A DNA stretch of 64,000 bases, taken from positions 1 to 64,000 of the forward strand of contig NW_027437442.1 of the NCBI RefSeq assembly GCF_964204645.1, written 5' to 3'. This stretch comes from Tubulanus polymorphus. Its lineage: Eukaryota; Animalia; Nemertea. The position numbers and the translations under genes were made by a program. Under the pieces are notes generated by a model, which was given only the letters and a program-made list of their open reading frames with translations, was not told the origin of the DNA and ran no database searches. Of this stretch, positions 1 to 64,000 are shown one piece after another; positions within the stretch are counted from its first letter, which is position 1, and every line of letters starts with the position of its first letter.

Positions 1-646
1 CTGCGCACAGTCACAGGATGTCTTCTAGTAAGAAACTTGACCAGAAATGTGTAGAACAAGTCTACAAAGCGGCCTACAGATTGAAGTTACCATGGCAAGA
101 AGTTTTCAAAGAGGATATGGATCTAAACTATTCACTTTATTATGTTCACCACAGTATCCTTATTTCGGCGTTATTTCAATTTCAGTTGAACTAAAAGCAC
201 AAGAGAGTGCGGGATTCGGTCAATATACCAACCGTAAAATGCGCAACGCTACTCGGCACATTTTCTATAAACCGGCACCGCGGAGACATTGGCACCTGAT
301 GCGACGCAGCTTAAAAGTGCCGGAATAAATCAGGACACCTATACTGCCAAATTCTGGGATACCAGCGGGGTGTCTGACCAACTAATGGACTTATGCATCG
401 CTGAACATCCTCACATAGAGCTTCTGAGAGACATACTGACTCAGGCGGCGCAAAGTGAGGCCGAAACTGATAACAATTACGATGACACTGATGATAACTA
501 AATTTTATTATGTAATCATTTTGTAAATGAAACCTAATACATTAATGCGTTGTTTATTTACTTCTCTTGTTTGCCTGTGTTTTGTGGTCACCCGTCAACC
601 ATTCAACCCAAGATTCCTTGTATATACATTGGCGACAACATTGCGA

Positions 647-844
647 CGTGTCGTCCGTCGACCGTCAACCAGCGGATCATATAGGTCTATGCACTCTATC
701 GTCTCTCATACGCATCGTGTCAGTCGTCGACCGTCAACCAGCGGCTGTGATGTGCACTCTATCATCTCTCCAATGGGCCAACAAACAACCAACAGTAGTC
801 AACTGTCACTAGTCGTCGGTCAACCCATGGACTCGAGTCCATGG
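647..844. repeat. Imperfect ~70-bp tandem duplication followed by a perfect 20-bp palindrome
   Basis: CGTCGACCGTCAACCAGCGG...TGCACTCTATC occurs twice (~655 and ~725); CCATGGACTCGAGTCCATGG at 825-844 is self-complementary. Confidence 0.7.
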
Positions 845-2532
845 TCAACCTGTACATGAACTGTTCCTTTGCCGCGCATTAATACCCAATTATCAATGTA
901 TTCATGCGCCAATGTATTAATAATGCGCTGATACATTAACCGCACAACTTATTAACTCTACGCCAATGCACTATACTATGCTATATCCGACTTGGGCCCG
1001 CAGGGTTTCGGTGATCGTTAGAAAAATGTCTGTTTTTATTGGGGGAAAATTTACTTGCGTGTATCCAATGCCAAGGCGAACACATCAAGCATGAAGCCCT
1101 AAGGGGGGTCTTTTGGGGATTTTTAGAGCCATTCTAATGTCATCACGTGTTTTTTTTGTAATTATAACTAGATATGGCCTCAGTTCTGACACTACATCGT
1201 CAGCCACGCATCGTGTTATTAAAACAGATCGTTACGTCGAAATAAACTAAAATAAAAACACTATAATGTCTTTATAGAACAAATTATCAATTCATTTTCA
1301 CAATTCCTCAAAGAATTCTTTAGGATTTAGGAAAAAAAGGACCACTTTTGATGACATTTCCTCATGCATCCACTCACTACTACACTGTCTTCGACCATAT
1401 GGACCTTATGGGCCTCTTGAAAAATGATGTCGTCTGCTAACGTGTGTAGCGTTTATCTTGGAGCCTGCCGGAAATATATGCGTGTTGCATGTCGATCCAC
1501 TAAATTACCAATGAAACGCAATGTGTTTCTACGACCTCGAAATAATTCTTATTCAAAACTTTGCCTTTATTGCTATGTTCATAGTGGCCTCGTACCTTTC
1601 AACCCATATAAAAAGATTTGTGTTACACCGTGTTGTGTGCCACCGCGTCTTTTTTCTTGTATTTTGAACACCCCCAATCCTTCGGCCTAGAATTTCTTAG
1701 CCTTTGTATTATCTTGTTACGCATTCCCAAATGTTTTGATACTTTCTCAATTCGAATGAGAAATATTGCCAAATTTTTTGTCCTTTAAGACCTGAAAAAT
1801 GATGAATTTACAGAATAAAATCGTAGAAACATGTCAACTATACCACAAAATACTTTGCGGACTAGTATATGAAATGAGTGTAGGCCATAGAGCTCAATAT
1901 CCGCATGTGATCTGGACTTAGAAATAAGATTACTTAAGCTACCAGTGAGCAAAACGCGGCAGGCGCACAATAGTAACTTCACCTTCATTACCGCCGACAA
2001 AGAGGACCGATATTTCGCAAGTTGGATTCGGGAGGTTTTAACCTCCCAAGGTCAAATCACTGAAAATCTGACCTTAATTAAAAAGGCGAAACACCCCGCA
2101 TAATTAGTTCCTATTCTAGCCACTAGGGGTGTATATTTTGAACGTTCATTCCAACTTCCGTGTTTTGTATTTAATTCAGTCATTTTATTATGGAAATTAC
2201 AAAACTTGGTATAAGTAAATATACGTACATATGTTCAATATGCCTGTATTTATTTTATCTTTATTTCTTTAACTCTTACCGTGCGGACAAATTCATATAG
2301 CGATACATTGTTGTCTCTGTTCAGCGCAAAGCTGTTAAATGCAATTAGATTTAGTTCGGGGATTTTTCATTTTATATAATATATGAGGAAAATATGTATT
2401 TTTCGTCATCGATGCGCATGCGTCATCACTACTGCAAAATGGCGGTACCCAGTGATTTCGTCAGTGATGCAATTTCAAAGGATAATCGATTTATGGCAAG
2501 AATATCCTAGCCTTTATGATATAAAATGCGTA

Positions 2533-2735
2533 TATCAGGAAGACATAAATAACTAACATATAACGAATTCCATTCAACGTATATACAAGGTTTATTAGAG
2601 TAATTTCATGCACTTCCGCCCTGCTTGCGAGAGCTCTAGTACACACACATCCAACGCCCTCTACAACACCACCGCGCATGTCACGCGGGAAAATAATAAT
2701 ACAATATAATCCGTGGCGGGAAAATATTCCCGACA
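2533..2735 (-). repeat. 3' LTR of the BEL element
   Basis: Near-identical to 5801-6003; terminal CA mutated to TA on the minus strand. Confidence 0.95.
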
Positions 2736-5700
2736 CAAAGTGTCTGTATCAATAACTTAGCTCTCAATGTGATCGGCGATACAAGCCCAAGAGGATCGAA
2801 CAATTTAGAAGCGTCTCTCAAGATAATACGTTTGGTGACGTTACTCGAACGCTGGAAAGACACCTCATGAAAACTGATTTCATCTGTAGACGAATCCCAC
2901 TTCAAACCAACTACTGAGGTTAAACCCGGTTTCTCTGCAACTCCTTCAGAATTTGCAAGTGACATAACTTCCCGTGAGTTACTCGACCAAGCCCTTACGT
3001 TGAAACCACCACGACATAGTAACTCTCTACAACCGTGATAAAAGTCGACTGCAGATGCGTCATCAATAAAAGACGATATGATATTGTCTACATAGATATT
3101 TTGTCTAATTGCGTCAGATATCTCATTAGGGTTCTGAATTAAATGTTTCAAAATCGTAGCATTGAGCAAAAAAGGCGAACAAGTCGCACCAAACAAAACT
3201 GATCGGAATCGAAAAATTCTGAGTTCACTATCAAGGTCATGAGGATCCTGAAACCATAAAAATCGTGTATAATCACAGTCGTCCTCGTGAAGTTCTATCA
3301 TCAAAAAAGCCTTCTCAATGTCCGATACGGCAACAAATTTGTGTTGTCTGAATCTTAACAAAATAGACGATAAATCATTGTGAAGTCTCGGGCCAACCTC
3401 CAAACAGTCATTTAAACTAACTGCGTCTCTACTAGCTTTACATGAACAATCGAAAACTATTCTCAAAGAAGTAGTCGAAGAATCTCGATACACAGCATGA
3501 TGTGGAATATAATGACATGCAGTACGGTTTGTTGATGTGTCTATACCTCCTCAATGAAACCTCGGTTTAATTGATCTTCAATGATGGCAGAATAATTTGA
3601 AAGATGTCCGGTTTTAATTAATCGTTTCACTGTTGACTTAAGCCTGTGAAAACAAATAGCAAAATTATCAGATAAAGGTGGATGAGCAGGTTTCCATGGG
3701 AGCCGAGCTATGTATTTTTTTCGATCAGCGTCATAAGTCAAAAGGTTCTCGCAATAATCATAAACTGTCAAGGTTTCAGGTGAGTCATCGGGATGCTGTC
3801 TGCCTAGGGATTCAAGAGTCCAAAAATCATGGTACTTGGTTGCCTCAGTGTCATCTAGCGTTGTCAACGTACTGAGAAATGAAGAAATGCTAGTTTGAGA
3901 AAAATCCGCTACAGGGCCACTAACAAAATACCCAACCTTGGACTCTAACGCAATAGGACCATAGCTATTATCCGGGCGGATCTGATTCTCCATAACAAAA
4001 TCGTAATAAAAATCACAACCTATCAATAAATCAATTGAAAATGTCTCATCATCAATAGGATGAGCTAAGATTAAACCTTGTAGATAATTGTAATCTTTAA
4101 GTACGGTTCTATCACCAAGACTAATAGGTTGTGCTATTTGTGGCACCACTAAAGCTTCAATGTTTATTATGGATTGATCGGTACACTAGACCTTTAAACT
4201 GACGACGTCCAGAGAACGGATTTGTGGATTTGAATTGACACCACCAAAACCAGTAATATTTATCTGATCAGCTCGAATGGGTTTCAAGCCTAACAAATTA
4301 ACCAAAGATCTATTGACAAACGTCCTCTGAAAACCGTCGTCAAATAAAGCGCCAATTTCAGTTGAATAATCTTTGCTTAAAACATGAATAACAGCCGTTT
4401 TTAACAGAACACAATTATTAAAACGCTGCGAACATTGAGTATGCATTTGAGTTGATCTGTCAACCTTCGGCGTTGAATAGACATTATTTCGTTGAGGACC
4501 AACTTTATGTAGAGAACTATTCTGGCCTTTATGATTCTGGCTACGCGCCGGTGAACCCAGTTGCAAATTTTGAGTACTTGTATGTTTATGATAGTTCGAG
4601 CCTACCGAATTAGAATTATTAGAAACACAAATACTGCTATGATGCTTTTTCCTACAAAATTTGCACCTAGTTTCTGATTTACAGTTAAGGGATATATGTC
4701 CTGTACGTAAACAGTTGAAACAAAGACGATTTTCTCGTATAAATTTCACCTTGGCTTCTACATCATATTTAATACAATTTATAGATGAGGGTTTCTCTCC
4801 ACAATATACACAATTTCGAGAAGAAAACGGATATTTATCCACCTGCCCTGATGCAATAAACACAGAGGCTTCGAAATCAGGCTTAACAGCAGTTTTGTTA
4901 CATAATTCTAGTATATCCAATTCATTCTTTAAGCATATCAATAAATTTGGGAATGACCAAATAGTCGAATTCCGACCCCGGGTCATATTTTGTACTAATG
5001 TGACTGGCAACCGTTCAAGCAAGACCGGAATCAATAATTCACCATAACTGTCTGGAGTTTTTCCAAGACCTTCGAGCGATCGGACATATAAAATAAGCTT
5101 ATCGTAGAATGCTCTAATGCTAGCTGCGGTATTAGATGGCTCGGTTAACTCTAATAGAGCTTTCATATAGGCTGATATTAAGCGCGAAGTTTCCCCAAAT
5201 CGTGACTTCAGTAGATCAACGGCAATTGTGTAGTTATCGGCGGAGGTCGATATACCGGCAATACAAGAATAAGCTTCACCGGACAAACATGAACGCAAAT
5301 ATGTGAATTTATTCATTGTCGGAATATCGGTTCTATGAACACCTGTTTCGAAGCTATCCCAAAAACTGCTCCACTCCAAAACATTACCAGAAAATTTCGG
5401 AATTTGTAAAACTGGTAGTTTAATTGGCAAAGTTCTGGGATTTGATGGACTGAACGAGGGCTGTAAACTTTCAACTTTTCCATTTGTATACTGCAAATTC
5501 GCGTTTAGTTTCAGCGACGGAACGTGCATAGTCGTCGTGTGTCATGAATTCTTTCTCAATTTCATCATCTCCGGCGAGGAGTGATACAATTTCGTAGTGG
5601 CACGATGTTAATTCTGACAATTTTTCGTCGACATGTTTTGAATGATCTATGAGTGCCTGGTTATCGGTCGTGCAGGCAGATATCAAAGCGTTAATGTCAT

Positions 5701-5767
5701 TCACGTACCTTGTTATGACCGAACGTAACCCACGACGAGTTCCAGTAAATTTCTTCAAATCCTCCAT
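2736..5767 (-). pseudogene. BEL/Pao gag-pol polyprotein (DUF1759 gag, three Zn knuckles, aspartic protease, RT), disrupted
   Basis: ORFs 5471-5767, 4186-5529, 3541-4149 and 2681-3493 carry KLPVLQIPKFSGNVLEWSSFWDSF; knuckles CFNCLRTGHISLNC and CKFCRKKHHSSIC; protease-like ALFDDGFQRTF; RT LRIVFDCS, DIEKAFL, FGATCSPFLL, YVDN; then FDPLGLVSPI running straight into the LTR. Frameshifts and stops lie between the ORFs. Confidence 0.93.
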
Positions 5768-5780
5768 GATTCTTCTCTTA

Positions 5781-5795
5781 GGTTCGAGGGACCAA
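5781..5795 (-). promoter_or_regulatory. Primer-binding site, tRNA-Tyr-like
   Basis: Minus strand reads TGGTCCCTCGAACC a few nt after the 5' LTR, close to the complement of the tRNA-Tyr 3' end used by many BEL elements. Confidence 0.75.
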
Positions 5796-5800
5796 TTTTA

Positions 5801-6003
5801 TGTCAGGAAGACATAAATAACTAACATATAACGAATTCCATTCAACGTATAAACAAGGTTTATTAGAGTAATTTCATACACTTCCGCCCTGCTTGCGAGA
5901 GCTCTAGTACACACACATCCAACGCCCTCTACAACACCACCGCGCATGTCACGCGGGAAAATAATAATACAATATAATCCGTGGCGGGAAAATATTCCCG
6001 ACA
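5801..6003 (-). repeat. 5' LTR of the BEL element
   Basis: TGTC...GACA termini; followed by the PBS on the minus strand. Confidence 0.95.
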
Positions 6004-6432
6004 GCGTAGAATTTCGAGACCGCGACAAGAAAGAAAAGGCCTTCAAGGAAATTGCATGAACAAGGATGGTAAAAAACATACGGAAATCTTTTTTCAAATG
6101 ATAAATAATTAAAATTGTGGTCGTATTAATTACTGCCCAAAACAATTGAGATCTTTCCATATTTTCGATTCTAGCAGTTAAAATAGACAGCTATTTTTAA
6201 GAATACAATCTTTTTTATCAGTAAAATGGGTAAGATGAAAATTGAAGGGACTGCGAGATAAGTACTGCAAGGCTGAAAAATCTAAGCCGCCTAGTGGGAG
6301 TGCAGCCAGAAAAATTTAAAACAAAACCAAATGGCTTCTGGATAAGCTGCAGATCCTTGCTCCGCATATAGCCAGCAGACCTTCAGTCTCAAATTTAAAT
6401 CAAGTAAGTATAAGAACATTTCAATTTGCATT

Positions 6433-6672
6433 TTATTATTGTTCGTAACAATATCAATATAGTCATAACATGAACAAAATCGCTACCGATTTTAAACCAT
6501 CGAATCCTGCCACGGCACAGCTTCTAATTTTGAGAAAAAGGTGGCGAAAAATTATTATTGTGTGTAACAATATCAATATAGTTACAACATGAACAAAATT
6601 GCTACCGATTTTAAACTATCGAATACTGCTACGGTACAGCTCCTGATTCTGAGAAATAGGTGGCCAAAAACT
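6433..6672. repeat. ~119-bp tandem duplication of the Harbinger transposase 3' end
   Basis: TAACAATATCAATATAGT...CATGAACAAAAT.GCTACCGATTTTAAAC...GGTGGC occurs twice. Confidence 0.85.
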
Positions 6673-7230
6673 ATGGTTGTGCTTTTGCATCTTTAGTTGG
6701 ATTTCGATCATTTGATGTACTATGCACTTCGCCATATACCAGCTGACATCGAATGGTTGTCTTTTTCAATGTCACCGACACTTGCATAAGAATGTTTTTT
6801 TTTTTACTAAATTAGTTGTGTTAGCAGCATGCGGCCAATATCAGGCTGGTTACTTTGTCGGGGGAGAGATTGTCATCAAAAATGCTCTAAAGCGGTTGGA
6901 TGCCAAAAGCATTTTCAATAACTCGACGAGCCCTTGAAAGCCGATGATTAAAAATGTTTTCCTTTTGTAAAGGTTTCTATGTGAGAAGGGCTTCACCATC
7001 GTATTTTTAATGCGAATGCATCATCGCCGACTAGATGATAGTTAATTTTTTATTCTGATTCTCCAATACGTACATTTTTCATCGGGAAGGTTTAATGAAT
7101 TATCACCCAGTGCGTTCTTTATTGATGAATCATTGAATACACCAGCATCACCAGCCCTACCCGCTGCCCAAACATCAACATAAACAAATCTGTAATTGTT
7201 ATCGGCTGTAGCTAGAAGTAAAACACAACG
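6611..7230 (-). pseudogene. Harbinger/HARBI1-type DDE transposase, C-terminal fragment
   Basis: Minus-strand motifs LLATADNNYRFVYVDVWAAGRAGDAGVFNDS, YHLVGDDAFAL, IFNHRLSRARRVIENAFGI and terminal YFSESGAVP*Q, with frameshifts. Confidence 0.88.
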
Positions 7231-8750
7231 ACAGACGACGACGACGACGACGATGATGAAAATGACCAGACTCAGCAGATACGCTCGACAAAAAGCTGAC
7301 ACAAAATAAGAAAGTCACATTATCAAGGAAGTGACAAGCTGGTGAGAAATTCAATCCTCTCCAAACCAGTCTACTGTTATGGCCAATATGTACCAACCAC
7401 ATTGTCAGATTTGGATCCAAAACTAAGTTTTCTAGCTCAAAATAGAAAAAAAATGAAATACTTTTTTCACGCTCAATGTGGAACTTTAATGGAAACATAA
7501 AATTACAGCCATTTTCCGCAAAATCAACAGCAGCCTTACTTTCAATCGAACTACAACAATTGGACACAATCAGAAGAAACTTTTCAATACTTCATCAGAT
7601 GTAATAAATTGTAAAGATATGATGTCATATTTCTTCAATCATTCAGTCATCGAGTCAGTACCAATAGTATTCAATTCATATCCTGCTTTTATTATCATAT
7701 ATCAATTCTATTTTTTCATCATTCAGTCATCGAGATACACCAAATAGTATTCGATCCATATTGCTATTACATCAGGCCGCTTCTTTTAGCGACTCTCCAG
7801 GGATTTTAAATTCTATAACAGCATTCTTTCTCGAGTGTCGAAAACCCGAGTTTCAGCTGCTCGTAGTTTCTCTACTGAAGCAAGGCTTATATCAATGGAA
7901 AATTCTGCCCCTCGTATTCCTGCATCAAGGAACCGCCTATACCTGCGGTACCTTACAGCTAGGAATGAACTTAACATCGTCAACGTGTATTTTCCGTTTC
8001 GTTTACGTTTAAATTGGAAAATGGTTGGCGTTTGGGAAAGAAATTAAACGCATACCAGACATTGTAACCATGTTGTATCAGCTTTAAATCGTTCCAATCG
8101 CGTGTACGATGCGCTTCAATTGGAAGATAAACGAAGTTAATTCTCTGCTGCCATATCGAAAATACATCTGAACAAATAATGAAAAACAATGAAAGGTTTG
8201 TTAGAATCCGGAAATTTCAATATTGTGCGTGAAGCAATTTCCTCTTTTAACACGTAAAATGATCGACGCTCCACAACAACTAATAATTCGGTTTATTCTT
8301 CCGCACCAGAATTTACCCATCTGTTGAATAAGCATCTGAGTAGAACATTGTCGAAAGGTTTCTCCACATTTGTTAGTTTCCGAATTACGGAATTACACAA
8401 GGTTCAAATGGCTTTTTTAATACTCATTTTCACAAACAGTAACAGAACCAGGCCACTTCAAAATTAACACACCGAAACTCTCTACTGAAAATCACACCAC
8501 AAACTCAAATCCTCTCTTTTCACGCACCACAAACTACATCTGACCTACTTCGTATACACAAATCATTGATAAACATCATTCATGTAACTATTAAACCCAC
8601 GACAACGAGACAATCAGAGGCGACCACTGCCCCCCCCCCCCCCCCCCCATATAATTGAGAGAATTCAGGTTCACCTATACGATGCTCAAACACATTTATT
8701 GATCAAGAAGTTTACGTCTTGTGTACATGCGTTTTCGGTGGATAAAGCGA

Positions 8751-8890
8751 TTATCCACTTTGGAATCGCCGGGCTACTCTAAACAATTCAGCTTCGGCCA
8801 ATTCTTCTTTCCGATTTTCGTCATTTGCTATAGCGAAGGCCCAGGCGGCAGCAAACATCGTGCATACCGGAACAGCCAGTTTAATCAAAC
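8751..8890 (-). CDS. Putative terminal exon of an unidentified small membrane protein
   Basis: Acceptor TTTCCGTTGCAG, then an open, relatively GC-rich frame LIKLAVPVCTMFAAAWAFAIANDENRKEELAEAELFRVARRFQSG* (hydrophobic helix plus charged tail). Confidence 0.3.
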
Positions 8891-10194
8891 CTGCAACGGA
8901 AAGCAACGCGTGTTATTGAACTGCTTGATTACTCTGGAACCTATTTCCATTGTAACACGGTTTTATGTTGACTGTGGACCTAGTACATATGTTGTATACG
9001 TTTAATTCAATCCTTTGGCAATGTCTGTGTTGTGCCTCCAAGATTTGATTATTCACATACGTATACGTACACAGCGCAGGACAAGACACGGGGTAGCGGA
9101 TAGGGTACTCCATATTTCATGCATTTTTATACAAAAATCTTTTAACGATGTCGTGCAAGGACCTTTTCATAAAAGTGTTATTCCTCGTGTACGTTGAAAT
9201 GATGGAATGGCGGGACTCAAACCTACTTTAGTTATAGCTGAGTCACTGAATACAAAACAACTTCAATGTAGTTTTAAACTGGTTTCCTAAAGCACTTCGT
9301 GCCATTCAAACTTTCAATGTGCATTTAAACACCTTTGATTCAGTTTAAGAAGAGAATTTATGTGTTTTGATATTAACTTCCCCTGGGCGGAAACTATTCT
9401 AAAAAGGCACGTACGATGTGAGATGTAAGGTACCGTACAGTGACCCAATCAACTACCCCACGTTTTATCCTGACCCAATATATACATATACAGCTTATTT
9501 TCTCCGACCATATCAGCTTGCATGTTGTACAACATGTCTCTAGCCCACACAACTAAATTGCACCCCATCTTTATAAAACCTGACCGGTGAGAGTATCCTT
9601 TAAACAGAATTCAGTGATTAATGTAACTACACACATTCAAAAGGGCGTGATCCGCCAACGTGTGGGTTTAATTCAACAATGTTCTGCAACTATTTGAGTT
9701 TAAATTGACCTGCAACGAATTTCCACGTAATAATGTTGGTTTAATTTGATATTTGATAAATCTTAAAATTTGTTGGTTCCAAACAGATGAGTACAAATAT
9801 TTAAGCAGTATACTTACTCAGCATTTTTAGTGGCTAATCTGGAGAATCCGATAATAATGCCTAGAAATGCGAATATGTTCATATAAATCAAATGTTAACT
9901 CATATCTATAAATTCCGCTGTCACTTTTCTACCCCCTTTTTCACACCGGGAGACTTTACCACGTTCCACTCTTACATGGATTCGAAGCTGATAGTATCGA
10001 GAGACTCTGCCAAATTTCACCCACGCTGGGTTTTGGATCTGATGGCATCGAAAAACTCTATCATATTTCCCCCTCGCAAGGATTCGAACCTGATAACATA
10101 GCCAGACTTTACCATATGTTCGTCCCTCGAAGGGATTCGAACCGATTTACATAACGAGTCAATGTCATGTCTATAAGGGATTTGAAGAATGTCG

Positions 10195-11945
10195 GGGTTC
10201 TTGCTCATCATGTTCGAATCACCAATCTTAATACTTACGTTGCAATGAACGGGTGAGTACTGTCTCTTCTAGCGAAATGTTGGCTAGAAATAAACGGTGA
10301 ATATATTGAAGCAAGAATCGATGAATTATTTAAACAGGCTTCGGCTTGATCAGGAGTGAAGAGATATTATTATGTTTGTTAGATGAGAGCAAATATTTCG
10401 AAATTCACATCTGTTTCACCAAACACGGAAGTGTTTCGTCGATTATTGATTGTAAACTCAGCGCTATATAATTTTGTACATATCGAAATTTATTCGATGA
10501 ACTTTTCTTTAAGTTAAAATTACTGTCGTTCTAGTGTTATCAGTAAAAAGCTTTGGGAAAGTTGACCAAAAGTTGGTTGGAGTTAACAAGTAAATAGTTG
10601 ACTTGGTGATTATTTGAACTTCATTGTTATTATGATATTTTATCCACCGGTTATCTTTTACCAATTTTTGAGCAACTTTGAAAATGAACTAATTTCACAA
10701 CGAAAGACTGAGAATTCGTCACAGCACCTGGTGGGCCAACGTGACGTTGCACCTCCCATACCGAGAGCCCCAAACTCCCCGGGATGGCTTCGGTGCTCGC
10801 ATTGACGTTGTAAAATAATTTGGAAAGGAGCCCCATTGAATAAAGCACACTTAAATTTGGTTTTAGACCCTTCCCAGAATTTAACCGAAGTCAGCCGCTT
10901 CCATTTTCATAACTCTAAATTGAAACTCCGTTGAAATCACGTAAAACATAAGACACAGCTGAAAATGAATTAACATAATGTTTCGATGATTCACTATCAA
11001 CATAGCGTCGCCAGATGTTTAATCCCAGTAGTAACTCTGCCTACGGGCCTGGCAAAGTTATCGTTAAGTTATACATTCCTACTCGTACTGCAGAAGGAAC
11101 TACGTAATTGAATAGACGTCAGATCAATAAAGAATCCCTTTACCTAAGGACTTTTGCGTTAAGAAAAGACCATATTTTCGTCAACTAAGTGATTTGCGAA
11201 GACAGATACAAAATAACTTTCAAAATTTGACGAATATTTTTTCGAAAGTGTAAAGAATATATCTTTGCGGTAATGCCGTCGATCCCGCCGCTCGGGTTCG
11301 ATCGGGGTTTGAATATTATATTTGATTGATGCTTGAAGGTACAGTACGGTACGTGTCCAATGCACTGTTCCTATAAATATTTTTGAAATTCTGGTATTGT
11401 ATATAAAGCATAAATTGTTTTCTTTTTCTCCTGATTTGTTGTTCATGTCATTTGATTCGGGCTCGGACAAACCCCCTTTTAGTGAAAGTTCCCTTTTCAA
11501 ATGACGCCTATTTTTTAAATTTTCTAAAAAAATTTCTCGAAAATTAGAAAGGGCACATGAAGTCGTTCCCATCAATCACAAACGTACAAAAGGATTTTTA
11601 AGGATGATAATTTCAATGAAAAAGACACATTCAGTCGTCTATCAATACCAAAAAAAACAAGAAAGGGCACTTACACGGTCCTAAGCCTCTACAACATTCC
11701 CCCCTTAAAGAAATTTTAGCCCGCAGGTTCCCTGCTCATCATGTTCGAATTGCTAATTCTAATACTCACGTTGCTTTCCTCCAAAGGTATGTTTGCTAGA
11801 AATAATACATGAATTTATATTAACTGTAATTCAATAATTATTTAAACAGACTTCGGCGTGATCAACATTGAAGTTATGTTGGATGGAAGTAAATATGGTT
11901 AAAAATCCACAGCTGTTCAATAAAACACAGAATAGTCTCGTCGAG
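10195..11945. repeat. Two diverged copies of a ~230-bp dispersed repeat (about 10195-10440 and 11725-11945)
   Basis: Shared TGCTCATCATGTTCGAAT...CTAGAAATAA...TTATTTAAACAG.CTTCGGC.TGATCA...AAACAC.GAA. Confidence 0.7.
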
Positions 11946-14522
11946 AGCGATCCCGGTAACGATTTTTGCGTCAGTACCACATTAAAATTGTCCAAACTAT
12001 GTAGATATCAATATACAATCTTTGGATGCAGAATTAGTATTTATTGAAGAAGTTATGACCAATAAAAGAAAAAATACAAAATATACAATTATTTATGCAA
12101 ATTTAGAATAATAATTGCAATAAAGTCATTCCAAAAGACTCGCTGTGCGGCGTGTCATAGGTACCACAGGCGTAATTGTATGGAACCATATGTAGCCCTG
12201 TCGCTTGAATGACATAATGCAGATGAGCTTCTGTGAACATGTATTATTGAAATGTTTTAATGTGCAAGCTCAAATATGAAGGTGTCGTAATATGGATATG
12301 AAAGTTCCACGAATTGGATCCTCAATAGTTGAGCTGTCCTGCAGGTGATGACAAACGACATCCAACATACCGGGGAAATGGCTTGAAAGAACAGTTTCAG
12401 TAGACACCCTACACACCAATTTGGTGATGTCAGTACAGCACAGTTGGCAGTCGATACCCTACACACCAGTTTCGTGTTGTCAGTACAGGACAGTTGATAG
12501 CTTAAAACCTAAAACACCCCATCATTTTACATTGGTAACGTAAGGGATTATCCAAAATGATCGACACCTGGCCAATATGTTTTACTCCTCCGCTTACGAG
12601 AGGGGGGGGGGGAATAAATATTTGAAAATATTCTGGCTGAAATATCGACTCACCTATATGTTTTATGAAAGGTAAAAAGCCCATACTATAACATTATTAT
12701 TAAATGTCGCATTTCCTAATAGTTTTTGACTTTTTTAATTATCTCTTAATTAGGGTTTTCTGACTTTCGTCGAAAACCCTCTTGAAATTCTGTTGATTAT
12801 CATTATTATTATATATTTTCCGCCGATTTCGTCAAATAAAATTCATCTTCATTCAGATTCGGCAACTGACAGCTTCGAAACGAAATGTATAAATTGATAC
12901 TGTAATAACGGTCTCTCTGAACCAACAGATTGTCTGAATGTACTTTCCATCCTATTTGAAACTTAAAATTACTTATTAGGTTACTGTAAATAAAGAATTG
13001 AATTGAATTCTTAGACAACAAGCACCAGCGAAATCACAGTTTGTGACGTCATTTAGTAAGTAAATAAAGGAGGGCTCCGAGAATTTCCAAATCACGGGGG
13101 ACTATACTGGGGTTAGACCAATCAACCAAAAAGAGGATTGCTCCGATAATATCCAAATCATCTCATTTTATTTTTTCCATCGAAAACCCGGTAATTAATT
13201 TTTCCTTTCGATCACATGCATCCAGAAAACCCGTTATCGCTGCTTTACAGCTATATTTATTACTTTGTTTTTTTTGGGTAATAATGACGCTCATTCAAGC
13301 ATGAACTTGCGTTGAAAATATTATAATCATCACACGGAGGAAAATGCTCTGATGATCACATTTCAATTCGTATGTGCGATGTGCCTTTTAAGCATTTAGA
13401 AATATCAAAATTATATATATATCATCATAATCATCCAAACCTCATGATTATCTTCGCACTGGATTCATGAGAAACAATGAAAATAAAGATGACCGTAAAA
13501 GGCATATGTCCTAAGGGAGCACCTCAAAATGTCAATAGTTTCATCAATTAGAATAACTGTCTAATTGATTTTATGGCCTACATGGCCATACCCTGGCCAT
13601 ATGCTAAGATAAATGAACATCGGGGGAAGCACGCTTCGCTGATAGGCACATCTGTACACCTTTTCTGAAACTTTTCTTACACCTTTTGTAGGAAAACCTA
13701 GATACGGAATAAAAACAACTTTAAAGCTTGTTTGTTTGTAATAAATCTTTTATATTTTGCGTAATCTCATAAACACAACACCTCGAAATCATTTAAAATA
13801 AAACTATTGTTGGTATATGGTCGTAGTTTCACTGGTGCCACAAGGAGGACCAAGTACTTCATCAAAATAACCCAAACATCGACCCAGTAGAATATACGAA
13901 GACATTAGTTACTACGCATAATGTGAATTATTGATTATTAAACAAAATTGTATTAGGTTTCATTTTAATGAGATGTACATGAAGCGAGTAGGCACGTTGT
14001 CGGTCGTGCCATTAGTTTGTACATATGCGAAATATAAACCGTCTGTAAAAAGTCGTTTAAACGTACCGCAAATATTCCCTCGAACGACGAAAGAAAAACA
14101 TGTTTCTACCATTTTAAATAAGCGATGAATTTTATTCGCTCAGACTCCAGTGTCCACATTAACCCGTCACATAAGTATAACAAGAAAATTAATTTTAATA
14201 AATTATTTGACGGCTGCAAAGAAAAAGTAGAATTTTTGGGATAAGCTAATGTGGAATTGCAAATTTGAAATCGAAGCTTTGAGAAATGTGGGGATATTAT
14301 GATATTTGGCGATTGGGTAGATGATACCAGTCGTCTTCGACTGTAGTGGTGGTTTTCGTTATTGAAAATCGTCAATGAATAATTAATAACTTGTGACCGA
14401 CTTCATTCCGTTTCCCTCTAAGCTGGTGTACAACTTCATTGCCTCCGTGGTTGGGGAAAGAGCTCGTATGATGTCTCCTTCATCATATTCGTAGAGTAGC
14501 CGTGTTAACCAGGTTTAAAATT

Positions 14523-14616
14523 AGTAACGAGACGAGTAAATATTGTATAGGTTAACTATTTATTTGCGTGCGTCAAATGAATAGTTAACTTATACAGTAA
14601 TACTCGTCTCGTTACT
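14523..14616. repeat. Short foldback (MITE-like hairpin)
   Basis: AGTAACGAGACGAGTA...GTTAACTATT pairs with AATAGTTAAC...TACTCGTCTCGTTACT. Confidence 0.75.
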
Positions 14617-16891
14617 CCTTCATCACAGTGACCTTGGAGCATATCATGTGGCCTAGCCAGCCGGCCCGGCCGGTCCCCGGTTTGGTTCTCATTTACGCTC
14701 GATATCCTCTTGAGTCTGGGTTGAAGACAATTTCATTTAGAATATTATTCTGTATGAATTACGCATGTGTTTTGTATGTTGTATTTTCTTATTTTAAAAT
14801 TTTAAACTTTTTTGGGAATTTTATATGTAATAAAGATCAATCAAGAATTGAATTGAATTGTCGCGTAATACACATGCCATCAGAGGACACGGAGCCGTAT
14901 ATGACAGCTATGCTATTATAAATTGCTATGCTATTATAAATTGCTAGTCTTATGAAACCTGCATACCCATAATATCGAACTAATTTTCTAAAACATTTGA
15001 ATATTGAAATATTATATGTTTACACATTTCTATATTGACCGCTTGTAGCCGCAGATGAAATTCACGCCGGCCCTACACGGATCGTAGATGGCTTCGACAT
15101 TCCACCAGCATCCCCATGTCAGGGTCTTAATTTTATATCAGACTTCCAAATCGTGTATACATCCGCCATTTTGACCGAATATCCGATTTTCTTATCATTT
15201 TGAGTTTTCTTTTCATTTTGCTTCTGAAATAATCATACATCCATTACTATTACAATACGTCTTCCAATGGTATTCAATGCAATATATAGCATTCCGATGT
15301 TCAAATAAAGGTCATTATATAATCACAGGAAGCCATTCAACATCTTTGTCAATAATATTATGCCAAATAGCTTGTATGTGTACACATAGACCTGTGACGT
15401 TTTACACATCGATTTACGGTAGTCGTTTGTAAAATGACGCTGAATGGTTAACATTGTTTAGGTTTCATTATGGTAACGTTTTATAAGGCGTCAAAAAATT
15501 TCATGGTTTTATACTGAGTGCGGTGATCTGTTGTGTACCATAATAATTTCGCATTCGACACTGATAGGTATTTTCTTCGATGCTTCCAACACGTATAGTC
15601 CTCTACACACGCCTCAGTGGCCTTCTATACAATAGTGACATCTGGTGGATATTCATTTGCCACATTGGAATCCCCGATAGATTCGAAGAAGGCATCGCAA
15701 TTTTACCCCAGGTTCGAATTAAGATATATTCGTTTAGTTCTCGTATTGTAAGTAGCAATGCTTTACCTTACACGACACTTTTAATCAGCCGACTTAAACA
15801 AATAAATAGTGTTCATAGAATATATCATTCATAATACCTTCCTTTGATGAGAAAACTTGCAGTTTCTTCTTCTTTTGAAAGAAAGCCGCGTTCTCTCACG
15901 GGTTTTTGTTTATCCGTCTTTTGGCCGCGAATTGAAATCAATCTTAAGCATTCGAACTGAGTGCTATATTTACACCCAAATGAACCGGTTTTCGCGAAAT
16001 CGTTCTTTCTGTCCACGAGCATGTATACTGCATTAATCATATATTGCGTGTATACATTGAGAGCATATTCGACTAAATTTCGAATTAACAGCGCATAGGT
16101 ACAACCAGTGAAACGGATAGAGGCTTCCTACGAGAAAGTAAGGTAAGAAAGTCATTGAGAATAAGCAAAACTTGATTACATTCGTTACCGACACCAATTC
16201 TCAAGATTTTCTAATTCTGGCTCTGCAGTGTTCACCCTCGCGACCGGGCTATTTTCAGAAACCAATCAATGAAGCTGTTAAATCCTGCAAAATTTGACAC
16301 TGATACGGTGCGGGCTACCATACATTACCGGTACTGAAAACTTCTCATAGCAGAATAACAGATTTTAGCATATGCTTTAGTTTAAAGGTGCATTCTAAAA
16401 ATTTGAAACAAAAATGATATAACTTCTCAACATGTGTGTAGTTGTATGTGTTTGTTTGCGTGTTTTGCACAAAATACTATGTAACAAAAAACAAAAGTTC
16501 AATGGTTTGTGAAGAGTGAATTTTGATTTTCCGAAGTCTGTGTTTTGAAATACACGCCACTGTAAACAGAGGAAAAGCAATGTGGTACCACCGTAAAGTG
16601 GATTATTCAGTCGTACTAACGATATTTATCAAAACCTTGCAATAAGAAAAAAGTATACGGTGAGATTTAGTTTCAAAATGAATTCAAACTAGATCTCTTT
16701 CTAAACGATTTTCTATGTCATGTATTAAAGCAACTAAAAGGGAAATCCAATGATTTGTCGAATGGGGATTTTAATTGTCCTAAGATACAAATTGATAAGG
16801 CAGCGTAATATACTGAATGTTACTGTTACTACCAGTGCTCAGGGAACACGGGTTAGATTTGTATGAAGTGAATCAAACAGGAAATAAATGT

Positions 16892-17696
16892 TCATTTGAT
16901 TGAAATTCTACAGCAGATCTTTATACAGAAATAATCACGGATTTCACGTTCCAGTAAAAGATATACGTAAAAATTCACGAAGTTACAAACATGGAATAGT
17001 GTGAAAATATCAAATAGAAATTCTCTCTGTTCCGTCGATAGTGTTAAAAATGAAATGATAGTAGGTGGAAGCGTAAACATTGCGAATGCGAGTGAAACTG
17101 TTACAAGCATTATTGTTGTACGTTTTGATTTTGTAGTTTTCTGATCAGATAACACCATTTTTGAACCCCGAAATAAGTGAACGATTATAACAGAGTTTGA
17201 TATGATAATCAAAGTCAACGCTATAAGGTTTCCGTAGCTGACAATTATGGTAAAAACGTTATTTGGTCAAACATCAGAAACCTGTCAGAAAAATGTATCG
17301 CCAGAACAGGTGTCAGGTATAGAACCAGCGCATTCACTGCAGATATTGTCAGTATAGCATATCTCGCGATTCTAGGTGTACAAATCAAACAGGATGTGAC
17401 CGGGAAGAGTACAACTATCACACGTTCTATTGAAATAGCAACTATCAACCACGAACTATTTGCGCCACCAAGCTCCACCAAAAATTCATAGACTTTACAA
17501 TTGATCGCCGAGGTCATCACTGATATGGGAATTATCTTAACGTGAAAGAGAACAGACTGTAAAACCGGCATAAAAGTTAAACGTATGCAGTAAATAGAAT
17601 CACTGAGAGACAAAGCGATCGAATAGCTAGCGTAAGATAAACGGCGGAATCTACCACGTGTCATTATCAGAAAAGTAGCCGAATTCCCAAATACTC
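16892..17696 (-). pseudogene. Class A (rhodopsin-like) GPCR resembling invertebrate peptide/FMRFamide receptors; frameshift near 17260
   Basis: After acceptor TTTCTTTTAG: GVFGNSATFLIM (TM1), YSIALSLSDS (TM2), CKVYEF...SSWLIVAISIERVIVVLFP (TM3, ERV in place of DRY), then a frame change to TM5-7 with TTIMLVTVSLAFAMFTLP and NFYVYLLLEREIR. Confidence 0.8.
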
Positions 17697-18243
17697 CTAA
17701 AAGAAATTAAATAGGCAAACTGACCAATGACAGCATACGGTAGATTCCGGATCTGTTGTCCAAAGACCTGAGAATGATATAACTGATATAAGGTCAGCCG
17801 ATGTGCGTCCGCGTAAGATTCATCATTCACGTAGTATGCATACGTGTACAATGTAACGCATACGTATGAAATCGGTTTCTTATTTATAGAAACAAGCTCA
17901 TCTTATAGGTTGCATCATATGAAAGAATCGAGTTCCAGCAGTTTAACACAATATTAGACTGAAAGTTTTGTGAAAGCTTATTATTATTACACGAAATATA
18001 AATGTTACTAAATTGAAATGTGTTTTACGATAACTTTTTGAACAGGTAGGAAAGCTTTAACAAAAATTCATTTCGATTCGTTACCAGGGAGACGGAGAGA
18101 GAAAAGGAGAGGGGAGGTGGGAGGGAATGAGAGGAAATGGAGGGAGAGGCGGTATGGTTTCTGTACATTTTAAAGAAGTAGAAGTAATCGCTTCTCAGCC
18201 AATTGTCAACGCGAATTCTATTTACATTTCAGATTCAGCCTCT

Positions 18244-19140
18244 ATGGGTTTGGATAAAGATCTGTTTTTAGGTGAAATACCAGACGATTTAATTTGCTCG
18301 ATATGCGACAAAGTGTTTGCGGAACCGGTTGCGAACTGTTGTCCGCACGTGTTCTGCTCCAGTTGCATCCGACGAAGGCTGAAACTAAAAACCAGCAGAT
18401 TTTGTCCGATTTGCGAAACGCCGCTGAACGCTAAACCAAGCCAGCCACCAGAGGAGTTCAAGTCAAAACTACTCAGTTTGAAATTACGCTGCGTGAACCG
18501 CTGTGGCAGTGTTCACCCTTTATCGGCTCTTGCCGATCATTTGGCGACCGACTGCCCAAATGCACAACTCGAATGCGGGAATAGGATTCGCGGTTGTCTT
18601 CTGAAAATCAAACGGAAGGACTTCGACGCGCACGGACACACGTGTTCGTTCCGGATCGTGAATTGCGATGTATGTGGCATGCGCACTTTGTATTGCGACT
18701 TGTTCACGCATCAGAAACGGAAAAATTGCCTAAGCCAACGACTGCGCTGTGACGTATCCGAGGGTCGACGTTTAACCTCTGCCTCGGTACGCAGGCATTA
18801 TCAAGACCTGACAGCCGCGCAAAACCAGGTCAAAAAATCGGAGAAAAATTACTGGGAAAAAAGGGTTAGAACGGCAGATTTCTACAGCGGTCGGAGGCGT
18901 CCGATATCCCGCCCGTTAACCACGTGGTCGCAGGAGACGCTTCCTATCGGTGACTGGGGCGAACGACCAGACACGGCACGGACGTTCCTGACCAGTCGCC
19001 CGGGTACGAGAGACGCTTCGGAGATAGCTGAACGGCCCCTCACCAAGCCGATGACGTCATCGTTACAGAAATGTACGCGATGTTGTAAAACTGTCCAGAA
19101 CGGTGATCTCGAAAAACGCACGTGTTTTTATCACTGCGGG
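18244..19140 (+). CDS. RING (C3HC4) plus TRAF-type zinc-finger E3 ubiquitin ligase (RNF151/RNF41/PDZRN3-like N-terminus), main coding exon
   Basis: MGLDKDLF...DLICSICDKVFAEPVANCCPHVFCSSC...CPIC followed by three Cys/His TRAF-like fingers; acceptor ATTTCAG at 18231; donor GGG|GTAAGC at 19140. Confidence 0.88.
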
Positions 19141-20709
19141 GTAAGCGATATATGCTTCTTTCTTTGCCACCACCAGCTGGCGCATCTAGAACAAGCCGAG
19201 ACTGTTACACACACAAACTTAATAAAAGTGAATTGAAAGATCCTGGCTGCTTGCCAAAAGTGGCAACCTATGTTGTCTCAGTAGTTGAAGTCATATTGCA
19301 CAAGCGACACCTGGTGGTTCTTCACTTGCTTTCCGTGGAAAGTAGTTGATTATTTAATGTCCGATTGCATCCCTGGCCGATCCTCACTTGCCTAGATTGG
19401 AATGTTCAATTGCCAAAGTAGCCCAAATTCGATCAATCAAAGTAAAAACATCATTCTGTTTCTTCATTTTCATGTCGTCTACAATCCATTCAACAAACAG
19501 CCGGTAAGAAAAATCAAATATGTTTACTCGAAGATCTGATGGCTTCCACGATATAAATATTAGTCGGAACTGGTCTCACACCGGTCGTTTCCAACTGGTG
19601 CATAGTTGTCAGAAAAAAAGGCGTAGATTGATCTCAAGTTGTTAGATCGGTTATTAAACTAAAATTCGGTATCTGAATGTTGTTTGGTTATTAGATTGGC
19701 TATAGAACTTAATCAGCTAAGACTGGTCATGGGCCTCGACTGTGGAACATTGCCATCGAAATCTTAATTACGTTTAAAGCCTGAACGATATTTAAATGTG
19801 ATGCTTTATGTTTATTTTTCATACCTATAACGCAGATTCTGAAGTTATTTGTAAGTATGACAATTTTTTATCTCGTCTTCTAGTTATTAATATCGTTAAA
19901 AATATCACAAAAACAGAAAATTTTGATCAACTGGTTTTTTACTTCTATTTTCTATATTTTCGATTGGTCCACGTGCGCTTCTAGAGGGTAAGGACTTCCA
20001 TATTTTAAAATGATTGCATTGTTATTTTTAAATCTAATTTGTTAATTATGTCAATCAATGTTAAACAAAAACGTTCTGAATGTTCTAACATTCGACCAAT
20101 CAAAAGAGTAGCGAGTATTGATTAGCAATCGCAAAAAAAGAATCGTAGGTTCTCCCAGACCAAAACGTTGTCCTTTGAATGACGCCGCACCAAAACAACT
20201 TTAATCTTTTTTTTTATTTTAGCGCAAGAAAACCATAATTTATGTTTCATTATCTGTTTTCTTTTCTTTTATCTATGTTCGGCCGATTATTTCCGTTTAT
20301 TCTAAACAAAAAGGGGGTATGTATAGTTTTGTAGACTATTTGATTCTCTTCTGATTCGTATTTCTTAAAACAGGTTTTAGCTAAAAACCGTTTTGAATAT
20401 TGCTGCCCTCATCGAAAACGATAGTTTCCAATTGCAGCTAAAACCAAGAATTAGAGTTCGACTTTTTTTTTGCTTTAGCCACATAGCTCCATTCTTTAAA
20501 CGATTTTCGAATCAATAATTTTCGAATAAGCATCTAATTTGAATATGAAAACGCCTTAAAATGGGAAAGGCTTCCAATTCCAATTTGCTTAAATTACAGA
20601 AACAATGATCTAAATAGCAAACAATTTCGGAAAGCATCTAATTTAAATATGCAAATAATTTGTTGATACTGTGACAGAATCTGAATGCGTAAGCGATTTC
20701 TTTTTGCAG

Positions 20710-20817
20710 ACTTGCCAAAACTGTGGAGGTCTCGATACTCAACCGGCATGTAAAAGAGGACAGCACCTGTTTGACTCGCTTTCCAGGCCTTCAGGTACAC
20801 CTACCAGCGTCGACTAA
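20710..20817 (+). CDS. Probable last coding exon of the RING/TRAF gene
   Basis: Acceptor TTTTTGCAG; phase 0 matches the 19140 donor; TCQNCGGLDTQPACKRGQH...* completes the Cys/His motif begun by CTRC...CFYHCG. Confidence 0.65.
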   Translation, partial: TCQNCGGLDTQPACKRGQHLFDSLSRPSGTPTSVD

Positions 20818-21899
20818 ACGTTTAAAACTGGCACCAACTACTAGTGTCAGACGTTTGAGTAGCAATACAAACGAGGACTCTGTGACTCCGGCAATCGACG
20901 AATCCGCTTGGATCAACCTGGTGTCACAGCCAAAATTTGAACAACGATGCCCGATTTCTTATACGATGTAATCAGCTATATTCGTAATTTCCCCTTAATT
21001 TTCAAAATTAGAAATATTTTTCCATGCATCTTTAATCTTCAAAGTAAAACTTTTTGTTAGGTATCAACAACGCAATTGTCGGGTCGCGGGAGTAGCTTCT
21101 GTGTTGAAAATGAGTGAAATTAAGATGCAAAGAGAAACAGTTTCACAATTTCTAGCATATTTGGTTGGGATGAACATTTTCTTCCTTTCCCCCTCATTTT
21201 GGCCTCAAATAAAATAAGCAATTTTTAGCAATGATTGAATCTTTCGGTATCAATGCTCAAGGCGGATCTTAAGTCACTAAGCAGGGGAGAGGTTCCCTTT
21301 TGATCCGTTTACAGATGGTGTTTGGATTCATTTTAAATATTCTCGATGACTATAGAATGTAATATTCTTTTATTTTGTGAAAACGGAGTGTTTCATAAAG
21401 GTTAACCTATGGAAGTAGCCACGCAAATGCAATTTTAATAGATTTGAAATTTTGGTGGAATTTTTAATTTCATTGGTTGATCGATGAAAAATGAGGTCAT
21501 ATTCGTCACGATACGTGAGCTTTAGGAGGCTATTAGTTCGTGGCTCCTATCGCAAGGGGTTGTACGATATAGGTATTGGGGCTTTATTGGTTTGACTGGT
21601 TGTCGGTGAATTCAGTTCAAGTTTCGATATATTCTAATTCACAATAACTTTACACCAATAGACTTTCAAGATAGTTTCCTTTTTGTTTAATAAGTGATAG
21701 TTCTACTTATTTTGCCTTACTGAAGAAAACGTGTTCCAGTGAAAATTGCGGTTTTCTTGATAAATCCATGTACATAACCTTGTACATCCTGCCAAAACCT
21801 AGAAATGAATCTATTGTTATTATTATCATACTTATTAGATAGATTTATTAACTGCAATTGTTTTTACGTTATATATTCTTACAGATTGATGTATAGTAC

Positions 21900-22830
21900 C
21901 GTTATGTAAGTTTGTGCTGTTACATTAGACAATAAAGGAAATATAAAATGTAAGAACAAGCCAGCGATGATAGTACAGAGAAAGCTGGTGCTTACGTATG
22001 TCACCCTCAACAGTTACAAAATTACTAAAGTAAAAAAAAGATAAATAACATAAAATATCATGGTAATATCATTAGAAATAGTAAAAACATCATGACCAAA
22101 TATATATCTATACCTCAAAGTTAGGGGTAATGCGTAAACGATGATTTTAGATGAAAATAAATAATCTATTGACGTAAATTATTAAATAAAACGTATAAAT
22201 GGTGAATGACAAGGACTTTTCGGGTTAGAAGGTAATTAGTAATTTTCTGATGCTTTTTAAGATTAAAAACAATTAATATTGAACGTACAGATGGTAGGAA
22301 AATGCATTCCAAATACTACTAGGTCCTTGTATCTAATGATTGTACTTTAGAATGAGGAGCATCGTTCTGGAACAGTGTTTGAATTCTGAATATAACTGAT
22401 TCTGTGATCGAGATCATAGGTGATCGAGAGTTGTTCGAGACAAATACTGTGAGCATGTTATTAATATTAGGAACGATACATTTTAAGGGCTAGATATCTA
22501 TTGATTTGACTTTTGCATGATTTAGAAATTCCACATTTCCAGGGGCAGTTACAGAACATCACTAGAAGTTTTCTTTTCGGAAATTTAGAAATTAACAATA
22601 GATATAGAAAATTCAAAAAGATTTTTCGTTTAAAAAAAAGGGTGAAACATTCTCTTGTACAAGCTCACTGTATGTTACTTCGAAGCAGTATTATTTCATT
22701 ATCAATGTATATTGTTTTTTCGTTAATTCTTGAAACATTCGGATGACTTGATAAGAAATTTCTCAATATAGAAGATCGCATGAATTTACTCACATTTTCC
22801 ATTTTTTTATTCGTAAATTAATTTTGGTGC
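21900..22830 (-). mobile_element. Highly degraded 3' fragment of a CR1/L2-type LINE
   Basis: Broken minus-strand frames resemble an ORF2 C-terminus (IRYKGP...IWNAF-like motif near 22300-22340) followed by a 3'-UTR-like segment. Confidence 0.4.
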
Positions 22831-23508
22831 AGTTGAGGTATCGTTCATTCGTGATGAAGATGGTATTATATAACGATCTATGGCTATCGAAATTAAATCG
22901 ACCAGTGATCAGCCGCCGAGTTTGAATGTTTATGTTTATGTCATCGCTATTAGATGATTTAATGCCTATCCGATGAAGACGGTTATTTATTGTATTGTAG
23001 CTAAATTTGATATCGTCGGCAACGCTACTGTGATAATCGGAATTCCGCTATTATCCACCAGGTTCGCGTCGACGCTGGATTTCTTCTAAAATCGATTAAA
23101 ATCGAACAATAATGAAAATCGTGGCATATATGAATTCTAAAGACTTATCAGAGTTTATGCCGATGCGTGATTTGCCCAATTTTAGGTAAGGGAGACCGAA
23201 AATTTAGATCAAAGTTACTTGACAATGAACGAATTTTTATCGAGTGTGTCTGATACCTCAGTTGCGCCATCGGACGGGATAGCTGGTGTGCCGGTTCCCC
23301 ATTGCATTTAGATTCGACATCAGACGCCTGATGATGGTCTCTAGACAGAGTTCAATACGTCGATGTTTTTTAAATTAAAATTGTAAATTTTACTGATAAA
23401 TTCCGAATTTAATTTTTCATTAATTCGTATAAATAATATACTTATTCGACTTTTCATCATGAACATATGAGTCTACAGGTTATTCTAACTTACGTTATTA
23501 ATTGCGGC

Positions 23509-24193
23509 TTACATGTTAAACCAGAAAACTATCGCCGATGCGATTAAGAAACCTTCCAAATGCGAGCGCTGCGCGGCCGAGATATGAAGACTGGTTTTGA
23601 TCGCCACGACTCTTGTCGGGGCCCCGCTCCCGCCGCGGATCTTCATAGGATAGACTGTAGCGATTGAACCCGTTGTCGGCAAGGCTGTCATGTCGGCTAC
23701 ATTTTCAATGGCCCAGATTTTATTTCCGAGAAAAATATGATGCACGGGGAGGGTGGTCGAAGGGCCGATATCAAAGCTCGGCGCGTCTACGCAGACTCCA
23801 ACGATTCTGCGATGCTTAACTAGAAAATCGGCCACCTCAGATGAAAATCCCGGGAAGTGGAAAAGGACGTTGTTATTTTCATCCATAAATTGATCAGCGC
23901 CTGCGTATTTCTTCATTCCTTCGTCGTAAAATCGGGAGGTGCCCGATTCTAGAAATAGGATGGCTCCGTCTGGGATACGACCGTGTTTCGATTCCCAGGC
24001 CAAAACGTCATTCGTCGTCAGGGAGTAGTCTTTGTTCGTAGCCGCCTGCGTACGAACGGAGATTTTCACAGCGGGGCCGATCAGTCGGTAGGTCGGAATT
24101 TCGTCGACGTGCCATCCCCCATAGATGAAATGGGCTGGTGAATCCATATGCGTGCCAACATGCTCCCCGGATTCATAATTTCCGTTTTCGATC
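23509..24193 (-). CDS. Cyclase-family (kynurenine formamidase/isatin hydrolase-like) metal-dependent hydrolase, exon 3
   Basis: EHVGTHMDSPAHF (HxGTHxDxPxH), HFPGFS, VGVCVDAPSFD, AIENVA, PMKIRGGSGAPTRVVA; hydrophobic C-terminal tail; acceptor TATTCTAG; phase joins exon 2 (TG|G = Trp). Confidence 0.93.
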
Positions 24194-24387
24194 CTAGAAT
24201 ATTGAATGAATGAATGATTTATTTACTTATAATATGTACAAGATTATATATAAACATAGTTTCTTTGGATATTATTGCATAGATAAATAGACATATATAA
24301 GAAGGACAACCCCAAGCCCTAGGGGCTGAGCCTGATAGGGGGATGCCCTGAGAAAAAAAAATAAACTAAGTGATAGATACATATAAA

Positions 24388-24520
24388 GATAATAATGATA
24401 ATAATACTAATAATAATAACAATAATAATAAAATGGCACACATGGTTATGATTAAATTAAAATGATAATACTAATAACAATAATGATGATAATAACAATA
24501 ATGATGATAATAATAATAAT

Positions 24521-24602
<82 letters not shown>

Positions 24603-24609
24603 ATTAATA

Positions 24610-24689
<80 letters not shown>

Positions 24690-24765
24690 TATAACAAACA
24701 AACGGCACACATGGTCATGATAATACTAACAATGATGATAACTATAACAGCAATTCATTATCAAT
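24388..24765. repeat. (AAT)n/(AATGAT)n microsatellite in the LINE 3' UTR
   Basis: Seen directly in the sequence. Confidence 0.95.
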
Positions 24766-24788
24766 AAATTAGTTTAAAATTGTGGAAG

Positions 24789-27286
24789 TCAATAGTTCTC
24801 GAACGTTGTTTTTTTAAATCTAGCAACTAGGGATCCAATGCTTGGAGCTTTACAAAGATGATCAATTGAATTTTGCCAAAGTATAGGAACTTTGGCTAAA
24901 AAGGATTCGTGGAAAATTTTAGTTGTATGAAAGTTAACTGCAGCTTTATTTCTGTTTCTAGTGTTGTAGTAATGAAATTGAGAATTAGTGTTGAACTGAT
25001 TATAAATAAGTAATGGAAGTTTTTTGTGATAATGTAGGAAACCAAATTTTAACAATTCTAACTTAATAAGATCTTGCATTTTTAGAATTTTGAATCTTTT
25101 GAATAACGGCCCAGTAGGGGAATTATATGGAGCATTAGCGATTAATCGTACTGCTTTTTTCTGTATTAAGAATATATCCTTTACTTGTTTTGCAGATAAG
25201 AGTGGGCCCCAAACTATTAAAGCATAATTTAAATGACTGTGTATATATGAGTAATAAATCATTTTTTTTCAGTGAACTTTTTTAACGCTCTTAAGCAAAA
25301 ATACACTCCTATTCATTTTATTTATTAGTTGTGTGACATGTAAATCACAGTGCAGGTTTGTATCAATGTTAAGTCCTAAAAATTTGCAATCTGTTGAAAG
25401 TTTCAGTTTATTGTTAGCAATCTGTATAACTACATTATCTATATCAACCTGGTGTCTTCGAGGCTTGAATAATAAACATTTGGTTTTTTTCTAAATTGGG
25501 CGTCAACTGGTTGGCATGAAACCAAGTCACAAGAAGTTTTAAGTCACTTGCAGCACTTTCTAAGAGTCGAGTTATATTTTGGTCAAACGTAAGTAGATTA
25601 GTGTCATCAGCAAACGATATAGCTTTGGAGTGTTTAAGATTGAGACTTAGGTCATTAACATAGACAAGAAAAAGTAACGGTCCAAGGACCGAACCTTGAG
25701 GTACACCATATTTAATTTCTTTGAAGTTAGAGTTGGTATTATTATAATTAACATACATTTTACGGTTACTAAGGTAGCTACTTAACCAGTTATATGCATG
25801 TCCTTTTATGCCATAGTGGTTTAATTTATACAAAAGGGTATTAATATTTAACGAATCGAAGGCCTTAGATAAATCAAGACATATACCTAAGGAGTATTTC
25901 TTTTTTTCTATATTAGTTATTAAATTGCCAACAAAGTCTCCGATTGCATAGGTGGTGTTATGATTTGGTCTAAAACCATACTGACTAAGATTCAGAATTG
26001 TATGTGTACATAAGAAATTATAGAGTCGTTTGTGTATAAGTTTTTCTAAGATCTTAGAAAGAACTGGTAATAATGATATGGGGCGGTAATTATTTAAGAT
26101 TTGCTTGTTGCCGGATTTATGAAGCGGTATAACCTTAGCAATTTTCATTTTTTCAGGAAAAATGCCTTCACTAAGCGATTTGTTACAAAGTATGGTAAGG
26201 GGTTTAATTATAGATGGAGCAATTAGTTTCAACAATTTATTATTAAGAATGTCCGGACCTGTACTTCGTTTTGGTGATAGGCTATTAATAACTTTAAATA
26301 TTTCTTCACTGTTTGTTGGGTTAATGAACATCACGCTTTCATTTTTCTTCGGCAAAAGGTCCTTAAATGTTTTGTTTGATACAGGGATTTGTTCAGCATA
26401 TCGTTTACCTATTTATGAAAAAAAAGTTATTAAATTCGTGACATATTTCGAAGTTATCCTTGGTTGCTTTACCATTTAAAATTAAGTTTGTTGTAATAGA
26501 TGTCTTATCATTTGTCTTACCAATCAGATTTTTAATTAGTTTCCAAATTTTCCGGCTATTTGTTCCAATCGATTCAATTTTCTGTTTGTAGTAATTTATC
26601 TTTTGTCTTCTCCTTATATAATCTAGTTGATTTCTATATGTTATGTAGGTTTTATAGCGTTGATCAGATCGGTCTAGGTTCATAACCTTTTTAAACAGCT
26701 TATTACATTTCATTGATGCTTTTAAAAGTAAATCAGTCATCCAAGGTTCCGTGATTTTAGTTTTCCTTTTGACCTTTTTTTCAGGAGAGATTTGATTAAT
26801 TACATCTGATATTTTAGAACTCATTGCATTATAATAATTATTAGTGTCGAAATTATCTAGTGAGGACCAATCTATATTTGAGAGGTGATTGTTAATTAAG
26901 TTTATATTTTCAGTATTGACGTTGCGTGTAGTATATTCATTTGTAATTCTACCTTTGAATTTAGTAGATACAAAACACGGCAAATGATCAGATATGTCTG
27001 ATATTAAAATGGCACTCGTATGAGTTGAATGCAATTTAGGTGATAAGTATATGTTGTCAATAAGGGTGGCAGTGGACTGTATAATCCGCGTTGGACGCAA
27101 CATAGTTGGACATAAATTGTTAGATAAATTAATATCTAAAAATTTAGAGGTATTCTTATGAATATTAACCTTTATGAAATCTAAGTTTTTATCCATTCCT
27201 AAAACTACCTCACATTTTTCCTGCTCAATTTTACTCACTAGTTCTTCATATTTTTGTAGGAATAATTTTTCATCACTATTAGGCAC
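24789..27286 (-). pseudogene. LINE ORF2 (partial APE endonuclease plus reverse transcriptase), frameshifted
   Basis: PTRI...TLIDNIY, ISDHLP (APE C-terminal half); NYRPISLLPVLSKILEK, QYGFR, LDLSKAFD, GVPQGSVLGPLLFLVYVND, FADDT. Split into three ORFs; N-terminal APE half absent. Confidence 0.93.
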
Positions 27287-27584
27287 TAGTAGCCGTAGGC
27301 AATAGTAGCCGTAGCTGTACTACTAACTGGAAGATCTAATTAACTAATTAATCATTTTAGCATGGATGGTACTATATTGATAGGTGACACAAGAGTTATG
27401 CCATAAAAGGATACAAAAAAATCGTGTAGGATTACAGAAGGTCATAAGACTATTGAGGACAGATACAAAAGAGTACATGGCGATCCTTGAGAAATCAGAT
27501 TACTGTAGTGTCAATACACAATGATGTCTAAATTAATGTTCTAAGTAAAGTCAAAAAGGTCTACTCTAGTTTTCTTGCCGTCTT

Positions 27585-28433
27585 TTACTCCAATAACATT
27601 TCCATGCGATACGAGTCATAAAGTCCACTTTTAGAAGCATCTATACGTAATTTTGAAATTTCTGCTGCGAGATCCTCTTGAATTACAAATCCGGTGCCTT
27701 TAAGGCTTTTCCTGTAAGACAGGACTCTATCACGGACTGATCTATCTTTAAACCTCACTATAATTCCTGGTGTTTTGTTAGAGGTCGTGTTCTGTCGAAG
27801 TCGATGCGCCACTTCAATGTTACCTATGGTTACTTTCTCACTTTTCGGTTTCTTTAGAATTTTAATCACCTTGTCCATCACAATCTCAGCGCAGTTCTCA
27901 TCTTGTGTGACACTAGGTAGCGACGGTCCGTAGAAACGCAGATTATTACGTCGAGAGTACTGATTGTTTGCGACTGTTGCTCGTTTCAAATCCTTGATAC
28001 ATCCTTTTAGTTCCAGATTCTCCTTTTCTAACGATTTACATCTTTCATCATAACCGTTGATCTTTTCATCATAACTATTAATGGTATCTTTCATGACATT
28101 AATCTCGTTTTTTAAAGCTTGAACCTCTCCTCCTAACATCTGTTTAAAGTCATCTAATAATTCCTTTTTGAATTTGTCCATGTAAAATTCAAGGAAGTCC
28201 CGTGTAAGATCTCCGGACTGGCTAGATGTTGATGATCCAACACGAGGTCTTTTGGGGTTTCGCGAGTTATCAGTCGTTGACACACTTGGTAATGGAGTTA
28301 GGGCATAAGAAAACACGTCTGCATTATCTGAATTATCCGAAATAGGGTTAGGATTGTTACAATCGGGCATTGCCACTTCGTGATTTTCACTTTCTGGCAT
28401 TTTGAAGTCCTGAATACTCATTAGTATATTCAC
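27585..28433 (-). CDS. LINE ORF1 (coiled coil plus RRM-like domain)
   Basis: Coiled coil followed by NQYSRRNNLRFYG, IEVAHRL, PGIIVRF, VIQEDL, typical of L2/CR1 ORF1; lies upstream of ORF2. Confidence 0.85.
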   Translation of the reverse strand: MNILMSIQDFKMPESENHEVAMPDCNNPNPISDNSDNADVFSYALTPLPSVSTTDNSRNPKRPRVGSSTSSQSGDLTRDFLEFYMDKFKKELLDDFKQMLGGEVQALKNEINVMKDTINSYDEKINGYDERCKSLEKENLELKGCIKDLKRATVANNQYSRRNNLRFYGPSLPSVTQDENCAEIVMDKVIKILKKPKSEKVTIGNIEVAHRLRQNTTSNKTPGIIVRFKDRSVRDRVLSYRKSLKGTGFVIQEDLAAEISKLRIDASKSGLYDSYRMEMLLE

Positions 28434-28975
28434 TCTGAGTATACACTCCGATTATGGTTCACTGGTCACAATCACAATCCTTAACGTTGGTACTTCCTAC
28501 CACATAATTCACATATAGTTCACATAGCCTATAAGTGGTTGACCTTGAACTTAATCCATGAAGAAATTTACACAGATTGAGTTTTTTAACCGTAGCAAAT
28601 AGTCACCTTTGAAATGATTTTCTAAGACATCATCAGATCTTCATAGTCTTTGAATACTCATAAGACAATTAGTCCACAGTATACATGAAGACAGCCACTT
28701 ATAACACCAAAAATCCTTACTTTAATCACTTTAATATTAAGTATTTGAAACGTATAGCCTGACCTCTAGAATACGCAAACAAGTCAAACATGGTACTCAA
28801 GTAAATCCCATAGCGCGTCTGAATGGTGGCTAATTCTCCCTTCAATTGAAAATAGGTTTCGGCATAAAATAACTTGTAAGTTGTTTTAGTTGTTCTCTCG
28901 ACCTTTCAGGTTGAGCTAAAGGCAAAGCGTAGGGACGTTGCGATTTCCCTAAAACATTGTATAAATTGTACCTAC

Positions 28976-29151
28976 CAGGTGAAATTATGTCCCCAGAGTA
29001 CGAGGCTACCGTTTGCAATTTGAACTCGTTGGAAAGGTTTGATGCCGGGATAACCAAGCGATCGGCTATCCATCGGATGACTCAGGTCAATTACATCGTC
29101 ACTACTGATAATCGGTTTTGACCGTACTAGTGTCAGAACACTCAATGAAAC
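28976..29151 (-). CDS. Cyclase-family hydrolase, exon 2
   Basis: TTTTCAG|VSLSVLTLVRSKPIISSDDVIDLSHPMDSRSLGYPG...FT(W)|GTAGGT; VIDLSHP is the family N-terminal motif. Confidence 0.88.
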
Positions 29152-29828
29152 CTGAAAACACATGTAGAGCGTTGATATAGATTCAAATGATGAGTAGTTA
29201 TTCCAGCGGTGATTTAATTTTTGTTTTAACCCATTTCTCAGTTTATTTAAAGCGTATTGAATTTATATCTTGTATTCTTGATGTATTCTCGTAAATCATA
29301 ATTCATGCAGTCCAATAAACAACCAATACTAAATACATAAAAGGTTTCTTGTAACGATTCTCTATATTCCGATAATTCTAATCCGTCAATAAAAATTCGG
29401 CTATATAGGAAGGAAGGAGTCAACAATATGCTGGATATGTGAATCCGTAAGCATTAGCACGTAACGTACTTATGTACCAAGTTTAGTCAAAATGGTTTTG
29501 AGGATACCGAAAATACGGAGCCAGCTTTCATTGTCCCCTAAAGCAGTTGCAAAATCATGATCGTTGGTATATTGCAATTCCAACTTCGAAACGTATACCT
29601 TATGGATGTTAATTAATTTCAACGGGCATTATTTTCGCATTTCATCAAACATTCTGTTCATCTTTGAGGAATATCTGTCTTATCAAGAATTCAATCTCAT
29701 TCTGGGTTGATGCGCTTAACAAAGTAACCGAGATTAGAGTTAATTCGATTTAAGAAATGAAATGTTTTATTGAAATATTTGAATCCGTGTATAAATCGAT
29801 TCGGAATTACGGTTTTAGTAACGGCGTA

Positions 29829-31390
<1,562 letters not shown>

Positions 31391-32033
31391 CGTATCCCTA
31401 TTTTACAACACCTCCAAAAACCAACAGGTGACCCCTCATTTCACCCACGAAAAAGGAACAAATAACCGTTACGTGTCCCCGATTCGACTTCACAGTTTGT
31501 ACTGGTTCCTGGTTCGACTTTTTTATTTCAATGCTTTTTCGCCTCTATCTCCACCGATTCAGCATTATGGTTTTATAACGGCGTATTCCCTCGTGCGAAT
31601 ACCTCCATAAAAACAAACAGGCGACCTCTCCTTTCCTCTCCTCGATGCCTATTACTTTTTCAGAATTTACCCACGAATAAAGAATTAGCTCCCTTATACC
31701 CCGAGAGCTGATAACGAAGATGGCTCGTCACTCTATTTTCCAGTCTATCCATCTAAAAATGCATCCTGCCTCATGAAATTTCTCAACAGCGTCCACAGCC
31801 GTTTTTTATTTTCTGGCTCTCTTCGATTTTTGAGTGCCTCGCGGAAGGCGTGTGAGGCACCTTGGACCCGGCTTAGGTTTGTAACGCGTCGCAATGTTGA
31901 AGTTGCATTATCCGAGTCTCCGTCCAAAATCTCCGGTTTGGTTTTCAATTCTAAAGCCCCCTTTTCGGTGGTCTAAGTTCCACTTAATATTAGTGTTGTG
32001 ATCAATTTCATTACGTAAAAGAAAATTACGTAC

Positions 32034-32063
32034 AGCTAAAGTAGGTGAAATGAAAGCGTTCAT
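32034..32063 (-). CDS. Cyclase-family hydrolase, exon 1 (start of signal peptide)
   Basis: ATG in context AATCATG; MNAFISPTLA|GTACGT, phase 0; joins exon 2 to give signal peptide MNAFISPTLAVSLSVLTLVRS. Spliced CDS is 891 nt (296 aa plus stop). Confidence 0.65.
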
Positions 32064-33027
32064 GATTTGACCTTTGCGTTATATACAATAAGTAATTTTT
32101 CTTACAAGCAATATATGGCCATATAGGTATGTAAAGCAGACTTTCTGTCACCCGCTCAATCTAAAACGCGCCGCTATATGGTAATGTATATTATGTTGTG
32201 ATAATTTGCGTCTCGTTTATAGGTGGTAAAATCTGAATTCGAATGACCTTTTCCCTTGTCTTTGCCGTCAAAGATTGGAGTTATTAGAAAAACAAGACCA
32301 CTTTTTCGATTTTCGAAATACTGTGAATTTGGCTTGAGTCAGATAATTTGGAAAAAAGTAGTTGCGGAAAACGAGACCCCTCCACATACGGTAATTCACT
32401 AATAACACTAATAGATTGGTGAAACCTTACCAAACTGACCGCTAAAGCTTCGCCAAGATGCATTTTCAGCTTAGAATCTAGTTCCACTGTAGCACAGACG
32501 TCAGGGCGTTTTTATTTGTTGGTATACGCGTGCACATTACATCGCACAATAAAGTGCAGGCACGCGCAATAAAACCTGTCTTGTGATTTCAATCACCCCC
32601 AGTTACCTTAGATTTGTGACTGTATTTTTGTGTATGAGGGCCACATGTGCGAAATTCATTAAAAAACAGGTCAGTCCAAAATATTTCGAATACTAAGGCC
32701 CTTCAATATTGATACCTTGTTTCTCGTCCAAACCTCTCTTCTAAACATGACGAGGGCGGGCGAATTTTTTGTTTATGTACTTTTTTAAAATAAAAAAGGG
32801 GAAATAAACTCGTATTTCCATATTTTCCAAGGAGACGAGGGCGGGAGGTTTTTCTTTTTAAATAGAAAAAAAATATTCCTTTTATAATACTTATGTGAGA
32901 CGAGGACGGGAGTTTTTTTCTTTTTAGAGACCAGATCCATAGGAAGTCAAATGCACAAGACCAAGAATGTACATTTAGCTCATTTTCTTTTATTCAAAAC
33001 ACCTAAACTACAAAATTTTAAACAAAT

Positions 33028-36000
33028 GAAAGGCTGAATCCAAGAACATGTCTATCTCACTTTTGAGCCCAAACGTCTACTTTTACTTAGTAGCCACTTG
33101 AGAACAATAAGCAATTAACGATATCAGCTACTTTTCCAGTAGTATACATTTCAAAACAGTCACTCTGGAATAGTATTCCTTTCAATTCGGTTGGTTTTCT
33201 ATAGTGGCTGTTTCGAAGAGTCTACTATTGAAAAGTGACCATTTTGAAACATCTGGTTTCGATAGTGCACACTAGCAGTAGAGGTGACTGTAAAACCACC
33301 CGCCTGTTAACAGCGACTTATTGATAGTAACTCCTACCATAGCAACTACTCTCAAAACACATCTTTTCTAAAAGTCAACTATTGAAAAGTGACTATTTTG
33401 AGATCGCTTGCCAGATTCCCTGTTATAAATACACTGTAGCAACATATGCTTCAGATTTGCAGTGATACGTGACAATATAAACATACTGAGAAACTCTACT
33501 CACGCTATAGTTTGGGGTATAGTTCTATTAAAGAGTGACTCAGTTGAGATCTGAAGATATTGTAGATACTATCTTTGAGGATGTGAAATGTAATGAGCGA
33601 TTCCCAACTCTCAATTGGAGTTAAATTTGTTTACAAATTGTCAATAGTTATGTAGTTTTAAGATAAATCAAAATTTCCTTCTTTTCATGGCGATGTAATT
33701 GAATAAAGAATTCAATTTGAACAAATGCAGCTATTTTCAAGCATAGGTCTGCATTTATTTTTGATTTAAATTCTTAGATTAAAAGCGCAAAAATTCAGGC
33801 TAACCTCTCATTAGTGAAATGGTGGTTTATCTTCAACGGGGGCCTGGATGTCGTTGCATCTTAGATTAAGATGTGCATTTCGGAGTGTTCGAATTTCCCT
33901 GAATTCTAATTTTGCGAAATCATTGATTTTTTTCAAACAAAATATACTATATCCATGTGGATTTTTAACATTCTAAAGAAATCATCTAAATTGTGCCCAT
34001 ATTTGATCGAATTTAATAGAAGAAACTTTGTATGGTATTCAAGATTTCATTTGGATTACGGTAACGGCCTTTGGTGATCGTCGCTGGGGTCATGAATGAA
34101 GAAATCCCGTAATAGAATTTTAAATATGATAGAATTTGTTAAGGTGAAACCGCAACGTTTTGACTGTAGACTAACAGCCATCATGAGGTGGAATGTAGAC
34201 ATTCCTAGTGATAAGGGCTTTTAGTAAGATGGCTGTCAGTCAACAGCTGAAACGTTGTGGTTTAACTATAATAAATTTTATGATACAAAATTCTATTGTG
34301 GAATTTCTTCATTTGTCCACAGTTAACACGCTTTAGAGTATTTTATTCGACTTCTTCGGGTCCTGTAGCCGTTTAGATCGAAAATTATTTACCAATCGGC
34401 AAAGAAGGGATATAAAACCGTGTTGGTCGCTATGAGAGGGATTCCCTGTATATCTGCACCTTAAACCGGTACCTTTGTTAGTTCTAGCCCACATTCACTT
34501 CCAAATTCAAGTATTGGTAACGTTGGTTTACGATAATTTGAGAAAAAGAGTTTAGTTGGAGAAAACTGATAATTCAGTTAATGAGTTAACTGATAATCTT
34601 ATAATTCAGCGATCATTGGTTCATCGATTCAGCGAAGTTCAAACACCGTACATTTTGGCATGTTATTGTATTGGCACCTTGAAATAAAGTTTCATAGAGA
34701 TATTGCGGTGCTAAGTTTATCAATATTAAGAGGTAATTACTTTTGGTTTGTGGTCTTTTGGTGGCCAATGCAGTTTGTTCATTCGTTCATCAATCACTGT
34801 CTAGTTAGCCAGTGTAATTGACCTGCTGACCGATAGCTGCTGCTGGGTTTTTGATAACCTATATAAACAATTTACTCAACAAAGTGGGAAAGTATGTGAA
34901 ACTAGAATTACAGCATATTGCATTTCTTTCACATCTTAAGCCAAAAGAAGTTTTCTCTATCAAATGAAATTGCTGACTTCAAAATTACGTGAACATCTCA
35001 ACACTGCACTTTTATACGCTAATCGTTTGATCTTTTATAATAAGTTGGTAATTTCATTTCAACCAAACTGTATAACTACGAAATAAGATTTTGATTATGG
35101 TATCATTTCTAGCAAGCGATAAAATGATTCAATATTCATTAACGAACAAGCAGAGAACAGCGTGACAAAATGAATATCAAATAGATTATTTAAAAATCGT
35201 TTGTATCGATATAAACAATTAATTCAAGGTTAATTCTAAGTATTTTAGATACATTTTTTTCGTAATTCATTTTTTGAACATATGATTTTATTTGTATATT
35301 CCTCTCTCATATACCCTTAAAAACAAATTAAGCCTAAAAGACACATTTATTTTTTTGTCTTGTCTTACTTTTCTACAAAATCAAAGATTTATGAACGCAC
35401 CAGAATGTTTTATAATCGCAAATGTAAAGAATTCTAGGACTGGCACTATATTTTAGTATTAATGGATTTAATCCGTGATGATGTTATATGAATGAATAGT
35501 TTTCCATTTTGTTGAGCGTAATATAATTTAGGGGATTCTTAGCATCTCAAAAACTTTGATTTTCTATTCACAGAACTGTATTCAAAGCATACAGAGTTCT
35601 GTACACAAAGCACCTAGGGTTTAACAGTACCTTTGAACCTGTCACGTATCACTGCAAATCTTTAACAGATGCTGCTATTTTGAACAGGAAATAACCATGC
35701 CATCTCAAAATGGTCACTTTTCAATAGTTGACTTTTAGAAACGATGTGTTTTGAGAGTAGCTGCTATGGTAGGAGTTACTATCACTAAGTCACTGTTAAC
35801 AGGCGGGTGGTTTTACAGTCACCTCTACTGCTAGTGTGCACTATCGAAACCAGATGTTTCAAAATGGTCACTTTTCAATAGTAGACTCTTCGAAACAGCC
35901 ACTATAGAAAACCAACTGAATTGAAAGGAATACTATTTCAGAGTGACTGTTTTGAAATGTATACTACTGGAAAAGTAGCTGATATCGTTAATTGCTTATT

Positions 36001-36078
36001 GTTCTCAAGTGGCTACTAAGTAAAAGTAGACGTTTGGGCTCAAAAGTGAGATAGACATGTTCTTGGATTCAGCCTTTC
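33028..36078. mobile_element. Non-autonomous DNA transposon with ~440-bp TIRs (Sola-like by its 4-bp AWWT TSD)
   Basis: 33028-33474 is the near-identical reverse complement of 35640-36078 (GAAAGGCTGAATCCAAG...CTTGGATTCAGCCTTTC); AAAT flanks both ends; no transposase ORF inside. Confidence 0.88.
34095..34313. repeat. Palindromic insert made of two inverted Penelope-pLTR-like arms
   Basis: AATGAAGAAAT...AATAGAATTTT...CAACGTTT...ACAGCCATC pairs with GATGGCTGT...AAACGTTG...AAAATTCTATT...ATTTCTTCATT. Confidence 0.7.
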
Positions 36079-36539
36079 AAATGCAGTATAAAAAGGCATT
36101 TGATCTCTAGGGTCACATGCCCAATCATTTTGTGAATTTCTGGGAATGTCATCGTTATCGTCATGAATATTTCTGTTGTAGAAATCTTGTTGTAGCTTTC
36201 TCAAGCGTTCACCCCGTTCGAAATCATGGCACTCTGTCAGTAAATATACAACGGCCTCTTCGACAGTGTGCTCCGGTTTTAGATTAACGATTGTCCACTC
36301 GAGGAATGACGTTTTATCACACTTGATTTCCACAGAAAACAACATTTTTCATCTCATGATTTTTTGAAAGCAGGAAGTGACTAAAGTTTGAATAAAAGTT
36401 AGATCGAGAAACTAATGTTGACTACGGGTAACAGTGTGTTTTACCAAACTAAACAAACCGAACCTGGCATCTGTCGGTACTAACAGTTCTCGTTTTTAAA
36501 CTGTTCTCGGTCTCAAAGTATACGCCATTTCATACGACG

Positions 36540-37730
36540 GACAAGTTTTCATCCATTAGAAACGAGTGGAGAAACTACGGTTCCAATAACATCTACAGCA
36601 TCAACTTCAACATCCCAAACGTCTTTTCCTACGACACCTCCGATGAAAGCTAGTACTGATCCACCAATATCAACGGCATCAACTTCAGGACTATTGACAA
36701 ATATTCTTTCAACTCAACAGACTTTTAGTCAACCAAATTCATTGTCATCATCTCCAAAACAACGGAAAAGTTTTCATCCATCAGAAACGAGTGGAGAAGC
36801 AACTGTTCCAATAACATCAACGGCACCTACTTCAGGGCCATTGCCAAATATTCTTCCAACTCAACAGATTATTAATTTACCAATTTCATTGTCATCATCT
36901 CTTAAACAACAGACAAGTTTTCATCCATCAGAAACGAGTGGAGAAACCACTGTTACAATAACATCAACGGCTTCAACTCCGACATCCCAAACTTCTTTTC
37001 CTTCAACAACTCCGATGAAAACTAGTACTGATCCAGCAAAATCAACGGCATCATCACTAGAACTACGAACAAATAGTCAACCAATATCATGGTCATCAAC
37101 TCCAAAACAACATACAAGTTTTCATCCATCAGGAACGAGTGGAAAAACTACGGTTCCAACATCATCAACGGCATCTACTCCAGAACTGTTGACTAATATT
37201 CTTTTGACACAGCCGAGTATTAGTCAACCAATATCATTGTCAACAACTCCGAAACAACTGACAAGTTTTCATCTATCAACAACGAGTGGAGAAACCACTG
37301 TTACAATAACATCATCGGCTTCAACTCCGACATCCCTAACTTCTTTTCCTCCAACACCTCAGATGAAAACAAGTACTAGTCCATCAATAACAACGCCATC
37401 ATCACCAGGACCACGAACAATAAGTCAACCAATATCATTGTCATCAACTCCAAATCAACAGACAAGTTTTCATCCATCAGAAACGAGTGGAGAAACAACT
37501 GTTCCGACATCATGAACGGCTAGTCTTAGACAACAGAAAACTTATCCGAGTGAAAAACCACAGATGTACGTTCCTCAATTGCCACCTCTTCAATATCTAA
37601 AACTACTAATTCAACGACTACAACAGCTGTTTAACCGCCTCCAAAAACTACAATCCTTTTTCTGGTGAAGAAACTAAATGGGTTATTGTATAATGATGTA
37701 CTTGTTATAGATACTACCAGTGAGATTGAT
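36540..37730 (+). pseudogene. Mucin-like Ser/Thr/Pro-rich repeat exon (paralog 1), apparently disrupted
   Basis: ORF 36643-37515 with recurring TSFHPSETSGETTV units; repeats begin upstream of the ATG and continue past the stop; 3' end is homologous to 44750-44875. Confidence 0.65.
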
Positions 37731-37894
37731 TGTACCGCTGTATTTAGTACATCATCAATAATCGATGACCGAACGCAAGAAAACTCAAATGTTTATTGAC
37801 TGATATCTTGAAAATAATCGTTTTTATTTCCTTCTGTTACGTACGTAGGTTTTATTCAATTTCCTATTGAATCCTTAATTGAAACGTTCACCAG

Positions 37895-38032
37895 GGGCCG
37901 GTTCCATAGTCATGGCTTAGACTTAAGACTAGTCGAAGACTATTTAATTTATATAGCTAATCTTACAGCTTAAGACCAGTCTCCAGATTAAAGACCACTT
38001 TTGGACTTAAGTCTCGACTATGGAACCTACAC
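37895..38032. mobile_element. Short MITE (Harbinger/Tourist-like)
   Basis: TIR core GGTTCCATAGTC / GACTATGGAACC; 3-bp CAG flanks; related degenerate sequence at ~38040-38150 and ~19590-19750. Confidence 0.6.
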
Positions 38033-38985
38033 CAGGGCTCTGGCGTGAATACAATTGGTCTTGACTAATGATCTAAAGTTGTTAGACAGACTTCACAAGA
38101 TATTCTTAGACTGGTCTTGCTCGTAAGCCAGGACTGCGCAACTGGTGCGTGACTATGTAAAATGAACATAATCTACAAGTGAAGCTGTTCTTCTCACGTC
38201 TGTTTTACACTACAATAGCCATGTGTAACTGAAAACTCCGCAAATCGGGATCGACCAGGGGTCGCAAGCGTATATCCATCGAACAATGCTAGGTCAAATT
38301 TCTTAGATTCACATATGACTGGATGACGAATAAATCTCGTATTTATTCAATCTAAAATCCTGTACTGGGAATAAAGAGTCTGAACTGTTTCTTTGAATTA
38401 ATGGTTTGTTTAAAGCTTCTTCTGTGCTCTAATAGTAATCTTTAGGATATGTATGTGCGCTTACAACGGACATGGTGTTAATAAGTAGACAAAGAGAGGA
38501 GAATGTTGAATGAACATCTGCAAAAGAAAAGAAAATGGTGTCAATGGTGTTCTGTCGTTCAGTTATAATTGGCATCACCGAGTTACCAACCCTTTGAAGT
38601 TTGCCACCCATACATCAATCTCCATATTCTTTTGATTATCTAAAATATTTAGACAAAGCTACTTATTCCTTCTGTTAAATGCTTACTATCTATTGTTAAA
38701 AGCGCCTTAACGGAATTTCCGTGAAATGAGTGGAACTTATAGCATAATGGTTGACAAAATTACTGAATCCTTGGTTACAAGAAAAACACGAACAGAGGTA
38801 ACTCTTGAGATGTTTTGTTTGATTGTTTAGAATATCCAAAAAAATCTCATCTCACCCGCCATGGCTCCTGCAAGAATTATGTCGCAGCACATGATGTTTT
38901 GGTCAAACATAAAATTTACTTTCACTCGATGGCTGTGGCCCTCTATTTTATCGGACAGCAATCGATACGGCAGCTTGGAAAATAC

Positions 38986-39781
38986 ATTCTGTATAGTAAC
39001 CTTAACTGCTGGCTGGCTGAAGGACCCAGTTCCAGCGTCTCGATGATAATTCAGCGCCATTCATTGGAAATGAACAACTTTAATTTGGACGAGAAGAACC
39101 TCACTGAAACTTTGTTGAGCACCATTCAGAACTGTTTTATTGACACCAGGGTCCATATTTCGGTCGGAATTGTTACATAAATGGTGTCATTGAATGGAAG
39201 GTAAAAGAATGAGAATAGAAGTATATTTTTGTATACGGGTATTTTTCTCATGGAATCTTGGAAGGACAGCACAATTCAAAACGTGGAAATTGGGACGGCA
39301 CATATTCATTCAAAAATGGAACTGTGTAGAATATTGAATTTTAAACGTACATAACAGATAATAGTATTTTTGAAACGATTGAACGAAGTACTTGAAACCA
39401 AATTAATTGATTTTGTACAATTTTGCAGTATTTCGAGAGGTGGAACTGTGCTAAAAGTGAGTACAAAAGGATATACATTGTTCTTGTAATCAGCACAGCA
39501 GATTCACGTTAGTGTACTAGATTTGTGAAATACTTCTGTTTCGATTTGACAAGTCATGACTTTTGGTTATGCGTGTTTCATGTTAGTAATCTTCTGTGTA
39601 GTAAACTTAACCAGCTGACTGGCTTAAGGACCCAGTTCCTGTTTCTCGATAATAATTCGGCCCTATTCATTGGAAAATGAACAATTTTTATTTGGACGAG
39701 GCAAACCTCACTCGTCTGAAATCTGTGGATCAGCATTCAGAACTGTTCTACTGGCTCCAGGGTTCACATTTCGATCGGAAT
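38986..39781. repeat. Diverged ~190-bp direct repeat pair (38986-39172 and 39591-39781)
   Basis: Shared TTCTGT.TAGTAA.CTTAAC...AGGACCCAGTTCC...ATTCATTGGAAA...TTTGGACGAG...CATTCAGAACTGTT...CCAGGGT.CA.ATTTCG.TCGGAATT. Confidence 0.8.
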
Positions 39782-40795
39782 TTCACTCCGCAGACAACCC
39801 TGCAAACTGTGTAGCCGGTTCCTTGTTACCCGACAGTACTCGTAAGCACAGTTAAGGGAACCGTTATATTTGCCTTACGTACGTATGTAAGACTCGAACG
39901 CTCCCGGAGCACTGTGCATGAAGTACGTACGCAAGTAATTAAACCTCGTAAGTAATTCAAGTGATTCAATTCGTAAGTAATTCAACCTTCCCATGTATGC
40001 TTTTATAACGATTTACAACCAATGCAAGGGTGTATGTTCTTTATATGTACGCAACGCATGAAATAAGCATATATAGGAAACTTTAGAAACTGACTGGGGA
40101 ATTATCGATAGGAGACTTTTTTTTTTAAAATACCGCTTTTTGATGATGCATCGGCGATACAATGCCCAGAAACAGTTGTTACCGTGGATTGCGCGATACT
40201 TTATCTTGAATCATGTTTCTGGTCTCAACGCGACAACGGCTGGAAATTCAATGAATTTGGTGACAGGTTTTTTTTTTTTTTTTTTTTTTTTTGGTGTCAG
40301 GTTTTAGCGTGCTGTATCAATCACTCAGATACAGTTGATCCAGAAGATAATCTCAGTTTTCGTGATTTGGTTAGACAAGCGAATTTTCAATCTGCAGATC
40401 AGCTATGGCGGGTTTCAAAGATGAAATCAGCCGAGTCGGTATAAGATGGCCATCCACTACTTCTCGGCATGTCTTTGCGTGTCGGACATTGATTGCGTTC
40501 GGAAAGTGTAGTTTCACTTTGAAGGTAAGTACATTGGGTACAATTTATTGCTGCATAAAAGCCGTTAAATAAGTGGACCAATTTATTCTCCTATAAGAGT
40601 TTCGTGTCTCGACAATAAATCTATATTCCCGATTTGAATAATTCGTTTCGGGCAACTTATGTAAAGTATGTAGGAAAGCCTCCGGCCATCAGGCGCCATT
40701 TGAGGCAATTTGATCAGGCACCAAATTGGCTAACGATATTACGCATAACTTTGCATAATCTATGTGTTAAATGGGCAATAAATCGCCCTGAAGGT

Positions 40796-41243
40796 TAAGG
40801 CCCTCGAAGTTGACACCTTGTTTCTCATCAAATCGTGAAGCCGCCCGCGTCACTCCCAAAAGCCGAAATAAAAAGAAAATAATACTCCGAATCGCGCAAC
40901 AGATTGCTCGCGGTCGGCTCCTTCTTTTAAACATAAAAATACCTCACGCGCGTGTGAAGACTTGTTGTACGGTAAACCTTTTATGCATTTCACTTTTATC
41001 GATTATCAGTATCGTGTATTAGGCCCTTCAAAGTTGATACATTGTTTCTCATCAAATCGCGAAGCCACCCGCGTCGATCCGGAAAGCCAAAATAAAATGA
41101 AAATTTAAGTCCGAAAGCCGCGTCAGATAGTTTACTGTCGGCTCTTTCTTTTTGAAATAAAACACCTCGCGCGCGTGATGATGCGTTGTATAGTTATCTT
41201 TCTTATGCATTTCGCTTGTATCGATAATTAGTTTGTGTATTAG
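40796..41243. repeat. Tandem pair (~224 bp) of a dispersed repeat family also seen at ~32694 and ~46800
   Basis: AGGCCCT...AAGTTGA.AC.TTGTTTCTCATCAAATCG.GAAGCC.CCCGCGTC occurs twice; the same head is at 32694. Confidence 0.75.
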
Positions 41244-41356
41244 TAATGCACTTATTGAACATTTTAATTCTTCTACGATGAACTGGTGCCTAATGACGTC
41301 CAACGTCCCCAGAACCAACAACACACCAAGATCCAAAGACTCCATCTCGAACGCCT

Positions 41357-44300
41357 ATGCCCCAGTCATCCCTTCCTCTGACACGTCCAATGAAAACAAC
41401 TCCTACGCCAATACCACAGACTTCAGTTCGACCAACGTCTCGAGTGCCATCGACTCATCAAGATCCTTCACGTCGGATTACATCAATTCTAGATCCACCA
41501 TCTACCACGATAGCACCAAAAACGGATCCAACACCTCCAACACCACAGACTTCCCTTCCTCCAACATCGCCAACAACTACAGTGCCATCAACTCATCAAG
41601 ATCCTTCACGTCCGATTACAAAAATTCCGGATGTACCGTCTCTCACGATAGCACCAACAACAGCGCTAACACCTCCAACATCACAGACTTCTGTTCCTTT
41701 AACATCACCAACAACTCCAGTGCCATCGACTCACCAAGATCCTTCACGTCCAATTACAAAAATTCCAGATGTACCATCTTTCATAATGGCATCAACAACC
41801 GCTTCGGCACCTCCAACACCAAAGGCTTCTGTTCCGCCAGCGTCACCAACAACTCCAGTGCAATCGATTCATCAAGATCCGTCACGTCCAATCACTACAA
41901 TTCCAGATATACCATCCTTCCCGATAGCACCAACAACGGCTCCAACATCTCCAAAACCACAGACTTCTGTTCTGCCAGCATCACCAACAACTCCAGTGCT
42001 ATCGACTCAACAAGATCCTTCACGTCCAATTAGAACAATTCCAGATATACCATCCTTCACGATAGCATCACCAACAACTCCAGTGCAATCGATTCATCAA
42101 GATCCGTCACATCCAATCACAACAATGCCAGATATACCATCTTACACGATAGCACCAACAACAGCTCCAACACCACAGACTTCTGTTCCTCTAACATTAC
42201 CAACAACTCCAGTGCTATCGACTCACCAAGATCCTTCACGTCCAATTACAACAATTCCAGATGTACCATCTTTCACACTGGCATCAACAACCGCTTCACC
42301 ACCTCCAACACCACAAGCTTCTGTTCCGCCAGCATCACCAACAACTCCAGTGCAATCGATTCATCAAGATCCGTCACGTCCAATCACAACAATTCCAGAT
42401 ATACTATCCTACACGATAGCATCAACAACAGCTCCAATACCACAGACTTCTGTTCCTCTAACATTACCAACAACTCCAGTGCTATCCACTTACCAAGATC
42501 CTTCACGTCCAATTATAACAATTCCAGATTTGCCATCCGGCACGAAAGCACCAACAACAGCTCCAACAACTCAGACTTCTGTTAATCCAACATCATCAAC
42601 AACGCCATCGACTCACCGTGATCCTTCGCTTCCGATAACAACAATTCCAGATATATCATCCTTCACGATAGCACCAACAACGGCTCCAACATCTCCAAAA
42701 CCACAGACTTCTGTTCTGCCAGCATCAACAACAACTCCAGTGCTATCGACTCATCAAGATCCTTCACGTCCAATTACAACAATTCCACATATACCATCCT
42801 TGACGATAGCACCAACAACGGCTCCAACGCCTCCAAAACCACACACTTCTGTTCTGCCAGCATCAACAACAACTCCAGTGCTATCGACTCATCAAGATCC
42901 TTCACGTCCAATTACAACAATTCCAGATATACCATCCTTCACGATAGCACCAACAACAGCTCCAACACCACAGACTACTGTTCCTCTAACATTACCAACA
43001 ACTCCAGTGCCATCGACTCATCAAGATCCGTCACGTCCAATCACAACAATTCCAGATATACTATCCTACACGAAAGCAGCAAAAACGGCTCCAACACCTC
43101 CAACATTACAGACTTCTGTTCCTCCAACATCACCAACAACTCCAGTGCCATCGACTCACCAAGATCCTTCACGTCCGATTACAAAAATTCCAGATGTACC
43201 ATCCTTCACGATAGCACCATCAACCGCTTCAACACCTCCAAAACCACAGACTTCTGTTCCTCCAACATCACCAACGACTCCAGTGCCATCGACTCATCAA
43301 GATCCTTTACGTCCAATTACAACAATTCCAGATAAACCATCCTTCACGATAGCACCGACAACAGCTCCAACGTCACAGACATCTGTTCCTTTAACATCAC
43401 CAACAACTTCAGTGCCATCGACTCATCAAGATCCTTCACGTCCGATTACAACAATTCCAAATATGCCATCCTTCACGAAAGCACCAACAACAGCACCAAC
43501 ACCACAGACTTCTGTTCCTCCAACATCACCAACAACTCCAGTGCCAGCGACTCACCAAGATCCTTCACGTCCGATTACAACAATTTCAGATATACCATCC
43601 TTCACGATAGCACCATCAACCGCTTCAACACCTCCAAAACCACAGACTTCTGTTCCTCCAACATCACCAACGACTCCAGTGCCATCGACTCATCAAGATC
43701 TATCACGTCCGATTACAACAATTCCCGAATTACCATCCTTTACAATAACACCAACAACAGCTCCAACACCTCCAACATCACAGACCTCTGTTCCTCGAAC
43801 ATCTCCAACAACTCCAGTGTCATCGATTCATCAAGATCCGCCACGTCCAATCACAGCAATTCCAGATATACCATCCTACACGATAGCACCAACAACAGCT
43901 CTAACACCACAGACTTCTGATCCTCTAACATTACCAACAACTCCAGTGCCATCGACTCATCAAGATCCTTCACGTCCGATTACAAAAATTCGAGATTTAC
44001 CATCCTTCACGATAGCACCAACAACAGCTCCAACACTTCCAACATCACAGACTTCTGTTAATCCAACATCACCAACAACTCCAGTGCTATCGACTCACCA
44101 AGATCCTTCACGTCCGATTACAACAATTCCAGATTTGCCATCCGAAACGAAAGCACCAACAACAGCTCAAACAACTCAGACTTCTGTTAATCCAACATCA
44201 CAAGCGACTCCAGTGCCATCGACTCATCAGGATCCTTTACGTCCAATTACAAAAAATCCAGAAAAACCATCCTTCACGATAGCACCGACAACAGCTCCAA

Positions 44301-44773
44301 CGTCACAGACATCTGTTCCTCCAACATCACCAACAACTTCAGTGCCATCGACTCATCAAGATCCTTCACGTCCAATAACAACAATTCCAGATATACCATC
44401 CTTCACGATAGCACCAACAACTGCTCCAAAACCACAGACTTCAGTCCCTCTAACATTATCAACAACTCCAGTGCCATCGACTCATCAAGATCTATCACGT
44501 CCGATTGCATCAATTCCAGATTTACCATCCTTTACGATAGCACCAACAACAGCTCCAACACCACAGACCTCTGTTCCTCCAACATCTTCAACAACTCCAG
44601 TGCCATCGACCCTTCAAGAGCCCTCACGTCTTTACGTCGATTACAACGATTCCAGATGTACCAATATTTACGATAGCACCAACAACGACTCCAACATCTC
44701 CGACTTATGTTCCTGTGGCGTTTACTCGTCACGATTTAAAAGCACTGATCCAACGACTGATCCAACTTTTTAA
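41357..44773 (+). CDS. Mucin-like PTS tandem-repeat protein or giant exon (about 24 repeats of 44-47 aa)
   Basis: 1138-codon ORF of TTPVPSTHQDPSRPITTIPDIPSFTIAPTTAPTP(PTS)QTSVPPTSP units (132/141 bp); downstream donor G|GTAAG at ~44860 is out of frame with the ORF. Confidence 0.75.
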   Translation: MPQSSLPLTRPMKTTPTPIPQTSVRPTSRVPSTHQDPSRRITSILDPPSTTIAPKTDPTPPTPQTSLPPTSPTTTVPSTHQDPSRPITKIPDVPSLTIAPTTALTPPTSQTSVPLTSPTTPVPSTHQDPSRPITKIPDVPSFIMASTTASAPPTPKASVPPASPTTPVQSIHQDPSRPITTIPDIPSFPIAPTTAPTSPKPQTSVLPASPTTPVLSTQQDPSRPIRTIPDIPSFTIASPTTPVQSIHQDPSHPITTMPDIPSYTIAPTTAPTPQTSVPLTLPTTPVLSTHQDPSRPITTIPDVPSFTLASTTASPPPTPQASVPPASPTTPVQSIHQDPSRPITTIPDILSYTIASTTAPIPQTSVPLTLPTTPVLSTYQDPSRPIITIPDLPSGTKAPTTAPTTQTSVNPTSSTTPSTHRDPSLPITTIPDISSFTIAPTTAPTSPKPQTSVLPASTTTPVLSTHQDPSRPITTIPHIPSLTIAPTTAPTPPKPHTSVLPASTTTPVLSTHQDPSRPITTIPDIPSFTIAPTTAPTPQTTVPLTLPTTPVPSTHQDPSRPITTIPDILSYTKAAKTAPTPPTLQTSVPPTSPTTPVPSTHQDPSRPITKIPDVPSFTIAPSTASTPPKPQTSVPPTSPTTPVPSTHQDPLRPITTIPDKPSFTIAPTTAPTSQTSVPLTSPTTSVPSTHQDPSRPITTIPNMPSFTKAPTTAPTPQTSVPPTSPTTPVPATHQDPSRPITTISDIPSFTIAPSTASTPPKPQTSVPPTSPTTPVPSTHQDLSRPITTIPELPSFTITPTTAPTPPTSQTSVPRTSPTTPVSSIHQDPPRPITAIPDIPSYTIAPTTALTPQTSDPLTLPTTPVPSTHQDPSRPITKIRDLPSFTIAPTTAPTLPTSQTSVNPTSPTTPVLSTHQDPSRPITTIPDLPSETKAPTTAQTTQTSVNPTSQATPVPSTHQDPLRPITKNPEKPSFTIAPTTAPTSQTSVPPTSPTTSVPSTHQDPSRPITTIPDIPSFTIAPTTAPKPQTSVPLTLSTTPVPSTHQDLSRPIASIPDLPSFTIAPTTAPTPQTSVPPTSSTTPVPSTLQEPSRLYVDYNDSRCTNIYDSTNNDSNISDLCSCGVYSSRFKSTDPTTDPTF

Positions 44774-45456
44774 CCACCACTCTTACCCGAATTACTTCTT
44801 CTGGAGAAGAGAGTAAGCGGATCATTGTGCGAAAGAGTGCATGTGATGTAGATACTAGAGGTAAGATTGATTGTTAACTCGCCGAATTATCTAGCACAAG
44901 TTGAGTTAATTTTAAAAAAGTAATTAACTATAGTCATCTCCATTTCTAAATCATCAATTATTTGATTTTTAAACCGTCGACTTCTTTCGATAGGTAGTGG
45001 TGAACTAGTTATCAAACATATCGAAGAATTACTAACCATGGGCTCACCAGATTATGTACGACAATAACTATCTACGAAGGATTCGGTTATTCTTCGAAGA
45101 CTCAGCTACCGCTGAGTTGACTTGCGGCAAGTGTAGATCCCCTAGTGGTCATTAGTGTATTGTCTGGCAAGTCAAGCCATCGTGACTCAACAAACATGTA
45201 TTTACTCGAATAAAATGGCCGACGGATTAAAGTGGTGTTTTGTATAATGTAAAATCAAGCTATGAGAACGAAAATAGTTTCTTGGAGATAATTTTATTAT
45301 TTGACGTTTCGACATGATACTGACAACCATCTCCAGGAAATCTACAGTCTATTAGAACAAGAGGTTAATTTAAAGGTTTAAAATTGGATAAAAATAGGGG
45401 GCAATCAATGAGTGAGAAACGGCAAATGAATGGAAATGGGATTAAAGATAAAGATA

Positions 45457-46731
45457 AACTAGGGGTCCAGGGACACCATACCCACTTGGGAAGTGGTTTC
45501 AAATGCTCAACAATCTAACAATTCCAATATTCAACGCCCTCTGGTGACCATATACAAAAACCAATGACCTTGAAACTCAATACAATCATAAAACATGTCA
45601 GCAGGTACGATTTTGTAATTGATTGTGATAACAAAAAATGCCTCGTTACTAATTTAATATGGAAATACTTAGTTAATCTACTATTCAACGCCCCCTGGTG
45701 ACCATATTCAAAACCCAATAACCTTGTAACTCATCATATTCATAGAACATGTCATGAACTACAACTTTGCAATTGATCATGGTAACAAAATATGCCTAGG
45801 TACCAATATAATAAGGAAATACCAGGTTATTCTACTATTCAACGCCCCCTGGTGACCATATAGAATAACTAATTTCCTTAAAACTCACCACAATCATAGA
45901 TGATGTCATGAGCTACAACTTTGCAATTGATTGCGGTAACAAAATATGTATTGGTACAAATATAATATAGAAATACTAAGATATTGTATTATTCAACGCC
46001 CCCTGGTGGCCATATACAAAAAACCATGAACTTGAAACTCACCCCAATCATAGAACACGTTATACGCTACAACTTTCTAATTTATTGTTGTAACAAAATA
46101 TGCTCAGGTAACAATATAATGTCGAAAAACTTTTTCCCACCTACGAATGAGTACTAATGACACCAAGATGGCCGCCAATTGCGTCATAATTGGTGGATCA
46201 AAAATACCTATCTCAGGTATAAAACATCCATTTACAAAGAATACCCATCACAAATTGCAATGAGAAATGGCAAACCAGTAGGAAGCTACAGGACCTAGAA
46301 TTCTGGCCAAAATTGACATTTTTGGGCACTAAAAAGGTCATAGGACGGCCATCTTGAGTCAGATGGACCCAATTTTTCTTATGCTGATGGGCCCTTGGTA
46401 GATTCAAATATATTCGAAAGATCAAGGTAATTGATCATATGGTCTTCAAAATTAACCTCGTAAACTTCGAAAATGTGTAAAAAGTGCTGATTTTGGCGAA
46501 CAACAATGGCTGCCAGTCGGTCATCTTGATTCTGATAGGGCCAGTTTTTAGGCTGAAGATGTGTCTAGGGTAGATACATGTATAAATCAAATATCAAGAC
46601 ATTACCTTGAAGCGTCTTCAAAACTTCCCAAAATAACTGGATTCCGTCTACGGACGGACGAACGGACGGACGGACGACGGACGAAAAGTGAACGCAATAG
46701 CCCGCTGGGACTAAAGTCCCAAGTGGGCTAA
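45457..46731 (-). mobile_element. Helentron-associated non-autonomous element (HINE/DINE-1-like) with an internal satellite array
   Basis: subTIRs CCCACTTGGGA (45481) and TCCCAAGTGGG (46717); 5' stem-loop TGGGACTAAAGTCCCA; (GGAC)n microsatellite at 46650-46683; 3' hairpin GGTGTCC-CT-GGACCCC then TAGTTT; four 154-bp repeats. Confidence 0.85.
45529..46125. repeat. 154-bp tandem repeat, about 4 copies, inside the HINE
   Basis: ATTCAACGCCC.CTGGTG.CCATAT starts at 45529, 45683, 45837 and 45991. Confidence 0.92.
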
Positions 46732-47416
46732 CAAATTAGCGGAGGGAATTGGTTATCTCAAATCTAAGGCTACTGACCTAGTCCACACAAAGAAGAACCC
46801 TAGTTTCTCAAGAAAGTTTAATGCCGCCCGCGTCATAGAGAGTGGCAATTATACAAATCAAAAGGCCAAATGCACCCGCCCGCGTCGGAAAAGAATGAAT
46901 CGTCTTTAAAAAAAAAATTAAAACCCGCTCACTCGCATAGCTGTATGGTGTACGATAATGGTTTCATCTTATTTCATTTTGAGGAAGCGTGAAAATAGCG
47001 CAAACGATTGTTTCAGTCTCAATTAATACTGACGATATAGTCTATAGGGAGCTTCTTAATTCTAAATAAAGTTTTTTTGGCACATGTTCTTCTTGCACTA
47101 CTGGTATTTGTTTGGCAATGGTAAAACACTTCCTTCCCGCATCTCTTCTCTGGTTGAGCTTTTCATTTCAAATTTCAAATTTCAAGAAAGCAATAAAAAG
47201 AAAATTCGCTGTGCACCAAACAAAAACACTGATGACAAACAAGGGTATTTCTTTGTGTGGCTTTACTTACATCTACATAGTGATCTGAATCTGTTTCTCG
47301 CCATGCCATAATCATATGGATGTGTCATGAGATTCAAATCCCTACGAGGATACTAACAAAAAATGTAGTAGAGTCTCGCGGGTCAAATCGGTGCTGAGGA
47401 AGGATTTGAAGGCATG

Positions 47417-47654
47417 CTAACGTTTTACGACCCTGATATATATCCCATGTTTTGGGACGATGGTCCCTCGCTCCTGCGTTTGTAAGGGTACTTCAGTTTC
47501 GGCGCATTGTAACAACCGATAATTTCTCAACAATCGAATCAGAGTGATCTTTAATTCTATCATGGCGAATCGCATCCCGACACAGTTTCTTGGTCCGATC
47601 CCGAACGGCATGTAAACCAGTGGGTCTCTTTGATCTTGATACATGGGCAAAAAC
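47417..47654 (-). CDS. Cytochrome P450, clan 3 (CYP3A/TBXAS1-like), last exon with heme-binding motif
   Basis: [15 protein letters not shown] (FxxGxRxCxG); acceptor TAG; AG|G gives Arg across the intron. Confidence 0.95.
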
Positions 47655-47960
47655 CTAAGTAGAAATTTGAAATAATGTTTTTACATCGTTCATAGATACA
47701 GTAAACCCCGTCTAACATAACTGCGCCCGCAAAATTGATCTGTGTTAATGATCAGTTAATACATAACATCGAATGGCCCTCATTAGCTATCGTACTTCAC
47801 TTATTAAGTAAGTATTTGATCAACTAAGTCCGACGTTCGAGTTAGAAATGTCTGAGTATTGTGATTTACTGTAAAGAATATATCTGGCAAGCTCAGCACT
47901 ACAATAATAGAGAAAACTGGTTATCGAATTAGCATTGCATTTCACTAGATCCTTACTAAC

Positions 47961-48107
47961 CTGTCCGGTTGAAACTGTTCAGGGTCGAATGGACCCCAGT
48001 GGTCAGCGTCGTAATGCAAAGCATACACATTGGCCGTCACGTTCATGCCACATGGTATACGGATGCCATTTACAGTGACTTCACTTTGACACCGCCTTGC
48101 GACGATA
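47961..48107 (-). CDS. Cytochrome P450 exon (meander/PERF region)
   Basis: IVARRCQSEVTVNGIRIPCGMNVTANVYALHYDADHWGPFDPEQFQPDR; canonical splice sites; phases match the neighbouring exons. Confidence 0.93.
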
Positions 48108-49661
48108 CTGAAGGAAAGCAATTGAACAAAACAATAATTCAACTTAATTTAACAATAATCCAACAATAATTCGAAATTTCAAGAAAATTTAAGCCCTTGG
48201 AAATTTCCCGAGAAAGCGTTTAGTCTTTTTCAAAGTTCAAGCAACATTTTCGATCAGCTCAACGTTTGATCTTTCACTTCTCATAAGCTTTCTAAGAAAT
48301 AGCATTCAAAATAATTTGGCCCGTAAACATAACGAAAAGCTAATCAATCAATTTGCCCTTACTCTACCGAGCCTAAGACGCTTACCTCCTAATCATTAAT
48401 CCCCACATTATTTTTTACCATCCACATTATTTAGATAAACCTACATTTATATGTGACCGACCTACTGCAAAACTCATCATTCTCGTAAATATGTTTCACT
48501 GACATCGATATCATGGATTAATCAATTTTCATAGAATTGAATCATGATTTGTTTTGGATAATAGACCCCGGATGGGCCTTTTGATTACACCAGACTTAGC
48601 GTAGCTGGGGCAATCCCGATCAACGGTAGTGACTTTGAATGTTGTATCGGCACAAACCAGATGGAGGCTACAATACACTCAGTTATACGTAGTGAACATA
48701 AGTTCATTTTCAATGAAATCTGAACTATCTTTTTAGGCTCCAAAATGGAAATGTTGTCAAATATGCCATCAGATAGATATAAGATTGACGTTTCCAATAA
48801 GCGTATGGTACAGTGTTATTGGAAATTGATTGATTGCCACAGTAGCGATGCGGGTACCCCATTCATTTTGAACCAAATTCAATTCTAATTCCACTAAGTA
48901 TGACCGGGGTAAAGCCTGACATGCCAACGAATGTCCAGATCTTAGAGATGATTGAGAAACCGATTATTTAGAAAATTGGCAATTGGCATAACGGTACAGG
49001 AATTCCGTATAAGATATATTCAAAATTAGATTTTGATTTTTCAAAGACAGTTTCCAAGTGTGAAGTGTGTTTAAAACATAATTTGTTATAGCTTATCATA
49101 GAGAAACGCAAAGGAGAAAACACAGAGCAAAATCACAGACAAATAATGGATCAATGGTTGCAACAAATTCAACTCAAACAGAAGTAAATTTGAGTTTTTC
49201 TTTGTTTGATTAGTTAGTATCCCCATATCAAGTCAGGAAATCATATCGCCCAGGCAAAACCAACTTTGAATGCTGTAAGAACAATTGCGATTAATGTGTG
49301 CCCCCATTATCCCCTCCTGGCGGCATCAAATTTCTAGTAGATTTTTGATTCATTAAGGTACGATGTACTGGCAACTCTACTGACGCAGTAGAGAAGTGTG
49401 CGCACTGCCTTCGTAGAGTGTAAATAACATCAGTCTTGCCGTAGGGCAGGTATGACGCCGTTACAGCCATCTGAAGCATGTAGGGTTTAGATTAGATAAA
49501 TGCGGACCCATCCTATTCTCAGGTAAATGGCTCTAGGTGGACTTTTAGTATTGACTAGCCCTGCATAGAGCATTTATTAGGAAAATACGTCAACTGGGAC
49601 CTTAAACTATTCATCATTTGATAGGTACAATTTCATCTTTTCGAGATTTTTTAATAATTAC

Positions 49662-49750
49662 CTAGGAATCAAAGGATGCATTCTCAACACTTCACTAATC
49701 ACCATATCTAAGTAGGAGAATTGCTTCAGATCAGCCAACTCTACCGGTTT
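49662..49750 (-). CDS. Cytochrome P450 exon (K-helix ExxR)
   Basis: KPVELADLKQFSYLDMVISEVLRMHPLIP; TTTATAG acceptor and GTAATT donor. Confidence 0.92.
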
Positions 49751-50478
49751 CTATAAAAACAAGGAAGAAAGCACCATTGATGAATTGATAACTAAAAACA
49801 TTTCCTTTTTGAGCCAATCTCAAAACGGTGGATGATCTATGGAAAGTAGGCTATTATACGAAATCCTTAACTTAAGGTACAATAGAGCCTGACTATTAGG
49901 ATATACATGTATTCGACACGGAAAACAAAATGTATTATACTATGTATTGAAAGTATAAATACATGTAGTATTTAGTAATACGTATTTTCGAACTATTTTT
50001 TATTCAATATTTTACCACAATCATGGTCAGTAGACTAGGGAAAGCTTTTTAACAACTAGCGGTTCAATAAAATTAAAATCTTTTATGAAAAATGGATAGC
50101 CGCTACAGCACAACAGATGAATTACATTTTAGGTTTCAAAAACGAATTCTATCCCCGTAATATTTGTTTGCCACTTGTGTACTTTTGCTCATTGCTGGCG
50201 ATCCCTATGAATTTCAAATCATTCATACGACTATTAAACATCTCTAAAGCACGCCGATAAAGGTTTAGCAGCCACGTTTGACTAGTCCGTTAACATTTGA
50301 AAGTAGACTACGAGGTGATTATGTCAGCTGACAAAAAACATATCGAATTCATTCCATTGACAGCGTTGGTAATTAAGATATAACTGCAGAATAGCTGTCC
50401 CCTGACACCAGTGCTGCCAAAACCTTAACGGCAGAAATATGTTTACTCCTTCCGTTTCATTGTGAGATTGACATTTAC

Positions 50479-50625
50479 GTTTTCAGGTATGTGAAGGTTG
50501 ATCTCCTCGAATAATTTGTCCTGCACTTCTGGGTTCAACGCCAGTCGATAGGTGGCGTTGGCAAGTGAGGTACTTGAAGTCTCGTGACCGGCTAGCAAAA
50601 ATACCGTAGATGTAGCCACTACTTC
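50479..50625 (-). CDS. Cytochrome P450 exon (I-helix)
   Basis: EVVATSTVFLLAGHETSSTSLANATYRLALNPEVQDKLFEEI; 147 bp, phase 0/0. Confidence 0.93.
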
Positions 50626-50981
50626 CTATGAGGTGAGAAAAAGATACAATTTAACGTTAAATGTAAATAACCGACACCAGACATTGGAAATCTGATCGGC
50701 ACACTTTCAAGATCCGAATATCTACAGTAAGCGTGTCTCTTTAGTACGTCTTAACCTTAGCAAATGTTTCATCGGCACACTTTCAAATGATAACCGTTCT
50801 CACACTTCACATGAGATCGATTGGCCTGCCATATTAACCGTTGAGCGTCAGAGCTGGCAACGAACTTAGCAAAAGCAACAGATGTTACCAGCAGGAGGTA
50901 ACGCACATGTACTTGAAATGAAAAGAAAATCTTGTAAAACGTAGCATCATCATGGAGTTGCAATCGGTTCGTAGAAGTTAC

Positions 50982-51146
50982 CTTTTTCGTGAGGGTATTT
51001 TGTTGGCATGGCGCCGACAGCTTCTTTTCCGTGACATTCGGCTCGGTGTCTCCATCTATATCATATGACATCGAAAGGCTGTTGAAGGAAGTGGGGATCT
51101 GGGCATGCGCGTTTAACATCAACTGAATGAAATCGACACGATCCGT
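50982..51146 (-). CDS. Cytochrome P450 exon (H-helix region); upstream exons not found in the window
   Basis: TDRVDFIQLMLNAH...TLTKK, matching the clan-3 RVDFLQLM motif; 165 bp, phase 0/0. Confidence 0.88.
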
Positions 51147-51586
51147 CTGAAATGTCAAAGTTACATTAAAAGTTACACGAATCGCAGATGCTTTACGACA
51201 ATGAAAACTATAGTATCCATCGAAGTCAACGAAAAGGGCTTTAATAGCAAAATAACGCAATTTCCAATATAACTGTTAATGCAGAATCTTAGGCATACAT
51301 CCTTTGATAAATGAGAAAAGAATGGATCACACCAGATGGTACAGCAAGATAGTCAGCTATTTGTCTAATCTTTCATCGAGGGGATGACTGTTAGTATCAT
51401 GTATCATCCAATTGAAATGTGAATCATCAACAAAAAGATCGATGTCACACGAATATAAGTAGCCATTAAGCGATTTGTCACTGCCTGATAAGGACACAAC
51501 TCCGGCATCCGGTTTAGTAGATCCAGGACATTTCACCGAAAAAAGAAGTACTACGCGCTGATCGATGAAAGGAGGCACGTGAAGTA

Positions 51587-52078
51587 GTTTTCACAAGCCG
51601 ACAATCGACAATCGGCAATCAGAAACCTGATAGTCGACCAATTGCTGTGATCATGAGGGTGAAACAGATTTTTTGGTTGCGAGAGTGATATAGATTTTGT
51701 GATTGTTTAGGGTGAAGGAGATGCTGTAATTGTGAGGGTTTAATAGATGGTACGATTGTGAGGGTGCTATAGCTGTTGTAATTGTGAGGGTGAAATCGAT
51801 GCTGTGATTTTGAGGGTGATTTAGATGCTGTGATAGTGAGGGAGATATAAATGCTGTGATTGTGAGGGTGAAATAGATGCTGTGATTGTGAGGGTATATA
51901 GATGATGCAATTGTGACATATATGCTGTGATTGTGAGGGTGATATTAATGCTGAGCTTGTAAGGTTGATGTAGATGATGTAGGTGATTGTGTGGACAATC
52001 TGGTTTACGATTGCCGATTGTCAACTCAGGGACTCGTCGACTATCAAGTTCTTGATTGCTGATTGTCGACGTGAGAAC
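51587..52078. mobile_element. TIR element with TA flanks carrying an internal ~23-bp minisatellite
   Basis: Left GTTTTCAC...GACAATC.GCAATCA..A.C.TGATAGTCGAC is inverse to right GTCGACTATCA...TGATTGC.GATTGTC...GTGAGAAC; interior is (GATGCTGTGATTGTGAGGGTGAAATA)n at 51640-51990. Confidence 0.75.
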
Positions 52079-52484
52079 TAGGTATCAGCTAGAACGCCAA
52101 CATCCATGGTATATGCTAAAATTGGTAAACTCCCTATGCAATACGATATTCAAAATAGAGTCCTCAAATAACGGTTTAAGATGATAACAGATGTGTCCTG
52201 TAAAATTTCTACTTTTTGGATAAACTCCTGAGTAATTGGAAAAGTGGGCTTTCAGATCAGCGTACGAGAGTACGACACACCACTCATCACCACAAGTAAT
52301 TTTTTCCCATAATAAATGGGAGATAGAAAAGCATTCTTAGTAACAATAAATAACAGAATAAAACCAGCAAAAAAACAATTTTAAATAAAAAAGTTAGTCG
52401 ATGTTACAAAAGAAATTGAACATAAAATATTAAAATTAGAAAAGATAAAAGCTAAATATGGAGATAGAATATCAGCAAATTTAT

Positions 52485-53836
52485 GTTACTGTAATCTAAG
52501 TACAACGAGAGAATTCAAAGTATTTTTACCTGATAAATGGGTTGCATTGAGTACAGAGGAATTAAAAGATTTAGAAGGATTTAAAATAATCTATGATGGA
52601 AAAAATGAAGACGGGCATCATGATTTAGAAATTGTTGACTAAACAATTAAGAAATAAAATAATAAAAAAATAAAAATAATGTATATCAAAAATCCGAAAT
52701 GACTTGTCTGGACAATTTAATTGCTCCGTAGATAGACATAAGTAGTGGGATATTCAATTAATTAAAAATAAAAATTTTTTTTTTCTAAAATATTAATCCA
52801 TTTTTTATTGTGAATTTTAGAATTTCAGAAGTATTTTCATTTTAATAGCAGTAGTTTCAGAATTATTAATGTCATAAATTTTATTTGATTTCCTATACCA
52901 ACTACACCCAATCAAAATGAATACAACTACAAGTTACTGTAATCTAAGTACAACGAGAGAATTCAAAGTATTTTTACCTGATAAATGGGTTGCATTGAGT
53001 ACAGAGGAATTAAAAGATTTAGAAGGTAGAAGGATTTAAAATAATCTATCATGGAAAAAATGAAGACGGGCATCATGATTTAGAAATTGTTGACTAAACA
53101 ATTAAGAGATAAAATAATAAAAAAATAAAAATAATGTATATCAAAAATCCGAAATGACTTATCTGGACAATTTAATTGCTCCGTGGATAGACATAAGTAG
53201 TGGGATATTCAATTAATTAAAAATAAAATTGTTTTTTTTTCAAAAATATTTATCCATTTTTTTATTGTGAATTTTAGAATTTCAGAAGTATTTTCATTTT
53301 AATAGCAGTAGTTTCAGAATTATTAATGTCATAAATTTTATTTGATTTCCTATACCAACTACACCCAATCAAAATGAATACAACTACAAGTTACTGTAAT
53401 CTAAGTACAACGACAGAATTCAAAGTATTTTTACCTGATAAATGGGTTGCATTGAGTACAGAGGAATTAAAAGATTTAGAAGGATTTAAAATAATCTATC
53501 ATGGAAAAAATGAAGACGGGCATCATGATTTAGAAATTGTTGACTAAACAATTAAGAAATAAAATAATAAAAAAATAAAAATATTGTATATCAAAAATCC
53601 GAAATGACTTATCTGGACAATTTAATTGCTTCGTAGATAGACATAAGTAGTGGGATATTCAATTAATTAAAAATAAAATTTTTTTTTCTAAAATATTTAT
53701 CCATTTTTTTATTGTGAATTTTAGAATTTCAGAAGTATTTTCATTTTAATAGCAGTAGTTTCAGAATTATTAATGTCATAAATTTTATTTGATTTCCTAT
53801 ACCAACTACACCCAATCAAAATGAATACAACTACAA
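52485..53836. repeat. ~450-bp tandem triplication near the Polinton left end
   Basis: GTTACTGTAATCTAAGTACAACGA starts at 52485, 52933 and 53390; copies are nearly identical. Confidence 0.95.
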
Positions 53837-54560
53837 ATCCAATTGTAAAAAATATAAATATTTATCAAATATTCTATTATTAGAAGTAGTAGAAATAATA
53901 ATATTTTCACCATTTTTATTAACATTTTCATTATTTGTTTTTTCTTTAATAGCTTTTTTAAATTCTCTCGATTTAATTCATAATTGCCGAGACCATTCAA
54001 TTTGTTACCGAGTTCTCGGTTTTTCTTCACAGTTAATTCGTTCACTTCCTCCACCTCGTTCATTTATTATAGAAAAATTTTTACTTTCAATATTTGAAAA
54101 TGTTATTACTCCAGTTGATGATAATGTCACATATCCACCTAATTGAAATGATAAATATCCAATGCATTTATTCAATTCAGTCATACTAAATAATCGTTTT
54201 TTAAATCGGAATATAATCTATTTTCATCTTGAATTGGTAGCATATATTTAAATAATTTACTATAACCTTTTACTACATTTTCTGATATCGCATCATTAAT
54301 TCTAGCTATTCTCGCAGTTTCATAAATCTTAAATAATTTAATGATTTCATCTGATTTCATTGTATCTAATTCATTATAAGTTAAATTTTTACTAATAAAA
54401 CTTTTTACATTTCCCAGATGCTATTAATATTTCTAATTGATGTTGCAATAAAGATAATATTCATAATTATTGTTTGTAGTAATATTATTTAAAGCATTAT
54501 TATTATCTGGTGTTAATTTTGTTTCTGTTATACCAAAATCATCCAAAGTTTTTTCAATTG
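53806..54560 (-). pseudogene. Two small Polinton accessory ORFs, frameshifted
   Basis: LIASGKCKSFISKNLTYNELD...YETARIARINDAISENVVKGYSKL (about 54090-54560) and ORF 53806-54063 with a basic N-terminus and hydrophobic segment. Confidence 0.5.
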
Positions 54561-54766
54561 GAACATCACTATTTTTGGATTTTTTTTTCTTTTCACCACC
54601 TATTTATATAACAAAAACATTAGTTGTGTTGTTGCAACTAGAATTCAACTAGAATTTAACATAAATGTAAATAAAAATATACTAGATTAACAAGCTAGTT
54701 GAAATATTGTTGTTTTTATTTATTTCTTGTTGAATTTTATTTGATCTTTGTTTCAACTACTAACAA

Positions 54767-55715
54767 CTAGAATTCAACTAGACATCCAACCCATTTTACT
54801 AAAGAATATTTTTTTCTATTAACAGTTTTTGTTTTTAATACTTTTTCAATTTTATATTCTTGTTCTAGATTTTCAGTAGTTAAACTTAATTCTTCTTCAT
54901 AAAAATACCCATCAACTTCTTCACCATTTAAATCTTCTAATTTATAGACATGTGGTTTTGTTGTTATTACCTTTTTTATTTTATATATTTCTCGAGTAAA
55001 ATTACGATCGTATCCTGTGTCAAATATCTTTTTATACTTAGAAATTCTAACATTTTGACCAACTTTAAATTTAGGTTCACCAAAATTATCTACAAGAAAT
55101 ACCCCATATAAATTATTCCAAACAATTTCAGCATTTTCAGGTTTTCTAGCATCGATAGGTTTCATTCCAATAGAAGAACGATAAGAATTATTATAACCTT
55201 CTATCAATTTTGGTAAAACCTCGATCCATTTAAAAGTTCCATTTAATGTTCTATTAAATCGTTCAACAACTGCCGCTTTTTTATCCGATTTTGTTGAAAA
55301 ATATTCAATATTCTGATTATCTAAGAGTTCATGAACAGATGAATTATCAAATTCTTTTTCATCATCAAATTGTATTTTTTCTGGCTTTATTTTACCACCT
55401 GAAAGAAATTTTCTTAAAACATCTGATGTTTGTACAGCATCTTTTCTGTTAAGTGGGAAGCTCCATACATAACGACTAAAAAAATATCAATTACGTTTAA
55501 GATCCACCAATAATTTTCATTATCTTTCTTAACATTTTTCATATCAATTAAATCTCCTTGCCACTGTTGATCTACATAACTTACCATAGTTTTACGAGTT
55601 TTATATTTTCTAACAATCTTTTTATGTGTTGTATACGTTGGTTGTTCTAACATGAATTCATTTATATCTTTAAATTTAACTAAATTTTGTGGTATTATCT
55701 TATCTAATTTATCTT
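54767..55715 (-). pseudogene. Polinton retroviral-like (rve) integrase with C-terminal chromodomain, frameshifted
   Basis: QWQGDLIDM, WILNVIDIF, KIQFDDEKEF, KAAVVERFNRTL, YNNSYRSSIGMKP, PKFKVGQNVRISK, GYFYEEEL, YKIEKVLK...LVKWVG. Confidence 0.92.
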
Positions 55716-55719
55716 AATT

Positions 55720-55830
55720 ATCGGGATTAATATTAGAAGGATTATGAGTAATTATATGATGAGATCTTTCTGCTTTAATAGCATTAGATATTCTAGACTT
55801 CTTAGATGGATCTATATAACTCCCACTCAT
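55720..55830 (-). pseudogene. N-terminal stub of a deleted gene, possibly the major capsid protein, fused to the integrase
   Basis: MSGSYIDPSKKSRISNAIKAERSHHIITHNPSNINP starts right after the preceding ORF, then breaks into integrase sequence. The capsid assignment is motif recall only. Confidence 0.4.
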
Positions 55831-55864
55831 TTATTTGACAAAAAATTAATTATTTATTTTTTAT

Positions 55865-57268
55865 CGTATTCACTAACCCAAAAATAATAGCACTTACAAC
55901 TGTAATTAAAAATGAAATAATATGTTCAGCAGCAAAGTTAATAATACTTCCTGCAGATTTTAATATAAAACCAACAATTGATGCAATAACTCCGGGTAAA
56001 GCTTCAGCAGATTTTTTAGGTAATTCCCATAGATATTTTGCTAATTTTTTTAAACCATCTTGAACTTTATCCTGTATAGAATTATGATGACGTGGAGGTT
56101 TATCCGGTTTATTGGGTGTAAGCGTAGATTTGATGAATCTAAAATAGCGAAGCCAATTGTTGTAAATAACATAGTTACAGCTGTTAGAATTGAAAGAATT
56201 ATTATACCTTCTAGTTTAAATAATAATTTTACTCTATCTTTTAATGATATTTCAGAATTTGGTTTTATCAACAAATCTTTAAAAATAACTTTAAATCTAT
56301 TAATATTATAATCATATGATTTTTTTAATAATTTAATTTCTTCTTTTTGAAATTCTATGTTATATTCTAAATCATCTTTTTCTTTTTCTAAATATGCATT
56401 TCTTTTTTTAAATTCAATTTCTTCAATAACTTTATTATCTCTATCTAATTTTAATTGTTCTATTTCTTTAATTTTATCAGTTCTATCTTTTTCTAAAGTT
56501 CTAATTTTTTCATATCTAATCATTTTATCATGCGCAATTTTATCAGATGCAAGTCTTATACTAATAATTTATCTAATTGCTTTATCAGAAAATATATTTA
56601 AATCTTTTAATTGTTGTTCTGTTGCATCTATTAATCCATTCGGTAAAAGTTTTTCAGTTTGAACTTCGGTTGATTTAAGTTTTGGAATTAATACCTTGAA
56701 TAGGAATTGTTTCTGGTTCTAATTTTCACTGATTATCTTAAAAAAATCATCATTTCTTCGATTAAATTCTCTTCTATTTTGATTTATCTCTTGTTCTGTA
56801 ACATCAGTTATAACATCATTATTGATTTTCTTAATTCTAGATTGTTCTAATTTAATTAAAGTTGGTTTTGTTATTATTTTATCGAGACTTTTATTAAAGA
56901 TACCTTAACATAATAGTCATCTTTTAAATGCCAATAATAATCACCATTTAAATATTTTAAATCTTTTACTAAATAATTCACACCTTTATTAGTTATATTG
57001 AATCCAGATTTTTTTAATATTGCTTTAAATTTATCAGTTAATTCATCATATTCTAATTCTTTTTTTATTAAATCTGGATTTTCATTTTCAATGTCCAATC
57101 TTGAACGTAACATATTCATTAGCATCAGGTCTTGCTAAATTAGAATTATATGCTGTTTCATTATCGTTACTAAAACTTGTTTCACTAAAATCAGGCGGTT
57201 GTTCTTCAGTTATGCCGGGTTCATCAAAAGTATCCATTCCAATATCTTCTCCACCTTCTACATCCATT
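55865..57268 (-). pseudogene. Polinton coiled-coil membrane protein, fragmented
   Basis: Acidic N-terminus (MDVEGGEDIGMDTFDEPG), long coiled coil (56050-56523), SLKDRVKLLFKLEGIIILSIL, then ALPGVIASIVGFILKSAGSIINFAAEHIISFLITVV. Confidence 0.6.
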
Positions 57269-57289
57269 TATATCATATAGAAATTAAAA

Positions 57290-58687
57290 TTAAAAATAAA
57301 ATATTCCTCCTATTACAATTCCTGTACAAGTAATAGCTAATTTAGTATCTTCATGTGATATATTATGATTATTACTTTTAATTATTTCATGTTGAATATT
57401 ATCAGTTTTTATATTTTCTGTAGTATTGTAATCTTTTATTTTAGAATCATCATTTAATTTCATATCTTTAGTCTTAGTTTCTGTTGATTGAATATGTTTT
57501 TTAGTTTTTTCGCCTTCCATTAATTTTGGAGCAGTAATAATCTTTTCATTTATATCATTTAATCCAAACTTATTATTTATTGTTGCAGTTTTAATTAGAT
57601 TATAATAACCAATTATATTTCCCATTTTTAATATTAAATCATTAGAAATAATTAACAAATTAGGGCCTATACAATAATTTAATCTTACATGAGATTTATC
57701 TAGATTATTTTGGTACCTGACTATATTTTCTGGAATCGATCTATTTTTATCATTATACATAGAATCTTCAAATAAAACTTTGAATTGTTTTTGTGGATCA
57801 AATGATGTATTTTTGTATGAAATGATTCTTTCCAGTTATTGAGGATCTTGTTTTAAACGTGAGCGCCTAGTATGCAAATCAAATAAGTTCTAATTGATTA
57901 ATTTATTCTTTGTATACCTGATTTTGTTAACCCTTCACTATTTTCTAAAATAAAATAAACCCAACCATTTATATTTTCTTGTTTTAAATTATCATAGAAT
58001 TTCGGTAATTTATTGAAATTTAATGTTTCTAAATCCTTAGTTTCTATTTTCCCATAACCTAATTTATTATTATAGATATTATAAAAACTATTAGATGGTA
58101 TGGGAAGTGCACAATATTCTGCAATCTTTTTAGGGCAAGGAAGAGATCTTATTGTTCCAAGTTTTGTTCTAAAATCAGAATGATTTATATCTATATTAAA
58201 TTCATTACAAATTTTATAAAACTTTGATAAATCAATATTATTATCTAATTCCTTAAAATACCTAGATCCTGGTAAAGGGGCCTCTAATTCATTTAATAGT
58301 AATCTTATTTGCAAGTATGTATGAAATCTAAATAAAATATTGAATTAATTTATATTTTGAATTATTCAAATGATCATTCCAACTTATTCCACATCCTGTT
58401 GTAGCACAATAACCTGCAAAATTCAATTGGTTCTGCCAATACTTCATATTAGATTTTAATAACCATTGTTTTTCATCCTTCATTTTTTTTTAATTAATTA
58501 GATATACATGAAATATAATTTCCATCTTTGCATTAAAATTATTAGTTTCAGTAACATAAATATCTAAATTAATTAACAAATCTAAAATTTCATTTCTATA
58601 TGAAATATCTTTATTAAAATCTATTGCTGGAATATTATATTTAATTGATTCATTATATTGAAACACTTTTGGAAAACTATCTACCAT
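57290..58687 (-). pseudogene. Polinton protein of unknown function with C-terminal TM anchor, fragmented
   Basis: Collinear ORFs 58490-58687, 57898-58314 and 57290-57760 joined by frameshifts; NQLNFAGYCATTGCG motif near 58390-58435; ends LAITCTGIVIGGIFYF. Confidence 0.6.
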
Positions 58688-58771
58688 TTATATAATTATG
58701 AAATTAATAATTTATTAATTCTTTTAATAATTTATCTTGTTCTTCAACTGTAATATGACCATTTAAACTTA

Positions 58772-59131
58772 TTATATAATAACTGTATTTTTTGATTTAT
58801 TAATTTCTTTTATATTAGATTTTATTTTTTCTTTATAACTTTTTATATTTACTTTTGAACTTATGCCGGTGAATACACTTGAACTTAAACCTAAAGCTCC
58901 AATTGATATAGCTAAAGGTGTTAATGGACTGAATATTGCTAGAAATGTTATTACAGAACTAATTGTAACTGAACTACTAATAATAAAATAATATATAATT
59001 TTACTTTTTAAATATTTTTTCTTTTTTATCTTTAAGTCACTTTCAAATTTTTTCTGTTTTTCCAAATATAATTTCAATTCAGTTTTATTTATATCATGAG
59101 AGAATAATATCAATATTATCAACTTTATCAT
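58772..59131 (-). CDS. Polinton small two-TM protein
   Basis: Lys-rich flanks around two hydrophobic segments (IIYYFIISSSVTISSVITFLAIF; LAISIGALGLSSSVFTGIS). Confidence 0.55.
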   Translation of the reverse strand: MIKLIILILFSHDINKTELKLYLEKQKKFESDLKIKKKKYLKSKIIYYFIISSSVTISSVITFLAIFSPLTPLAISIGALGLSSSVFTGISSKVNIKSYKEKIKSNIKEINKSKNTVII

Positions 59132-59159
59132 CCAATTATTTAGAAAAGAAATTACTAAT

Positions 59160-59895
59160 TAGTAAATTCATAAGCAACAAATAATACAATAACTGTTCCA
59201 CCTAAAATCCAAATTATTTCATATTTCTGTTGTTCACTACTTGGGGTATAATAATCTGATAATTTAGGTTCGTACAAATGAAATTTTTCTTTATTTGTTA
59301 CTGCGTTATAGAAACCATCCTCCCCCGGCAGGGATTCGAACCTGATGGCATCGAGATTGCCACGGCACGAAACCCTGCAATAATCGACCGTGTGCGCAGA
59401 TACATGCGCAGTTCAGATGATGTGATTTTTAGCCAATCAGAAATCCCGTTTTATTTTAGCCCGGGTTTTCCCATTTATAGTTCTTCCTTGAAATTTGCCT
59501 CAACGATTATACAACGAGCAATCTGATTGGTGCCGCCAGTTTTCGTTCGGAAAGCTGCGCATGTACCTGCGCACCCGGTCTACTGATGCAGGGGTTCGTG
59601 CCGTGGCTGAGTGTAGCGATGCCATCAGGTTCGAGTCCCTGCAGAGGGAGGATGTATAGAAACTCATTGCATCATCAACTGATTGAAAATCTCTATGTGA
59701 TATATTTTGGTTATATAATTCTTTATCAAAAGACAAAACTGTATGGATTTAGTTTTGTCTTTTTTCTCTATGTTCTTCTGCTGCTTTATTATATTTCTCT
59801 AACGCTAAGTTATGTCTTCTTTGTTCTGCTAATGAACTATTTTTATCAATATGTTTAAATAAATAATCACCACCTGTAAATGCTAAAGCGATTAC
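59160..59895 (-). pseudogene. Polinton small membrane protein, 5'-truncated and interrupted by a MITE
   Basis: VIALAFTGGDYLFKH...EQRRHNLALEKY...DFQSVDDAMSFY|NAVTNKEKFHLYEPKLSDYYTPSSEQQKYEIIWILGG; the frame continues across the MITE TSD. Confidence 0.6.
59316..59654. mobile_element. 339-bp MITE with ~100-bp TIRs and a 9-bp TSD (Mutator-like), nested in the Polinton
   Basis: CATCCTCCC...GGGAGGATG termini; TSD TATAGAAAC at 59307-59315 and 59655-59663; GC-rich island in AT-rich DNA. Confidence 0.92.
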
Positions 59896-59896
59896 A

Positions 59897-59935
59897 ATTA
59901 TATTTTAATAATATTTGGGTATCAGCTGTTACAGA
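59897..59935 (-). other. Intein N-terminal splicing block (block A) remnant at the PolB YxD|TDS site
   Basis: In-frame ILYFD|SVTADTQILLKYN where TDS is expected; the rest is removed by a deletion. Confidence 0.7.
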
Positions 59936-62460
59936 ATCAAAATATAATATTTTAATATGTCTTTCCCCAAAAAGTGGTTGTAAAACATTATAATAAAAAT
60001 AATACATTAATAATTTTGATATTTCTAAAACAGTTGAACCAATGAATATAGGTTTATTAAATTTCATTGACGTTCTTTTTAATTTTACCGCGGTTAAATA
60101 ATCTTCAAATGTTTTATTTCCTAAATGTCTAGGACTTGATTGTAAATGTCTTAATCGTTCAGAATTATTTACTAATTCAATATCATTTCTATTTCTAATA
60201 TTTTCACATGTTTTTCCATAAAAACTATTATTCATTAATTTGAAGAAATCTTTTTCAAAATCTGTTTTAGATATTGTTCTCCGTTGAGCATTGAAATCTA
60301 TATATTTTTCCAACCACTTCGATTGATTAAATTCAATATATCTATGTACTTTCTTTAATTTCATTCCTTGTTTTAGATAAAATTGTATCATTCTATAATG
60401 AACAATATAATTGTATTTATTATTTTGTGTTAGTATCAATTTTTCTGTAAAAACATGATCTTTCGGTTTTATTTTTTTCTGGTATTCACTGAAATAACTA
60501 TCATCTACGGCCCAATGTTCTGGGCAATATGGTAAGTTTCTTGTTTTAAACTTTATGTTATCAGGATATTCTAAATCAACTACAAAGAAATAACCAATTG
60601 GTGCTTCATCTTTCAAACCCATAATTGCACTTTCCCAATCAGTTTTATCATCATTTTCAACTTCTGTTAATATAAAATTTTTGTATGGTTGAGGTTGCAT
60701 CATTGCCCAACCATATAGATTATTTGCATCAATATACAATAATTTATATTCATCATTTGCTTTAAAATGTCTATCTCCCATAACACCACTAATTCCACCT
60801 CTAATTAATTTTTCAAATAATAAAACCATGTCTGGTTCTTTTAATAAATCCAATTCTACATGTGTATATTTTGAACCATATTCCCAGGTTAAACCAGGAC
60901 TTGAATAACAATAACAAGGATCAACATTAAAATGATTAAAATTAACTTCTCCAAATTTTTCAAATATGTCAGCCAATATCATAACATCTGATTTTAAGTA
61001 TAAATCTACTAATTCTCCATGTTTTTTTTTATCTGAAAGTGATTCTTTTTCTTGAATTCACTTTTTTAGCTTGTAAATTACAATCTTCATGAGCAGCTCC
61101 ACGATAACTTTCTCTAACTTTTTTATCAAATGAATGAAAACGTTTTTCACAGTAACAACAATGAGTTGCATAATTAAAATCAATTTCATCTTCTTTTGTC
61201 ATAACTATTCTTTTATTTTTGTTTAATAATTGCGCAAAATCACTTTCTAATTCTATGATTTTATTACAAAATTCATTTACAACATTTTCACCTCCAAAAG
61301 AAATATATTGACTTTCATATAATTCAAGATAATTTGATTTTATGTAAATGCCATAAGCAGCAGCTCTTTGATGAACATTCTTAATTGTATTTATAATTGG
61401 TGGGCCTTGAATTATATCTTCATTTAGTTCATTTCCTTTATCCATTGATTTTGAAAATTGCTTTTTGTTATATATTTCTTTTCTATCTTGATCAGTTAAT
61501 TCTTTATTCAACGATTCAAAATCCCCATGAATTATACAAATGGCACTATATTCTTAAATTTATGATTAGTAAATTTCAACTTACAATCTTTTTTGTTGGC
61601 ATTTTTAATTTACAAGAATCTTTATTATCACATAATTCTTTATGTTTTAGTAACGCATTCTCAGTCATAAATTTAGATAAACATTTTCTACATAGATAAA
61701 TTTTACGATGTTGATCACTTTCTGTTGTTCTTAAGAATAAATCTATTTGTTTTAACCACACATAATGTTCATTTTCATCTTTTTTGTAATATAACAAATC
61801 TATAACATTTTCATCATCATAATATTCTGTTAAATATAAAGCTTCCGATGTATAATCTTTAATATTTTCACCTTTTGTCTCTGGTAATTGCATTAACTCG
61901 AATACATTTATTTTTAAATTATTAACTTTTTCTATTTTAGGAATCATCTTTATAGTTAGTGGATATTGATAAATTTTATATAATGTTTCATATTTCCAGT
62001 AATCTGTTATTCTACAAACATTTTCCTGAGTTGGGTGTAAGCAACTTATAATTGACCATAGAAAGCATTTATTATCTTCATTTTGAACATTTATTACTGC
62101 TTTTGTTGTAAATGGTAATTTGATATAACTTGATGCTTTAATATCCTTTTCTGTTGTAAAGTTGGAATTATTTGTAAACATCGTATTACTTTTTGATGCT
62201 TTATTCCTTTTTGTATTATAAATATTTAAATCTAAAAATATAATTTCATTCTATGTTAAACCAGAACCCTCAAAATATCTTTCTTCAATATGACGTTTAA
62301 ATTCATTAAACATTTTTTCTAATTTCTCTTTTATTTGTGTTTTTGAAATTATTTCTTCAGAGTGTGTTTGAATATTATAATCCATTTTAACTTCTGATTT
62401 GATAAAACTTACTTTTCCAGAAATACTAATTTTTGGATATTCAACATCTGTTACCAAATC
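59936..62460 (-). pseudogene. pPolB: Protein-primed family B DNA polymerase of the Polinton, fragmented
   Basis: N-terminal SYIKLP...AVINVQNEDNKCFLWSI; nuclease-like CCYC...YRGAAHEDCNL; YLKSDVMILADIFE, IRGGIS, YIDANNLYGWAM, KLMNNSFYGKT, KPIFIGSTVLEISKLLMY, ILYFD. Exonuclease core and C-terminus are missing. Confidence 0.95.
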
Positions 62461-62827
62461 TTATATTTTTTCCATGATTTCAATAAATTTACTATAATCA
62501 TCTATTGTTGCTCCTTTAAAAAATCTAAATATAATAGCAGCAGGTCCAATTTTACTGCGTAATGTTTCCAGAATTTCAATTGTATCTTTTATTTCTAGTG
62601 AATCGATATAATTTCTAACATTTTCCATATAAGGTTTATTTGAAAAAGACTTAGTTTTTGAAACTGGTTTTTTACTTGCTGAGTTTTATCATCAAAATAA
62701 TCTGTTCCTAAAATATTATTACTTAAATTTTGTTTGTGTATTTGTGATTCGAGATGTCATTTATAATTCCGTTTTGCTATAAATTCATTACAAACTTCAC
62801 ATTTTATCTCATCCACATTCATATTTT

Positions 62828-63010
62828 CTAACCTTCTTTTCTTTCATTGGAATTTTCTGGAGTTTCAAAATCTATAATATTTTTTATATGATTTGCAGTT
62901 TTTTCATATTTAGATTTATAAGATTTATCGATGTATTTTTTATAATAAGTGCAATAATATTGATTTTTATTAACACCATTGTTTTCTGTCTGGTACTCAC
63001 TATCTCCCAT
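62828..63010 (-). CDS. First Polinton ORF fragment, with a degenerate C2H2-like finger
   Basis: ATG lies inside the TIR; YYCTYYKKYIDKSYKSKYEKTANHIKN; a second finger-like piece (CEVCNEF) near 62790. Confidence 0.4.
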   Translation of the reverse strand: MGDSEYQTENNGVNKNQYYCTYYKKYIDKSYKSKYEKTANHIKNIIDFETPENSNERKEG

Positions 63011-63726
63011 TTATTAGGATAAAAAATTACTTGTGGTGATGAGTGGTGTGTCGTACTCTCGTACTCTGATCTGAAAGCCCACTTTTCCAATTACTCTCCT
63101 GTATTCTCTCCTCTCGCGGGGAATCTACGGTGCAATTTGGATAGTAACAGTCGAAAACATGTTGGGCAGATTGGGCTAATAACAATCTAAGTAGTGAATT
63201 TTTCAAGCATTCGATTAAGCTTAGAATATGGCTGATCATTTTACGCAAGATATAATGGGTAATGTTAAAACTCATGATTATTGCATGAATTATCGTATTT
63301 CTTTAGATAGTTTTGGCTTTGCGCAGTATTTATCTGATTTGCCTGACTACATGAGACCTAAGCTAACCAAGTGTCGATTGGGTTCATTTAACATCCCGGT
63401 GTTCCGTTTGAGATTTTAACGACTTTCCAGAAGTTATAAGTGTAAAATGAGCGATGAGTTTCGTGTTCTCCTGAAATGAGATCATTATTCTAATTTGCAC
63501 CAGAAACATATACCACCAAAGTTTAATTGGCGGCGGCCAAACGTTATCAAGTTCAGGGCATTGCTTAGTAAAATTAATTTCCAGAAAAATTATCCTTAAT
63601 TTCGAAGTTAATTTTGTAGGCTAGCATTGATGCAGAACTATCTCATTTATCCACGCTAGCGAAAATATTTATGAATAATTCCTCTTTTTTTCTGTAACGA
63701 AAGTATGGAAAACAGTTAAATTGAAT

Positions 63727-63878
63727 TGATCGACGTAAGCGATGTAAAAAAAAAAAAATAATTATTATTTATTTGATCGATGTGAACGATGTAAATAAAA
63801 AAAATAGTAATTAGTCATTTGATCGATGTGAACGATGTAAATAAAAAAAATAATAATTAGTCATTTGATCGATGTCAA
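63727..63878. repeat. ~46-bp tandem repeat, about 3.3 copies
   Basis: TGATCGATGTGAACGATGTAAATAAAAAAATA.TAATTAGTCATT units. Confidence 0.85.
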
Positions 63879-64000
63879 CAAGAAAATAATGGCCATTCAC
63901 GCGTCTTAAGCCCAATATTTACTTCGTCGAGTTGGGTGTATTCTAACTTCAAATATGAATTGGACTACTTTAACCTGTTCTGGAGTTAAGCTCGGATTTC

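Follow-up and report, generated by a model that had tools for sequence, protein, structure and literature searches.

The closest described counterparts of the sequence reported here are the Pol-c inteins of Mimivirus R322 and other Nucleocytoviricota family B DNA polymerases (PolB), which, according to the available text of PMC549080, occupy the same motif-C site, begin with Ser, end with Asn, use Thr as the +1 residue and contain a LAGLIDADG domain; splicing of the Mimivirus Ser/Asn/Thr intein is likewise a prediction in that text. The initial annotation of the present DNA had ascribed to such inteins the Pol-c site, a Ser start and a Thr at +1, all in agreement with the accessible part of that paper, as is the Asn end. 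These giant-virus inteins reside in RNA-primed PolB, whereas those considered here (polinton inteins) reside in the protein-primed polymerase (pPolB) of an integrating element; the two groups share 40–49% identity, and the residues preceding the insertion are YGD in the giant-virus type and varied in the polinton inteins (YFD, YMD, FTD, YLD, SSD, ASD). Moreover, the copy described here lies in an animal chromosome, unlike giant-virus PolB inteins. The intein of Chilo iridescent virus, whose host gene is ribonucleotide reductase, is of the Gln type and belongs to a large iridovirus that is not host-integrated, unlike the present one. As cited in the available text of PMC549080, it is likewise found in an animal-infecting virus.

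Nuclear scaffolds of Klebsormidium, Tetrabaena and a labyrinthulomycete carry, as this locus does, an intein in an endogenous viral-like polymerase (PMC10710043), the hosts in the accessible portion of that report being algae and a protist as opposed to an animal; the words ‘Polinton’, ‘Maverick’, ‘metazoa’ and ‘animal’ do not occur in its main text as available. Insertions of HNH and VSR nucleases in Polinton pPolB (10.1101/2023.08.22.554363; PMC11071308), as far as these sources were accessible, likewise place a nuclease domain within pPolB, and one sentence in the available part of PMC11071308 suggests that they stem from intein invasions, while neither ‘intein’ nor ‘LAGLIDADG’ occurs in the accessible main text of 10.1101/2023.08.22.554363. 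The insert of the pPolB inteins carries Hint splicing blocks and interrupts a catalytic motif, unlike the HNH/VSR insertions as described. In the literature searched, which includes the available parts of PMC12220804, PMC13768754 and PMC3671162, neither a Polinton pPolB nor the nuclear genome of any animal is reported to contain a Hint intein; supplements might list such cases, and automatic database annotations may already flag the domains. The word ‘intein’ is also absent from the accessible text of 10.64898/2026.10.13.758929 and PMC13215967. According to two reviews, in the parts available, metazoan genomes lack inteins (PMC5784728, PMC8529194), and the initial annotation called them essentially unknown in metazoan nuclear genes; proposals to use intein inhibitors as antimicrobials lean on this absence. 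Described below is an intein allele already known, now in a protein family and a host kingdom that are new for it. Protein-primed polymerases and Polintons thereby join the known intein hosts, and an intein sequence is placed in an animal chromosome, though in a viral element and not in a host gene.

In the window, i.e. the whole 64-kb stretch of DNA that was analysed, a decayed Polinton of 10.9 kb, bounded by terminal inverted repeats (TIRs), sits among host genes, and its features are as follows.

52225..52230, plus strand: left target-site duplication, CTCCTG, 6 bp
52231..52326, plus strand: left TIR, starting with AG, part of a 97-nt inverted repeat, 96% complementary to the right TIR
54770..55713, minus strand: retroviral-type integrase, broken into two frames (Pfam rve, E 0.0012, under the cut-off)
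59752..59898, minus strand: downstream element ORF (IVIALAFTGG...), start missing, in another frame and beginning at the junction
59897..59899: deletion junction, a 3-base overlap common to both sides, with read departures at 59897 and 59899
59897..59935, minus strand: intein remnant, block A, SVTADTQILLKY(N), 12–13 codons, corresponding to SVTADTQILLKYN
59936..59959, minus strand: first half of motif C, HIKILYFD, with the Pol-c insertion site after the D (codon 59938-59936)
59936..62983, minus strand: pPolB region, to which the full-length relative P0144 aligns as 6 pieces
60209-60241, minus strand: motif B, KLMNNSFYGKT, in the pPolB frame
60701-60736, minus strand: motif A, YIDANNLYGWAM, in the pPolB frame
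63000..63095, minus strand: right TIR, ending with CT, inverted-repeat partner of 52231-52326
63096..63101, plus strand: right target-site duplication, CTCCTG, 6 bp, identical to the left one

The pPolB frame (59867-61057, minus strand) runs, as had been noted initially, normally through motifs A and B to HIKILYFD, at which point the YFD|TDS of the closest relatives is replaced by YFD|SVTADTQILLKY in the window. The block that had been noticed in the place of TDS (SVTADTQILLKYN, 59935-59897) was scored against a block-A profile of 164 distinct intein N-terminal 12-mers derived from 206 proteins, none of them with a pPolB host. At 28.0 bits the remnant ranks first among the 127,930 six-frame 12-mers of the window, the runner-up scoring 5.5, and none of 3,000,000 random 12-mers reached this value; with one pPolB-hosted 12-mer added to the profile the remnant scores 28.1 bits. 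It stands at the low end of true inteins, as 14 of the 164 intein starts score below it, and its residue 7 is Q, a position held by P in 178 of 187 inteins. Nine of its 12 residues are identical to the start of the intein in the relative P0007. The remnant is an in-frame insertion at D|TDS of a family B motif C, as defines a Pol-c class 1 intein, and it starts with Ser, block A requiring Ser or Cys. The surviving 12–13 codons, reported as 13 in the initial annotation (the 13th falls in the 3-base overlap at 59897-59899), are almost certainly the start of an intein. Blocks B, F and G and the +1 nucleophile are deleted from the window copy, which is thus a remnant and no working intein; no further intein piece in the window received a positive HMM score, and the best tblastn hit for such pieces (E 0.001) was a single match on the integrase region. 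Neither Pfam nor NCBIfam gave a match on the window pPolB ORF, and its relatives P0007 and P0015 match Pfam DNA_pol_B_2.

Employing the last 148 residues of the window polymerase as query against longer proteins only, 161 matches were obtained, of which 120 were listed. Four among those listed (P0007, P0014, P0015 and P0080) carry SVT-x-DTP after the motif-C Asp, and the four closest (P0001-P0004, 70–85% identical) read YFD|TDS. When cluster members were added, motif B was present in 144 of 154 sequences, and these comprise 13 filled, 110 empty (by pattern) and 21 other cases (TDA variants, truncated or unparsed). The P0007 intein as query gave 1,302 matches, and the 120 listed contributed P0166, P0170 and P0171, most of the other listed matches being RNA-primed PolB. 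Complete inteins at the same D are present in P0007, P0015 (and six cluster members), P0080 (and two), P0166, P0170 and P0171; the filled relatives P0007, P0015, P0080, P0166 and P0170 are known from their protein sequences. The contigs that carry P0015 and the cluster members examined alongside it range from 57 kb to 1.0 Mb. A further protein, P0327 (found among the 150 listed of 2,058 matches), is the C-half of an intein joined to a C-extein that is 61/80 identical to that of P0001, the closest empty relative of the window polymerase, and is thus another filled member of the window’s close family; it is filled, yet has a TDA flank as in some empties. None of the inteins in a scan of 37 viral loci had a pPolB-like extein, and in a polymerase scan of 8 viral and 12 metagenome loci motif C was empty by pattern in 12 of 20 and filled in none; no locus with an intact intein-bearing Polinton emerged from these collections. 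In a separate observation, P0164, a topoisomerase-II-like protein, contains three inteins that are relatives of PolB inteins.

The complete polinton inteins measure 337–354 aa, and all six full-length inteins inspected contain blocks A, B (T-x-x-H), C, E, F and G, a terminal Asn, a +1 Thr and a pair of intact LAGLIDADG motifs, each with its DG (blocks C and E). The Hint motifs that the initial annotation expected of undeleted copies are present in these relatives (T-x-x-H, LAGLIDADG and N|TDS ends), with the exception that the penultimate residue is His in only four of the six, being Ser in P0007 and Lys in P0166. Pfam identifies Intein_splicing and LAGLIDADG_3 in the relatives, P0015 being the only one among the intein matches to pass the curated cut-off. 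The AlphaFold model of the P0007 intein has a pLDDT of 93.1 with a 56-row alignment (40.0 for a single-sequence fold), and its best PDB match is the TliVMA intein (E 4e-19, TM 0.65), followed by PI-PkoII, PI-PfuI and PI-SceI among the top matches; phmmer also matches this intein to PI-PkoII (E 1.3e-7), and its best named viral structure matches are phycodnavirus and pandoravirus PolB. On the basis of this model, the intact relatives are confidently predicted to adopt a Hint fold with an inserted LAGLIDADG domain.

The remnant is very probably the start of a Pol-c LAGLIDADG intein in an animal-integrated Polinton, the complete relatives of which are predicted to be self-splicing and likely homing. 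A more conservative account of such an intein, namely that it is real but has been passed down vertically together with the polymerase, with repeated losses and no present role for homing, was weighed against the trees. The N-extein tree was built with 52 of 118 rows, i.e. seven filled (near-copies removed) and the 45 of 88 empties closest to the filled ones; the filled state changes six times, each change being required by starred branches, and its clustering does not exceed that of shuffled labels (108 of 500 shuffles were as low). Counts of changes cannot separate gain from loss and to that extent suit vertical inheritance. The intein tree comprised 10 polinton-labelled rows (P0363 labelled by similarity alone, P0014 and P0327 partial) together with the closest 45 from a non-redundant set of 136 others, archaeal inteins being left out. 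Nine of the 10 polinton-labelled inteins form one clade (100/100) among PolB inteins, and those of P0327 and P0007 group together, both exteins lying in the broad clade around the window, as vertical inheritance would also predict. The P0080 intein stands apart from the nine-member clade; none of the 200 bootstrap trees (0%) recovers a single origin of all 10, yet the AU test does not reject it (p 0.43). Against descent with the polymerase, P0166 is a pPolB whose extein has no BLAST similarity to that of the window and whose intein nevertheless lies inside the clade, so that the intein crossed between distant pPolB groups. The comparison inteins sit at YGD|TDS in 177 of 179 cases, and many of the 37 viral intein loci are named as giant-virus MAGs; the closest relatives of the polinton inteins sit in giant-virus-type PolB.

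Filled and empty alleles coexist at 98–99.7% extein identity, which speaks against vertical inheritance, and their divergence is concentrated beside the insertion site. P0015 differs from all 10 empties of its family at seven of the 16 residues within 8 residues of the site, compared with 11–23 of ~434 elsewhere (p 4e-7 to 2e-5, the empties not being independent). In the same family, three empty-empty pairs differ at 5, 3 and 4 of 16 positions beside the site and three filled-filled pairs at 0/16. P0080 and P0135 differ at 3/16 beside the site and 0/434 elsewhere, and P0080 and P0141 at 3/16 and 19/379, respectively, a weak difference (p 0.052). In eight control pairs of empties from beyond the P0015 and P0080 clusters, 0–2 of 16 residues differ. 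This divergence of the empties beside the site is as would be expected under homing. With both LAGLIDADG motifs intact in six of six inteins as a further argument against it, vertical inheritance with repeated loss appears improbable as the whole explanation, and recent homing in the lineage is the probable one. The empties of the P0015/P0032 and P0080 clusters were also observed to carry unusual motifs C (YFD|TDA, YTD|CDS, YGD|TDA and LTD|TDST) in polymerases that are otherwise 95–99.7% identical, variants that possibly reflect escape from the homing endonuclease.

A polymerase cannot work without YxDTDS, and an insert that interrupts this catalytic motif must therefore be removed for polymerase function. 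By canonical intein chemistry, Ser1 would form an ester, Thr+1 of TDS would attack it and the terminal Asn would cyclise, such that splicing of the precursor would restore motif C. As the distribution of alleles suggests, the LAGLIDADG endonuclease may cut motif-C DNA that is still empty in Polinton copies elsewhere in the nucleus, whereupon the intein would be copied in during repair of the cut, persisting empties carrying altered target sites via escape, co-conversion or both. The tree suggests that the intein entered Polintons once or twice from giant-virus-type PolB genes, a jump that would probably have taken place in co-infected cells and that speaks for an exchange of genes between giant viruses and Polintons where both occupy one cell. 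Since homing directly from one polymerase to a very distant one is considered implausible in the available text of PMC549080, a rare illegitimate event likely accounts for the first jump. That animal genomes host a live homing intein from giant-virus PolB, which spreads among germline copies and drives escape mutations in motif C, the most conserved motif of the polymerase, is a tentative proposal that stands a little short of even; if it is true, metazoan nuclei would harbour both protein splicing and a natural arms race of the gene-drive type. Multi-copy families with filled and empty alleles render homing and target-site escape directly testable.

Polintons (Mavericks) are recognised by TIRs, AG...CT ends, a 6-bp duplication, a pPolB and an integrase, all of which the window element shares, but at 10.9 kb it is decayed. 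Its integrase is 36–43% identical to the integrases of related loci (E down to 6e-57), and the last P0144 piece on its pPolB is 83% identical. No capsid, packaging ATPase or protease was detected by Pfam on 17 ORFs of the window or by comparison with 206 ORFs of 20 related loci, the window copy being deleted and decayed. The element is flanked by a P450 exon, a GPCR-like ORF and a RING-TRAF ORF, and a window ORF matches a named protein of Tubulanus polymorphus, a ribbon worm, at 100% identity over 228 aa. The TIRs, the CTCCTG duplications, the integrase and pPolB, and the animal genes in the flanks together identify a decayed Polinton integrated in an animal chromosome; this copy is dead. The GC content of the element (24.9%, against 37.4% and 33.7% in the flanks), and the circumstance that the element-flank joins are known from the assembly alone, would suit an element foreign to the animal genome, be it through an assembly chimera or a co-sequenced protist virus. 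We consider this very unlikely, given that an identical 6-bp duplication lies outside both TIRs, that the window includes the above-mentioned Tubulanus gene, and that the element is decayed and has received a high-copy palindromic insert which sister copies lack.

That a deletion joins the integrated intein start to the next viral ORF, as initially proposed, agrees with the ORF in another frame that begins at 59898, for which there was no Pfam match and no match in 57 loci. Reads depart at 59897 on one side and at 59899 on the other, and the three bases common to both indicate microhomology at the junction. The lost segment would amount to at least ~1.4 kb, an estimate that adds 324–341 intein codons to the C-extein (155 aa in P0144).

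Sister copies were sought in two public read runs, X1 (26% of sampled words) and X2, a second run with the same coded species label, of which ~12% was read. Over 59840-60040, 1,630 X2 reads were placed, 1,514 of them <95% identical to the window. Among the departures listed, 130 X2 reads depart at 59936, the exact insertion point, 71 at 59932, 95 at 59897, beyond the remnant, and 664 at 59899, from the side of the downstream ORF; the departures at 59932 are probably of the same class as those at 59936, lengthened by chance matches. The X2 depth is 139–170 over the remnant (59903-59930) and 434–546 over 59938-60021, from which about one third of the copies carry the intein start. The sister copies thereby fall into two classes, both also present in X1 contigs: ~2/3 leave the window at or beside the insertion point and ~1/3 carry the remnant. 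Many of the remnant-carrying reads run on beyond it, and in this animal the intein is known from its start alone. The proposal that the parent family bears an intein stands in view of the filled relatives and these sister starts, with the amendment that the family is polymorphic and most copies look empty; empty sister alleles, the existence of which had been raised as an objection to the intein reading, do occur, and so do filled ones (the four of the 120 homologues listed).

The least credible alternative, largely refuted by these data, is that the 12–13 codons are a TDSYILK C-extein decayed after a small in-frame insertion, or else a chance deletion junction. It can draw on the 3 of 9–10 positions that match the P0001 C-extein when 2–3 residues are skipped. 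The frame is 25/30 identical to P0001 before the site, but beyond it no register gives more than 3/9 (p 0.015 if 73% identity is assumed), compared with 9/12 for the P0007 intein start. Also against this alternative are the ~1/3 of sister reads that share the 36 bases, the departure of others exactly at the site and the lack of a second copy of these 36 bases in the window, where the next best match is 24/36. An origin of the remnant by frameshift or small insertion was rejected on the same comparison of the two sides.

Several other repeats were observed in and around the Polinton. The palindromic insert, which is MITE-like, occupies 59316-59654 within the Polinton (arms 59316-59353/59617-59654 and 59359-59411/59555-59607) and has a read depth of ~6,000 compared with 300–1,000 nearby; 484 X2 reads skip it (joint 59306-59655) and represent sister copies without the insert. 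Just inside the left TIR, a short ORF is present in three tandem copies with a spacing of ~455 bp (52385-53930), for which no Pfam family was found at E <0.05. Immediately left of the Polinton, at 51605-52069, lie 26-bp tandem repeats with inverted-repeat borders, possibly another small non-autonomous element. Two further regions, 2681-5541 and 24789-28451, are presumably decayed retroelements, judging from their motifs a Pao/BEL-like LTR element and a LINE-like element. Finally, an open frame of 1,158 aa at 41297-44773, composed of 129/138-bp repeats, is Pro/Thr-rich and mucin-like.
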